Notes under the pieces: generated by a model
Databases searched by the model: none
Told to the model about the DNA's origin: nothing
The model's input: the letters and a program-made list of their open reading frames with translations, nothing else
Shown here: positions 1 to 32,000 of the stretch, piece by piece
Layout of the letters: each line of letters starts with the position of its first letter
How positions within the stretch are numbered: the stretch's first letter is position 1
From: Cylindrospermopsis raciborskii Cr2010
GTDB taxonomy: Bacteria > Cyanobacteriota > Cyanobacteriia > Cyanobacteriales > Nostocaceae
Direction of reading: 5' to 3'
NCBI RefSeq assembly: GCF_003367075.2
Contig: NZ_CP065936.1
Coordinates: 660,001-692,000, forward strand
DNA: 32,000 nucleotides
Made by a program: the position numbers and the translations under genes

Positions 1-953
1 CGAGAGCTTATGATATCCCCCACCATAGCGACAATCTAGAAGAAATTTTGGCATTACCAGAAGTGCAAGCGGTGAGTATATCCACACCACCGTTTTTACA
101 TTACCCCATGGGTAAACAAGTATTAGCAGCGGGTAAACACCTCTTATTAGAAAAACCGACCACCCTAAATGTAACTCAAGCTAAGGAACTATATCAACTA
201 GCAAAGGAAAAAAACATTATTGCCACGGTAGATTTTGAATTTCGTTTTGTTCCAGCATGGCAATATTTACATCAGTTATTAAATGACAACTATGTAGGAA
301 ATATTAGACTAATTAAAATTGATTGGTTAGGGTCATCTCGTGCTAACACAGATCGTCCTTGGAATTGGTACTCCCAACAAGAGCAGGGTGGTGGAGTTTT
401 AGGTTCCTTAGGTTCCCATGCGTTTGATTATATTAACTGGTTATTTGGAGAGGTGACAAGACTTAATGCTTACTTAACCACAGCAATTACCCAAAGAAGA
501 GATCCAGTGGATGGAGAGTTAAAGGTAGTGAACAGTGATGATAATTGTTTAATTTCATTAGAGCTAGAGGAAGGAATACCTTGTCAAGTTTGTATTAGTG
601 CAGTAGTGCAAGCCAAGAGAACTCATGCTATCGAAGTGTATGGAGACAAAGGGACATTAATTATAGCGAGTGAGAATCAAAAGGATTATATTTATGGGTT
701 TAGAGTTTGGGGTTGTGAAATTGGGGGAAGTTTCACCGAATTGGAGATTCCTAAACAATTATTATTTCCCCAAGACTACACTGATGGTAGGATTAGTGCA
801 TTTTTGCGAGTTGTAGACCAATGGGTGAATGGAATAGAAACCCAAAAGGAGATTGTTCCGTCATTGAAACAGGGAGTTTATTCCCAACTGTTGATGGATC
901 TGTGTCATCAATCATCTCATTCCAGAACCTGGGTAGACGTGCCAAGTTGGTAA
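1..953 (+). CDS. Gfo/Idh/MocA-family NAD(P)-dependent oxidoreductase, 5'-partial (the N-terminal Rossmann part lies upstream of the window)
   Basis: The frame is open to the window edge (track ORF 48..953). LLLEKPTT...AKELYQLAKEKN (EKP motif region) is followed by a C-terminal domain with GGGVLGSLGSHAFDYINWLFG, the usual layout of this family. Confidence 0.8.
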   Translation, partial: RAYDIPHHSDNLEEILALPEVQAVSISTPPFLHYPMGKQVLAAGKHLLLEKPTTLNVTQAKELYQLAKEKNIIATVDFEFRFVPAWQYLHQLLNDNYVGNIRLIKIDWLGSSRANTDRPWNWYSQQEQGGGVLGSLGSHAFDYINWLFGEVTRLNAYLTTAITQRRDPVDGELKVVNSDDNCLISLELEEGIPCQVCISAVVQAKRTHAIEVYGDKGTLIIASENQKDYIYGFRVWGCEIGGSFTELEIPKQLLFPQDYTDGRISAFLRVVDQWVNGIETQKEIVPSLKQGVYSQLLMDLCHQSSHSRTWVDVPSW

Positions 954-963
954 TGATTGTGAC

Positions 964-1608
964 CTACCACACCTTGGCTTGAAAATCCTTTTTCACGTCA
1001 ATAGCTACCGAATCTCCCGCTGGACGGATTAGAAATAGACCTTGTTCTAAGGCGTATTGATCTGCTTTTTCATCCACTTTAATACCCGCCACTGCTCCAT
1101 AAAGCTTATATTTTTTATATTTAGGAAATACATCCTTGAACCGATCAAGTACTTTTATAAATCGTTTAATATCTCGTACCTTTAAGTGAGACTTAACTTC
1201 AATAGCTACAATTTGACCATCATTTTCTGCCCAAATATCAATTTCTATGGAACCTGCATAATCATGAGCTTTTACCTGAAGGGAGGTATAGTGGACATCA
1301 ATACCCTGTTCTTTAAATAATCGTACCGCAGCAGGTCTAACTAAGTTTTCTACAAACTCACCCCATCTACTAGTGATGGATCCCATATACTTATTAGTTT
1401 CAGCCACCATCTTCCTAGTTTCTTCCATAGATATACGGAATTGATCCATCTCTTCTTCATGTTTTCTTTGGCGTTGTTCATATTCTCGTTGACGTTGTTC
1501 ATATTCCCGTTGACGTTCTTGATATAGAAGTTGTTCTACTTCTCGTTGTCTTTCGCTTTCTTTAAATAGGGCAAAAATATCCGCAAGTGTAATGTTTTCG
1601 CTACTCAT
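964..1608 (-). CDS. Hypothetical protein with an N-terminal charged coiled coil and a C-terminal PD-(D/E)XK-like nuclease fold (DUF3782-like)
   Basis: 214-aa ORF. The N-terminus has heptad repeats (EQRQREYEQRQREYEQRQRKHEEE). The C-terminus has RWGEF...IEIDIWAENDGQIVAIEVKSHLKVRDIKRF, with D...E-V-K spacing typical of restriction-endonuclease-like folds. Confidence 0.5.
   Translation of the reverse strand: MSSENITLADIFALFKESERQREVEQLLYQERQREYEQRQREYEQRQRKHEEEMDQFRISMEETRKMVAETNKYMGSITSRWGEFVENLVRPAAVRLFKEQGIDVHYTSLQVKAHDYAGSIEIDIWAENDGQIVAIEVKSHLKVRDIKRFIKVLDRFKDVFPKYKKYKLYGAVAGIKVDEKADQYALEQGLFLIRPAGDSVAIDVKKDFQAKVW
1471..1533. repeat. In-frame 21-bp tandem repeat inside the 964..1608 gene: two good copies plus one degenerate copy
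   Basis: gcgttgttcatattctcgttg / acgttgttcatattcccgttg / acgttcttgatatagaagttg. It encodes the repeated EQRQREY heptads on the minus strand. Confidence 0.7.
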
Positions 1609-1865
1609 AAGTCTATAACCTTAGGTAAAAATATCTTCCATTCTAACCTATTTCGTTATTGTACACAGGAAGTGCGATCGCATGTGTATTCACAAAACTT
1701 ATTTTAAATTAAAAGTCTAGTTGTGACAATATTGTATGCAGGTCCTTAATACCCCATTGATGTCACCACAATTTTATTGGTTTTCAGACCTGTTTGAGAA
1801 AATTGGCAATTGTAGGATGGAACCGTGGTACTGTTGTTGAAGTAAATTTTACTGGTATATTGGTG

Positions 1866-2210
1866 ATGAAAATACTTTGGGCATTATTGCCAACAACCCT
1901 AATTGCGCTAAACGCAGGAGAGTTGTTCGCTCAGGAGAAATTTGCAGGAGAATTTAACGGGAATCTCCAGATTGGTAAAACCCACTCCCATGTTTTTTAT
2001 TTTGGTAAAGAAAGTGGAGACACACTAGTTTATTTCTTTGAAACCCAATCCCCTGTGGGTAAAAAAATTATTAGTATCTGTAAGCGCAATAAGCCATGCA
2101 TGGGAAAAGCCCAGCTCCAAATAGTTAAACCTATTCCCAAGGGTATTCCTGAATCCACATCTGGTACTTATAAAATTATCTCGGTTTCCCAAGTGAACGG
2201 GAAAAGGTAA
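1866..2210 (+). CDS. Small secreted hypothetical protein
   Basis: The internal ATG at 1866 gives MKILWALLPTTLIALNAGELFAQE, a signal-peptide-like N-terminus. The track ORF begins at a TTG at 1794. I recognise no family. Confidence 0.45.
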   Translation: MKILWALLPTTLIALNAGELFAQEKFAGEFNGNLQIGKTHSHVFYFGKESGDTLVYFFETQSPVGKKIISICKRNKPCMGKAQLQIVKPIPKGIPESTSGTYKIISVSQVNGKR

Positions 2211-2232
2211 ACTGGGGACAGATATATTAGTT

Positions 2233-3489
2233 ATGCATATTGGTTTATATTGCCCGGTTGAAACAGGCCATCTAAATACCATGTTACCGATTGGTGAAGC
2301 CTTACTCCTAAAAGGTCACAGGGTAACCTTTGTAGGTATACCCGATGCTCAAGCAAGAGTTGAAGCACTTGGTATTCATTTTTTTCCAGTGGCTATGGAA
2401 TCCTTTCCCCAAGGGAGTATAGAGAAAATCTTTGAAACCTTGGGTAAAAGAGAAGGTCTATCCGCTCTACTTTACACCATAGGAATCTTTCGACACGTTT
2501 CATATATGGTTCTCCAAGATGGGGCGATCGCCTGTAAAGATCTCAAGCTGGATGGAATGGTCATTGATCAAACCAGTACCGAAGCAGTGGCGATCGCCAA
2601 AATTTTGAATATTCCCTATGTTACAGTCTGTAGTGCTTTACCATTTAACCAAGAAGTTGGAATTCCACCTGTTTTTACAACATGGCAATATGGTGACTCA
2701 TGGTTTTTCAAATTGAGAAATCAATTGACTAATTATGTAGGTTCTTTGATAGGAAAAATTATCCACGAACCAGCAAACCAGTTTTTAAAAAATAATCAGT
2801 TGCCCATACCAACAACTTTTGATTCTTCCCTGGCAATTATCTGTCATCAACCAAAATCTCTGGAATATCCCCGAAAAACCTTGCCTGATAACTTTCATTT
2901 TACTGGACCATTTCATACCACAACAAGCCGCAAATTTGTTGATTTTCCCTGGGAAAAATTATCTGATAAACCCCTAATTTATGCCTCCATGGGAACATTG
3001 CAAAATCGCCTGAAAAATACCTTTCAAACCATTGCTGCAGCTTGTGAGAATTTGGATATTCAATTAGTGATTTCTCTGGGTGGTTCTGCTAATCCTGAAG
3101 ATCTACCACCCCTACCGGGTCATCCCCTGGTTGTTCGTTATGCTCCTCAAATTGAACTACTCCAGCGAGCGAGTTTAACAATTACTCATGGAGGTATGAA
3201 TACCACTATTGAATCTTTGACTCATGGTGTTCCCCTGGTGGCTATTCCTATTACTAATGATCAACCAGGTGTCGCAGCTAGAATTCAATGGTCTGGTTGC
3301 GGCGAATTCCTCGAATTAAAACAATTAACAGTGCAGAAGTTACGTGAAAAGGTAAAACGGGTTTTAGAGGTCCCCAGCTATCGAGATTGCGCCCAACAAT
3401 TTCAACAGGAAATTAACCATTCTGGAGGTATTAATCAGGCGATCGCCATTATTGAACAAGCTATCTTGACTAAACAACCTGTGGTCTAG
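2233..3489 (+). CDS. GT1-family UDP-glycosyltransferase (MGT/CrtX-like)
   Basis: 418 aa. The C-terminal nucleotide-sugar signature is THGGMNTTIESLTHGVPLVAIPITNDQPGVAARI. The N-terminus has GHLNTMLPIGEALLLKGHRVTF, typical of GT-B GT1 enzymes. Confidence 0.85.
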   Translation: MHIGLYCPVETGHLNTMLPIGEALLLKGHRVTFVGIPDAQARVEALGIHFFPVAMESFPQGSIEKIFETLGKREGLSALLYTIGIFRHVSYMVLQDGAIACKDLKLDGMVIDQTSTEAVAIAKILNIPYVTVCSALPFNQEVGIPPVFTTWQYGDSWFFKLRNQLTNYVGSLIGKIIHEPANQFLKNNQLPIPTTFDSSLAIICHQPKSLEYPRKTLPDNFHFTGPFHTTTSRKFVDFPWEKLSDKPLIYASMGTLQNRLKNTFQTIAAACENLDIQLVISLGGSANPEDLPPLPGHPLVVRYAPQIELLQRASLTITHGGMNTTIESLTHGVPLVAIPITNDQPGVAARIQWSGCGEFLELKQLTVQKLREKVKRVLEVPSYRDCAQQFQQEINHSGGINQAIAIIEQAILTKQPVV

Positions 3490-3491
3490 TC

Positions 3492-3509
3492 ACCCACCAG
3501 GGGGTGGGT
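3492..3509 (+). terminator. Hairpin immediately 3' of the glycosyltransferase gene (weak terminator candidate, no U-tract)
   Basis: ACCCACC-aggg-GGTGGGT, a 7-bp perfect stem starting 3 nt after the stop codon. No T-run follows, so the function is uncertain. Confidence 0.25.
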
Positions 3510-3574
3510 CATAACCCTGACATAGCAATTAATCTTATTTCAAATCTTATTCCATTTCACAAGAGGTTATAACT

Positions 3575-4384
3575 GTGAAACAATTCATTCAAATTGGTGA
3601 CTATGAGGCCGCCTATATTGTTCAGGGAAAAGGTGAACCATTAGTTTTATTACATGGTTTTTTCGGTAATGGGTCAACCCTAAATTGTCTGGTAGAGCAA
3701 TTACAATCTCAATTTCAATGTTTCAGCTTAGAGCTATTAGGATTTGGTGACTCTTCCAAACCCAAAATTAATTATTTAATTCAGGATCAAGTTGCCTTTC
3801 TCAAGCAATTTGTAGATAATCTCCAACTGCAAAAGTTTTATTTAGCTGGTTATTCCTACGGTGCATGGGTCGCTTCAGCCTATGCTATTCATTACCCATT
3901 TAATTTACATGGTTTAGGTTTAATTGCGCCCGCAGGTATTCGTGATGATAGTTTTGTTGGACGTTATGACCACCTTAAACCACTACTTTGGCAGACAAAA
4001 CTTGTGGATTTGGCGATCGCCCTATATAAGCCTTTTGCCTACTTTAGCGGAAACAGGGATGGTTACCAAAAAATTGCCCAAGCACGTCATGCGCTGGTGA
4101 CTCAACCTGCTGCTGCTGCTATGTTAAAGAGCAGATTAAAACCAACGGATGCTGTGGATACGGTGGAAAAACATATCCATCAAATTTCGACACCAACAAT
4201 AGTTATTGCTGCGGAAAATGATACTACTATTCCCCAATGGCACAGTGAAACCTATGCGAAAACCATTCCCCAAACCGCTTTTTATGTTATCCCAGATGCT
4301 GAACATGACTTTGTTAATACTCATGCTCCGGATATTTGCCGCTTAGTTTATTCTTTTTTTACATCGGTAGCAATAGATGTCTGA
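3575..4384 (+). CDS. Alpha/beta-fold hydrolase
   Basis: GTG start. It has the HG oxyanion motif (VLLHGFFGNG), the nucleophile elbow GYSYGAW, and a C-terminal DAEHDF (catalytic His region). Confidence 0.85.
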   Translation: MKQFIQIGDYEAAYIVQGKGEPLVLLHGFFGNGSTLNCLVEQLQSQFQCFSLELLGFGDSSKPKINYLIQDQVAFLKQFVDNLQLQKFYLAGYSYGAWVASAYAIHYPFNLHGLGLIAPAGIRDDSFVGRYDHLKPLLWQTKLVDLAIALYKPFAYFSGNRDGYQKIAQARHALVTQPAAAAMLKSRLKPTDAVDTVEKHIHQISTPTIVIAAENDTTIPQWHSETYAKTIPQTAFYVIPDAEHDFVNTHAPDICRLVYSFFTSVAIDV

Positions 4385-4421
4385 AGATCTACATTATACG
4401 GTTTTCAGGTATCCCATTTTT

Positions 4422-5165
4422 CTAATGATATTGAGTTAAATCATTTTGAAAAAATAACTCCATGCGATCGCCCCGGAATCGAGTTACCCCATATTCAATT
4501 ACATTACCACTTTGATCCACATTCACAGACTCAGCCAACAGAATAGGTTGATTATCGGAGAGTTGCAACAAAATGGCATCTTGCGGTTGCACTAACCGAG
4601 CAGAAACAGCTGTACTGCGTCGAATATGGTCACATCCATACACCTGATACAAAAACCTTGATATGGATTTCTCTGTCTCTAAAATCTGAAGATGGCTGGG
4701 TTCAAAAAAGTCTGGGAACCTTTTTAATGGAAAATATCCACTACATACACTAATGGGTTGGTCATTAGCAAAACCTAAACGTTCAACGAGGGCTACTCTC
4801 TCCCCAAAACCAATTTCTAACCCTTTGGATATTGCTATATCTGCTGATATCTCTAAAATACGTAATAACTCAAACTGAGCTTGCCAACCCTGGGCTTTAA
4901 GAGTTTGAGTGTAACGCACTCTCTTACCAATAGGATAACGAATTGTCCTAGCAGCTACAAAGGTTCCTCTCCCCCTCTCTACTCTTATCCATCCTTCATT
5001 TTTTAATAAACCAATGGCTTGTCTAATAGTATGCCGATTTACTCTAAACTGTTGTGCTAAGTTTGTTTCGGTAGGTAGTTGTTCCCCTGCACTAAAAACC
5101 CCTTGTAAAATCTTTTCCCGCAGTTGATGGGCAATCTGATTGTAAATGGGAATAATTTCTCTCAT
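4422..5165 (-). CDS. phnF: GntR/HutC-family transcriptional regulator PhnF (phosphonate metabolism)
   Basis: N-terminal wHTH LAQQFRVNRHTIRQAIGLLKNEGWIRVERGRGTFV aligns by eye with E. coli PhnF FEVNRHTLRRAIDQLVEKGWVQRRQGVGVLV. It has a C-terminal UTRA-like domain and is divergent from phnH. Confidence 0.85.
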   Translation of the reverse strand: MREIIPIYNQIAHQLREKILQGVFSAGEQLPTETNLAQQFRVNRHTIRQAIGLLKNEGWIRVERGRGTFVAARTIRYPIGKRVRYTQTLKAQGWQAQFELLRILEISADIAISKGLEIGFGERVALVERLGFANDQPISVCSGYFPLKRFPDFFEPSHLQILETEKSISRFLYQVYGCDHIRRSTAVSARLVQPQDAILLQLSDNQPILLAESVNVDQSGNVIEYGVTRFRGDRMELFFQNDLTQYH

Positions 5166-5218
5166 ATTTTATATCTATCCTATTGCTATTTACTCAAAAA
5201 TCTGTTAATTTATCTTTT

Positions 5219-5234
5219 GTCTAGATGTCTAGAT
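5219..5234. promoter_or_regulatory. Candidate PhnF (HutC-type) operator: tandem GTCTAGAT GTCTAGAT
   Basis: It lies in the 105-bp phnF/phnH divergent intergenic region. The core GTCTAGA resembles the HutC-subfamily GT-N-TA-N-AC operator consensus (for example the DasR dre site TGGTCTAGACCA). Confidence 0.35.
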
Positions 5235-5270
5235 AGGTTAAAAATAGTTTAAAACACAATCTTGTCATGA

Positions 5271-5858
5271 ATGTCAAACATACTTACTCAAATACCGGGG
5301 TTTTCTGATCCTGTCCATGATGCCCAGCAAACATTTCGCGCTTTGCTATGTGCTGATGCACAACCAGGAAAACCTGAAAAAATCCATGTCCAGATTAAAG
5401 TCCCTCAGGGGTTAACGCCAGCTTGCGGTGCAGCTTGTCTGACTCTGTTGGATTTAGATGTCAAACTGTGGATACAACCCACATTCTCTTCCTCAGTGAG
5501 AAATTGGTTGTTGTTTCACACTGGGTGTCAACTAACACCAGACCCACAGCAAGCGGACTTTGCCTTAATTCAAGACTTGGCATCTATGGCGGAATTATCT
5601 GTTTTTAACCCAGGAACAGCGGAAAAACCGGAAGATTCCACAACCTTGCTGATACAGATAGCAAGTTTTAATGGCGGAAAATCTATCACCTTAACAGGTC
5701 CAGGAAATTTATCACCTAAAACCATAGCACCTAGCATTACTAGCACTTTTTGGGAATTCTGGGAACAGAATTATCCGCTTTATCCTCTGGGAATAGATGT
5801 TTTTCTATTTACAGAAGATTCCGTAATGGGACTACCCAGAACTGCAAAACACTCATGA
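5271..5858 (+). CDS. phnH: Carbon-phosphorus lyase complex subunit PhnH
   Basis: VHDAQQTFRALL, LLFHTGCQLTPDPQQADFAL, TTLLIQIASFNGGKSITLTGPG and YPLGIDVFLF...GLPRTA align block for block with E. coli PhnH ([64 protein letters not shown]...AIPRTT). Confidence 0.9.
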   Translation: MSNILTQIPGFSDPVHDAQQTFRALLCADAQPGKPEKIHVQIKVPQGLTPACGAACLTLLDLDVKLWIQPTFSSSVRNWLLFHTGCQLTPDPQQADFALIQDLASMAELSVFNPGTAEKPEDSTTLLIQIASFNGGKSITLTGPGNLSPKTIAPSITSTFWEFWEQNYPLYPLGIDVFLFTEDSVMGLPRTAKHS

Positions 5859-6331
5859 AACTGAAAATTCGCCTAACTGATTCTCAGGATTGGTCAATAT
5901 TAAATCAGTTATATGCTGATATGGATCAAAAAGCTCCCCTAGCTGACCATCGAGTGCAAGAGATTTTCACAGAAATTAGTCAGATTCCCAATTACCATAT
6001 CTACCTTGCGGAATTAGACTATGAACCAGTGGGGACATTTAGTCTTCTGTATGTACCGACAATGATGCATCCTGGTTATCATAGATTTGCCATATTGGAT
6101 GCAGTCACAGTTATCTCCTCTCTTAGAGGTCAGGGGATTGGCACAGAAATGGTTAGATTTGCCCTGGAGCAGAGTGTAGCAGCAGGTTGTTATAAGGTTA
6201 CTTTATCTTCCAACTTAAAGCGTGATAATGCTCATAGGTTTTATCAGTCATTAGGATTTGAACAACATGGTTGGAGCTTTAACTGTGTAGTTCAACCAGA
6301 TATTAAACAGGATGGGTTAGCAGTAGGGTAA
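5855..6331 (+). CDS. GNAT-family N-acetyltransferase (possibly PhnO-like)
   Basis: The ATG at 5855 overlaps the phnH stop (ATGA). The acetyl-CoA binding motif RGQGIGTEMVRFALE and the C-terminal AHRFYQSLGF are present. The upstream part of track ORF 5750..6331 overlaps phnH and is not coding. Confidence 0.75.
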   Translation: MKLKIRLTDSQDWSILNQLYADMDQKAPLADHRVQEIFTEISQIPNYHIYLAELDYEPVGTFSLLYVPTMMHPGYHRFAILDAVTVISSLRGQGIGTEMVRFALEQSVAAGCYKVTLSSNLKRDNAHRFYQSLGFEQHGWSFNCVVQPDIKQDGLAVG

Positions 6332-6342
6332 CCTATGGGGGT

Positions 6343-6371
6343 GTTGGGTTTCATACTTCAACCCAACCTAC
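6343..6371. repeat. Short dispersed hairpin repeat GTTGGGTT-N9-AACCCAAC-CTAC
   Basis: An 8-bp perfect stem, 3' of the GNAT gene. The same motif occurs at 8227..8255 and, as a 7-bp stem, at 27952..27976. Confidence 0.6.
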
Positions 6372-6473
6372 TAGGTTCATCTTATATTTAATTCCACCCA
6401 CCTACTTAGATCGGAACTGATTAATAGTTAATAGGTTTTCAACAAACATATTAGAAAAATAGCAGGAGAATCA

Positions 6474-7643
6474 GTGACAACCAGCAAAGTTGCCATTCAA
6501 GGAGTTAAAATCCTGACTTCTAGAGGATGGGTAGAAGACGGCACGGTTTTGATAGAGGATGGGATATTTACCAGTGTTAACCAATGTGAGGTTCCCCATG
6601 GATTTGAGATAGTGAATGGACAGGGTTTACAAATGTTACCCGGGATTATTGACCTGCATGGGGATGCTTTTGAAAGAATGATTTGTCCCAGGCCTGGAAT
6701 AAATATTCCCCTGTCTATGGCTATGGTTGAAAACGACCGAAATCTTTTGGCATGGGGTATCACGACTTTTTACTGCTCTATTACCGATTCCTATGAACCT
6801 GGTTTACGCAGTCGCGAAACGGCTGGTCATATTATGGAATTTATTTTAGGCACGGGTAAGGAGTTTTTAAAAACTAATCACCGGATTCATATTAGACATG
6901 AGGAAGCTAATGTTTTGGGACATGATGAGTTGTGTGAATGGTTGGAGACGGGTCGTATAGATATTTTATCGATAAATGACCATCTACCATCTACTCCAGA
7001 AGAAAAGAGATGGTATAGATACCTAAATAGTATTAAACAAAGAACTTCTTTATCTCTGGAGGAAATAACTCAACTGGTTATGCAGGTGAGGGAAACAAGA
7101 GACCAAGCTGATGAGCAAATAGAAACTCTCATCAAAATCGCCCAGGGGCGGAATATTCCTCTGGCTTCCCATGATGATGATACACCAGAAAAGGTGGCTC
7201 TTAGTCAAAAAAGGGGGGTGGCAATTGCGGAATTTCCGGCGAGTGTGGATTTGGCGGCTCAGTGTCAAGCTTATGGAGCTTCTGTACTCATGGGGGCACC
7301 TAATTTAGTGCGTGGAGGTTCTCACCTTGGTTTAATGAGTGTGGGGACGGGGATAAAATCTCAAGTTATTGATTGTCTTTGCTCGGACTATCACTATCCC
7401 TCATTATTTTATAGTCCCTTCAAAATAGCAGAAGAGGGACTAATGTGTTTTGAAGAAGCATGGTCGTTGGTTTCTAGTAAACCTGCTGCTGCTGCTGGTA
7501 TTGGCGATCGTAAGGGACAAGTTGCTCCGGGTCTGGATGCTGATTTCCTCTTAATATCACCGGATTTACCTGTGCTCTGTGCTATTGTATCTGTTTATGT
7601 GTTGGGAAAAGAAGTTGTCTATTATCCTCTGAAAAAACTATGA
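6474..7643 (+). CDS. phnM: PhnM (alpha-D-ribose 1-methylphosphonate 5-triphosphate diphosphatase, amidohydrolase superfamily)
   Basis: GTG start with AGGAG 5-6 nt upstream. LPGIIDLHGDAFE and ASHDDDTPEKVALSQKRGVAIAEFP...VLMGAPNLVRGGSHLG...SDYHYPSL match E. coli PhnM (ASHDDATHAHVAES...VIAEFP...VLMGAPNIVRGGSHSG...SDYYPASL). Confidence 0.9.
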   Translation: MTTSKVAIQGVKILTSRGWVEDGTVLIEDGIFTSVNQCEVPHGFEIVNGQGLQMLPGIIDLHGDAFERMICPRPGINIPLSMAMVENDRNLLAWGITTFYCSITDSYEPGLRSRETAGHIMEFILGTGKEFLKTNHRIHIRHEEANVLGHDELCEWLETGRIDILSINDHLPSTPEEKRWYRYLNSIKQRTSLSLEEITQLVMQVRETRDQADEQIETLIKIAQGRNIPLASHDDDTPEKVALSQKRGVAIAEFPASVDLAAQCQAYGASVLMGAPNLVRGGSHLGLMSVGTGIKSQVIDCLCSDYHYPSLFYSPFKIAEEGLMCFEEAWSLVSSKPAAAAGIGDRKGQVAPGLDADFLLISPDLPVLCAIVSVYVLGKEVVYYPLKKL

Positions 7644-7904
7644 ATTTTACTATTGAGGAGGTTTGTCGTTTGTTCGACGAAAAAGGGTCAAAAGAGGAGT
7701 TTATTCGTTTACCTTTTGCTCCAGATGCGGTAAAACTAAGAATTGTTGATTCTTATGGATTTGATTCTTATGGATGAGCCAACGGGTGGACTGGATGTGT
7801 CAGTTCAAGCTCGATTGCTAGATCTGCTGCGATCGCTGGTTAGAAATTTTAATCTAAGTGTAATTTTAGTGACTGTGAACTCATCGTGCGATCGCATTTC
7901 ATAG
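7640..7904 (+). pseudogene. phnK: phn operon remnant: a 45-codon stub ORF coupled to phnM (ATGA overlap), then an out-of-frame internal fragment of phnK
   Basis: In the frame starting at 7740, translation reads ELLILMD(LILMD)EPTGGLDVSVQARLLDLLRSLVRNFNLSVILVT. This matches E. coli PhnK ...LVFMDEPTGGLDVSVQARLLDLLRGLVVELNLAVVIVTHDLG. There is no Walker A region upstream, homology ends near 7875 next to a HIP1 site, and a stop occurs at 7902. Confidence 0.8.
7746..7775. repeat. Perfect 15-bp tandem duplication (ttgattcttatggat x2) inside the phnK fragment
   Basis: It is read directly from the sequence. It duplicates LILMD just before the Walker B/D-loop DEPTGG. Confidence 0.9.
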
Positions 7905-8226
7905 AGGTTTCCATTAATTCTACTTCCCAGAGGGAAGCGTACCAACGAAAAACTAGCCCCTTGGTACAGCACCGTAGCAAGTTCTACCCATTTTCGCTCG
8001 TATCAGAATAAAAATGAGTCGTTGCCGCTATGTCTTGTCGATATTTGTAAACGCTGCGATGAAATATATCAGGAATTATATCAATTTCGACTTTATTAGA
8101 GAGTATTGGTAATGAAAATTTTGAATTAGTGAATTTAGGACGGTTCTTGACCCGTTGTCAAGGTATCACATCCAAAAGAATAACGGGTAATTGCTACCAT
8201 GGGGAGTGTTTATATCCCGTGGGTTT

Positions 8227-8255
8227 GTTGGGTTGAGCAACGAAACCCAACCTAC
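8227..8255. repeat. Short dispersed hairpin repeat GTTGGGTT-N9-AACCCAAC-CTAC
   Basis: Same motif as 6343..6371. It lies just 3' of the minus-strand ATPase gene. Confidence 0.6.
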
Positions 8256-8270
8256 AAGTCCTCTGGCGAT

Positions 8271-8298
8271 CTCCCATAGGGAGTGCTTCGCAATCGCC
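8271..8298. repeat. 28-bp repeat CTCCCATAGGGAGTGCTTCGC(A/G)ATCGCC, copy A
   Basis: It matches 11789..11816 at 27 of 28 positions in the same orientation, contains the palindrome CTCCC-ATA-GGGAG, and abuts the ATPase stop codon at 8299. Confidence 0.8.
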
Positions 8299-9846
8299 CT
8301 AACTGCGAATAACGGTAATAGTGCGTCCCCCTGGACTAATAGCTTGCTCCGTACTAATTCTCTCTCCCATGGGTGGTAACCCCGCACGGCGATCGAAAAT
8401 CACTAACCAACCTGTATCCAATCCTAAACCATCCAGATATTTATCCAATTGGATCAAACCCTGGGTTAGCGGATCTAACTTTTCTTTCCGCACCTTTAAC
8501 TCTATGCCCATCACCACTTTGCCATAGCGCAAACAAATATCCATCCTCCCAGAACCAATGGCATATTCTCGTTCTAACGTACCACCACCATTCACTACCC
8601 GATGCAAAAATGCCATTAACACCAAGTGAGGAGCAATCTCATGGTAGGGCGCACTTTTGAGCAGTGGTTCCCCATGTTGTCGCCAAAATTCCAAAAAAGA
8701 GTCTAATAGGATTTGAGGGTTGAGTGTGCCATCAGGGTTTAACCAGTTGGGTTCCACCGAAGTTAAAGAGGCGATCGCCACGGAGGCTAAAGCTTTAGGT
8801 AAAATCTCTCGATAAATAGGGTTAGCAATTTCCAGTCCACCCCCGCGATCGCGACGGCATAAACCCAGATCTAACACGTATCGTAAGTTATCTTCTGGCG
8901 TATCAGCTAAGTCTTCACCAGCTAACATAGGTTGAATAATGTCCCTGACCCTATCTTCCCGTAATCTTTCTGCCAAGCTATCTAAATGGGTATCCTGGCG
9001 TCGAATCAGAATTTCCTTGGCTTGGTTAATCACTTCAGCAGTAATGGGTTGGGTGATATCTTTCACTAAAACCTGAGTAGCTTGACGAGCTAGGGCGTTA
9101 ACTAACCACGGTTGTCCATCGGTCAAATAAAATGCCTGATGGATGGCTTCCGGGGTAAACACCTGTCCCGTAGCTTGCGTATGTTGTAAGTAAAGTTCTT
9201 CTACTTCTGATAAAGTAAAATTACTGAGGGTTAAAGACTCAGCCTTGATATTGAAAGGACTGGAAGTATTAAGTCTTTTACTTCCACCGGATTTAACCTT
9301 ATAGTCCCGCACATCCCGCATACCAATCAACCCCACCGAATGGGGAAACGCCCGGGGACGACGGGGAAAACCCGAACGTAATTGTCTTAAAATAAAGATT
9401 AAAGCTTCATCTGTCAGGGAATCTATTTCATCTAAAAAGATTACAAGAGGTCTTGGAGATTGGGTAGACCACTCACTTAAAGTTTTGCCTATTCCTGAGT
9501 CTGTTTCACCCTCTGGCCAATAGGATGGTTGTAGTTCTTTGGGTAAGTAAAACTTAATTGCCTGTTTCCATTCTTGTAAAATAACCTGCTCCGCTTGCTG
9601 GGGATTATGGGAAAATCCCGATCCTACTTCCACAGAGAGCATGACGGCGGTGTATTCCCCACTATCAGTCAATTCTTGAGCTAGAGCTATCATAGCGGTG
9701 GTTTTGCCTACTTGTCGCGGCGCATGAATGATAAAGTAATTGCGACCATCAATTAGTGCTTTCAAATCCGGTAGTCGAACCGTTGGGGAGAGCATATAGT
9801 GGATATCAGATTGGCAAGGACCAGCAGTATTAAAGTGTTTGGGCAT
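8299..9846 (-). CDS. P-loop ATPase with a C-terminal PD-(D/E)XK-like module (AAA-ATPase-like plus PDDEXK-type architecture)
   Basis: 515 aa. Walker A is HAPRQVGKTTAM and Walker B is LVIFLDEIDSL. The C-terminus has GRMDICLRYGKVVMGIELKVRKEK (D...E-x-K). The architecture is the same as the ORF at 22514..24082. Confidence 0.6.
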   Translation of the reverse strand: MPKHFNTAGPCQSDIHYMLSPTVRLPDLKALIDGRNYFIIHAPRQVGKTTAMIALAQELTDSGEYTAVMLSVEVGSGFSHNPQQAEQVILQEWKQAIKFYLPKELQPSYWPEGETDSGIGKTLSEWSTQSPRPLVIFLDEIDSLTDEALIFILRQLRSGFPRRPRAFPHSVGLIGMRDVRDYKVKSGGSKRLNTSSPFNIKAESLTLSNFTLSEVEELYLQHTQATGQVFTPEAIHQAFYLTDGQPWLVNALARQATQVLVKDITQPITAEVINQAKEILIRRQDTHLDSLAERLREDRVRDIIQPMLAGEDLADTPEDNLRYVLDLGLCRRDRGGGLEIANPIYREILPKALASVAIASLTSVEPNWLNPDGTLNPQILLDSFLEFWRQHGEPLLKSAPYHEIAPHLVLMAFLHRVVNGGGTLEREYAIGSGRMDICLRYGKVVMGIELKVRKEKLDPLTQGLIQLDKYLDGLGLDTGWLVIFDRRAGLPPMGERISTEQAISPGGRTITVIRS

Positions 9847-9980
9847 GGTGAGAAGGAGTTTTTAAAAATAACCTTACCGATTTTATTCTAGAACCTCTAT
9901 AGACCAGCTCATAAGGGATCTTCATTGAAACCAGCACCCAACACCCTCAACTCATGGCATTACTCAAATAATACGCCATA

Positions 9981-10011
9981 AAAAAAGCCCCCCACCAGGT
10001 GAGGAGCTTTT
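9981..10011 (-). terminator. Rho-independent terminator of psbA
   Basis: The minus strand reads GCTCCTC-ACCTGGT-GGGGGGC (7-bp stem including 2 G:U pairs) followed by TTTTTTT. It starts about 30 nt after the psbA stop. Confidence 0.65.
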
Positions 10012-10038
10012 CATTTACCAGTATTGGTTATTAAATTA

Positions 10039-11121
10039 TTAACCGTTGATTGCGGGAGCGGTTAATGCTACAGGTGCTACTTCACCAGCAGCTAGGTCTA
10101 AGGGGAAGTTGTGCGCATTACGCTCGTGCATTACTTCCATACCTAGGTTAGCGCGGTTGATTACGTCAGCCCATGTACCGATTACCCGTCCTTGAGAATC
10201 AATGATGGATTGGTTGAAGTTGAATCCATTCAGGTTGAATGCCATGGTGCTTACACCCAGTGCTGTAAACCAGATTCCTACTACTGGCCATGCTGCCAAG
10301 AAGAAGTGTAGTGAACGGCTGTTGTTGAATGAAGCATATTGGAATATCAATCGTCCGAAGTAACCGTGTGCTGCTACGATGTTGTAGGTTTCTTCCTCTT
10401 GTCCGAACTTGTAACCATAGTTCTGAGACTCGGTTTCGGTTGTTTCTCTTACTAAGGAAGATGTTACCAAGGAACCGTGCATAGCGCTGAACAAGCTACC
10501 ACCGAATACACCTGCTACTCCTAGCATGTGGAAGGGGTGCATGAGGATGTTATGCTCTGCTTGGAACACAATCATGAAGTTGAAGGTTCCAGAGATGCCT
10601 AAAGGCATACCATCAGAGAAGGAACCTTGTCCGATGGGGTAGATTAAGAATACTGCGGTAGCTGCTGCCAAAGGAGCGGAGAATGCTACGCAAATCCAAG
10701 GGCGCATGCCTAAACGGAAGGATAGTTCCCATTCACGACCTAGGTAGCAGGCTACACCAATCAAGAAGTGGAAAATTACTAGTTGGTAAGGACCACCGTT
10801 GTATAACCATTCATCTAAGGATGCAGCTTCCCAAATTGGGTAGAAGTGCAAACCAATAGCGTTGGAGGAGGGAACAACAGCACCAGAGATGATGTTGTTA
10901 CCGTACATTAAGGAACCAGCTACGGGTTCGCGGATACCGTCGATGTCAACGGGGGGAGCAGCAATGAAAGCAATGATGAAGCAAGTGGTAGCTGCAAGTA
11001 GGGTGGGGATCATTAACACGCCGAACCAGCCAATATAAAGGCGGTTGTTGGTGCTGGTGATAAATTCACAGAAGCGATCCCATACGTTGGCGCTTTGGCG
11101 CTGTTGAATGGTGGTGGTCAT
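10039..11121 (-). CDS. psbA: Photosystem II reaction-centre protein D1
   Basis: A 360-aa canonical D1 ([42 protein letters not shown]...[13 protein letters not shown]) with a 16-residue C-terminal extension [16 protein letters not shown]. Residue 130 is Glu. Confidence 0.98.
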
Positions 11122-11189
11122 GTTTTTATAAATGCGGTTTAACCGAAGGTTTATGTATGTTCAGGTAGGTGTTTCTACCTTATGAACTT

Positions 11190-11218
11190 ATATTAAGACA
11201 GATGTTTAGTTTTGTAAA
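11190..11218 (-). promoter_or_regulatory. Candidate psbA promoter (TTTACA-N17-TAATAT)
   Basis: The minus strand reads TTTACA aaactaaacatctgtct TAATAT. The -10 element lies about 70 nt upstream of the ATG at 11121, which fits the short psbA 5' UTRs known in cyanobacteria. Confidence 0.5.
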
Positions 11219-11788
11219 GGGGTTTTTACAAAAATTTTTAATAATTTTGCCAATTAGGGATTTTGCTATATGTAGTAAGGATTTTCGACTACTGTAGGTA
11301 TTTTATATGTATGTAGATCAGATTTTTTTTATACATTTAATTATAATCATCCCGGATAGTTGAGTTTCTTATTAAACTCAAGCTACAAGATTGGTGAAGT
11401 GTTTAGAGAGGCGATCGCACGACTATTTTAGTCAAGGAATATTTGCGCAATTCGGGACTAGAATTTGCAGCTGGTAACCAGTTCGGTACTGATACCTATT
11501 TTCCCTTCTTTAGGGCCCAGCTGAAGGCGGTCAACTTTCCCGCAAACACACGGCAAAGCCCCTAAAGGTTAAGCAAAGGGGAATTAATTGCCAAATCTCC
11601 CCCACTGCGGTTTAAAACTGGTAAATGAGGCTTTTAACCTGATGATTAAATTGTCTATAGCTGACAATATAGACCTCCAAGTTATAGTGTTTATAAAGAA
11701 CTAGGGAGCGGCGAATAGCTTGGATAATCCACTCCATTTTAATTTTAAACTCTTGTGTGGACTTGTGATAATATGTTTGCCACGCGAG

Positions 11789-11816
11789 CTCCCATAGGGA
11801 GTGCTTCGCGATCGCC
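11789..11816. repeat. 28-bp repeat CTCCCATAGGGAGTGCTTCGC(A/G)ATCGCC, copy B
   Basis: Direct repeat of 8271..8298. This copy contains a full HIP1 site. Confidence 0.8.
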
Positions 11817-11914
11817 TGTGATTTCTATATACTCCTAAATAAGACCACAGATATTTTTAAAAACCAAAACCAAAGTGCTAAAACTGAGTCGATGATTTTA
11901 ATTTGTAACTGTTA

Positions 11915-12226
11915 TCAAGCTAATTCCTCAAAAACAATATCCTCATAAACCGACTGAATGGGAAAACTTAAATCAATACTTTGTAGCTCGATATTATCCC
12001 CCGACTGATAATTAAAAATCTCCCAATTACCCCGATCATTTTTGCGGTATAAATCAATCGCTATTTTCTCAGCATCAACTAAAAGATAATCTTGCAAACT
12101 AGGATTGCGACGATACAATCTAAATTTATCCCCTCGGTCATAACTGGCCGTACTGGGAGATAAAACCTCAACAATTAGACAGGGATATTGAATTGCTTGG
12201 ATTGCAGTGCGATCGCCCTCGTCACA
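11915..12226 (-). pseudogene. 5'-truncated Uma2 (DUF820) family endonuclease remnant
   Basis: The minus frame is open from directly after the phnE stop: CDEGDRTAIQAIQYPCLIVEVLSPSTASYDRGDKFRLYRRNPSLQDYLLVDAEK... It contains the Uma2 core (EVLSPST...D..K...Y) but has only about 103 codons and no ATG. The track ORF 11915..12118 starts at a TTG. Confidence 0.65.
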
Positions 12227-13048
12227 CTAAACCAACCAACTTCTTATCTTAGCAGATAACAAATCAATTATAGCAGTAGCTGCTACTAGAACAATTAAAA
12301 TCGCACAGACTTTTTGATATTGGAAAGCGCCAAAGCTTTGATAAAGTGAAACACCTATGCCACCAGCTCCCACTATGCCCAGAACAGAAGCGGAGCGGAC
12401 ATTAGATTCAAATCTATAAAGCGTAAAAGAAGTCCACAAAGGCATAACCTGGGGAATCACACCATAAATGACCTCTTGAATATGACTAGCACCAGTAGCT
12501 CTAATCCCATCCACTGGACCCGGTTCAATAGATTCTACTGCTTCAGAGAACAATTTACCCAATACTCCAGTGGTGTGTACAAATAAGGCCAATACCCCTG
12601 CAAAGGGACCTAACCCCACTGCCACTACAAATATCAATGCAAACACTATTTCATTAATAGCACGCATAGCATCTAATACTCGCCTTGTTGGTTGCACAAT
12701 CCATATTGGGCACATATTATTGGATGCTAGGATGGATAAGGGAACAGAAACGATCGCCGCCATTAGGGTTCCCCAGAGTCCCATAGAAATTGTAATTACA
12801 GTTTCAGAAAAGTAATATCCCCAGTCGGAAAAGTCTGGTAGAAAATATGATTTAACATACTCCACCATATTGTCTCCACGTTGCAAAAGCACTAAGAAAT
12901 TTAATTCACTTTGTAGATAGGAGGCAATAAGGGCCACAGCAATTGCTAAAACTAACAGAACTTTTTTGGTAGTGACAAGTTTGGCTTCTTTCTCTAACAT
13001 TGCCAAGACATTAGGAGAAGAAACTGGGGTTTCTAATTTCGGGGACAT
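12227..13048 (-). CDS. phnE: Phosphonate ABC transporter permease PhnE
   Basis: 273-aa polytopic membrane protein downstream of phnC-phnD. It shows the binding-protein-dependent permease layout and the EAVESIEPGPVDGIRATGAS region typical of PhnE. Confidence 0.85.
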   Translation of the reverse strand: MSPKLETPVSSPNVLAMLEKEAKLVTTKKVLLVLAIAVALIASYLQSELNFLVLLQRGDNMVEYVKSYFLPDFSDWGYYFSETVITISMGLWGTLMAAIVSVPLSILASNNMCPIWIVQPTRRVLDAMRAINEIVFALIFVVAVGLGPFAGVLALFVHTTGVLGKLFSEAVESIEPGPVDGIRATGASHIQEVIYGVIPQVMPLWTSFTLYRFESNVRSASVLGIVGAGGIGVSLYQSFGAFQYQKVCAILIVLVAATAIIDLLSAKIRSWLV

Positions 13049-13191
13049 GCTCGTATACGCCTAGATTTAATACTATTATACTTGGTGGAGTTATCTATTG
13101 AGAGTAGACCTTCTCTGTTTTCAGGTAGCTGTTGATCTCTAACTTAGTTTTTAAAAATCAACAGCTGATAATTACTGGCAATTAAGTGGTA

Positions 13192-14202
13192 TTAACGTCC
13201 TTGCAGTTTTCGTAGTTGGCTATTCAAGTTGTTTAATTTTTGTTTATCCGCAGGGGTTAGATCAGTTTTAGCCTCCAAGTCCAAAACCTGTTTAGCAAGA
13301 TCCAATTCTCGAATAGGGTTCCAGGTTTTATCATTAGCCGGTATTAACGCTGACCACTGCAAAGGTTCTAAGATTTTTTTGTCTTTGAAATTGTAGAAGA
13401 AATTCTGCAGTTTTTTCTTCACATCAGCTGGTAAATCTTTACGATAAGCTATGGGATCACTAGGGATAATTGGTGATGTCCAGATGATCTCAATGTTCTG
13501 TCTGGCTGAGGGCCTAGTTTTTTCCAGTCTTTCTAGAGACTCATTATTATTAGTGGCTACATCCACCTGGTTATTGGCGACTGCTAAAGCTGTAGCTTCA
13601 TGACTACCTGAGAAAATTAAGCGTTTAAAAACTTTCTTGGGGTCAACTTTATTTTTACCAAATACATAGTAACTAGGTACTAAAAACCCAGAGGTAGAGT
13701 TAGGGTCGTTAAACGCAAAAGTTAATTTACTCGCATTTCGGATCACATATTTATCCCCACCCTGTTTCTTTGCTGCTGCTGTAATTGGACTACTCTTATT
13801 GGCAATTAGATGGGCATAGTAACCTTTTTTTCCATCGCTAGAAACAGTTTGGGCAAAGGCTTCTGCATTGGCAATTTTAGCAGCTTCAATATAGGATTTA
13901 CCTCCATACCAAGCTATTTGCACCTGACCAAAACGCATGGCTTCAATTACCCCCGCATATTGGGTAGCATAAAAAGCTCGCACAGGAATGCCTATGGAAG
14001 TTGATAACGCCGCAATAAATGGTTCCCAAAGGGGTCTTTGATTGGCTTGGGATTCCGTGGAAATGATACCGAAGTTCAGTTCTTTTATTTGTTGGGCTTG
14101 TACTGGCTCAATACCCTTGTTACCAATGGTGGCAATGACTTGAGTACCTAGTAAAGACGCACCAAATAAAGCGGAGCTTTCAATGAATGATCTGCGTTTC
14201 AT
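13192..14202 (-). CDS. phnD: Phosphonate/phosphite ABC transporter substrate-binding protein PhnD
   Basis: LNFGIISTES...YAGVIEAMRFGQVQIAWYGGKSY is the PhnD signature block. The N-terminus MKRRSFIESSALFGASLLG resembles a twin-arginine signal. Ligand specificity (phosphonate or phosphite) cannot be read from the sequence. Confidence 0.85.
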   Translation of the reverse strand: MKRRSFIESSALFGASLLGTQVIATIGNKGIEPVQAQQIKELNFGIISTESQANQRPLWEPFIAALSTSIGIPVRAFYATQYAGVIEAMRFGQVQIAWYGGKSYIEAAKIANAEAFAQTVSSDGKKGYYAHLIANKSSPITAAAKKQGGDKYVIRNASKLTFAFNDPNSTSGFLVPSYYVFGKNKVDPKKVFKRLIFSGSHEATALAVANNQVDVATNNNESLERLEKTRPSARQNIEIIWTSPIIPSDPIAYRKDLPADVKKKLQNFFYNFKDKKILEPLQWSALIPANDKTWNPIRELDLAKQVLDLEAKTDLTPADKQKLNNLNSQLRKLQGR

Positions 14203-14285
14203 GGCTATTCCTCAATGATGTTTTATAAGTGATATTTTCTTCTGGTGCGCAAGATTTAAGTGCGGAAAAAACTCGAGTTTAGAAA

Positions 14286-15071
14286 TCATAGCAGCACTTC
14301 ACCATGTCCTCGCATTACCAATTCTTCCACAGCTGCACCATAAATTTGGTTTAGTTTCCTATCATCCAATTCTACGGTTGCGCCATCGAATTTTACTTCT
14401 CCATCCTTCAAGGCAATTACCCTACTAAAGTAGTTTCTTACCATTTGAATTTGATGTAAAGAGGCTACTACACTAATTCCATTATCTCGGTTAAGTTGCA
14501 CCAGCAACTCCATTACTTTACGTGCTGACTCTGGGTCTAATGAAGCAATGGGTTCATCCGCTAATATAATCTTTGCCCTCTGAACTAAACAACGAGCAAT
14601 GGCTACCCTTTGCTGTTGTCCTCCCGAAATTGTAGAGGCTCGCTTGTAAGCATGCTCAAGAATTCCGACCTGTTCCAGCGCAGCTAGGGCTTGAATCTTT
14701 TCTTCTTTAGTAAACAAATGTAATGTTGAACGAAAGGGAGAGACTCTGGCCAGGTTACCAACCAAAACATTCTCAATTACTGTCAACCGATTTACTAGAT
14801 TAAACTGCTGGAAAATACAACCAATGCGACTGCGTAACAGTCTGACTTTCGAATGTAGTTTTCCCTGACTTTGCAAGGTGGTACCATATACGGTGACCTC
14901 ACCAGCATCAGCAGTTTGTAAGCCATTAATGTGCCGCAAGAGTGTGGACTTTCCTGAACCGGATGCACCAATTAGGGCTACCATGTCCCCCTCATATATG
15001 CTACATGACACTTGTTTTAGTGCCACTTTGCCTTTAAAACTCTTGGAAACATTGTTAATCGTAATACTCAC
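14286..15071 (-). CDS. phnC: Phosphonate ABC transporter ATP-binding protein PhnC
   Basis: GTG start. Walker A is GASGSGKST, the signature is SGGQQQRVAIARC, and Walker B is ILADEPIASLD. It is the first gene of the phnC-D-E order. Confidence 0.9.
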   Translation of the reverse strand: MSITINNVSKSFKGKVALKQVSCSIYEGDMVALIGASGSGKSTLLRHINGLQTADAGEVTVYGTTLQSQGKLHSKVRLLRSRIGCIFQQFNLVNRLTVIENVLVGNLARVSPFRSTLHLFTKEEKIQALAALEQVGILEHAYKRASTISGGQQQRVAIARCLVQRAKIILADEPIASLDPESARKVMELLVQLNRDNGISVVASLHQIQMVRNYFSRVIALKDGEVKFDGATVELDDRKLNQIYGAAVEELVMRGHGEVLL

Positions 15072-15110
15072 TGTGGTTGTTGTTGATTCATGGTCTAGTT
15101 TGACCCTAGA

Positions 15111-15140
15111 TTAACAGCGGTTGGTTAAGTAATAGTTAAG
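15111..15140 (-). promoter_or_regulatory. Candidate Pho box upstream of phnC
   Basis: The minus strand reads CTTAACTA-tta-CTTAACCA-acc-GCTGTTAA. The first two 8-mers fit the cyanobacterial PyTTAAPyPy(T/A) unit with 11-bp periodicity, and the third is degenerate. The site is 40-70 nt upstream of the phnC start. Confidence 0.35.
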
Positions 15141-15302
15141 TAAAGGATAATTTTAGATGTAAGATGTAATATCGGGTTTCCTAAGATTGGATGAAGATTA
15201 GCAATCACCACCTCAGTCAAACCAACCTACGTTAAATGGCAAAGCGCAAAACTGATTTTTTGGGTAAAATGGGAGATAAATTGTTGGGAAACGTATAGCA
15301 CT

Positions 15303-16322
15303 ATGGCTTCAGCCGTTTTAATCGAACATCTAAGGAAAAGCTACGGTAAGGTCGTCGCAGTCAAAGATGTGTCTTTTGAGGTACAATCGGGAGAAATCTT
15401 TGGTTTACTTGGTCCCAATGGTGCAGGTAAAACTACTACTCTCCGCGCTCTTTGTACTCTGACTACCCCAGATGCTGGAAAAGTTCAAGTTTCGGGTATA
15501 TCTGTTGTGGACCATCCCAAATTGGCACGACAAAGGTTGGGTTATGTCGCTCAGGAGGTAGCCATAGATAAGATATTAACAGGTAGAGAACTATTACAAC
15601 TGCAAGCAGCTCTTTACCATCTACCCGGTGCAGCAATCAAGGAGCGAATTGCTAAGGTTTTGGAGTTGCTTGGTTTACAGGAATATGCAGATCAAAAAAC
15701 TGGAACCTATTCTGGTGGTTTACGTAAACGTCTAGATCTAGCAGCTGGGTTGTTACATTCCCCAGATGTGTTAGTTTTGGATGAACCAACGGTAGGATTG
15801 GACATAGAAAGTCGAATTGTAGTCTGGGATTTCTTGCGCAAATTACGAGCAGCTGGTACTACTGTAGTCATCACTAGTCACTATTTAGAAGAGATTGATG
15901 CTTTGGCAGATAAAGTGGCAATCATAGATAAGGGTCTGGTAATTGCTGCTGGTACACCTGCTCAATTAAAAGATCAAGTGGGAGGCGATCGCATTACTTT
16001 GCGCATCCGGGAGTTTTCACATCAGGAGGAAGCAGAAAAGGCCAAGAACTTATTGGCGACTCTACCTTTTGTGCAGGAAATAATCATTAATTCCGCCCAG
16101 GGAAATTCTTTGAATTTAGTTGTTACCCCGCAAAATGATGCCCTAATTACTATTCAGCAGACTTTAAGTAATGTAGGTCTACCAATTTTTGGTATTGCCC
16201 AATCCCGTCCCAGTTTAGATGATGTTTACTTGGCTGCTACTGGTAAGACATTAATGGATGCGGAGTTAGCAGCGGTAGCTAATCGTGATCCTAAAGCTGA
16301 GAAAAAGCAAAATATGAGATAG
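15303..16322 (+). CDS. ABC transporter ATP-binding protein (DrrA/ABC-2 exporter type)
   Basis: Walker A is GPNGAGKTT, the signature is YSGGLRKRLDLA, and Walker B is VLVLDEPTVGLD. An ABC-2 permease gene follows. Confidence 0.9.
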   Translation: MASAVLIEHLRKSYGKVVAVKDVSFEVQSGEIFGLLGPNGAGKTTTLRALCTLTTPDAGKVQVSGISVVDHPKLARQRLGYVAQEVAIDKILTGRELLQLQAALYHLPGAAIKERIAKVLELLGLQEYADQKTGTYSGGLRKRLDLAAGLLHSPDVLVLDEPTVGLDIESRIVVWDFLRKLRAAGTTVVITSHYLEEIDALADKVAIIDKGLVIAAGTPAQLKDQVGGDRITLRIREFSHQEEAEKAKNLLATLPFVQEIIINSAQGNSLNLVVTPQNDALITIQQTLSNVGLPIFGIAQSRPSLDDVYLAATGKTLMDAELAAVANRDPKAEKKQNMR

Positions 16323-16409
16323 GTTGGCAATATACAATCCTAACCAGTTGGTCAAGGGACCTAAGAATCCTCATATATTCATCAATAACTTCGCCCAATC
16401 TAAATCATT

Positions 16410-17288
16410 ATGAAGACAGATATCAATTTACCATCAGTTACTTCTCCCTCCCTTATGGTCTCTGAAACTGGATCTAGTTTTATAGGAGAAATCACTCAAG
16501 AAACCTTAGCTCTAACCCGTCGTCTATTTATTCAACTACAGCGTCGTCCTTCTACCCTCATAGCTGGTATTATTCAACCAGTAATGTGGTTAGTGTTATT
16601 CGGCGCATTGTTCCAAAATGCCCCCCAGGGTTTATTTGGTTCCACTGCCAATTACGGACAATTTTTAGCTGCTGGTGTGATAGTATTTACCGCTTTTGCT
16701 GGGGCTTTAAATGCCGGTTTACCGGTTATGTTTGATCGGGAATTTGGCTTTTTAAACCGGTTACTGGTAGCACCTTTAGCTTCTCGGTTTTCTATTGTGT
16801 TTGCTTCTGCTATTTTCATCATTAGCCAAAGTTTACTTCAAGCAGCAGTGATAGTCGGTGCAGCAGCAATGCTAGGAGCAGGACTACCAGATATTAATGG
16901 ACTAGTGGCGATCGCCTTGATCGTATTTTTACTGGCATTGGGAGTTACAGCTATTTCCCTGGGTTTGGCCTTTGCTTTGCCTGGACACATAGAACTAATA
17001 GCAGTAATTTTTGTAAGTAATTTACCTCTATTATTTGCTAGTACAGCCTTAGCTCCATTATCTTTCATGCCAGAGTGGTTAAAAATCGTAGTTGCTCTCA
17101 ACCCTTTGAGCTATGCCATAGAACCAATTAGGCATTTATATCTCAATAGTGATTGGGAACTAAATGATGTGGTGATGGAGGTGTTTTGGGGTAATGTTAG
17201 CTTTGGAGGATCCTTGTTAGTATTATTGGGATTTGCAATAGTGGCTTTATTAAGCATTCAATCCCAATTACGCAAAACCTTAGCCTAA
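16410..17288 (+). CDS. ABC-2 type transporter permease
   Basis: A 292-aa protein with about six hydrophobic segments, located directly downstream of the DrrA-like ATPase. Confidence 0.8.
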   Translation: MKTDINLPSVTSPSLMVSETGSSFIGEITQETLALTRRLFIQLQRRPSTLIAGIIQPVMWLVLFGALFQNAPQGLFGSTANYGQFLAAGVIVFTAFAGALNAGLPVMFDREFGFLNRLLVAPLASRFSIVFASAIFIISQSLLQAAVIVGAAAMLGAGLPDINGLVAIALIVFLLALGVTAISLGLAFALPGHIELIAVIFVSNLPLLFASTALAPLSFMPEWLKIVVALNPLSYAIEPIRHLYLNSDWELNDVVMEVFWGNVSFGGSLLVLLGFAIVALLSIQSQLRKTLA

Positions 17289-17321
17289 CCTTGTTAAAAC
17301 AGACAAAACGGAGGGGAAATC

Positions 17322-17690
17322 ATGAACAAATATTTTTTGAAGGGTAAACTTTTGCTGGTTTGTGGTGCAGGAATAGGTCTTATTGGTTTATTTGCACCAC
17401 AACCAAGCTTTGCTAATACCGCTATTACAAGTCAACCTTTGAATAGTCCGGACAACACAAATCCTTTGGTAAATGATTCGGGACTTGATATGTTCAATAT
17501 AATTCATCGGTTGAACTTTGGCCCATTGAACTGGGACCCTAATCAGCAAAATCAGCAGTTAGAGGATGCAGCAGCAGCCTTTAAAGCCCGTCAAAATCAG
17601 ATATTGCAAAATCAGCAGCCATCAAAGATAAAAGTAGAAGAAAATAGACCTGGTGGCAATACTGATGGTAGTAATACAGAAAGAAAGTAG
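17322..17690 (+). CDS. Secreted Q/N-rich hypothetical protein
   Basis: Signal-peptide-like N-terminus (LLLVCGAGIGLIGLFAPQPSFA) followed by low-complexity Q/N-rich sequence. I recognise no family. Confidence 0.5.
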   Translation: MNKYFLKGKLLLVCGAGIGLIGLFAPQPSFANTAITSQPLNSPDNTNPLVNDSGLDMFNIIHRLNFGPLNWDPNQQNQQLEDAAAAFKARQNQILQNQQPSKIKVEENRPGGNTDGSNTERK

Positions 17691-17720
17691 TTGCGGATAA
17701 AACTAAATAGGTGGATGATT

Positions 17721-18704
17721 ATGTTAACATCTTTAATTGATAGCGAAGACAGAGCAGCTGTTTATGCAGCTAAAACAAAAACTGCTGTTTGCGATCGCTC
17801 CCATTGGGGAAGAATTGAAGTTACTGGTGAAGATAGATTGCGTTTTTTACACAATCAAAGCACTAATAACCTTCAATCTTTACAACCAGGTAGTGGATGT
17901 GACACTGTGATGGTCACTTCCACAGCTAGAACCATAGATTTAGTGACTGGATATGTCTTAGAAGACAGAGTATTATTACTAGTCTCACCCAATCGGCGGG
18001 AATTTTTACTCTCCTGGTTAGACCGTTATATATTTTTCGCAGACCAGGTGACCCTGACAGATATAACCGAGCAAACAGCAACATTCACACTCCTGGGTCC
18101 AGAAAGTGATACCATAATCAGTAAACTAGGTGCAGCATCACTTCTGAGTCAACCTGATGGTCATCACATTTCAATCAATGGCATCATTTTTGCTGTTGGT
18201 ACAGGATTAACTATACCTGGCTATACCCTAATTCTCCCCAGAGCAGAAAAACAGCAAATTTGGCAGCAACTCCTAGATTGGGGAGCAGTCAAATTGAGCG
18301 ATCGCCATTGGGAAATGCTGCGGATTTCCCAAGGTCGTCCCGCTCCCGATGCAGAGCTAACGGATGATTATAATCCCTTAGAAGTTGGTCTTTGGCAGAC
18401 AGTTTCGTTTAATAAGGGTTGTTACATTGGTCAAGAGACCATTGCCAGACTAAATACTTACAAAGGGGTAAAACAACATTTATGGGGAATTAAGCTAAAA
18501 AATTGTGCACAACCGGGAACTATAATTACCATATCAGAAGAAAAAGTTGGTAAACTTACCAGCTACATAGAAACTCCTGAAGGACACTTTGGGTTAGGTT
18601 ATATTCGTGCGAAAGCAGGAGGCGTGGGTTTAACTGTAGAAGTGGGAGAAACTCAAGGAGAAATTGTGCCAGTCCCTTTTGTTTCCTGGGAGTATCCTCA
18701 ATAA
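17721..18704 (+). CDS. ygfZ: Folate-binding protein YgfZ (GcvT-like fold)
   Basis: It has the YgfZ signature KGCYIGQETIAR and a GcvT-like N-terminal domain. The start is placed at ATG 17721, with AGGTGG 6 nt upstream. The track ORF starts at TTG 17691, and ATG 17715 is also possible. Confidence 0.8.
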   Translation: MLTSLIDSEDRAAVYAAKTKTAVCDRSHWGRIEVTGEDRLRFLHNQSTNNLQSLQPGSGCDTVMVTSTARTIDLVTGYVLEDRVLLLVSPNRREFLLSWLDRYIFFADQVTLTDITEQTATFTLLGPESDTIISKLGAASLLSQPDGHHISINGIIFAVGTGLTIPGYTLILPRAEKQQIWQQLLDWGAVKLSDRHWEMLRISQGRPAPDAELTDDYNPLEVGLWQTVSFNKGCYIGQETIARLNTYKGVKQHLWGIKLKNCAQPGTIITISEEKVGKLTSYIETPEGHFGLGYIRAKAGGVGLTVEVGETQGEIVPVPFVSWEYPQ

Positions 18705-18748
18705 TTGAGGTATAGCAATTTATGAGCTTTTTAATTTAGGATGAATTT

Positions 18749-19207
18749 ATGTTAGTTAATGCGATAGTCGCCTATTTACACTATTTGAGCTTAGCAATTA
18801 TCTTTGGTTCCTTATGTACAGAACTATTTACCCTTAAACCAGACCTAACCAATAAAGAAGGATGGCGAGTTCTTATAGCTGATAGCGCCTACGGAATTGC
18901 AGGGGTTACCGTCCTAATCACAGGTGTTCTCCGAGTTTTGTACTTAGAGAAAGGAGCTGCATACTATACTCATCAACCGGTTTTCTGGTTGAAAATATCC
19001 ATATTTATCCTGGTTGGGTTATTGTCCTTGTATCCCACCTTTTCATTTTTGATGTGGATTAAAAATCTCCGTAATCAGAATTCCCCAGAAGTCAGTCCCG
19101 AAAAAATCAATCTGCTCAAAACTATTATTCGTCTAGAGCTTGTGGGATTTAGCCTAATTCCCCTTTTTGCTTCAATGATGGCAAGAGGAATTAGACTAGG
19201 ATTATAA
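18749..19207 (+). CDS. Small integral membrane protein (DUF2214-like)
   Basis: 152 aa with four hydrophobic segments. The family call is tentative. Confidence 0.5.
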   Translation: MLVNAIVAYLHYLSLAIIFGSLCTELFTLKPDLTNKEGWRVLIADSAYGIAGVTVLITGVLRVLYLEKGAAYYTHQPVFWLKISIFILVGLLSLYPTFSFLMWIKNLRNQNSPEVSPEKINLLKTIIRLELVGFSLIPLFASMMARGIRLGL

Positions 19208-19402
19208 TAGGTGTGTCTTTGTTTGTACCCATTTTCTCCTCTATAGGTAGCTTGCAAGCACTAAATCCCACACAAAGAGATAGGGTATGTAAGGAGTTTG
19301 TAAAAATTTGTTGCAACTAGCAAAGTCAGTTTAGGATAAAGATCCATCTATGTTATAGTGGGGCGGTAAATAATTATCTTTTCTAATTACAGGGAATCTA
19401 GT

Positions 19403-20041
19403 ATGGCTCTCCATCTTGGTGATACAGTACCAAACTTTACACAAGCATCAACACACGGTGAAATCAACTTCTATGAGTGGGCGAGTGACAGCTGGGTAGT
19501 GCTGTTTTCCCACCCTGCTGATTACACACCTGTTTGTACCACAGAATTAGGCACAGTTGCTAAATTAAAACCCGAATTTGACAAACGTAACGTCAAGGCG
19601 ATCGCATTGAGTGTGGACGATGTAGAATCCCACCAAGGATGGGTAGGGGATATTGAAGAAACCCAAAGCACCACACTAAACTACCCAATTATAGCAGATC
19701 CAGACAAAAAGGTTTCCGAGCTATATGATATGATTCACCCAAATGCGGCAGCCAATATTACAGTGCGCTCCGTATTTGTCATTGATCCCAACAAAAAACT
19801 TCGTCTTTCCTTCACCTATCCTCCCAGCACCGGACGTAACTTTGATGAGTTATTGCGGGTTATTGATTCCCTGCAATTAACTGATAACTACAGTGTAGCG
19901 ACTCCAGCAGACTGGAAAGACGGTGAAGATTGCGTAATTGTACCATCCCTAAAAGACCCAGAAGTTCTGAAAGAGAAATTTCCCAAGGGTTATCAAGAAA
20001 TCAAACCCTATTTACGGTTCACCCCCCAACCCAATAAGTAG
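19403..20041 (+). CDS. 1-Cys peroxiredoxin (Prx6 type)
   Basis: LGDTVPNF...WVVLFSHPADYTPVCTTELG carries the peroxidatic Cys motif PVCTTE, and there is no resolving Cys motif. The length of 212 aa is typical. Confidence 0.9.
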   Translation: MALHLGDTVPNFTQASTHGEINFYEWASDSWVVLFSHPADYTPVCTTELGTVAKLKPEFDKRNVKAIALSVDDVESHQGWVGDIEETQSTTLNYPIIADPDKKVSELYDMIHPNAAANITVRSVFVIDPNKKLRLSFTYPPSTGRNFDELLRVIDSLQLTDNYSVATPADWKDGEDCVIVPSLKDPEVLKEKFPKGYQEIKPYLRFTPQPNK

Positions 20042-20150
20042 AGGTTAGATCCAAACACATGGCGTGCCAAGCTCTTGCTAGCGCGCCCAGCATATAATGA
20101 ATAAAAATATAATTACTCAAACCTATAAGCAGTGACTTAATCTAATTAGT

Positions 20151-21125
20151 ATGGATATTAAAAGAGGATTTATTGGCACAATTGGCAACACTCCACTAAT
20201 CAGACTGAACAGCTTTAGTGAAGAAACTGGTTGTGAAATTTTAGGTAAAGCGGAATTCCTCAATCCTGGAGGATCCGTGAAGGATCGTGCTGCACTTTAC
20301 ATAATTGAAGATGCGGAAAAAAAGGGTTTATTAAGACCTGGTGGTACTGTAGTGGAGGGAACTGCGGGTAATACAGGGATTGGCTTAGCTCATATATGTA
20401 ATGCTAAAGGTTATAAATGTTTAATTATTATTCCGAACACCCAGTCCCAGGAAAAAATAGATGCGCTGACAACATTAGGGGCGGAAGTTCGTCCAGTACC
20501 AGCAGTGCCCTATAAAGATCCTAACAACTACGTCCGACTGTCTGGTAGAATAGCTCAGGAAATGTCTAATGCCATTTGGGCGAATCAATTTGATAATTTA
20601 GCCAATCGTTGTGCTCATTACGAGACCACGGGGGAGGAAATTTGGCAACAGACAGGTGGTAAAATAGATGGGTGGGTAGCAGCAACTGGAACAGGGGGAA
20701 CTTATGCTGGGGTGGCAATGTGCTTAAAAGAAAAGAATTCTAATATTAAATGTGTGGTTGCTGATCCCTTGGGTAGTGGTTTATATAGTTATATTAAAAC
20801 TGGTAAGATAAGTATAGAGGGTAATTCCATCACCGAGGGAATTGGTAATAGTAGGATTACAGCGAATATGGAGGATGTTCCCATTGATGATGCGATTCAA
20901 ATTAATGATCAGGAAGCTTTGAGAGTAGTGTATCAGTTGTTAAGAAGAGACGGTTTATTGATGGGTGGTTCAACGGGGATTAATGTTGGTGCAGCTGTAG
21001 CTTTAGCTAGGGAGTTGGGTCCAGGACACACTATTGTGACTATTTTATGTGATAGTGGGTCTCGTTATCAGTCGCGTATATTTAATCCTGAGTGGTTAGC
21101 GACTAAAGGTTTGGTAATGGGTTAG
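20151..21125 (+). CDS. PLP-dependent cysteine synthase family protein (CysK/CBS-like)
   Basis: GNTPLIRLN, the PLP lysine motif [17 protein letters not shown] and the GTGGT loop are present. I could not assign a subfamily. Confidence 0.85.
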
Positions 21126-21227
21126 GGTCTTGGCCTTCTTGAAGCGATTGCGTGGGTTCTTCTTGTAGGATTTTTTCGGTCATGGTAGTCATAATTTTAT
21201 CCCGTTTTGACTATTGGGATTATAACA

Positions 21228-21974
21228 CTACTTTCTGGCAATGTAAAAACCATACCCAAAGTACTTGTTGAACTTGTGGTAGAGTTCAATTTCACTTCTT
21301 TCTTGTTTCACGATTTCTGCTGCTGCTACAATATCAGTATGTCGCCGAATGAAGTCATCAAAACTTGACACCAATGGATTGTAGTAATTTTCCTTCCAGC
21401 AGTAATCTGGAAGCGGAAAGTATCCTATTGGTGAGAAACCGTTTTTTTCAAGAACCATCATCTTCCGTGAGGCCGTATTGATTTCGCCGTATTGAGTGTT
21501 CCAGTAGTCCTCAATTTCTTGTGGACGTTCATCAGTCAACCAAGTGATTTCAGATATTGCCAAAATGCCATCTTCCTTGAGAAAGTTCTTCCAATACTTG
21601 ATACCATTCTCAAACCCCATATTGTAAATTGAACCTTCTCCCCAGATGACATCCAACTGGTTTTCCACAAAAGGTAATTCCTCCATTGGTGAGGTCATTG
21701 TAATTATTCTGTCACTGACTCCATGTTCAATTGCTTTCTTGTGAAGTTTATCTAGGAACTCAGTAGCTATGTCTACTGCTATTATAGATGCTTGCAACTC
21801 TTTTGCTAAAATAAGTGCTGATGCGCCTGTGCCACAACCAATATCAGCAATTTTAAGTCCGGAATGGTTCTTGATTCCTGAGAGTTCTATAGCAAGTTTA
21901 GTTTCTCTGTTTCCCCCAGGTCCTTGTCTTTGTTGATCCTTGTGAAGATCAATTACCAGGTTAAGATTCTCCAT
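21228..21974 (-). CDS. Class I SAM-dependent methyltransferase
   Basis: SAM-binding motif I is IADIGCGTGASALILA and the post-I acidic residue is in AVDI. The substrate is unknown. Confidence 0.8.
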   Translation of the reverse strand: MENLNLVIDLHKDQQRQGPGGNRETKLAIELSGIKNHSGLKIADIGCGTGASALILAKELQASIIAVDIATEFLDKLHKKAIEHGVSDRIITMTSPMEELPFVENQLDVIWGEGSIYNMGFENGIKYWKNFLKEDGILAISEITWLTDERPQEIEDYWNTQYGEINTASRKMMVLEKNGFSPIGYFPLPDYCWKENYYNPLVSSFDDFIRRHTDIVAAAEIVKQERSEIELYHKFNKYFGYGFYIARK

Positions 21975-22080
21975 ACCTCAAGAATTTTTTATCAAAAAAG
22001 GGCTTTGCGCTCACAAAAAGCACTCAAATTTATTGTTGGGCGCCCCCATATTATAATTCATAAAAAAGAATATGACTAAG

Positions 22081-22182
22081 TTATAGATATTGAAACACAA
22101 GGCGATCGCATTCTGGAACCACTACACTGCCAACTACTGTGGTGTCATTAACATTGCCGATAAAATTCCTAGTCTGTGCCAT
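22081..22182 (-). CDS. Small ORF (33 aa), copy 1: MAQTRNFIGNVNDTTVVGSVVVPECDRLVFQYL
   Basis: It is below the track length cutoff. AGAGG lies 11 nt upstream of the ATG. The first 27 codons are duplicated at 25307..25387, with 4 synonymous and 2 non-synonymous codon differences. Confidence 0.4.
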   Translation of the reverse strand: MAQTRNFIGNVNDTTVVGSVVVPECDRLVFQYL

Positions 22183-22343
22183 AATTTGATTACCTCTAAA
22201 AGGGGTGTAAGGTGATCCGGATTTCTTGGAGGAAAGCCTCGATCACCTTACCTTTAAGTATAAAACTACTTGAATAAATATGCAATAGGTTTATTGAAAA
22301 AAATTAATAAAATTTGTAAATCTTTTAGACTTGTCAAGCATAA
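22102..22343. repeat. 242-bp direct repeat, copy 1 (left boundary of the accessory cassette)
   Basis: It aligns with 25307..25549 with 16 differences (15 substitutions and 1 indel, by manual alignment). It starts exactly at a HIP1 site. Confidence 0.9.
22207..22251 (-). promoter_or_regulatory. Conserved leader hairpin upstream of small ORF copy 1
   Basis: GTAAGGTGATC...GATCACCTTAC forms an 11-bp perfect stem with a 23-nt loop that can itself pair further. The stem is identical in the second copy at 25412..25456, and the loop differs at one base. On the minus strand it lies between a TTGACA hexamer and the small-ORF SD/ATG. Confidence 0.45.
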
Positions 22344-22513
22344 GTGAAAAATATAAGAAATTTGGACTCACGCAATCCCCTCGGAACCACAAGGATGGTT
22401 TACACTGTAAATTGTGGTCAATAAAGAAAACTGCTGTAATAGTTATGCCATTTTAACCTTGCCATATAGGATACACTTATCTACTTAATTTTCTATATGG
22501 CCTTAGATTTTAT

Positions 22514-24082
22514 ATGAAAGAGTTCAACACAGTCGGCATTTGTCAGATAGAAAAGCACTACATGTGCGATGTGACAGCAAAATTCAATAGATGTAGTCAA
22601 CTGATAGAAAGTGGCAAATATTTTGCCATCAATTTCCCCCGCCAACATGGGAAGACCACCATGCAGAATCTGCTGGCAAAAAGCTTTGAGAAGGTGGAAA
22701 CATATCTGGTAATCAGCACCAGTTTCGAGGGGATTGGCGACCTACCATTTGAAAGTGAGAAAAATCTGGCGGGCATGATACCTGTGGTTTTTGCCAAAGG
22801 ATTGTTCTTCAACCACCCGGAACTAGCGGACTGGCTTGAAGGTGAAGCCAGGAAAATAGAAAACTTCCAACAACTTTCAAGATTTATCAGCGATTGGGTT
22901 AGTAAGTCTGGGCTAAAAATTGTTTTGCTGCTGGACGAAATTGACAAAGCCAGCAACAACCAGGTGTTCATCAATTTCTTGTCCTTGTTACGGGACAAAT
23001 ACCTAGCAGCAGCACAAGGTCGAGATGCCACCTTTCATTCCGTAGTACTGATTGGTATCCATGATGTGAAGACCTTGAAGTTAAAGCTTACCACGGGTGA
23101 GGAGCGCAAGCTGAACAGTCCTTGGAACATTGCTGTAGACTTGGATATCGAATTCACCTTCACCCAGCAGGAAATTGAACCCATGCTCGTGGAATATGCC
23201 CGTGAGCATATACTCACCATAGACTCTCATTTATTGGCTCAGCTTCTGTTTTACTATACCAATGGTAATCCTTTCCTTATTAGCAAGATGTGCCAGGTCA
23301 TTGATGAAGTTTATATGCGTGAAAATAAGCGACCTTGGGCATCTGAGGACATCGACGCAGCCTACACATACCTAGTGGATGGAGCTTATACCACGACCCA
23401 CTTTGATGATATTGACAAAAACCTGGAAAACAACGAAGATCTTTTCCACCTGGTCAAAGATATTGTGATCAATGGTATGGCATTGAAGTTCAATGTCAGC
23501 AATCCAGTTATTGCCAAGGGCAAAGTCTATGGAATACTAAGGGGAAACGAGCAGGGTCTCTGCGATATCAGCAATAAAATCTATGAATACCGAATTCTTG
23601 ACTACCTACTTTCTAAGCAGGAAACTGACCATGGCCTCCTTGACCGATACCGAGACAGCGGATTCATATCTGGTGGAAGACTCAATATTGAGCTAATCTT
23701 GGAGAGATTCCAGTGGTTCATGCAGGAGCATCATTCATCTAAAGACAACGATTTTCTGGAGTCCAACGGGCGTATGTTGCTCATGTCTTTCTTTCGCCCG
23801 ATCATCAATGGTAAGGGATACCTATTTAAGGAGAATGTGACTGCGGAAGACCGTAGGATGGATTTGGTGGTTACCTACAACAACCAGCGTTATGTGATCG
23901 AACTGAAAATCTGGTACGGTGAAAAGCGGCTCCAGGATGGACTTGATCAGCTTTGTAGCTACCTAGATTCGTACAGGTTGAACGAGGGACATATAATTGT
24001 ATTCAATTTTAATAAAAACAAGGCCTACGATACACGGAAAATTGTTCACCGTGGCAAACGTCTTACTGCTGTCTTCGTCTAG
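22514..24082 (+). CDS. P-loop ATPase with a C-terminal PD-(D/E)XK-like module (divergent paralog of 8299..9846)
   Basis: 522 aa. The N-terminus MKEFNTVGICQIEKHYM parallels MPKHFNTAGPCQSDIHYM. Walker A is FPRQHGKTTM and Walker B is IVLLLDEIDKA. The C-terminus has RRMDLVVTYNNQRYVIELKIWYGEK. I saw no HIP1 site inside the gene. Confidence 0.6.
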   Translation: MKEFNTVGICQIEKHYMCDVTAKFNRCSQLIESGKYFAINFPRQHGKTTMQNLLAKSFEKVETYLVISTSFEGIGDLPFESEKNLAGMIPVVFAKGLFFNHPELADWLEGEARKIENFQQLSRFISDWVSKSGLKIVLLLDEIDKASNNQVFINFLSLLRDKYLAAAQGRDATFHSVVLIGIHDVKTLKLKLTTGEERKLNSPWNIAVDLDIEFTFTQQEIEPMLVEYAREHILTIDSHLLAQLLFYYTNGNPFLISKMCQVIDEVYMRENKRPWASEDIDAAYTYLVDGAYTTTHFDDIDKNLENNEDLFHLVKDIVINGMALKFNVSNPVIAKGKVYGILRGNEQGLCDISNKIYEYRILDYLLSKQETDHGLLDRYRDSGFISGGRLNIELILERFQWFMQEHHSSKDNDFLESNGRMLLMSFFRPIINGKGYLFKENVTAEDRRMDLVVTYNNQRYVIELKIWYGEKRLQDGLDQLCSYLDSYRLNEGHIIVFNFNKNKAYDTRKIVHRGKRLTAVFV

Positions 24083-24112
24083 CCAACTGTTGATGCGATC
24101 GCCCAGTGTAAT

Positions 24113-24595
24113 CTACCGTCGGTAAAGTAGATGGTCTGGATCTAGCCACACAATGTAAAAGATTTCTTCAATAAAGAAGCCGTGCACCCTGCCATGTTCA
24201 TTGGAACAAATAGAAAATTGATAAGGTGTATCCACTATCTGTTCTTCTCCAGGGATACCAAAGCCCGATTCAGTTGTATCCTCCCAAGTAATTGGATGGC
24301 AGCGTAACGCTTTACTACGGTTGCTGATAAGTTCCTGAGCCGTCCAACTAGAAATATCTCTAAGTCTTTCAAGAAGACCAAGCAAGTAATCGGAGTTCCT
24401 ACCCACAACTGAAAAATCCCTGTGGTCACTCTGAAAGTACTTGTATGAGAAGCTTATTCCTTTTGACCAATTCTCTGTGACAGTGGGCTTTATTTTAGAA
24501 GGAGACTGATTTTGAAGTTCAGTCTTCTTAATCTTATTCTTCTTCGGCACGTACTTTGTAATACTCCCTGATAGATTCCTTGGTAATAATTTCAT
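24113..24595 (-). CDS. Uncharacterised protein overlapping the 3' end of the Panacea antitoxin gene; candidate toxin (PanT-like, possibly RelE/HigB-like fold)
   Basis: The ORF is open from 24640. Possible starts are ATG 24640, 24607 or 24595, or GTG 24550 (17-nt overlap with the panA-like gene). It has a Lys-rich N-terminus. The C-terminus LLERLRDISSWTAQELISNRSKALRCHPI...YQFSICSNEHGRVHGFFIEEIFYIVWLDPDHLLY resembles the HigB pattern (...ELNRQIYKLHPLKGDREGYWSITVRANWRITFQFINGDAYILNYEDYH) by eye only. Confidence 0.45.
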   Translation of the reverse strand: MKLLPRNLSGSITKYVPKKNKIKKTELQNQSPSKIKPTVTENWSKGISFSYKYFQSDHRDFSVVGRNSDYLLGLLERLRDISSWTAQELISNRSKALRCHPITWEDTTESGFGIPGEEQIVDTPYQFSICSNEHGRVHGFFIEEIFYIVWLDPDHLLYRR

Positions 24596-24992
24596 TACAG
24601 GGAGCATCCATAGGTAGGGAACCCCTTGCTCTTGCTTCAATCCAAGGGGTTTCTTGGTGGGTCATGCGTTCTAATTCGTAAGCATCGCACTGGAAGTACA
24701 CTTCCACAACCTCATCCAAAAAACTTCTGATATTTTCAGGCAAGTTAGGCTCCTCTACTTCTTGTTGGATGGGACGCCATCCAAAACCCTTATATTGCTG
24801 ATACAGCACAGGAATGACCGGCCCATGAACCCAGGCCTCAAATTCTTCTTCAAACAGAGCAGTATCGTAGAGCGCTAAATGCCAGGCCTGAGCATAGTAA
24901 ACCAGCTTTTGTAATTTGAGGTTGCTAATATATGAACCAGTTTCGTTTGCCAGGTGAATGAAATAACGTGCTACATCAAAACTAGTAAGCAT
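24534..24992 (-). CDS. Panacea-domain (DUF4065, SocA/GepA-like) protein; putative type II antitoxin PanA
   Basis: FDVARYFIHLANETGSYISNLKLQKLVYYAQAWHLALYDTALFEEEFEAWVHGPVIPVLYQQYKGFG matches the DUF4065 consensus (..ITNLKLQKLLYYAQGW.L...G.PLF.E.IEAW.HGPV.P.VY..YK.YG). A strong SD (AAGGGGGA) precedes the ATG. Confidence 0.85.
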   Translation of the reverse strand: MLTSFDVARYFIHLANETGSYISNLKLQKLVYYAQAWHLALYDTALFEEEFEAWVHGPVIPVLYQQYKGFGWRPIQQEVEEPNLPENIRSFLDEVVEVYFQCDAYELERMTHQETPWIEARARGSLPMDAPCNEIITKESIREYYKVRAEEE

Positions 24993-25051
24993 GTTTTTCC
25001 CCCTTTAAACCAGGACAAGAACCAAGAATTCCCCACACTTAACATAGGGTA

Positions 25052-25080
25052 ATCATAACAATAGGTGCATCAAAAGTCAA
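25052..25080 (-). promoter_or_regulatory. Candidate sigma70-type promoter of the panA-like/toxin operon
   Basis: The minus strand reads TTGACT tttgatgcacctattgt TATGAT (17-nt spacer). The -10 element is about 60 nt upstream of the ATG at 24992. Confidence 0.55.
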
Positions 25081-25145
25081 GTTAAATTTAGAATTGCTGA
25101 CGATCACCACTTTTTGTTTTTGTCGATAGCTTCTGCAGTGTACAC

Positions 25146-25286
25146 ATAGGTGTTATCTTTTGGTTAATTCCCAACAAGAGGCATCTCTAACGCTTATTTT
25201 AGCATACCAGTCAGCTACTTTTGTATTGGGGTGTCTCACCTTAAAAAGTAGTATTGGTAACGCTTTGGCTATTTCCGGAGATGTCT
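25146..25286 (-). mobile_element. Solo 141-bp terminal fragment (IRL end) of the IS5-superfamily element found intact at 30293..31433
   Basis: Its reverse complement matches 30293..30433 with 3 mismatches. It begins with the terminal AGACATCTCCGGAAA. Homology stops abruptly at 25146, and no transposase or second end is present. Confidence 0.9.
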
Positions 25287-25387
25287 AATCGCTTTAATGG
25301 TTCCCTGCGATCGCATTCTGGAACTACCACGATGCCAACTACAGTAGTGTCATTAACATTGCCAGTAAAATTCCTAGTCTGTGCCAT
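25241..25387 (-). pseudogene. Small ORF copy 2, fused to IS-derived sequence: MAQTRNFTGNVNDTTVVGIVVVPECDRREPLKR-LDISGNSQSVTNTTF
   Basis: The start and SD are the same as in copy 1. From 25286 downward the reading frame runs into the IS end, which supplies the last 13-15 codons and the stop. Confidence 0.5.
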
Positions 25388-25549
25388 AATTTGATTACCT
25401 CTAAAAGGGGTGTAAGGTGATCCGGATTTCTTGGAGGAAGGCCTCGATCACCTTACCTTTAAATATAAAACTACTTGACTAAATATGCAAGAAGTTTATT
25501 GAAAATAAATTAATAAAGCTTGTAAATCTTTTAGACTTGTCAAGCATAA
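25307..25549. repeat. 243-bp direct repeat, copy 2 (right boundary of the accessory cassette)
   Basis: See 22102..22343. It also starts at a HIP1 site, and the same hairpin lies at 25412..25456. Confidence 0.9.
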
Positions 25550-25670
25550 ATAGATTTGTTGGGTAATAATCCAGAATATTCCTGAAAGGCTTTTCCGACA
25601 AGGATTTCGGGAATTATACCGTGAAATCCCTCAAAGATGGACTCCATAAGGATTTCTGGTATTTTAATCA

Positions 25671-26585
25671 CTATTTCCCAACAGGTCTAATGTAAACTTC
25701 CACAACTCTTGCATCAATATTTTCACTAGGATCAGAATTAATCACGTTTTGTCTTTTCACTTCCCAGCCAATTCTCTCTACTGATCCCTGCAATTCTCCC
25801 TCAAGAGAACTACTAGATATTTTCACCTGCTGCTGAGGAAGGATTTTACTAATGTCACTCTGGTAGACTTCCGCTACTGCGTACATCTGACTAGTTTCGC
25901 CAATTTCTACTATCCCCTCATTCCCCACTAGCTCTCCAGCGCGGGTATGGATCTCAAATACTACTCCCTTTTGAGGAGATTTAATATAGGCTTGATCCAA
26001 ATTGACCTTTGCTTGCTGTGCTGCTGCTTTGGCACGATTTAGTTCCGCCCTCGCTGCTGCTATATCTATAGGACGTACTTCCGCAATTTTATTCAAAATA
26101 GCTTTGGCTGAGATAATTTGCTCCCCACCTGTAGAACGGATTCGATTTAGAGCAGTTTTTGCCTCTTCAATTTGCTTTCTGCTAGTATTATCTATTGCTT
26201 CTGCTTCTTCGTATGCTGCTTGTAATCGAGGTTTGTTGTCTAAAATTGCTATTATTTGTCCAACCTTTACCATATCTCCCTCTTTTACCAACAGTCTCTC
26301 AACCCTACTTCCCTGAGTTAAGGTGGATGCAGAAAGTTTAATCACTTTTCCTCTCGGTTCAAGTCTTCCTAAAGCAGTGACAGTATGAATTGGTGGTATG
26401 GTACTTTCACTCGTTGGTGTTTGATTAGCTTTAGAATGTTGGGTTAGCAAAATCTTGTACAGCTGCAACCCACCAACTCCCATAATTATGGCAGTTCCTA
26501 GGATAACTAATGATCTTAGCACTTGTGGATTTGGCTTAGACTCTAGATCACCTACCATAGCTTTTACCTCGAATTTACTTGCCAC
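25671..26585 (-). CDS. DevB-family (HlyD-type) ABC exporter membrane fusion protein, probably 3'-truncated and orphaned
   Basis: VTALGRLEPRGKVIKLSAS...RVERLLVKEGDMVKVGQIIAILDN is the DevB N-terminal signature. The ORF ends ...DARVVEVYIRPVGK, shortly after the conserved ARVVEV block. No devC or devA follows. The track ORF has a GTG start, and ATG codon 10 is an alternative. Confidence 0.7.
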   Translation of the reverse strand: MASKFEVKAMVGDLESKPNPQVLRSLVILGTAIIMGVGGLQLYKILLTQHSKANQTPTSESTIPPIHTVTALGRLEPRGKVIKLSASTLTQGSRVERLLVKEGDMVKVGQIIAILDNKPRLQAAYEEAEAIDNTSRKQIEEAKTALNRIRSTGGEQIISAKAILNKIAEVRPIDIAAARAELNRAKAAAQQAKVNLDQAYIKSPQKGVVFEIHTRAGELVGNEGIVEIGETSQMYAVAEVYQSDISKILPQQQVKISSSSLEGELQGSVERIGWEVKRQNVINSDPSENIDARVVEVYIRPVGK

Positions 26586-26657
26586 CCATTCCCAAAATTG
26601 AAGATTTTTCTTTCAACTCGTTATCATATTAATATCTTTTGGCTTACTTTTAAGACT

Positions 26658-27899
26658 ATGAATCAAACACTTACAGAAATATCTACACAAGTACATATAC
26701 AAACACCTAAAACAATCTGCATCCTAGGTGGCGGTTTTGGCGGACTTTACACCGCTTTACGTTTAAGCCAGCTAGATTGGGGAAATACAGAAAAGCCAGA
26801 AATTGTTTTAGTAGATCAAGGCGATCGCTTTATTTTTTCACCCCTATTGTATGAACTACTGACCAATGAACTGCAAACTTGGGAGATAGCACCCTCATAT
26901 CAGGAGATATTAGAAAATACCGGAGTACATTTCCATCAAGCCAAGGTTAGTGAAATTGACACAGATAATCAACAGGTAAAATTATGTGATGGAAAAATAT
27001 TCCCATACCACAGGTTAGTTTTGGCATTGGGGAGTGAAACCAATTTGGATCTGGTTCCTGGTGCTGTTAAGCATGCCTACCCATTTCGTACTATTTATGA
27101 TGTGCATCGGTTGGAAGAAAGACTGAGAATTTTGACAGCTACCGACCCGGAAAAAATTCGTATAGCCATAGTGGGTGCAGGTTACAGCGGAGTAGAATTG
27201 GCTTGTAAACTAGCAGATAGACTGGGAGAGAAAGGTAGATTGCGGTTAATAGAAACCGGAGATGAAATTCTGCGCACTTCTTCAGAGTTTAATCGCCAAC
27301 AGGCTAAAAAAGCATTAGAACAGAAAAGTGTGTTTATAGACTTAGAGACCAAAGTGGTATCTATAGGGGAAAATACGATATCCTTAGAGTATAAAAATCA
27401 AATAGATGAAATTCCCGTGGATTTAGTCATTTGGACCGTAGGAACGAGAATTTCGTCTTTGGTGCAAAATCTTCCCCTAGCACATAACCAAAGGGGACAA
27501 ATAACCTGCACTCCCACCCTACAAGTTATAGAGCATCCAGAAATTTTTGCCCTGGGAGACTTGGCAGACTGTAAGGACATAGAAGAACAACAACTACCCG
27601 GTACTGCTCAGGTAGCTTTTCAGCAAGCAGATTATGCAGCATGGAATATTTGGGCATCTTTAACCGATCGCCCCCTACTTCCTTTCCGCTATCAAGCACT
27701 AGGGGAAGTTATGGCTTTGGGGGTAGACAATGCTACTCTTACAGCTTTAGGGATTACATTAGATGGTTATTTAGGTTATCTTGTGCGGCGCTTAGTCTAT
27801 TTGTATAGATTACCGACTTTAGAACATCAGTTAAAGGTGGGTTTTAGTTGGTTACTGACTCCAATTATTAAAACGCTTTCCCAGGAGTCCAGGGAATGA
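26658..27899 (+). CDS. ndbB: Type II NAD(P)H dehydrogenase (NDH-2), NdbB/NDC1-like
   Basis: The two dinucleotide-binding motifs are ICILGGGFGGLYTAL and IAIVGAGYSGVELA. FSPLLYELLTNELQTWEIAP resembles the NDC1/NdbB block. The start is set at ATG 26658; the track ORF begins at TTG 26598. Confidence 0.75.
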   Translation: MNQTLTEISTQVHIQTPKTICILGGGFGGLYTALRLSQLDWGNTEKPEIVLVDQGDRFIFSPLLYELLTNELQTWEIAPSYQEILENTGVHFHQAKVSEIDTDNQQVKLCDGKIFPYHRLVLALGSETNLDLVPGAVKHAYPFRTIYDVHRLEERLRILTATDPEKIRIAIVGAGYSGVELACKLADRLGEKGRLRLIETGDEILRTSSEFNRQQAKKALEQKSVFIDLETKVVSIGENTISLEYKNQIDEIPVDLVIWTVGTRISSLVQNLPLAHNQRGQITCTPTLQVIEHPEIFALGDLADCKDIEEQQLPGTAQVAFQQADYAAWNIWASLTDRPLLPFRYQALGEVMALGVDNATLTALGITLDGYLGYLVRRLVYLYRLPTLEHQLKVGFSWLLTPIIKTLSQESRE

Positions 27900-27951
27900 A
27901 TTCCCTAGCGGAAAGTTTAAGTTGGTTTTAAAACAACTAGTTTAGCCATGG

Positions 27952-27976
27952 GTTGGGTTTAGTTCCTCAACCCAAG
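27952..27976. repeat. Short dispersed hairpin repeat (TTGGGTT-N9-AACCCAA variant)
   Basis: A 7-bp stem, 3' of the NDH-2 gene, from the same family as 6343 and 8227. Confidence 0.5.
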
Positions 27977-28043
27977 AGGGATTTTTCAATGATTTCGAAT
28001 GCTAGTTCATCCCGCAAATATGCAACGCCAAAAGGAGTAATCT

Positions 28044-29297
28044 ATGGCTCAAATAAAAGTTCAAAACTTCGGACCTATTAAATCAGGACTTGTGGAAAAT
28101 GATGGCTTGGTGGATATTCGTAAAATTACTGTTTTTATTGGTAATCAAGGGACAGGAAAAAGTAGTATTGCAAAATTGATTTCCATGTTTAGTTGGCTGG
28201 AAAAACAATTATACCGAGGTAGTTTAGACGAGAAAGATGTAATATCTCGCAACCGACTTGTGAATATATATTGTAACTATAACAACTTAAAGAAATACTT
28301 TAGATCTGGAACTGAAATAGAATATCGCGGTAGTGCTTATACAATGACTTATGCTGATAGTAAATTAACTATTAATCGCAGTGATAATACTCCTAGGAAA
28401 TATGTGTTACCTAAAATTATGTATATTCCAGCGGAGAGGAATTTTTTCAGTGTAATCAAGAAAGCGGAAAAAGTAAAAGGTTTACCTCTCATGCTGCTTG
28501 ACTTTTTCAAAGAATTGGAAAGGTCTCAACAGGAGTTATCAGAAACTTTAGACTTGCCAGTAGGAAATGTGAAGCTGGAGTTTGATCAAACTAGTCAAAA
28601 TTTAATTCTTAGAGGCGATAACTATAAATTGAATATTTCTGAGGCTTCTAGTGGTTTTCAATCCTTGGTTCCAGCGTTTTTAGTCTCTAGGAATATCGCC
28701 TTGTCTATTAATCAAAATCAAGGTTCTTCTCAAAGCGAACTAAGTGCAGAAGAACAAAAAAGACTCACTACTGAAATACAAGCAATTATCAATGATGAAA
28801 ATTTGTCTAAAGAAGTTAAAAAAGCTGCTTTAGAGTTATTATCTTCCAAGTATAGAAATGAATGTTTTCTTAATATTGTGGAAGAACTTGAACAAAATTT
28901 ATTTCCTACATCACAAAGAGATATATTGTATAAGTTATTGGAATTCGTCAATATTACAGCTGGTAACACACTAATTATGACCACTCATAGTCCTTACATT
29001 ATTGACTATCTTACCTTAGCAATTAAAGCACAGCAAATTTTACAAACTTTTGATAATTTACCGAAGGGAGAGTTTTTAAAAACTAAACTCAAAAATATTG
29101 TTCCTTTGAATTCTTCCATATTTCCAGAAGATTCAATTGTATATGAGCTAACAGATAGTGGAGAAATTAGAAAACTTTCTACCTATGAAGGACTACCTTC
29201 CGATGAAAATTATTTGAATAGTTGTTTAGCAGAAACCAATCGATTTTTCAGTGATTTATTAGAAATTGAGGAAGAAATACTATCATCAGTAGTGTAG
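28044..29297 (+). CDS. ABC/SMC-like (AAA_15/AAA_21-type) ATPase, orphan; the motif set is common in abortive-infection and defence ATPases
   Basis: 417 aa. The N-terminus is IKVQNFGPIK. Walker A is GNQGTGKSS, a Q-loop-like motif is IPAERN, the signature-like motif is SEASSGFQSL, Walker B is FLNIVEELEQNLFP, and the H-loop is LIMTTHSPYIIDYL. The gene is visibly AT-rich and I saw no HIP1 site in it. Confidence 0.65.
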   Translation: MAQIKVQNFGPIKSGLVENDGLVDIRKITVFIGNQGTGKSSIAKLISMFSWLEKQLYRGSLDEKDVISRNRLVNIYCNYNNLKKYFRSGTEIEYRGSAYTMTYADSKLTINRSDNTPRKYVLPKIMYIPAERNFFSVIKKAEKVKGLPLMLLDFFKELERSQQELSETLDLPVGNVKLEFDQTSQNLILRGDNYKLNISEASSGFQSLVPAFLVSRNIALSINQNQGSSQSELSAEEQKRLTTEIQAIINDENLSKEVKKAALELLSSKYRNECFLNIVEELEQNLFPTSQRDILYKLLEFVNITAGNTLIMTTHSPYIIDYLTLAIKAQQILQTFDNLPKGEFLKTKLKNIVPLNSSIFPEDSIVYELTDSGEIRKLSTYEGLPSDENYLNSCLAETNRFFSDLLEIEEEILSSVV

Positions 29298-29561
29298 AGA
29301 ATTGTGATCGGGGTTAGGTAGTAAATGTACCCTTCCTCAACCTGACCTAGGACGAATCAGTTGGGTAAAATTAGTCGGCTCTTGCGTAGATTTTATGGAT
29401 AGAAAGTAAATTAACAGAAATTAATAGTTGACAATTTTTAGAATCGAGGGCTGAAATACAATAGACACAAAAGTTTACAGATTTTTATGTATGTCTAAAT
29501 ACCGGAAGTGATATAATTATATAATTAGAGATGTACAAATCAAGAATTGACGGAGGTAGTT

Positions 29562-30292
29562 ATGAAATTTCCTATAGAGCAAATCCTCAATCTACCAGAA
29601 ATGAAAATATTAGATTGCCAAGAAATAGAAGGCGCAGGAATAATCATTACAATTGAGAAAGCAGTCAACCACTGTACCTGCCCTAATTGTGGACATATTA
29701 CCCATAGTATACACCAAAACCACTGGCGAATGATACATGATTTACCGTGGAGTGAAAAGCCAGTGTTTTTAAAAATAAATCGTCGTCAATTTAAGTGTCA
29801 TAAGTGTAAAAAAGTGTTTAGTGAAAAACTAGACTTTGTGGACAAAAGTAAAGGATATACAAAAAGATTAGCTACTAACATAGTGGAACAAGTATTGAAT
29901 AGTAACATTTATAGTGTCGCCAAAAGAAACGACCTCAGTGATGAAGAAGTAGAATCAATCTTAAAAAGGCAAGTAGCACAAATACAGAAGATAAATTTAA
30001 GAGGAGTGAAAAGGTTAGGGATAGATGAAATAGCCTTGGTCAAAGGACAAGGAAACTATTTAGCAGTATTGGTAGATTTAGATACTCGAAAACCTATCGA
30101 AATAGTGAAAACAAGAAGGATAGAAGATATACGTGAAGTCCTTACAGGGTGGGGATTAGAGGCACTGGAGCAAATACAAGAAGTGAGTATTGATATGTGG
30201 TCTCCTTACAAAAGTTTGGTAGAAGAATTAATGCCCAATGCTAATATAACAGCAGATAGATTTCATGTAATGAAACAGGTAAATGATGAATT
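29562..30292 (+). pseudogene. ISL3-family transposase, N-terminal part (interrupted)
   Basis: It has the zinc-finger-like CPNCGH...CHKC and HTH region typical of ISL3 transposases. GGAGG precedes the ATG at 29562. The frame is broken after ...FHVMKQVNDEL by the nested IS. Confidence 0.85.
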
Positions 30293-31433
30293 AGACATCT
30301 CCGGAAATAGCCAAAGCGTTACCAATACTACTTTTTAAGGTGAGACACCCCAATACAAAAGTAGCTAGCTGGTATGTTAAAATAAGCGTTAGAGATGCCT
30401 CTTGTTGGGAATTAACCAAAAGATAACACCTATCTGAGATAATTTATTTTTAGCCAAGTCCAAATCTTGATAACTAAAATAAGTAGGTTCCCATTCGGAA
30501 ACGAACAAGTCCACAAATAGTCATGATTACCTGTTCATACTTACTTGAATTTAATCGAAATCTTTCTTGTGCCACTCTGAATATTTTCACTACACGAATT
30601 AAATGTTCAACAAAAATTCGTTCGGAAGCTAACTCTTTATTTTTTTCTTTTTGTTCAGACGTTAATTCTTGGTTTTTAGGTTTTTTTGTCGGAGTTTTCA
30701 TTAACTCCTCTCCTTGATAAGCTTTATCACCACTAAATTTTTGTTTTTTATCAAATATATTTCTGGTTTCACGGAATAAATTTACATCACTTTTTGGACC
30801 AGGTTTACCCGCTACTACATCAACAATATCTTTACCATTTGGTAAAACGATTAGTTGACTTTTTCTAGTATGACAGGCTTTTTTACCTGAATAATATTTT
30901 TTTTGTTCTTGGTACTCTCCAGGTCTGTCTATAGGCTGTTCATAGCTATCCACTATTAACTCAAATTCTGTTAATATTTCTTTAACGACTTCGTAATCAC
31001 TGGAGTTTTTTTTTACCTGTTCTAGCAAACTTGGTGGCAATAATTCTCCTATTATTGGCAACCAATAGTTAAAGATATCATTTGCAGTTGTTTCACTTAC
31101 TCCAAATTGAATACCTAGTAGCTGAAATGTTGTTAACTGCCGTAAATATGTTAATGTTAAGATTATTTGCTCCGACGGTGATAATTTGGGTTTGCGCCCT
31201 CCACCGCCTTGAATAATTCGGGTTTTTTTTGATTCAACCAATTGTTGTTTCTGATGATGCAGTTTTATGGCTTTTTCCAAAAGTTGCTGTAACTGCTCAT
31301 ACTTCAGACCCAATAAACGGTGTGATTCGTGAGGATTATTCTGGATATATTCAGATATGTTGCTCATAATAAGTTGCCAAAAATACCATTTCATATTATT
31401 TTATCACACTTTGATTCTTTTTCGGAGATGTCT
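30293..31433 (-). mobile_element. 1141-bp IS5-superfamily (DDE_Tnp_4/Harbinger-like) insertion sequence nested in the ISL3 transposase gene
   Basis: The terminal IRs are AGACATCTCCGGAAA and AGACATCTCCGAAAA. ATT flanks both ends (30290..30292 and 31434..31436). Removing the IS plus one ATT restores an uninterrupted 406-codon ISL3 transposase ORF (...VNDELDNMRKTEKK...). Confidence 0.9.
30474..31394 (-). CDS. IS5-superfamily DDE transposase (HTH_Tnp_4 plus DDE_Tnp_4-like)
   Basis: It has an N-terminal HTH region (LTYLRQLTTFQLLGIQFGVSETTANDIF), DDE-region blocks LIVDSYEQPIDRP, GKPGPKSDVNLF and SGDKAYQG, and a C-terminal ERIFVEHLIRVVKIFR. The start may be ATG 31367 (MSNISEY...). Confidence 0.85.
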   Translation of the reverse strand: MKWYFWQLIMSNISEYIQNNPHESHRLLGLKYEQLQQLLEKAIKLHHQKQQLVESKKTRIIQGGGGRKPKLSPSEQIILTLTYLRQLTTFQLLGIQFGVSETTANDIFNYWLPIIGELLPPSLLEQVKKNSSDYEVVKEILTEFELIVDSYEQPIDRPGEYQEQKKYYSGKKACHTRKSQLIVLPNGKDIVDVVAGKPGPKSDVNLFRETRNIFDKKQKFSGDKAYQGEELMKTPTKKPKNQELTSEQKEKNKELASERIFVEHLIRVVKIFRVAQERFRLNSSKYEQVIMTICGLVRFRMGTYLF

Positions 31434-31436
31434 ATT

Positions 31437-31926
31437 AGATAATATGCGTAAAACAGAGAAGAAAGCAGCAACATCTTTACCAAATGAATCAGGAAAAAAG
31501 AGAATATTAGCTGGATTAAATAAAAGTAAATATAGCCTAATTAAAAATGAAGACTCACTCAACGAAGAGCTAAAAGAACGTTTAAAATCAGTCCAGTCAG
31601 TTTCTCCCACTCTAGCCAAGATGCACTCCTTAAAAGAAAAATTCAGAGAAATCTTTGAACTCTCCACAAATTGGGGAGACAGCATCATTGATTTATTAGA
31701 TTGGATGCACGATGCCAAGTCTTTTTTCCCAAAAACTATTGGGACTATGATTAGATGGTTTGGAGAAATAGTCGGTTATTTTGATGGCAGAACTACGAGT
31801 GGTACTGTGGAAGGTATTAATAATAAACTCAAGTTGATTAAACGACTGGGATATGGATTTCGTAACTTCAACAATTTTCGTTTACGCAGTTTATTACACT
31901 GGCACTTTTCTATTAATTCTCCATAA
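31437..31926 (+). pseudogene. ISL3-family transposase, C-terminal part (interrupted)
   Basis: ...DNMRKTEKK...GRTTSGTVEGINNKLKLIKRLGYGFRNFNNFRLR is the conserved ISL3 C-terminal block (EG.NNK.K.IKR..YGFRNF.NF). The first 27 codons of track ORF 31357..31926 are IS-derived and not genuine. Confidence 0.85.
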
Positions 31927-32000
31927 AACAGGCGCAAGAACCAATTAGTCTAAAGTCCAAGTCTTTACCCATGTATCAAATTCAAACTATTCTTTCTATT

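Follow-up and report, generated by a model that had tools for sequence, protein, structure and literature searches.

In tandem-duplication and Campbell-type units, direct copies bracket a stretch of DNA, and RecA exchange between the copies deletes or amplifies the segment with no dedicated recombinase. Defence islands and variable hotspots are a general feature of bacterial chromosomes, and phages in turn carry antitoxins as counter-defence, such as T4 Dmd against RnlA/LsoA and the pseudo-ToxI of phiTE. PanAT systems combine a Panacea (DUF4065) antitoxin with a small toxin gene, and homologues are also found in phages (Kurata et al. 2022, PMC8832971; Ernits et al. 2023, PMC10440598). The locus described here lies in a window of 32,000 nucleotides, the whole stretch analysed, from Cylindrospermopsis raciborskii Cr2010. 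It resembles Campbell-type amplification units in having two direct copies of one chromosomal segment and no recombinase, but differs in that the copies are old (5-7% diverged), both broken, and fixed across the species group. With a probability of about 0.7, the repeats are the visible remains of an old duplication of a unit of about 0.5 kb around a cargo, later decayed and now a fixed island.

The direct repeats are located at 22102..22343 (left) and 25307..25549 (right), both on the minus strand and 242 and 243 nt long. Alignment with MAFFT and a recount gave 93.4% identity, with 16 differences consisting of 15 substitutions and one indel (BLAST E ~1e-101), in agreement with the manual alignment in the earlier note. 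The longest perfect block is 74 nt and the similarity breaks off abruptly on both sides. Each repeat comprises the promoter, a leader with a conserved 11-bp-arm hairpin and the first 27 codons of a gene of 83 amino acids, here called gene83. The left repeat has TTGACA at 22337-22332, the leader hairpin at 22207-22251, a GAGG ribosome-binding site and the ATG at 22182; the hairpin of the right repeat is at 25412-25456. The repeats are thus gene83 front ends and not attachment sites or anonymous repeats. The left gene83 copy is intact in relatives and identical in nine genomes, and in the window lineage it is a truncated pseudogene with a 33-codon open reading frame left at 22081-22182. The protein had no match in Pfam or NCBIfam, and a fold search gave ACT-like matches only, all non-significant.

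A HIP1 octamer opens each repeat at its exact start (22102 and 25307), as had been noticed from the letters alone. This edge is secondary and not the edge of the duplication, because the homology between the two copies is 259 bp in relatives (loci L049, L050 and L051), up to the insertion of an IS. In the window itself, 25290..25306 (minus strand) continues the right gene83 copy over approximately codons 28-33 and matches the intact left copy of relatives, not the left copy of the window. The scarcity of HIP1 in the cassette was counted correctly, with one octamer at 24095..24102, within the 30-bp gap separating the convergent stop codons, but it is not statistically meaningful as a depletion because the window density (22 per 32 kb) predicts only about two in 2963 bp (Poisson P(<=1) ~0.4, hand arithmetic). 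The G+C content of the cassette, 0.40-0.45, is not unusual for the window.

The right copy ends in a truncated IS5-family end at 25143..25289 (minus strand; terminus at about 25287), which lies within gene83 near codon 38 and lacks the interior of the element. The solo end observed earlier is present, at 147 bp and not 141 bp. A complete IS5-family element lies at 30290-31436; its end shares 97.3% identity with the solo end, and its flanks read as compatible with a 2-bp TA target duplication. The right-repeat reading frame (25241-25387, 48 codons) runs into this end. Beyond it, a 3'-flank remnant of the right gene83 copy at 25097..25142 (minus strand) matches 60-105 nt downstream of the stop of the left gene and ends at CGATCG. 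The local alignment score of this 47-bp remnant was 54, against a mean of 29.1 (sd 4.8, maximum 47) for shuffles. The original duplication was therefore at least about 512 bp, and the duplicated unit begins about 155 bp upstream of the gene83 start codon and ends about 105 bp after the stop. Comparison with relatives shows that an IS5-family element entered the right copy near codon 38, after which a deletion removed the IS interior, the remainder of gene83 and its terminator. About nine of 13 differences between the copies are derived states unique to the right copy, which has gathered substitutions in the manner of a pseudogene.

That the IS delivered the cassette, as a composite transposon or by IS-adjacent capture, with the repeats as by-products of transposition, is very improbable. 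An IS end does adjoin the right copy, a full-length IS occupies the same position in the related locus L053, and the same IS is found at 24202 in locus L003. The window, however, has one truncated end and no second IS beside the cargo. Flank remnants stand on both sides of the IS, which therefore lies inside the right gene83 copy and is no boundary of the duplication. Target duplications of IS5-family elements are moreover only a few bp and not 242-512 bp.

The 242-bp unit was found in two copies only in the window, and a wider count gave a dispersed gene83 family: across the clade it has no fewer than four loci on chromosomes, plus one copy on a 146-kb plasmid of C. curvispora. At least three of the chromosomal contexts are other than the locus studied here. 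All paralogs start to resemble one another no more than about 10 bp from the end of the repeat on the promoter side, and the units are often found at the edges of variable regions (ATPase arrays, IS insertions, CRISPR-Cas). This dispersal over unrelated contexts, with sharp and shared 5' boundaries, would suit two independent insertions of a self-spreading gene83 unit, the cargo having been resident earlier and its bracketing being coincidental. Such an origin is nevertheless unlikely. The right and left copies are mutually closest, 93-95% identical, and either is at most 86% identical to other paralogs. Their homology also continues for about 45 bp after the hetZ-locus paralog has ceased to match the left copy; therefore the right copy was copied from the left, the left from the right, or both from a common template. 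The unit lacks terminal inverted repeats, target-site duplications and a transposase, and the copies number only about five per genome.

Both copies and the same cargo are found, contiguous and at about 99% identity, in eleven other Cylindrospermopsis/Raphidiopsis assemblies (10 NCBI assemblies and one JGI metagenome contig), a sample biased towards occupancy in that loci were fetched via proteins in or adjoining the occupied locus. The search for an empty site in syntenic loci that the earlier note had suggested gave occupied loci in all eleven, with identical junctions, and among the sampled relatives there was no empty site, no deletion allele and no circle. In none of the genomes obtained did devA and the TPR gene have just one gene83 copy between them, so the pre-duplication state is unobserved and the order of events is reconstructed. 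The earlier note had taken the same two copies in relatives, with conserved core genes between them, as an argument against its reading: the two copies recur with their cargo, but the cargo is accessory, not core. The divergence between the copies is the same 5-7% in every strain, and the compared strains share the right copy at 100% identity; the event is therefore older than the divergence of the strains. Because a toxin-antitoxin pair and an ATPase/nuclease lie between the repeats in all the Cylindrospermopsis genomes sampled, the locus is a duplication of long standing, fixed and in decay, rather than a cassette in the act of moving. An assembly artefact is effectively refuted. Draft assemblies do break here, but at the IS end and not at the 242-bp repeat; the copies are distinct at 16 positions and the locus is contiguous in several chromosome-scale sequences, among them CP060822, CP195152 and CP073250.

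The cargo genes agree with the earlier description, the ATPase and panA by profile. The ATPase (22514..24082, plus strand, 522 aa; AAA_35 33.6 bits, cut-off 27) has a C-terminal PD-(D/E)XK-like domain, with PDDEXK_9 and PDDEXK_3 matches below threshold. It reads divergently from the left gene83 copy and is 28% identical over its full length to the other copy in the window (8299-9846). On the minus strand, panA (24534..24992, 152 aa) encodes a Panacea-domain antitoxin (SocA_Panacea, 80.5 bits), and the TTGACT-N17-TATGAT promoter proposed for its operon is located at 25080-25052. A toxin candidate of 145 aa adjoins panA downstream (24113..24550, minus strand; GTG start at 24550); the mechanically called reading frame reaches further upstream, to a TTG at 24640, and the overlap with panA is 17 nt in the gene calls of relatives. 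Like PanAT, this is a Panacea antitoxin directly upstream of and overlapping a toxin candidate, on the chromosome in a variable region. Unlike PanAT, the named members among the 540 homologues of the toxin candidate are all cyanobacterial. It has no Pfam model, and its sole family match is a weak C-terminal NCBIfam match to MAG6450. The predicted structure (pLDDT 82) is RelE/HigB-like only weakly: the best 17 PDB matches are all toxins of toxin-antitoxin modules, nearly all HigB, YafQ, YoeB or RelE, with E >= 0.13. A profile search found no recombinase domain in the three cargo reading frames, and the window contains no tRNA and no Rfam family above the gathering score.

Several observations would fit a 3.2-kb circular cassette that is or recently was mobile, entering in Campbell fashion and excising via the 242-bp repeats: the unit-cargo-unit topology, the 74-nt perfect block, the gene83 unit on the C. 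curvispora plasmid, and the spread of one part of the cargo, panA, to phages. Metagenome contig L102 could be added, as it has the permuted order tox'-ATPase-gene83(5')-panA, that is, cargo, gene83 unit, cargo, and shows the left boundary of the panA module (CAATTC..., ~25096) again. L102 is a single contig of 3.4 kb, with a panA that shares only 91% identity with the standard allele and a left-hand 859 bp that has no match; it may therefore represent an independent replacement downstream of the left copy and not a tandem or circular form. Mobility of this kind is unlikely given the uniform occupancy, the equal divergence in all strains and the lack of a recombinase. The right copy is broken by the IS scar and the left is truncated in the window lineage, so an excision product would have no complete unit. 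The entire cassette was not found on the plasmids and phages searched, and the devA-side junction pattern was unmatched in a metagenome collection that evidently does not include these samples.

Under the preferred reading, an old duplication that has decayed in place, the order before the strains diverged would have been devBCA, the right gene83 copy, panA-toxin, the ATPase/nuclease on the opposite strand, the left gene83 copy and the TPR gene. RecA-type homologous recombination yields just such a unit-cargo-unit order, and the permuted order in L102 also speaks for this reading. A circle with unit and cargo could have entered by a single crossover or, by a topologically equivalent route, a tandem duplication of cargo and unit could have been followed by the loss of one cargo copy. 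The topology in the earlier note, which had proposed Campbell-type insertion or duplication plus cargo, holds, but the data cannot tell Campbell insertion and tandem duplication apart: no switch of parental state is visible in the first 262 nt of the repeat comparison. An integrase-free, homology-driven origin is most likely. Because the stubs share the 74-nt perfect block, the 3.2-kb segment could still, on rare occasions, be deleted or amplified by RecA-dependent exchange between them. There is no sign of programmed excision, and as no integrase is present any recombination between the repeats would be homologous.

The flanks have changed further in the window lineage. A replacement segment found only there (21128..22101, minus strand), with a SAM-dependent methyltransferase (21228-21974), stands where relatives have the 3' part of gene83, a TPR/HATPase gene and a response regulator. 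One of its junctions coincides to the base with the 3' edge of the HIP1 at 22102, and the other lies 2 bp past the cysK stop codon. At this HIP1, which falls in codons 24-27, the left copy was thus severed and fused to the methyltransferase, a foreign gene. On the other side, a devB remnant (25671..26585, minus strand; TIGR02971, 228 bits, profile covered to position 306 of 327) has an internal 341-bp deletion relative to other genomes (junction 26181-26195), and a 2037-bp deletion (junction 25685-25689) has removed devB3'-devC-devA. The earlier note identified both flanking genes correctly, but as later rearrangements of the window lineage these are not the original insertion flanks.

Like defence islands, the locus has a cluster of strain-variable content (toxin-antitoxin pair, ATPase/nuclease, PDC-M29A ATPase, IS and foreign methyltransferase). 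Unlike them, it has no integrase or tRNA anchor, and a small multi-copy gene unit serves as its recurring landmark. The panA of this locus is also found in Cylindrospermopsis phages, at 99% identity and next to a truncated toxin gene. The phage PanA proteins are 99.3% and 94.1% identical to that of the window; at the nucleotide level the gene is ~99% identical and is accompanied by the host promoter and a stub of the toxin gene. In the phages the module starts within about 11 bp of its left boundary, and in IMG/VR relatives the phage copy even includes pieces of the IS scar of the host locus. Phage panA is thus a recent capture of the host gene, and its neighbours are anti-defence-like (DNA methyltransferases, phage CRISPR arrays). 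As with T4 Dmd and the phiTE pseudo-ToxI, a phage antitoxin matches a host toxin-antitoxin system and lacks a working toxin, but here it is a near-identical recent capture, for which a counter-defence function may be proposed. Judged from sequence and predicted structure, the cargo itself is most likely an anti-phage module, because PanA is translationally coupled to the toxin candidate, whose weak structural matches are all of the RelE/HigB type, and an ATPase/nuclease is present.

The two direct repeats, at window positions 22102-22343 (left copy) and 25307-25549 (right copy), both lie on the minus strand; in an alignment of 242/243 nt they differ by 15 substitutions and one indel. The resulting identity of 93.4% bears out the coordinates, the 16 differences and the approximately 93% identity that the earlier note had obtained by manual alignment. 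The longest perfect block is 74 nt, the similarity ends abruptly on both sides and no third copy was found inside the window. In minus-strand order each repeat contains a TTGACA -35-like box, a long hairpin (GTAAGGTGATC, 23 nt, GATCACCTTAC, then ACCCC), a GAGG ribosome-binding site and an ATG starting MAQTRNF(I/T)GNVNDTTVVG(S/I)VVVPECDR. The repeats are thus the 5' parts of a gene for a small protein of 83 amino acids, here called gene83, and the HIP1 octamer that opens each of them corresponds to codons 24-27 of the reading frame. The source organism is a member of the Cylindrospermopsis/Raphidiopsis group, and in its relatives the left copy runs on into an intact gene83, with an identical protein in nine assemblies.

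The gene83 protein has no match in Pfam or NCBIfam; its homologues come from Nostocales and further filamentous cyanobacteria. Confidence in the AlphaFold2 model is good over residues 30-80, and none of its PDB matches is significant. Beyond the two local copies, further units of ~420 bp comprising promoter, hairpin leader and reading frame form a dispersed family. One paralog adjoins a tandem array of AAA-ATPase_like/PDDEXK_9 genes and a dynamin-like GTPase, one is close to radC and glycosyltransferase genes, one adjoins hetZ and one is carried by plasmid p-r.curvispora1 near type I CRISPR-Cas genes (NZ_CP060823.1, 129215-129466). An 83-aa reading frame beside a ResIII helicase, first taken as a further paralog, proved to be unrelated. 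The likeness among all paralogs starts within ~10 bp of the promoter-side end of the repeat, so this end is the natural limit of the family unit rather than a junction peculiar to the cassette. Over the first 259 bp the right and left copies are 93-95% identical, and the identities of the local copies to the other three paralogs are 86%, 83-85% and 73-75%.

The unit is not a MITE or another non-coding repeat: a conserved 83-aa protein is encoded, about five copies are seen per genome, and neither terminal inverted repeats nor a target-site duplication were found at the unit. Nor are the repeats short att sites derived from a tRNA 3' end; they are diverged copies of a unit with a protein-coding gene, 242 nt long now and at least 512 nt originally, and the window contains no tRNA or tmRNA gene. 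At gathering thresholds no Rfam family was found in the entire window, and a snoRNA match over the repeat, obtained at permissive E-values, was chance only.

The 11-bp arms of the leader hairpin (window 22207-22251 and 25412-25456; fetched loci L070 at 7928, L078 at 7931 and L079 at 484) are the same in every paralog. Three paralogs have the 23-nt loop in one orientation and the other two have its reverse complement, each orthologous locus keeping a constant orientation; polymorphism of loop orientation within orthologous loci was looked for and is absent, the difference being between paralogs only. A long hairpin followed by a C-run is also present 5' of the gene83 homologues in Anabaena cylindrica plasmids and in Nostoc sp. 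PCC 7107, where the stems are made of HIP1 palindromes. The hairpin pattern gave zero matches in viral contigs. At the P0005 locus (L069-L073) gene83 paralogs are divergent from strain-variable tandem arrays of AAA-ATPase_like/PDDEXK_9 genes. An ATPase beside gene83 is a recurring arrangement although these ATPases are only distantly related (24% identity).

The contiguous locus was available in ten NCBI assemblies, among them the chromosome-scale CP060822, CP195152 and CP073250, and in one JGI metagenome contig. The gene order in these relatives is NDH-2, devB-devC-devA, a right gene83 stub (called as a 48-aa reading frame), PanA, the toxin candidate, the ATPase on the opposite strand, an intact gene83, a variable TPR/HATPase gene, a response regulator and cysK. 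Eight of the assemblies were aligned to the window itself and have 99.1-99.5% identity to it over the segment equivalent to 22102-25689; the other two conserved assemblies, aligned to CP060822, have 97.5-98.2% identity. GCA_036409495 (L061) is an exception, at about 95%. Heavy decay affects the cassette, the TPR region and the left gene83 in this 3.35-Mb contig (10200-13800), with ~5-10% mismatches and many indels, and no intact panA or ATPase is left; no difference from the other strains is seen in devBCA, the right copy or the IS scar (100% identity), and the boundary is sharp at the inner edge of the scar. The TPR gene 3' of gene83 (L063, 14054-15334, and equivalents) contains 102-bp tandem repeats of strain-dependent copy number, and its predicted products are between 478 and 1243 aa long, except where the gene is split.

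An empty site with a single repeat copy, for which the earlier note had proposed to search the syntenic loci, was not seen: all 11 contiguous related assemblies are occupied, in a sample that favoured occupied loci. Searches for proteins identical to those of devB', cysK and NDH-2 (the last with two start choices) gave no match. A 33-nt pattern for the devA-side junction had zero matches in the metagenome collection, which is also without the known occupied loci. The whole cassette is absent from PLSDB plasmids and INPHARED phages, where only a gene83 paralog (plasmid) and a panA segment (phages) were found. From the comparison of these sequences, the arrangement is taken to be ancestral and fixed in the clade, every sampled genome being occupied.

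The right copy was once longer than the repeat now visible. The solo IS end noticed in the earlier note is present as a scar at 25143-25289, with a length of 147 bp rather than 141 bp, and is 97% identical to one end of the complete IS5-family element at 30290-31436. In relatives the homology of the right to the left copy extends over 259 bp, and its coding-side end lies 3 nt away from a TA dinucleotide directly adjoining the IS terminus; the IS therefore interrupted the right copy near codon 38. A 47-nt stretch beyond the inner edge of the scar (~25097-25142) matches the sequence 60-105 nt 3' of the stop codon of the left gene, with an alignment score of 54 against a shuffle maximum of 47. 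This remnant of the 3' flank implies that the right copy was once a complete unit. The duplication thus covered at least ~512 bp, with its end at a CGATCG site, and a later deletion took the IS interior, the remainder of the right gene83 and its terminator. The full-length IS (1147 bp) is found at the scar position in one fetched contig (L053; GCA_018969285.1, 3-1149), carrying the sequence variants of the scar; the contig stops at the far IS end.

The shared 3' stretch of the two local copies reaches ~45 bp past the point where the paralog at the hetZ locus no longer resembles the left copy, which argues that the local copies derive from one another and are not independent arrivals. When the differences between them were polarised with the other paralogs, about 9/13 were unique to the right copy. 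Since the right copy is also invariant across strains, most of its decay as a pseudogene took place before the sampled strains diverged.

Several features of the window are specific to its own lineage. The arrangement is common to three drafts (GCA_045377475, GCA_045377345 and GCA_045377515) at 99.5-99.9% identity, their contigs ending at the IS end. A 974-bp segment (21128-22101) with a SAM-dependent methyltransferase replaces the 3' part of gene83, the TPR gene and the response regulator; one junction coincides with the 3' edge of the HIP1 octamer, the other is 2 bp past the cysK stop. The observation that both repeats start at HIP1 is correct for the window, only because this later replacement cut the left copy at the octamer, and HIP1 is not an original edge. 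In representative genomes the methyltransferase search returned no syntenic locus and, as matches, Proteobacteria, Bacteroidota and other MAGs only, at no more than 56% identity, with no close cyanobacterial relative, which shows that the gene is foreign. Its domain also matches the PADLOC model mad2 (E = 6e-18), and the promoter of the truncated gene83 is now directed at it. On the other side, deletions of 341 bp and 2037 bp (junctions 26181-26195 and 25685-25689) removed part of devB and all of devC and devA in this lineage only. The methyltransferase and the truncated devB, described in the earlier note as the genes outside the repeats, are accordingly not the original flanks. Resistance to CrV-like phages in C. 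raciborskii has been linked with heterocyst and cell-surface genes (PMC10811720); a tie between that link and the dev deletions is speculative. Further along, an AAA_15 ATPase gene of low G+C (0.30-0.35) at 28044-29297 matches the candidate defence model PDC-M29A (E = 2e-171). It is followed 3' by a small, strain-variable partner reading frame (82 or 170 aa) and, in the window (29547-31436), by an ISL3 transposase gene that is interrupted by the complete IS5-family element.

The cargo between the copies was found as previously described: an AAA_35 ATPase and a Panacea antitoxin with an overlapping toxin candidate and a TTGACT-N17-TATGAT promoter. The ATPase (22514-24082, plus strand, 522 aa) scored 33.6 for AAA_35 against a cut-off of 27; the PD-(D/E)XK part corresponds to weak C-terminal matches below cut-off (PDDEXK_9, 19.9 against 25.5; PDDEXK_3, 18.8 against 22). 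It is 28% identical over the full length to the other copy in the window (8299-9846). PanA (24534-24992, minus strand) scored 80.5 bits for PF13274 (Panacea; gathering cut-off 25.7) and 76 for the NCBIfam SocA equivalog, below the cut-off of 190. The gene overlaps its partner, a reading frame of 145-160 aa (24113-24550, minus strand), by at least 17 nt in seven assemblies, which are all those where the partner was called. The partner family has 540 homologues, the named members all cyanobacterial, and no Pfam model. In its AlphaFold2 model (mean pLDDT 82) the top 17 Foldseek matches in the PDB are all toxins of toxin-antitoxin modules, nearly all HigB, YafQ, YoeB or RelE and one a chain of a Streptococcus pneumoniae toxin-antitoxin complex given no family name; their E-values are 0.13-1.4 and their target-normalised TM-scores 0.43-0.57. 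Panacea antitoxins pair with many toxin types, mRNA interferases included (PMC8832971). On the strength of these modelled matches and of that range of partners, it is reasonable to regard the pair as a candidate PanAT system with a RelE-like toxin.

Neither composition nor HIP1 density sets the cassette apart. Its G+C is unremarkable against the window and is therefore uninformative on its origin. The scarcity of HIP1 to which the earlier note drew attention has no meaning, because a single octamer in 2963 bp compares with about two predicted from the window average.

As to how the bracket arose, one chromosomal segment is present twice, in direct orientation, on either side of the cargo. A composite transposon would have two IS elements bracketing the cargo; one truncated IS end is present, and this 147-bp end is the only transposase-related sequence of the cassette. 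A site-specific integrative element with att repeats agrees poorly with the locus, which has no tRNA-derived att and, in the relatives sampled, no clean empty site, and scans with Pfam, NCBIfam and PADLOC revealed no integrase or recombinase among the cassette reading frames and flanking genes. Homologous recombination yields just this order of unit, cargo and unit, whether a circle is inserted by a single crossover or a tandem duplication is later partly lost. We infer a homology-driven origin and hold it to be likely; it is put no higher because the loci sampled, with their bias towards occupied ones, showed neither an empty site nor a deletion allele or circle junction. The earlier proposal of Campbell-type integration or duplication is partly supported, since the locus is a duplication bracket of that kind, with the corrections that the repeats are stubs of a small multi-copy gene and that their visible ends are secondary breakpoints.

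One metagenome contig (L102; Ga0172373_10053929, 1-3426) has a permuted order: 859 bp, the 3' part of the toxin gene, the ATPase, left-type gene83 codons 1-44, the panA promoter and panA. It carries no IS scar, and its gene83 stub has two substitutions in common with the left copy of the window. Such an order would be expected of a tandem or circular form in a lineage free of the IS. Against this stand the panA allele, only 91% identical, the left 859-bp arm, which matches no fetched locus or phage record, and the restriction of the order to a single contig; it is just as likely that the sequence downstream of the left copy was replaced independently. Excision of the cassette as a circle, suggested in the earlier note, shows no sign of occurring at present; the occupation of all genomes, the breakage of both stubs and the old divergence of the copies argue against present-day mobility. 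A more far-reaching reading is that the gene83 unit serves as portable homology, by which a ~3.4-kb segment of gene83, PanAT and ATPase would circularise or amplify by RecA-dependent exchange and dock at any gene83 paralog on chromosome or plasmid, with the hairpin or adjacent HIP1/CGATCG sites as preferred breakpoints. We consider this improbable; if true, it would mean integrase-free shuffling of defence cargo in polyploid cyanobacteria.

The panA segment alone is the part of the region present in phages. The isolated phage C. raciborskii virus RM-2018a (CrV-01T; MH636380.1, 88441-89191) carries 751 bp with 99.2% identity to window 25107-24357, comprising the panA promoter, panA and the first ~64 toxin codons, adjoining a phage CRISPR array between DNA methyltransferase genes. 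In phage Cr-LKS4 (OQ625504.1, 88191-88703) the gene, with a protein 94% identical, lies between two CRISPR arrays; the PanA proteins of isolated phages are 94-99% identical to that of the host. Window 25091-24499 recurs at 99.3-99.7% identity in two IMG/VR contigs (L104, 1300-2051; L105, 479-1231), which belong to related phages (75% nucleotide identity across helicase and tail genes). All four phage copies have 96-99.7% nucleotide identity and a toxin cut to 17-64 codons. Both IMG/VR copies are preceded by 47 nt of IS terminus, and in L104, the one read at sequence level, another piece of the IS scar precedes the copy as well; the phage copies therefore derive from this chromosomal locus and were captured once the scar was in place. 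Breakpoints within the toxin gene recur: an IS insertion at 24202 (L003), a deletion of 24200-24499 (L051), the L102 junction at 24353, and the ends of the phage segments at 24357 (CrV) and 24499 (IMG/VR). The phages probably carry the host antitoxin to neutralise the host toxin, as a counter-defence; the paper on Cr-LKS3 makes no mention of a phage-borne host antitoxin (PMC9303873).

The bracket itself is of low novelty and represents ordinary genome plasticity, an old duplication around accessory genes worn by an IS element and deletions. It is also a worked example of how element-like repeat ends, at a HIP1 edge or an IS edge, can be secondary breakpoints, so that one genome alone misleads. 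The parts worth following up are the phage-borne antitoxin and the gene83 leader family. With isolated phages and cultivable hosts, the hypothesis of toxin-antitoxin defence and counter-defence is directly testable in an ecologically important system. The gene83 genes are a small-gene family not described before, in which the leader is structured and conserved, and mark several variable regions in a bloom-forming, toxin-producing cyanobacterium.

Follow-up and report, generated by a model that had tools for sequence, protein, structure and literature searches.

A chromosomal panAT operon of Cylindrospermopsis raciborskii, its putative HigB-like toxin, and near-identical panA genes in phages

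Introduction

The window analysed here is a 32,000-nucleotide stretch of Cylindrospermopsis (Raphidiopsis) raciborskii Cr2010 (NZ_CP065936.1, positions 660,001 to 692,000) and contains two overlapping minus-strand genes, the first coding for a Panacea-domain protein and the second for a small protein that the earlier note on this DNA had placed in no recognised family. The note had proposed that the two form an antitoxin–toxin pair, possibly a new one, and the questions raised are whether the second product is plausibly a toxin, whether the pair is indeed new, and what role it plays in a host that is itself infected by phages.

Results

The upstream gene, panA (24534..24992, minus strand), codes for a 152-residue stand-alone Panacea (DUF4065) antitoxin, which an exact-sequence look-up identifies as WP_115539005.1. 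Its initial reading as a DUF4065/Panacea protein agrees with the HMM search, in which residues 27–117 match the Pfam model PF13274 (SocA_Panacea) at E=2.2e-22 and score 80.5 bits where the cut-off is 25.7; it also matches phrog_1281 in PHROGs (E=8e-50). A Shine-Dalgarno-like sequence, AAAGGGGGA (24998..25006, minus strand), lies 5 nt 5′ of the panA ATG, and a consensus scan places a promoter at 25052..25080 (minus strand), with TTGACT and TATGAT hexamers separated by a 17-nt spacer, a TG preceding the −10 hexamer, and 10 of the 12 consensus positions matched. This is the near-consensus operon promoter that had been anticipated, and the scan finds no other promoter-like site in 23900..25400.

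The second gene, panT (24113..24550, minus strand), has a GTG start and codes for a toxin candidate of 145 residues, identical to EFA69827.1 (CRC_01631). Its reading frame is open upstream as far as 24640, and the earlier note had put the start at 24640 or 24595. The codons there are a TTG and an ATG, the latter giving a 160-residue product that appears in some gene calls. We reject both. The 540 PanT homologues are 140–146 residues long and begin with M/V-P/S-K-K where PanT has its GTG at 24550; it is because the homologues begin there that we assign the shorter gene, and the upstream extension is unconserved. The Lys-rich N-terminal tail that had been remarked on is real (MPKKNKIKKTE), is conserved across the homologues, and is predicted to be disordered. 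PanT also has a conserved ‘GIKPT’ motif.

With this start, the 3′ end of panA and the panT GTG overlap by 17 nt (24534..24550, minus strand), as read directly from the sequence, which suggests that translation of the two genes may be coupled; overlaps of 17–20 nt are also present in homologous loci. We sampled 80 cyanobacterial loci, each from a different GTDB species, of which 78 have readable upstream sequence. In 77 of the 78 a PanA homologue has its end no more than ~60 nt from the toxin start, in most cases with an overlap, and the wider neighbourhoods vary from locus to locus. The pairing is far beyond chance, and the antitoxin-first overlapping bicistron that had been proposed is well founded. 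The sole locus lacking panA has a toxin gene that is truncated at its 5′ end and carries R121T.

A profile search with PanT collects 1085 cluster representatives at E≤1e-3. The claim that it belongs to no recognised family is sustained: neither PanT nor any of 34 homologues has a Pfam match at E≤10, RelE, ParE and HigB models included (PF05015, PF05016, PF15738 and similar), and no curated toxin model in Pfam, NCBIfam or PADLOC matches PanT. In Pfam, PADLOC and PHROGs there is no informative family, the sole match being phrog_8366, of unknown function. The PanT profile finds no RelE-type chain among PDB sequences, and sequence matches to PDB chains of glia maturation factor, iGluR and BACE1 (E 0.03–1) were dismissed as chance.

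There is a weak resemblance to the NCBIfam family NF046006 (‘MAG6450 family protein’), which 122 of 123 PanT family members match through the C-terminal motif GRVHGF...WLDP.H.LY, with a best score of E=1.3e-9. The window PanT itself scores 25.9 bits over its C-terminal 24 residues (E=1.1e-5), below the cut-off of 40, and does not qualify as a member; the alignment with Mycoplasma agalactiae MAG6450 is confined to the last ~25 residues. We regard PanT as distantly related to the family. MAG6440, the neighbour of MAG6450, is annotated ‘putative prophage protein ps3’, an old name for DUF4065 proteins.

We modelled the PanT core with AF2 using 123 diverse sequences, and the model (pLDDT 94, pTM 0.85) has the order beta-alpha-alpha-beta-beta-beta-beta; it replaces a first model built from a shallow alignment, with a pLDDT of 78 and weaker matches. 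Foldseek gives Proteus vulgaris HigB as the best PDB match (probability up to 0.90, TM 0.52–0.59), and RelE/ParE-superfamily toxins account for 37 of the top 45 PDB matches, led by HigB, YoeB, YafQ and RelE, with all matches being statistically weak (best E 0.067, none below 1e-3). Nothing meaningful was found among the BFVD viral structures. The model lends some support, at the level of fold, to a HigB/RelE-like PanT, as had been supposed for its C-terminal half.

The conserved residues may correspond to a HigB-type active site. Residues G120, R121, W135, D137 and H140 are invariant in the 123 sequences, and R83, H85 and Q111 are at least 90% conserved. The catalytic residues of HigB are H54, R73, D90, Y91 and H92 (PMC5027501), and a weak hhalign alignment of PanT with the HigB profile (E=0.028, probability ~2%) pairs H85 with HigB H54 and R121 with HigB R73, with D137, H140 and Y143 co-linearly aligned with or abutting the C-terminal D90-Y91-H92. 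The codons of this putative catalytic set fall within 24122..24298 (minus strand), with H85 at 24296–24298, R121 at 24188–24190, D137 at 24140–24142, H140 at 24131–24133, and Y143 at 24122–24124. A helix, an ‘L-H-P-L/I’ motif, three beta strands and the C-terminal Asp/His/Tyr are co-linear in the two proteins, and the pattern of ‘L..HPL’ and a terminal His/Tyr picked out by the earlier note is thus recovered in the alignment. There are also clear departures from HigB (plasmid Rts1; PF05015; PDB 4MCT, 4PX8, 4W4G). Sequence similarity is not significant, PanT has an N-terminus longer by ~50 residues and carries ~17 extra residues between strands 2 and 3, and it is partnered by a Panacea protein rather than the HTH antitoxin HigA. 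The genes are also ordered differently, with the antitoxin first in panAT, unlike higBA in which the toxin comes first.

The pair proves not to be new. Dataset S1 of Kurata et al. 2022 contains an entry for C. raciborskii Cr2010 in which WP_115539005.1/WP_006277255.1 is assigned to toxin cluster T1 as a predicted PanAT pair, with order A|T, a gap of −17 and the label ‘notest’ (PMC8832971). Because the window PanA is WP_115539005.1, we conclude that the pair, with the same accession, antitoxin-first order, gap and host species as this entry, is already known and is one of the 1,268 pairs predicted in that study; the suggestion of a new pair is withdrawn. T1 is the first-numbered PanT cluster and is found in many phyla (PMC8832971). 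Assignment to T1 is also supported by homology, in that the window-family profile aligns over 130 columns with the T1 toxin orf161 of Salmonella phage Emek (JQ806763) with a probability of 97.3% (E=1.8e-11; hhalign). The tested T1 members, labelled ‘mRNase’ in SI Table S1 of the same study, do not behave alike in E. coli: two of three are non-toxic, and the toxic one, from C. cadaveris, is not rescued by its own PanA (PMC8832971). The non-toxic Emek protein is without equivalents of R121 and H140 in the hhalign alignment, and the cyanobacterial subfamily differs from it in retaining both. A conserved Lys-rich N-terminal tail is a further feature of that subfamily.

PanA shares its SocA/Panacea domain with the type VI toxin–antitoxin (TA) system SocAB of Caulobacter crescentus (NCBIfam SocA_antitoxin E=2.6e-21, residues 7–89). 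The pair does not belong with SocAB, however, as PanA scores 76 bits against a SocA cut-off of 190 and its partner is a T1 toxin unrelated to SocB, which is T10 according to Kurata et al. (PMC8832971). Unlike SocAB, the window PanA shows no evidence of ClpXP-adaptor action.

Two ~245-nt direct repeats, identified by repeat search (22102..22343 and 25307..25549, plus strand; 91–94% identity), bound a cassette that lies among IS fragments and contains panAT together with a convergent gene (22514..24082, plus strand). This gene codes for a 522-residue AAA-ATPase-like protein with a C-terminal PD-(D/E)XK nuclease domain (Pfam AAA_35, E=2e-8, with weak matches to PDDEXK_9 and PDDEXK_3), and it matches the PADLOC candidate-defence models PDC-S54 and PDC-M29B. 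Every C. raciborskii strain examined has it next to panAT; the loci of other genera do not, and there the TA pair is without it. The idea that panAT is repeat-bounded mobile cargo is only partly borne out: repeats do bound the locus, but it keeps a syntenic position in each of the C. raciborskii strains examined. No Rfam RNA family was found anywhere in the window.

Genes for PanA at 94–99% protein identity are present in phages CrV-01T and Cr-LKS4 and in two metagenomic CrV-like contigs (L092 and L093). CrV-01T comes from a temperate ancestor and infects strain Cr2010 (PMC12481020), the same strain whose PanA accession equals the window protein; Cr-LKS4 is a relative of CrV-01T. A 751-bp segment of the window (24357..25107, minus strand) is 99.2% identical to CrV-01T (MH636380.1; megablast, alignment and tblastn) and runs from the promoter through the complete panA gene into panT, of which it takes in 55 codons at the 5′ end. 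The panA product of CrV-01T (gp097) is identical to window PanA at 151 of 152 residues. In Cr-LKS4, L092 and L093, panA is likewise intact and ~17–19 toxin codons are left, such that all four phage copies have an intact 152-codon panA and a truncated toxin gene. The native promoter is kept in three of them (CrV-01T, L092 and L093), and in Cr-LKS4, where the toxin remnant is destroyed, panA has a pN/pS of 0.26. The combination of intact panA and truncated panT suggests capture of the antitoxin as counter-defence.

The phage copies occupy two different genome sites, with the L092 insertion at a different phage locus. In CrV-01T and Cr-LKS4, panA lies inside a phage-encoded CRISPR array, and because it replaces a spacer in both, the array may act as a landing pad for anti-defence cargo; it may alternatively be an expression site for it. 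The phage CRISPR repeat was not found in the window (≤3 mismatches), in the other fetched loci, or in IMG/VR, and no phage spacer matches the window. Complete but more distant panAT pairs are present on three IMG/VR viral contigs (L094, L098 and L099). To judge by its identifier, L094 may be a prophage predicted within the genome of an isolate.

Discussion

We consider it probable that panAT is a chromosomal type II PanAT operon of C. raciborskii with a HigB-like PanT and a role in phage defence. A single sigma-70-type promoter would drive panA and a translationally coupled panT. PanT would consist of a disordered Lys-rich tail and a HigB/RelE-type core in which His85, Arg121, Asp137, His140 and Tyr143 occupy the sites of HigB His54, Arg73 and Asp90-Tyr91-His92, and it would cleave mRNA in the ribosomal A site in a ribosome-dependent manner, bringing translation to a stop. 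Direct neutralisation of toxins by stand-alone Panacea proteins has been demonstrated for other systems (PMC10440598), and PanA presumably neutralises PanT by direct binding in the same way. The most likely role is abortive infection, in which a phage either halts the resupply of PanA or triggers it in some other way, such that PanT is released; phages of this host would counter by expressing a captured, near-identical panA from which panT has been lost.

The fuller account, in which PanAT protects the host by abortive infection and panA, together with its promoter, has been taken up repeatedly by CrV-type cyanophages as counter-defence and the toxin discarded, is one that we offer tentatively, as a step beyond the operon assignment. 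There are precedents for a lytic phage carrying just the antitoxin half of a host-encoded TA system, including counter-defence against DarTG1 in T4-like phages (PMC11825919), an ICP1 antitoxin mimic acting against Vibrio cholerae DarTG (PMC11481870), and mimicry of ToxI by phage phiTE (PMC3594212). The Cylindrospermopsis case is known from sequence and differs in that the antitoxin is a Panacea protein, has 94–99% protein identity to that of the host, is accompanied by a visibly decaying toxin remnant, and in two phages sits inside the phage's own CRISPR array. What is new here is the finding that phages infecting the host carry a near-identical panA with the toxin broken, although the report of the CrV-01T genome (Martin et al. 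2019) may comment on gp097.

An alternative explanation, which we regard as unlikely, is that panAT is a genuine TA system that does no more than stabilise the repeat-bounded islet that it forms with the AAA-ATPase/nuclease gene, by addiction and with no part in phage defence, the phage copies being functionless passengers acquired by imprecise excision in the temperate CrV ancestor. The flanking repeats and surrounding IS fragments are compatible with this, as are the fixed and syntenic position of the locus in all C. raciborskii strains examined, the temperate ancestry of CrV-01T (PMC12481020), and the complete, more distant pairs on viral contigs. However, the presence of panA at two phage loci argues for either more than one acquisition or relocation, and panA is intact in four of four phage copies with panT destroyed in all four. 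We disfavour a passenger origin because a neutral passenger would not shed the toxin alone each time; the low pN/pS of the Cr-LKS4 copy and retention of the native promoter in three copies also argue against it.

Less probable again is that PanT does not arrest growth and that the pair has some other function, such as a Panacea ‘sensor’ together with a non-toxic effector or regulator. The E. coli results with T1 members and the failure of any curated toxin model to match PanT point in this direction, and a sensor function has been put forward by the NetFlax authors as the main one of the Panacea domain (PMC10440598). Against it, PanT has a predicted RelE/HigB-like fold and retains a His/Arg/Asp/His set not found in the Emek homologue, which is non-toxic, the toxin gene is degraded at the sole locus lacking panA, and the phages retain panA and never an intact panT. 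That PanT has a RelE/ParE fold but is a ParE-like gyrase poison or has some other non-ribosomal target seems very improbable, for although RelE and ParE activities are not separable by fold alone and both ParE2 and Pseudomonas aeruginosa ParE are among the Foldseek matches, HigB, YoeB and YafQ are placed well above them (E 0.07–1 versus about 4–5), the invariant His/Arg/His residues fit the RNase branch, and the tested T1 members carry the ‘mRNase’ label (PMC8832971).

The pair by itself adds little to the published catalogue. For T1, a cluster with no Pfam model and mixed toxicity, the model and the His/Arg/Asp/His set provide a concrete and mutable hypothesis of a HigB-like ribosome-dependent RNase, and the absence of two of these residues is a possible reason for the non-toxicity of the Emek homologue. 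Should PanAT prove to be an abortive-infection defence that the phages counter, it would be the first natural evidence of a Panacea TA system defending against phage, and a cyanobacterial antitoxin hijack caught near its source, with 99.2% nucleotide identity between a phage and its laboratory host strain. CrV-01T and Cr2010 are both in culture and form a natural phage–host pair in which the role of PanAT could be tested directly. C. raciborskii is also a species whose harmful blooms are being discussed as a target for control by phages.

Organization and conservation of the panA-panT operon

The first gene of the pair, panA (24534..24992, minus strand), is a 152-aa open reading frame that begins at an ATG at 24992, and its product matches Pfam PF13274 (SocA_Panacea) with E=2.2e-22, far over the gathering score, as expected of the Panacea (DUF4065) protein recognized in the earlier note. 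PanA carries no extra N-terminal domain. A Shine-Dalgarno-like AAAGGGGGA sits 5′ of the start codon, and a sigma-70-like promoter (TTGACT, a 17-nt spacer, TG, TATGAT; 25080..25052, minus strand) lies upstream; it is the only such site found in 23900..25400. The downstream frame, panT, stays open from 24640 to 24113, and its start was placed by the N-termini of homologues. Because 540 database homologues (140–146 aa) begin with M/V-P/S-K-K level with a GTG at 24550, panT is assigned to 24113..24550 (minus strand), encodes 145 aa, and overlaps the 3′ end of panA by 17 nt. The proposed PanAT layout holds, and the Lys-rich N-terminal tail of PanT is conserved across homologues and predicted to be disordered.

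The panA-panT pairing is real. Three PanT homologues inspected on their own contigs each lie directly 3′ of a Panacea gene with a 17–20-nt overlap, in neighbourhoods unrelated to one another. When GTDB species were scanned at one genome each, 318 genomes encoded the PanT family, and the best 80 of these are all cyanobacterial. Two of the best 80 loci are cut by a contig end, and in 77 of the 78 with readable upstream sequence a PanA homologue (56–70% identical) ends at the toxin start. The lone exception is in a Nostoc sp. P9121 MAG (locus L086, 3169..3438), which has no upstream PanA and where the toxin gene is 5′-truncated to 89 aa and has an R121T change; judged from its sequence, this state is consistent with the expected decay of a toxin following antitoxin loss. 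We regard it as very likely that panA-panT is a toxin-antitoxin module.

Relationship to the T1 cluster of PanAT pairs

The pair had been put forward as possibly new, but it is already present in a published catalogue. By exact-sequence look-up, PanA is identical to WP_115539005.1 and PanT (145 aa) to EFA69827.1, which is CRC_01631 of C. raciborskii CS-505. One row of Dataset S1 in Kurata et al. 2022 (PMC8832971) is for GCF_003367075.1 (Cylindrospermopsis_raciborskii_Cr2010) with PanA WP_115539005.1 and PanT WP_006277255.1, assigned to cluster T1 with order A|T, a gap of -17, and the entry ‘notest’. The same dataset lists T1 PanAT pairs in Nostoc sphaeroides, Nostoc carneum and filamentous cyanobacterium CCP2 (PMC8832971), from whose genomes we had also examined homologous loci. 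T1 is the first-numbered PanT cluster and covers many phyla; its tested members carry the label ‘mRNase’ in SI Table S1, where the C. cadaveris member is toxic and not neutralised and those of E. coli MOD1 and Salmonella phage Emek are not toxic (PMC8832971). In an independent check of the link to T1, the toxin of the Emek pair (orf149/orf161, 62-nt overlap) aligns with the window-toxin profile (123 diverse relatives) over 130 columns (hhalign probability 97.3%, E=1.8e-11). The PanT family also matches NCBIfam NF046006 (‘MAG6450 family’), but under that model's cut-off. The gene adjoining M. agalactiae MAG6450 is annotated as ‘prophage protein ps3’, an old name for DUF4065 proteins.

Predicted fold and putative active site of PanT

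An exhaustive HMMER search with PanT yielded 1085 cluster representatives at E<=1e-3, of which 123 (34–62% identical to the window PanT) were aligned; full-length numbering is used. G120, R121, W135, D137 and H140 are invariant in this alignment, and R83, H85 and Q111 are conserved in at least 90% of sequences. An AlphaFold2 model of residues 18–145 using the same alignment (pLDDT 94, pTM 0.85) has the order strand, two helices, four strands. We built a HigB family profile and aligned it to that of PanT, and the two are co-linear over 70 columns with a weak score (E=0.028). In this weak alignment LERLRDIS is opposite INDRLQAID, LRCHPI is opposite YKLHPL (placing H85 on H54), and GRVHGFFI..FYIVWL is opposite WRITFQFI..AYILNY (placing R121 on R73), leaving WLDPDHLLY facing the HigB C-terminal EDYH. 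For HigB, the proposed general base is His54, the residue in contact with the scissile phosphate is Arg73, and Asp90, Tyr91 and His92 are essential (PMC5027501). The co-linearity and these catalytic roles support, at the level of fold and with weak statistics, the suggested HigB/RelE-like C-terminal half. A Pfam search did not place PanT in PF05015. An RNase fold and activity for PanT seem to us likely. Emek orf161 (3153–3638 of its locus), published as non-toxic, has no counterpart of either invariant residue, R121 or H140, and from the sequence comparison this may be the cause of its non-toxicity.

Genomic surroundings

Convergent with panT, with the stop codons 30 nt apart, is a gene (22514..24082, plus strand) whose 522-aa product is AAA_35/AAA-ATPase_like in its N-terminal part and has a PD-(D/E)XK nuclease domain at the C-terminus. 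Two PADLOC candidate-defence models, PDC-S54 and PDC-M29B, match this product weakly, and the gene is a possible second defence gene of the islet. Both panAT and this gene are bounded by direct repeats of ~245 nt (22102–22343 and 25307–25549; 91–94% identical), and within each repeat a small ORF begins (MAQTRNF.GNVNDTTVVG...). Judged by gene spacing alone, the repeat-flanked arrangement appears to be conserved in other C. raciborskii strains. The cassette is repeat-bounded, as the earlier note described, but the gene order is alike in every C. raciborskii strain read (devBCA-like ABC exporter, 48-aa ORF, panA, panT, AAA gene reversed), so the locus is a fixed islet in the species rather than a freshly mobile cassette.

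Immediately upstream of the 48-aa ORF, at the position of the devBCA-like exporter's ABC ATPase in other strains, there is an HlyD/membrane-fusion-like ORF (25671..26585, minus strand), and the window may be rearranged beside the right-hand repeat. An identical 47-nt element, TAGACATCTCCGGAAATAGCCAAAGCGTTACCAATACTACTTTTTA, is present upstream of panA (25242..25288, minus strand), at 30291..30337 (plus strand), and at 1300–1346 of L092, a CrV-like IMG/VR contig in which it is the exact left end of a panA insertion. The copy at 30291..30337 makes up the 3′ terminus of a truncated ISL3-type transposase ORF (29547..30338), which adjoins a DDE transposase gene (30474..31394) of opposite orientation. 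The element may be a mobile-element terminus that took part in moving the cassette.

Phage-borne copies of panA

A tblastn search of GenBank phages with PanT gave a match in Cylindrospermopsis raciborskii virus CrV-01T (MH636380.1) alone, and to residues 1–55 alone. A 751-bp stretch of this phage is 99.2% identical to window 24357..25107 (minus strand) and holds the promoter, the whole of panA and 55 toxin codons; gp097 is PanA, with 151 of 152 residues identical. The homology breaks off precisely at one of the repeats in the CRISPR array that CrV-01T itself carries. CrV-01T infects strain Cr2010, for which Kurata et al. list the window's PanA accession. Cr-LKS4 (OQ625504.1), a phage from Israel that infects strain KLL07 and is, like CrV-01T, in culture, has panA (94% aa identity) at the same place in the array, directly after a repeat, with ~19 toxin codons remaining. 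Both panA segments are in a spacer position between CRISPR repeats (CrV-01T 5344–6194, 851 nt; Cr-LKS4 3970–4644, 675 nt), and the next spacer is common to the two phages. The IMG/VR contigs L092 and L093 (UViG_3300007177_002921 and UViG_3300016484_001415) are CrV-like (~76% nt identity over 83% of the 5-kb locus), and their promoter and panA (99% aa identity) lie in an insertion of ~790 bp (L092 1294–2085). Unlike in CrV-01T and Cr-LKS4, the insertion is between a gp033 homologue and an HNH gene, and ~17 toxin codons are fused to a short 3′ remnant.

The four copies, which occupy two insertion sites, all have an intact panA and a destroyed panT, and three keep the native promoter. Cr-LKS4 panA differs from the host gene by nine synonymous and nine non-synonymous changes (pN/pS 0.26). 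Some differences from the host recur among phage copies: S4C (three copies), A36S and A36V, and A53D and A53S (codons at window 24981–24983, 24885–24887 and 24834–24836); these could be adaptive or could reflect host allele diversity.

The simplest reading of intact panA with destroyed panT is that selection has favoured an antitoxin able to neutralise host PanT, which implies that the host module acts against these phages. Phage panA could possibly be passenger DNA from a temperate past, but this leaves unexplained that the toxin alone decays each time. Published work on orphan antitoxins that phages use against DarTG and ToxIN has already shown the same logic as in the selection reading (PMC11825919, PMC11481870, PMC3594212). 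We found no mention of phage-borne panA in the accessible literature on these phages, which does not include the original genome paper. We advance defence by PanAT and counter-defence by phage panA tentatively, at or a little short of an even chance. The mechanism we favour is a type II PanAT module in which PanT would act as a HigB-like ribosome-dependent mRNase toxin and stand-alone PanA would neutralise it through direct binding; the module may serve in abortive-infection defence. The pair itself is of modest interest; the phage-borne antitoxin is of greater interest.
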